From: Octopus sinensis
Lineage: Eukaryota
Reading direction: 5' to 3'
NCBI RefSeq assembly: GCF_006345805.1
Contig: NW_021830091.1
Span: 1-5,259 of the forward strand
Length of the DNA stretch: 5,259 nucleotides
In this document: positions 1-5,259 of the stretch, piece after piece
How the letters are laid out: every line of letters begins with the position of its first letter
Numbering within the stretch: the stretch's first letter is position 1
The notes under the pieces: generated by a model
The model's input: only the letters and a program-made list of their open reading frames with translations
What the model was told of the DNA's origin: nothing
Databases searched by the model: none
Made by a program: the position numbers and the translations under genes

Positions 1-18
1 AATGTAGATAGCTAAGCC

Positions 19-32
19 TTTTTTTTTTTTTT
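19..32. repeat. Poly-T run (T14)
   Basis: 14 consecutive T read directly from the sequence. Confidence 0.9.
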
Positions 33-160
33 GCTCATAAGGTAAATTCTCACGAAACCAAAGTTGAAGTTAATGCAAGAATTTGTTGATTTTGAATTTG
101 ATAGTTAAATAGGTGTTGGGTATGAGTTCTCTGTTTATAATGATGCTAATTCTACCCAGT

Positions 161-437
161 GGAGGCACATGGCCCAGTGGTTAGAGCAGCGGACTCGCGG
201 TCGAGGGATCGTGGGTTCGAATCGCAGAGACCGGGCGATGTGTGTGTTTATGAGCGAAACACCGAAGTTCCACGCGGCTTCGGATGAAGGTAATGGCGAA
301 ATTTCTGCTGACTCTTTCGCCACAACTTTCTCTCACTCTTTCCTCCGGCATCTTGCAGCTCACCTGGGAACCTATAGGCCAAAGAAACCGGGAAGCCGGC
401 CCTATGAGCCAGGCATGGCTCGAGAAGGAACAAACAA
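161..437 (+). mobile_element. tRNA-derived SINE (family A here), apparently full length
   Basis: tRNA-like head starting GGAGGCACATGGCC, with A box TGGCCCAGTGG (170-180) and B box GGTTCGAATCG (214-224). The body is GC/CpG-rich against AT-rich flanks. It ends in a stem-loop GAGCCA-GGCA-TGGCTC (406-421) and a short AACAAACAA tail. Possible decayed target-site duplication: TCTACCCAGT (151-160) vs TCTAACCAAC (439-448), 7/10. It resembles octopus SINEs as I recall them; octopus tRNA-SINE families OK, OR1 and OR2 are described, but I cannot assign this copy to one. Confidence 0.8.
170..224 (+). promoter_or_regulatory. RNA polymerase III type-2 internal promoter (A box + B box) of SINE A
   Basis: TGGCCCAGTGG fits TRGCNNARYGG exactly; GGTTCGAATCG fits GGTTCRANTCC with one mismatch; spacing is tRNA-like. 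Confidence 0.75.
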
Positions 438-610
438 GTCTAACCAACTCTTTATTAATTATTCTAAATAATTTAATGATGCTTTGTTCCACACTTGATT
501 CCAGAAGGGGATGGAATATGATGAAAATACCACTAGATCTAGTGTCATTCGGCAGAAAGTTAAGTAACACTTGATGGATTCTACTGTCCATGTGTCGCTG
601 CGAAAATATA

Positions 611-641
611 TACCATATTTACTTGCGTATAAGCTGCACCC
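611..641 (+). mobile_element. Probable terminal inverted repeat relic of a Tc1/mariner-superfamily (Tc2/pogo-like) DNA transposon
   Basis: TA|CCATATTTACTTGCGTATAAGCTGCACCC. Reversing three CpG-type transitions gives TA|CCGTATTTACTCGCGTATAAGCCGCACCC, which has the TA-CCGTA...TATAAGCCG pattern I recall for Tc2-group ends. Only a weak partner end is visible (ATACGCAA at 873-880, the reverse complement of 623-630). Confidence 0.4.
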
Positions 642-1178
642 AAAATTTAACGTTCAGTATTTTTACTAAATATTTTCCCTTAATAGTTTATCTTTGTTCT
701 GTGTAGAAGTTGCCCCCTATGTTTTCTGGACTGCAACGTATACAAGGGACAAAATCAAGTCTAAAATAGTGCCAGCTATGCACGATTAATTTGAGTACTT
801 TATTATTTTCGGAAAACATTGCCTCCTAAAACAAACAAGAAAATCTCTAAGGAAAACGCTATCAAACTCCCATACGCAATTACAAAATTTCTCATAGACT
901 CAATAAAAACCACTTTTAAGCCTTCGAACAGAAATAGCTGCGATTGTATTAACACAAGTAACTTTATTGAAATCATTGTTATCCCTAGATAAATTCATTG
1001 CGTATCAGGCGATACCAGAATCTAAAAATCTTTCTCGAGCATACATTGATCTCGCATTTAATTCATTGAAACACCGATGCTGTTAACAAACCCATATTTC
1101 CACAGCCAAAATAGATGCAACGACACATGATAGCCAAATTATATAGGATCTGAAAAAAAATCATAGAGTATAACATAA

Positions 1179-1185
1179 ATATATG

Positions 1186-1233
<48 letters not shown>

Positions 1234-1258
1234 TAATATATACATATATATATATATA
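1179..1258. repeat. (TA)n microsatellite, interrupted
   Basis: Pure (TA)18 at 1191-1226 with imperfect TA-rich flanks. Confidence 0.95.
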
Positions 1259-1414
1259 AGGATAAGATCGTTAATTTAAAATAAAATAACGATTTTATCA
1301 AGTGGCCAGCATGGAAAAAATACCTTCAAGGTAATAATTATTAAATTATAATTAGGGTATGAATCTGCTATTTTCAGCAAGGTGGTATCTCGTAGATACC
1401 TTAACTTATAATTT

Positions 1415-1417
<3 letters not shown>
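1259..1417. other. Palindrome/hairpin-rich island between two (TA)n tracts; possible fragment of a microsatellite-inserting element
   Basis: Inverted repeat 1261-1273/1287-1299 (12/13, one G-T); TACCTT-C-AAGGTA 1321-1333; palindromes 1332-1343 and 1344-1353; GGTATCT-CGT-AGATACC 1384-1400. Confidence 0.35.
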
Positions 1418-1458
<41 letters not shown>

Positions 1459-1461
1459 ATA
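1418..1461. repeat. (TA)n microsatellite
   Basis: (TA)14 at 1419-1446, one interruption, then further TA units. Confidence 0.95.
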
Positions 1462-1966
1462 CCTATTGACATCATACATTTTCATATATTTCATTGTCTT
1501 TATTATTTAAATTGAAATTAAACAATCTTTAGATATTCTCCGGCTTCTAAATCTTGTTATCTTTCGAAACACCTCTGTTAATTTAATCAGCTCAATAATG
1601 ATGTTGCCCTTTAAAACACAAACACTCTATCATTTTTACGCATTCGAGATCCATTCATATTCATGAATTTCAGTAGCGCGCTTCAATTAATTTATTCCAT
1701 CGTGACAAAGCTTTACGCTCATCTGCAAATGTGTAATTTACTATTCCAACATATATATGAACGACGAGATTTTAGCGGCCATAAACGACGGTTCGGTTTA
1801 CGTAGTTGACGAAGCGTAAGGATACAGAAATACATGCGCCCACGGTCCGGTGACATTATTCGTGGACTTATGGTGTGTTTGCACCTATATTGTCTACAAG
1901 GAGAGCTTCTTATTCTGAGACAAACTGGGCAGCGTGTTGTTTTCTTTGTTCGAATGTACACAAACA

Positions 1967-2054
1967 GGTTGTCAAGCGATGGGTGGGGGTGGGTGGAGCT
2001 GGGTGGGGTGGGTGTGACACAAGAACAAAGACATAAAACATGCACATATACATA
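1967..2054 (-). mobile_element. SINE family B, outer copy: start of the 3' half (hinge remnant, GT-rich segment, C-tract, ATCGCTTGACAACC)
   Basis: The minus strand reads TATGTATATGTGCATGTTTTATGTCTTTGTTCTTGTGTC-(C-rich)-ATCGCTTGACAACC, collinear with 2462-2533 of the intact copy (13/14 match to ATTGCTTGACAACC at 2520-2533). It may extend to about 1775 through three collinear 8-mers: AGAATAAG (1916-1909), ATAAGTCC (1871-1864), ATGGCCGC (1782-1775). Confidence 0.6.
1981..2012 (+). other. Canonical G-quadruplex-forming motif
   Basis: Six runs of 3 or more G (1981-83, 1985-89, 1991-93, 2001-03, 2005-08, 2010-12) with four 1-nt T loops and one 7-nt loop; fits (G3+N1-7)4. Confidence 0.7.
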
Positions 2055-2196
2055 GGTGCAGGTGTAGCTGTTTGAAAAAAAAGCTTGTTTATCAACGACA
2101 TGGTTCTGGGTTCAGTCCCACTGCGTGGCACCTTGAGCAAGAATCGAACAGGCAAATGTCTTGTCAGTGGATATAATCGACAGAAGCTAAAAGCCC

Positions 2197-2199
<3 letters not shown>
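2055..2199 (+). mobile_element. SINE family B, middle copy: 5' half (tRNA head and body), degenerate
   Basis: 2099-2141 matches 2342-2384 of the intact copy at 40/43, including the B box. The A box is decayed (TAGCTGTTTGA). It ends AAGCCCGCC where the intact copy has AAGCCTGTC before its TA hinge. Confidence 0.85.
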
Positions 2200-2242
<43 letters not shown>

Positions 2243-2298
2243 CATATATCCATATATACATATATACATATATAATATACACACAATATATATATATA
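2200..2298. repeat. (TA)n microsatellite with CA interruptions; expanded hinge of the middle SINE copy
   Basis: (TA)19 at 2201-2238 followed by mixed TA/CA units. Confidence 0.95.
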
Positions 2299-2729
2299 GG
2301 CGCAGGAGTGGCTGTGTGGTAAGTAGCTTGCTAACCAACCACATGGTTCCGGGTTCAGTCCCACTGCGTGGCATCTTGGGCAAGTGTCTTCTGCTATAGC
2401 CCCGGGCCGACCAATGCCTTGTGAGTGGATTGGTAGACGGAAACTGAAAAGAAGCCTGTCGTATTATGTATAATATATATATATGTTGTTTGTTTTGTGT
2501 CTGTGTTTGTTCCCCTAGCATTGCTTGACAACCGATGCTGGTGTGTTTACGTCCCCGTCACTTAGCGGTTCGGCAAAAAGAGACCGATAGAATAAGTACT
2601 GGGCTTACAAAGAATAAGTCCCGGGGTCGAGTTGCTCGATTAAAGGCGGTGCTCCAGCATGGCCGCAGTCAAATGACTGAAACAAGTAAAAGAGATAAAG
2701 AGATAAAAGAGAAAGAGATAAAAGAGATA
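2299..2729 (+). mobile_element. SINE family B, inner copy: full length, least diverged
   Basis: Starts GGCGCAGGAG; A box TGGCTGTGTGG (2309-2319); B box GGTTCAGTCCC (2352-2362); CTTGGGCAAGT motif after the tRNA part, similar to that position in MIR/CORE-type SINEs; internal TA hinge 2462-2484; 3' module 2485-2686; tandem TAAAAGAGA-like tail 2687-2729. Confidence 0.9.
2309..2362 (+). promoter_or_regulatory. RNA polymerase III internal promoter (A box + B box) of the inner SINE B copy
   Basis: TGGCTGTGTGG and GGTTCAGTCCC at tRNA-like spacing, each slightly off consensus. Confidence 0.65.
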
Positions 2730-2940
2730 TATACACATATGTGTTTGTATGTCTTTGTCTCTTTTTTTGCTCCCTCTAATGTTTCATAACCGGTTCTGGT
2801 GTGTTTACGTCCCCGTAACTTAGCGGTTCGGCGAAAGGCTTTACAAAAATGTAATCATTGGATTTGATGAATTCGACTAAGATTTTTCCCAGGAGGTGCT
2901 CCAGCATGGCCTGAACAAATAAAGTAAAGGATAAAACAAA
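2730..2940 (+). mobile_element. SINE family B, middle copy: 3' half, degenerate
   Basis: Begins in a TA/CA remnant, then a GT-rich segment. 2796-2832 matches 2538-2574 at 36/37; 2895-2911 matches 2648-2664 at 17/17. It has two internal deletions relative to the inner copy and ends in an A-rich tail (TAAAGTAAAGGATAAAACAAA). Confidence 0.85.
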
Positions 2941-3094
2941 GCATCGGGATTCCACACAGTTTCTATCTCCCAAAAAATGACCCATAAGGCATTAGTAGAG
3001 GACACCTGTCCATAGTGCCGTACTGTGTGACCGAACTGGAAACCACATGGTTTGCAAACCGAGTTTCTTAACTGCACTGTAATGTCCATGTGCC
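2941..3094 (-). mobile_element. SINE family B, outer copy: 5' half, strongly degenerate
   Basis: The minus strand GGCACATGGACATTACAGTGCAGTTAAG...TGGTTTCCAGTTCGGTCACACAGTACGGCACTATGGACAGGTGTCCTCTACT-AATGCCTTATGGG...GAAACTGTGTGGAATCCCGATGC aligns collinearly with 2299-2462 (roughly two-thirds identity by eye, one deletion of about 17 nt) and stops at the hinge position. Confidence 0.8.
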
Positions 3095-3356
3095 CCATAG
3101 AACCCCCTGTAGAGATATGGCTGCTCTATCATTACTGATCAGGACGCAACACAAACACAAAGTGTCCTTGTTACTCCAAATTTTTAGTGAGACTGTTGAG
3201 AACCGGTGGCGTTAATGCCTTTCCTACGGGCATTAATAGGAAAGTCTGCAAAGAAACCTGACTTAAACTAGAAATTTAAGACTAGATTGTTCACTACTTT
3301 GGTTAACGAGAAAATCTATTTTTCCTGCCGTTTAGCATTTCAACGCCATTCACGAT

Positions 3357-3394
3357 ATCTATCTATCTACCTATCTATCTATCTATCTATCTAT

Positions 3395-3490
<96 letters not shown>

Positions 3491-3684
3491 TTATCTATCT
3501 AACTATCTATCTGCATCTATCTATCTAGCTAGCTATCTATTTATCTATCTACCTATCTATCTATCTATCTATTTATCTACCTACCTACCTACCTATCTAT
3601 CTATCTTCTATCTATCTATCTATCTATCTATCTACTATTATCTATCTATCTATCTACCTATCTATTTATCTATTTATCTATCTA

Positions 3685-3687
<3 letters not shown>
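3357..3687. repeat. (ATCT)n / GATA tetranucleotide array, about 80 units
   Basis: Pure (ATCT)20 at 3409-3488; variant units ACCT, ATTT, ATAT, AACT and AGCT elsewhere. Confidence 0.97.

Positions 3688-3725
<38 letters not shown>
3687..3725. repeat. (TA)19 microsatellite
   Basis: Directly abuts the ATCT array. Confidence 0.95.
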
Positions 3726-3727
<2 letters not shown>

Positions 3728-3771
3728 GTGTGTGTTGTGGTGTGTGGTGTGTGTGTGTGTGTGTGGTGTGT
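3726..3771. repeat. (GT)n microsatellite, interrupted
   Basis: (GT)9 at 3747-3764 within GT/GGT units. Confidence 0.9.
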
Positions 3772-3889
3772 ATGTACATATATATTGATTGAATGATCGA
3801 TACATCTTTTATGCACACTATCGTTTCTAGATTCACCCAAGAAAGCACCAATCAGGTTCGAGCATGAATCTAAATAAAATCTAAGTAAC

Positions 3890-3956
3890 AAATAAATGAA
3901 TAAATAACTAAATAAATAAATAAATAAAATTACTAAAATACCAAAATACTAAAATA
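3890..3956. repeat. (AAAT)n followed by three CTAAAATA-like 8-mers
   Basis: Imperfect AAAT units at 3890-3930, then CTAAAATA CCAAAATA CTAAAATA. Confidence 0.8.
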
Positions 3957-3998
3957 AGGAATAAATTTCCGAGAATTGATTAAACAAGTCTGCGCTAT

Positions 3999-4145
3999 TT
4001 ATAACGTATTTCTTTCACCATTTACATTCTCGGTTGCCAAGGATCTTATTTCCATCTCATTTAATTCCACTTGTAGCTCGTAAAAGTTGGATATATATTT
4101 TGGTAGATTGGATCTCGAGGAATTTCTATGAGTCATTATCTCCTC
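3999..4145 (-). CDS. Weak candidate coding exon (phase 0, 48 codons to stop), unknown product
   Basis: Minus strand: branch-like TACTAAT (4175-4169), T-rich tract, then TTTTTGCAG| and an open frame EEIMTHRNSSRSNLPKYISNFYELQVELNEMEIRSLATENVNGERNTL*. I recognise no homologue, and an open frame of this length can occur by chance. Confidence 0.2.
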   Translation of the reverse strand, partial: EEIMTHRNSSRSNLPKYISNFYELQVELNEMEIRSLATENVNGERNTL

Positions 4146-4800
4146 CTGCAAAAATAGAACTAAAATAAATTAGTAATAAATGGCATTGTATGCAGGCATT
4201 GATGGTGATCATTTGATATATGGCAATATCTATTATCTGAAGAACATGACTTCGAGTGAGAAATATCGTTAACTTGCCATAGTTTCCGCATATATAAAGA
4301 TAGTACAAGCAACGGAATACTAAACTACCAGCATTCAACTTAACGTTTGAGAGTTCGTGTTCACTTAAACGCTTTACGAAGAAGGCTGGCGTGAGATGTG
4401 GGTGGTCATATATTGACCGCCTTCAATAACGGCGAAATGTTGCTGCGAAATGTTCCTCAACACAGAATCTACCGTCGTCCTTTTATTTTCATATAACAAA
4501 GACATGTTGGACGATGCATTTATGGATACAGGACAGAAATCAATAGATATGGAACGCTTTTGATTATGGGGTTGCCGTTTTATTACTGACCAAGGGCTTG
4601 ACAAAATCCACATGGAAAAAAATTGTCATATCAGAGAAAGAGTATATAGCAAAATGCATTTAGATTGTAAGTCTACCTGATAAGATGGAGTGACGATAGA
4701 TAAATATATTGATTATGGGTGCGCTTGACCAGAGATGCTAATCTAGTATTAAACTGTATAAACAACACTGATGGAACTTCACTGTAGTTGACCACAATGA

Positions 4801-5067
4801 AAGAAATAGCACACAAACGCTCCCTCAAATCACGTCCTCTAAAACAGCTTATAAGGTCACTTTCACCTGAATACAATTTGAATGAAGGATAAACCAAAGC
4901 AGAATATTCATATATCCTTCGGGCCACAGTTTACTGTTATATGAAAGTAAGAGACACATTGGATTGGAAATTTCTCTGTTTTAGTAACATGAGTGATGGT
5001 CACGTTTGGGGCGTTTTTTTTTCCATAACGTGGAGTGATCAAGATTGACCTGGGTTTAGTACACCAC
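4801..5067 (+). mobile_element. Possible old, degenerate interspersed repeat (3' part of a SINE or LINE)
   Basis: The ordered words GAAATAGC (4803), CTCCCTCAAATCAC (4820-4833), GACACATTGGAT (4953-4964), GATGGTCACG (4995-5004) and TGACCTGGG (5046-5054) match a string I recall from octopus repeats. This is unverified memory, and the spacing of the first gap is longer than I recall. Confidence 0.35.
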
Positions 5068-5259
5068 GTCAGAAAAAAAAAGAAATTAACCTTATGCAAA
5101 AATTTAATACCGAGGATGCAAGAGGTGTATTAAGTCCTGAAATTACTTGAAATCACTTAATCCGGCATCGTTTTAGATCTCCTAATCAGCCACAGAGTGC
5201 TTCGAAAATCGTAGCTAGATCTCACTGAAATTACACTAAAATCTCACTTCGTTTCTCTC

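What the first reader, a model, noticed from the sequence alone, without database searches (positions are those of the whole stretch)
1967..3094. Triple Russian-doll SINE: three copies of one family, each inserted into the internal hinge of the previous copy
Seen: the intact element (2299-2729) is 5' half + TA hinge (2462-2484) + 3' half. It is flanked by a lone degenerate 5' half (2055-2199) that stops at a TA tract and a lone degenerate 3' half (2730-2940) that starts at a TA/CA remnant. These are flanked in turn by a minus-strand 5' half (3094-2941) ending at the hinge position and a minus-strand 3' half resuming with hinge sequence (2054-1967). Divergence rises outward. A candidate target-site duplication for the middle insertion is ATAAAACATGCA (2033-2044) vs ATAAAACAAAGCA (2931-2943). 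Inference: the element carries its own preferred target, so each new copy creates a landing pad for the next. This would be a self-targeting safe-harbour cycle that could help build the SINE-plus-microsatellite clusters of this genome. Nested SINEs are known in general (for example Alu into Alu tails); I do not know of a description of repeated insertion at one internal hinge for this family.
Basis: partly seen in the sequence, partly recalled or inferred. Interest (0 to 1): 0.8.

Follow-up and report, generated by a model that had tools for sequence, protein, structure and literature searches.

The report
Nested octopus-type SINEs at TA hinge
Three short retroposons really do sit one inside another here, each having landed in the TA-repeat "hinge" of the older one. 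This is the expected by-product of a SINE that integrates into TA repeats in a genome holding millions of them, not a special self-homing device.

Summary
The nesting is real. The inner copy (2299-2729) is full length and 98% identical to a consensus I built from 30 copies. The halves at 2055-2199 and 2730-2940 rejoin into one colinear older copy (84%) broken inside its (TA)n(TG)n hinge. The minus-strand pieces 3096-2941 and 2054-1967 rejoin colinearly against an intact copy of a related, older subfamily, again broken at the hinge.

Corrections:
- The outer copy is a different subfamily.
- The outer copy keeps only its hinge plus about 25 nt of its 3' half before an unrelated repeat (1690-1966).
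- The proposed TSD is wrongly placed and no better than chance (P=0.19).
- Middle and outer copies are about equally diverged from their own consensi.

Genome-wide, inverted insertions hit the hinge at least 4-10 times more often per base than the rest of the element. However, the family targets TA-rich sites in general: 15% of young copies directly follow (TA)>=5. The genome holds about 4 million such runs, roughly a fifth of them SINE hinges. Observed hinge nesting (1 of 29 unselected copies; dozens of exact junctions) matches that background.

Most "5' half + full copy" junctions are tandem half-element arrays, not dolls. The closest precedent is the Alu self-insertion hotspot at its A-rich linker.

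The parts
2299..2729 (+). Inner, youngest SINE copy. It is full length: tRNA-like head, (TA)n(TG)n hinge, 3' half and an (AAAGAGAT/GTAAAAGA)n tail.
   Evidence: Aligns to consensus 1-414 at 96.6% by BLAST and 98.3% over aligned columns. nhmmer E=4e-146. Tail repeats at 2687-2729.
2462..2510 (+). Hinge of the inner copy: a TA-rich part (2462-2484) followed by a TG-rich part. It is not yet interrupted.
   Evidence: Corresponds to consensus 164-212 in the 30-copy alignment, where length and sequence vary as in a microsatellite.
2055..2199 (+). 5' half of the middle (host) copy.
   Evidence: Matches consensus 1-~163. It is closest to young-type copies.
2200..2298 (+). Expanded (TA)n: the 5' part of the middle copy's hinge and the target of the inner insertion.
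   Evidence: TRF finds 50 copies of AT at 2200-2298. The tract directly abuts the inner copy's first base.
2730..2940 (+). Rest of the middle copy: TA/CA/TG hinge remnant, 3' half carrying internal deletions, and a degenerate tail.
   Evidence: Matches consensus 172-403. The rejoined middle copy is 83.9% identical to the young consensus.
2941..3096 (-). 5' half of the outer copy, from an older subfamily, ending exactly at the start of the hinge.
   Evidence: 70-84% identical to old-type copies found with the rejoined query. 83.5% to the old-type consensus. nhmmer E=1.2e-7.
1967..2054 (-). Outer copy's hinge (TATGTATATGTG...), a C-rich stretch and the first ~25 nt of its 3' half (CATCGCTTGACAACC). 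The copy ends here.
   Evidence: Colinear with intact old-type copy L050 across the junction. The same motif, CCACCATCGCTTGACAACC, follows the hinge in other hosts.
1690..1966 (-). Unrelated repeat family (TGTACATTCGGACATGGAAAGACAATACGCTGCAC...) that abuts and truncates the outer SINE. It is not part of the doll.
   Evidence: Ten genomic copies align from about 1966 leftwards without any adjacent SINE 5' half.

Best explanation
The region records two successive retroposition events into the internal (TA)n(TG)n microsatellite of an earlier copy.

Order of events:
1. An old-subfamily SINE on the minus strand was present first.
2. A copy of the related younger family then integrated, in the opposite orientation, at the first bases of its hinge.
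3. After that copy had aged to about 16% divergence and its TA tract had expanded to about 100 nt, a recent copy (2% diverged) integrated in the same orientation into that tract.

Inferred mechanism: the family is mobilised by a LINE whose target-primed reverse transcription starts at TA-rich DNA. The SINE tail ends in ...GAGTA. Its TSDs are 4-6 nt ending in TA, and cannot be resolved inside (TA)n. Any (TA)n is therefore a favoured landing site, and the element's own hinge is one of them.

On this view the nesting is a statistical consequence of three things: TA targeting, about 10% SINE content, and millions of TA runs. It is not sequence-specific recognition of self.

Shown: the nesting, the hinge position, the TA bias, the genome-wide junction counts and the background counts. 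Inferred: the enzymology and the partner LINE.
For: Structure of the window:
- Colinear rejoining of both hosts.
- Age asymmetry: the inner copy is 98.3% identical to consensus, the middle 83.9%.
- Both middle halves are closest to the same family (Spearman 0.55).

TA targeting:
- 15 of 100 listed young copies directly follow (TA)>=5, and 79 of 100 follow TA.
- About 12 of 30 aligned copies sit inside long (TA)n on both sides.
- Short TA-ending TSDs are seen in L008, L012, L015, L022 and L028.
- (TA)>=5 runs cover about 2.6% of sampled sequence, so the enrichment is roughly 6-fold.

Hinge hotspot:
- Inverted junctions number 46 and 36. In nearly all of them the insert is bounded by TA.
- Controls give about 5-10 clear events in the 5' body and 38 in the 3' body.

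Independent dolls:
- L027: host halves 80.3% and 79.8%, insert 98.5%.
- L062: host halves 83.2% and 87.5%, insert 95.2%.
- C7:37.873 Mb appears in both inverted junction lists.

Background:
- 2,044,658 (TA)>=5 runs in one phase.
- 17,905 young hinges per strand.
- 36 of 174 runs in representative flanks are hinges.
- 1 of 29 unselected young copies is nested in a hinge.

Literature:
- Alu self-insertions concentrate at the A-rich linker (PMC2836564).
- RTE-type LINE/SINE pairs show a TA insertion signature and microsatellite-like tails (PMC13295347).
- The R4 clade and related clades target microsatellites (PMC4640811).
- Dong-R4 is the most recently active LINE group in Octopus vulgaris (PMC13282606).
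Against: - The partner LINE was not identified and no enzymology was tested.
- The 'TA' just before GGCGCAGG could partly be a transcribed leader rather than target sequence, because 93 of 100 copies have A at -1. The TA-preference argument therefore rests mainly on the longer TA runs and on the resolvable TSDs.
- The comparison with background uses exact-match anchors, a 126-kb flank sample and one sample of 29 copies. A 2-3-fold excess or deficit at hinges cannot be excluded.
- The two inverted junction lists share only 1 locus, where about 9 were expected. Many junctions therefore involve lone halves rather than complete hosts.
- The outer copy lacks most of its 3' half.
- The window is a whole 5.3-kb unplaced contig, and no empty-site allele was found.
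Confidence: 0.8

Rival explanations
1. True self-homing: the element or its LINE recognises hinge-specific sequence beyond (TA)n. Copies would then preferentially land in other copies, forming a self-reinforcing safe-harbour cycle.
For: Insertions are several-fold denser at the hinge than in the rest of the element. Two successive hinge hits occur in one 1.1-kb region. Further dolls exist at L027 and L062.
Against: - Insertion junctions lie in the TA run itself, and copies outside SINEs show the same TA context.
- Observed counts match the expectation from the hinge's share of (TA)n runs. Under plain TA targeting about 45-65 events were expected in exact-anchor hosts, and 3-6% of copies overall. 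Observed were 36-46 inverted junctions plus a few direct dolls, and 1 of 29 copies.
- A second hot spot lies at AATAAGTA in the 3' half, which points to TA or tail microhomology rather than hinge recognition.
Confidence: 0.08
2. The flanking 'halves' arose from local duplication or unequal exchange between TA tracts, as in half-element arrays, or are independent lone halves that happen to lie next to a full copy. On this view they are not hosts split by insertion.
For: - Such structures are common. There are 203 '5' half + start' junctions.
- 24 of 25 inspected loci of this kind are [5' half]n + one full copy with no host 3' half.
- Neighbouring units often share private differences.
- There are 195 'tail + hinge + 3' half' junctions.
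- Head arrays with 66-130-nt periods also exist.
Against: - In the window both flanking halves are about 16% diverged while the enclosed copy is 2% diverged, so they cannot be recent duplicates of it.
- Both halves are present in the right order and orientation, belong to the same family, and rejoin colinearly at the hinge.
- For the outer pair the orientation is inverted, which tandem duplication cannot produce. The rejoined sequence also matches an intact old-type copy across the junction.
Confidence: 0.07
3. Assembly artefact: the 5,259-bp unplaced contig is a chimera of SINE-containing reads joined through TA microsatellites.
For: The window is an entire short contig, C6562. All joints lie in or next to low-complexity TA/TG sequence, where long-read assemblers err. 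No second allele of the locus was found.
Against: - A random chimera would not restore colinear host halves of matching age and subfamily on both sides, at two nested levels.
- The same architecture occurs on chromosome-scale and other contigs (L027, L062, C7:37.873 Mb).
Confidence: 0.05

Closest known systems
Alu self-insertion hotspot at the A-rich linker between the two Alu arms (Levy, Schwartz & Ast 2010, PMC2836564, which credits Abrusan et al. for the earlier report)
   Same: A SINE carries an internal simple-sequence linker that matches the integration preference of its LINE machinery. Copies therefore nest preferentially at that one internal position. In human there are about 15,759-19,000 Alu-in-Alu events.
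   Different: - The linker here is (TA)n(TG)n rather than poly(A).
- The partner LINE is unknown and is not assumed to be L1.
- Both orientations occur here, whereas Alu self-insertion is sense-biased.
- The hinge itself mutates as a microsatellite and expands, here to 99 nt.
Transposition-in-transposition (TinT) nested retroposon analysis (PMC3014933)
   Same: Nested SINE copies give a relative chronology: outer is at least as old as middle, which is older than inner. Nesting is a routine by-product of high copy number.
   Different: TinT treats nesting as random with respect to position. Here the position is strongly biased to one microsatellite.
Microsatellite- or TA-targeting non-LTR retrotransposons and their SINEs. 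Examples: R4/Dong and other restriction-like-endonuclease clades, and Togen for (TG)n (PMC4640811, which cites Kojima & Fujiwara 2004); the RTE-clade 'Tn-TA' signature with microsatellite-like tails (PMC13295347).
   Same: The elements have short tandem-repeat tails, a TA at the target and short TSDs, and they accumulate in simple repeats.
   Different: - No partner LINE was identified here.
- Specificity is a preference, not strict: about 15% of copies directly follow (TA)>=5 and most copies lie elsewhere in AT-rich DNA.
- In those systems the target is not carried inside the element.
SINE-associated microsatellites, for example carnivore tRNA-derived SINEs (PMC1634856)
   Same: SINE copies seed microsatellites. 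In the sample here about 21% of (TA)>=5 runs lie in SINE hinges.
   Different: In the carnivore case the association is described as microsatellites linked to tRNA-derived SINEs (title and abstract of PMC1634856). Here the repeat is internal and doubles as an integration target.
Octopus tRNA-derived SINEs (Ohshima & Okada 1994, cited in PMC4824008)
   Same: The element is a tRNA-like-headed SINE in an octopus-type genome (2.72 Gb, 30 chromosome-scale contigs).
   Different: I could not obtain those published sequences, so identity with any of them is untested. No paper in the searchable library contains this element's sequence.

Membership tests
SINE (non-autonomous, LINE-mobilised retroposon) | Short (<600 nt), non-coding, high copy number and dispersed | tested here: met
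   The consensus is about 414 nt. There are at least 32,805 exact 5'-end matches across all large contigs. The window has no meaningful ORF.
SINE (non-autonomous, LINE-mobilised retroposon) | Pol III head derived from a small RNA (tRNA-like, with A and B boxes) | tested here: inconclusive
   The head has box-like motifs (TGGCTGTGTGG; GGTTCAGTCCC). It folds with an acceptor-like stem and a T-arm-like hairpin, but the z-score is -0.3. ARAGORN and the Rfam tRNA model do not call it.
SINE (non-autonomous, LINE-mobilised retroposon) | 3' tail of simple repeats, with target-site duplications | tested here: met
   Every aligned copy has a (GTAAAAGA)n-type tail. TSDs of 4-6 nt can be resolved in L008, L012, L015, L022 and L028. 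Inside (TA)n they cannot be resolved.
SINE (non-autonomous, LINE-mobilised retroposon) | 3' region shared with a partner LINE | not tested
Two short 3'-terminal fragments in the loci had no reverse-transcriptase-like ORF upstream.
Nested (transposition-in-transposition) insertion | Excising the insert restores a colinear host element without a large gap or overlap | tested here: met
   The middle copy aligns to consensus 1-403 across the joint. The outer copy is colinear with intact copy L050 across the joint.
Nested (transposition-in-transposition) insertion | The insert is younger than the host | tested here: met
   Inner against middle is 1.7% against 16% divergence. Middle (16.1%) against outer (16.5%) cannot be resolved by divergence, so the order there follows from the nesting alone.
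Nested (transposition-in-transposition) insertion | TSD flanking the insert | tested here: inconclusive
The inner copy is flanked by TA repeats on both sides, so no TSD can be resolved. A degenerate ACATA/ACAAA pair at 2050-2054 and 2936-2940 is possible but weak.
Target-specific (microsatellite-homing) retroposon | The great majority of copies lie in one target sequence | tested here: not met
   Only about 15% of young copies directly follow (TA)>=5. That is a preference of roughly 6-fold, not strict specificity.
Self-insertion hotspot of the Alu-linker type | SINE-in-SINE insertions concentrate at one internal simple-sequence position relative to the rest of the element | tested here: met
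   Inverted junctions number 46 and 36 at the hinge. About 5-10 fall in the 5' body and 38 in the 3' body, which are windows 2-2.5 times larger. Anchor frequencies are comparable.
Self-insertion hotspot of the Alu-linker type | An excess over what the general target preference predicts | tested here: not met
   Expected and observed numbers agree within the rough precision available.

The most novel reading that the evidence does not exclude
The internal (TA)n hinge of this SINE superfamily may be a major engine of the genome's repeat landscape.

- It would seed about a fifth of roughly 4 million TA microsatellites.
- Those tracts attract further TA-targeted SINE copies, producing dolls.
- Exchange between the target-site TA tract and the hinge TA tract then duplicates or deletes half-elements. 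That would give the hundreds of [5' half]n + full-copy arrays and 'full copy + 3' half' junctions seen here.

Together these would form a feedback loop that builds SINE-microsatellite clusters and gives rise to new satellites.
Probability: 0.3. Interest if true: 0.55.

Novelty: new member of a known kind. Interest (0 to 1): 0.3.

Why it matters
For annotation, the region is ordinary repeat DNA with no gene. Nested copies like these give a clean relative chronology of SINE subfamilies in this genome.

More broadly, the locus illustrates how a SINE with an internal microsatellite interacts with a TA-targeting integration machinery in a genome that is about 10% SINE and unusually rich in TA repeats. 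This is relevant to how SINE-plus-microsatellite clusters and SINE-derived tandem arrays form in cephalopod genomes.

The locus does not reveal a new mechanism. The same logic is established for Alu and its A-rich linker.

Tried and rejected
- Rfam (E<=1) and ARAGORN on the window gave only low-complexity miRNA-like hits in TA tracts and no tRNA.
- I searched for the missing remainder of the outer 3' half to the left of the unrelated repeat (1261-1760, minus strand). Scores equalled the shuffles.
- I looked for an empty-site allele by searching the genome with the rejoined outer sequence. Only the window matched closely, and other hits were 69-84% family members.
- I tried to count direct-orientation dolls from '5' half + start' junctions. 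This was rejected as a measure because 24 of 25 loci are half-element arrays.
- My first estimate that hinges make up 1.75% of TA runs was corrected to about 0.9%. The BTATATATATA pattern counts only one phase, 88 of 174 runs in my sample.
- My first flank sample was enriched for SINE arrays, so I recomputed on the L002-L060 flanks. Their densities match the genome averages.
- The abundance of 'lone 3' halves' seen with the young-family HMM is partly an artefact, because old-type heads escape that HMM. I therefore did not use it as evidence.
- The partner-LINE search in the fetched loci found nothing.
- The literature search for the element's sequence returned no papers.
- ORF scan found nothing coding.
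Full report
**Source and family.** The window is the whole of contig C6562 in a 2.72-Gb assembly of 13,516 contigs, with 30 chromosome-scale contigs. That fits an octopus genome, which is an inference from size, karyotype and element type.

Searching the assembly with 2299-2729 returned 40 near-full-length copies at 93-97% identity. Aligning 30 of them gives a 414-nt consensus with four parts:
- a head with a tRNA-like layout (1-~163);
- a length-variable (TA)n(TG)n microsatellite, the 'hinge' (~164-212);
- a 3' half;
- a (GTAAAAGA)n tail.

The window contains no credible ORF.

**The observation.**
- The inner copy, 2299-2729, is complete and 98.3% identical to the consensus over aligned columns.
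- 2055-2199 aligns to consensus 1-~163 and runs into a 99-nt TA tract at 2200-2298.
- 2727-2940 aligns to consensus 172-403.
- With the inner copy removed, the two flanks align colinearly to consensus 1-403, with the joint inside the hinge. Scores were 62.5 and 73 against shuffle means of about 10.5 (sd 1.5).
- A profile HMM of the family finds exactly these pieces, plus a minus-strand head at 3070-2956 (E=1.2e-7).

**The outer copy.** The outer head is only about 59% identical to the young consensus by BLAST, and 73.7% over aligned columns.

I searched the genome with the rejoined outer sequence, rc(2941-3120) + rc(1741-2054). This recovered an older subfamily that has the same architecture, that is head, TA/TG hinge, then 3' half. 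Several of those copies span the joint position.
- The rejoined outer sequence is 83.5% identical to a consensus of 12 such copies.
- It aligns without gap or overlap across the joint to an intact copy, L050.

The outer copy was therefore also split at the very start of its hinge (...CCCGATGC | TATGTATATGTG...), by the middle copy in inverted orientation.

1. The outer copy belongs to a different, older subfamily.
2. Its '3' half' is only the hinge, a C-rich stretch and about 25 nt (CATCGCTTGACAACC, to consensus ~237). From 1966 leftwards a different repeat family begins. Ten genomic copies of that family carry no adjacent SINE head. No remainder of the SINE lies beyond it.
3. The candidate TSD ends 10 nt before the middle copy's first base, overlaps its degenerate tail, and is no better than shuffled sequence (P=0.19).
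4. The middle and outer copies are equally diverged from their own consensi (about 16% each). Only the inner-to-middle step shows rising divergence.

**How the family integrates.**
- Of 100 listed young 5' ends, 79 are preceded by TA and 15 by (TA)>=5.
- About 12 of the 30 aligned copies lie inside long TA tracts on both sides.
- Where TSDs can be read they are 4-6 nt and end in TA or CA: L008 AAATA, L012 TAAC, L015 and L022 TGTA, L028 ATAGCA.
- The tail ends in ...GAGTA.
- (TA)>=5 runs cover about 2.6% of sampled sequence, so the enrichment is roughly six-fold.

Caveat: A at -1 in 93 of 100 copies could partly be a transcribed leader rather than target sequence.

Short tandem-repeat tails with a TA at the target are known for RTE-type LINE/SINE pairs (PMC13295347). 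Microsatellite targeting is known for R4 and related clades (PMC4640811). Dong-R4 is the most recently active LINE group annotated in Octopus vulgaris (PMC13282606). I did not identify the partner LINE here.

**Is the hinge a hotspot?** I counted exact-pattern junctions genome-wide.

Inverted orientation cannot arise by tandem duplication, so it is the cleaner test:

| Junction (inverted orientation) | Matches |
|---|---|
| Host 5'-half end + up to 90 nt + reverse tail | 46 |
| Reverse head + up to 80 nt + host 3'-half start | 36 |
| Control: 5' body, about 100 nt window | 41 |
| Control: 3' body, about 125 nt window | 38 |

- In nearly all hinge junctions the insert is bounded by TA.
- Of the 41 matches in the 5' body control, most by their length reach the hinge or have internally deleted hosts. 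About 5-10 are clear body insertions.
- The 3' body control shows a secondary cluster at AATAAGTA.
- The host anchors have similar frequencies, 16-23 per 198 kb.
- Per base, the hinge is therefore hit at least 4 times more often than the 3' half and at least 10 times more often than the 5' half.

Independent complete dolls exist, and C7:37.873 Mb appears in both inverted lists:

| Locus | Host 5' half | Insert | Host 3' half | Note |
|---|---|---|---|---|
| L027 | 80.3% | 98.5% | 79.8% | A second, AT-rich insert lies in the same hinge |
| L062 | 83.2% | 95.2% | 87.5% | |

**Is it more than the (TA)n background?**
- The genome holds 2,044,658 (TA)>=5 runs preceded by a non-A base. In my sample that phase accounts for half of all runs (88 of 174), so there are about 4 million in all.
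- Young hinges with an exact anchor number 17,905 per strand, which is about 0.9% of runs.
- In 126 kb of flanks whose SINE and TA densities equal the genome averages, 36 of 174 runs (21%) lie in or at SINE hinges. The family makes up 9.9% of that sequence.
- Under uniform (TA)n targeting, 3-6% of young copies should sit in some hinge, and about 45-65 in exact-anchor hosts.
- Observed: 1 of 29 unselected young copies (L027), and 36-46 inverted junctions plus a few direct dolls.
- There is no excess, within a precision of perhaps 2-3-fold.
- At a few per cent per step, on the order of a hundred triple nests would be expected in this genome.

**A complication worth recording.** Direct-orientation junctions are abundant: 203 for '5'-half end + head' and 195 for 'tail + hinge + 3' half'.
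- Of 25 distinct loci inspected for the first class, 24 are one to seven lone 5' halves followed by a single full copy, with no host 3' half.
- Neighbouring units often share private differences, which indicates local duplication.
- Head arrays with 66-130-nt periods also occur.
- The two inverted lists share only one locus, where about nine were expected.

They do not explain this window. Both flanking halves of the middle copy are old and the enclosed copy is young. The outer/middle pair is inverted.

A plausible origin is unequal exchange between the TA tract at the target site and the TA hinge. This is inference and was not tested.

**Comparison with what is known.** The closest precedent is the Alu self-insertion hotspot at the A-rich linker between the Alu arms, which is explained by the L1 endonuclease and priming preference (PMC2836564). 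Nested retroposons are routinely used for chronology (TinT; PMC3014933). SINE-seeded microsatellites are also known (PMC1634856).

I found no description of this behaviour for the octopus family, and no paper in the library contains its sequence.

**Verdict.** This is a correctly observed triple nest and a new example of a known kind of event. It is of modest interest. The self-targeting reading holds only in the weak sense that the element carries a copy of its general target.

Noticed in passing
G000 loci L013 (131-1901), L066 (1129-2279), L085 (1349-2139), L090 (1349-2310); also C20:5.7085-5.7097 Mb and many sites on C27: Tandem arrays of 2-7 units, each unit a SINE 5' half plus (TA)n with a period of about 190 nt. 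Every array ends in exactly one full-length copy. Units often share private substitutions.
   Followed up: partly
G000 C6:112.404-112.617 Mb, C14:10.519 Mb, C18:42.199 Mb, C22:13.622 Mb, C1445:8.1-8.6 kb, C11097:6.3-6.8 kb: Satellite-like arrays of truncated SINE heads with shorter periods (about 66, 87, 98, 117, 125 and 129 nt), joined ...TA|GGCGCAGG.
   Followed up: no
G000, 195 loci listed: A full SINE plus tail is followed directly by (TA)n(TG)n and a lone 3' half. This class is as frequent as the '5' half + full copy' class. Its origin is unresolved: dolls, duplications or decay products.
   Followed up: no
SINE consensus ~296-303 (AATAAGTA), for example C1:197300666, C11:22059707, C26:18700975: A secondary hot spot for inverted SINE insertions in the 3' half, at a motif resembling the tail end (...GAGTA). 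This suggests tail-to-target microhomology.
   Followed up: no
window 1690-1966 (minus strand): A separate repeat family (TGTACATTCGGACATGGAAAGACAATACGCTGCACAAG...) with at least 10 genomic copies at 68-74% identity. Some copies are followed by a second unit (L035, L037, L052). It truncates the outer SINE.
   Followed up: partly
window ~158-430 (plus strand): Another element with a tRNA-like head (GGCCCAGTGGTTAGAGCAGCGGACTCGCGGTCGAGGGATCGTGGGTTCGAATC...), not detected by the family HMM or by ARAGORN. It is probably a different SINE family.
   Followed up: no
window 3356-3775: A (TATC)n array of about 93 units runs into (TA)n and then (TG)n, giving 420 nt of compound microsatellite. Further (TA)n tracts at 1175-1258 and 1418-1461 bracket a 160-nt segment.
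   Followed up: no
G000 genome-wide: About 2.04 million (TA)>=5 runs in one phase, so about 4 million in all, or about 1.4 per kb. This is an unusually TA-microsatellite-rich genome. In a 126-kb sample about 21% of the runs lie in SINE hinges.
   Followed up: partly
L027 (G000:C3991), locus ~1054-1480: The hinge of an old SINE holds a young SINE and also about 410 nt of unrelated AT-rich sequence. The hinge therefore collects insertions other than this SINE family.
   Followed up: no
L080 463-902: Two SINE 5' halves in opposite orientation meet at their hinge ends, forming a palindromic head-hinge-head structure.
   Followed up: no
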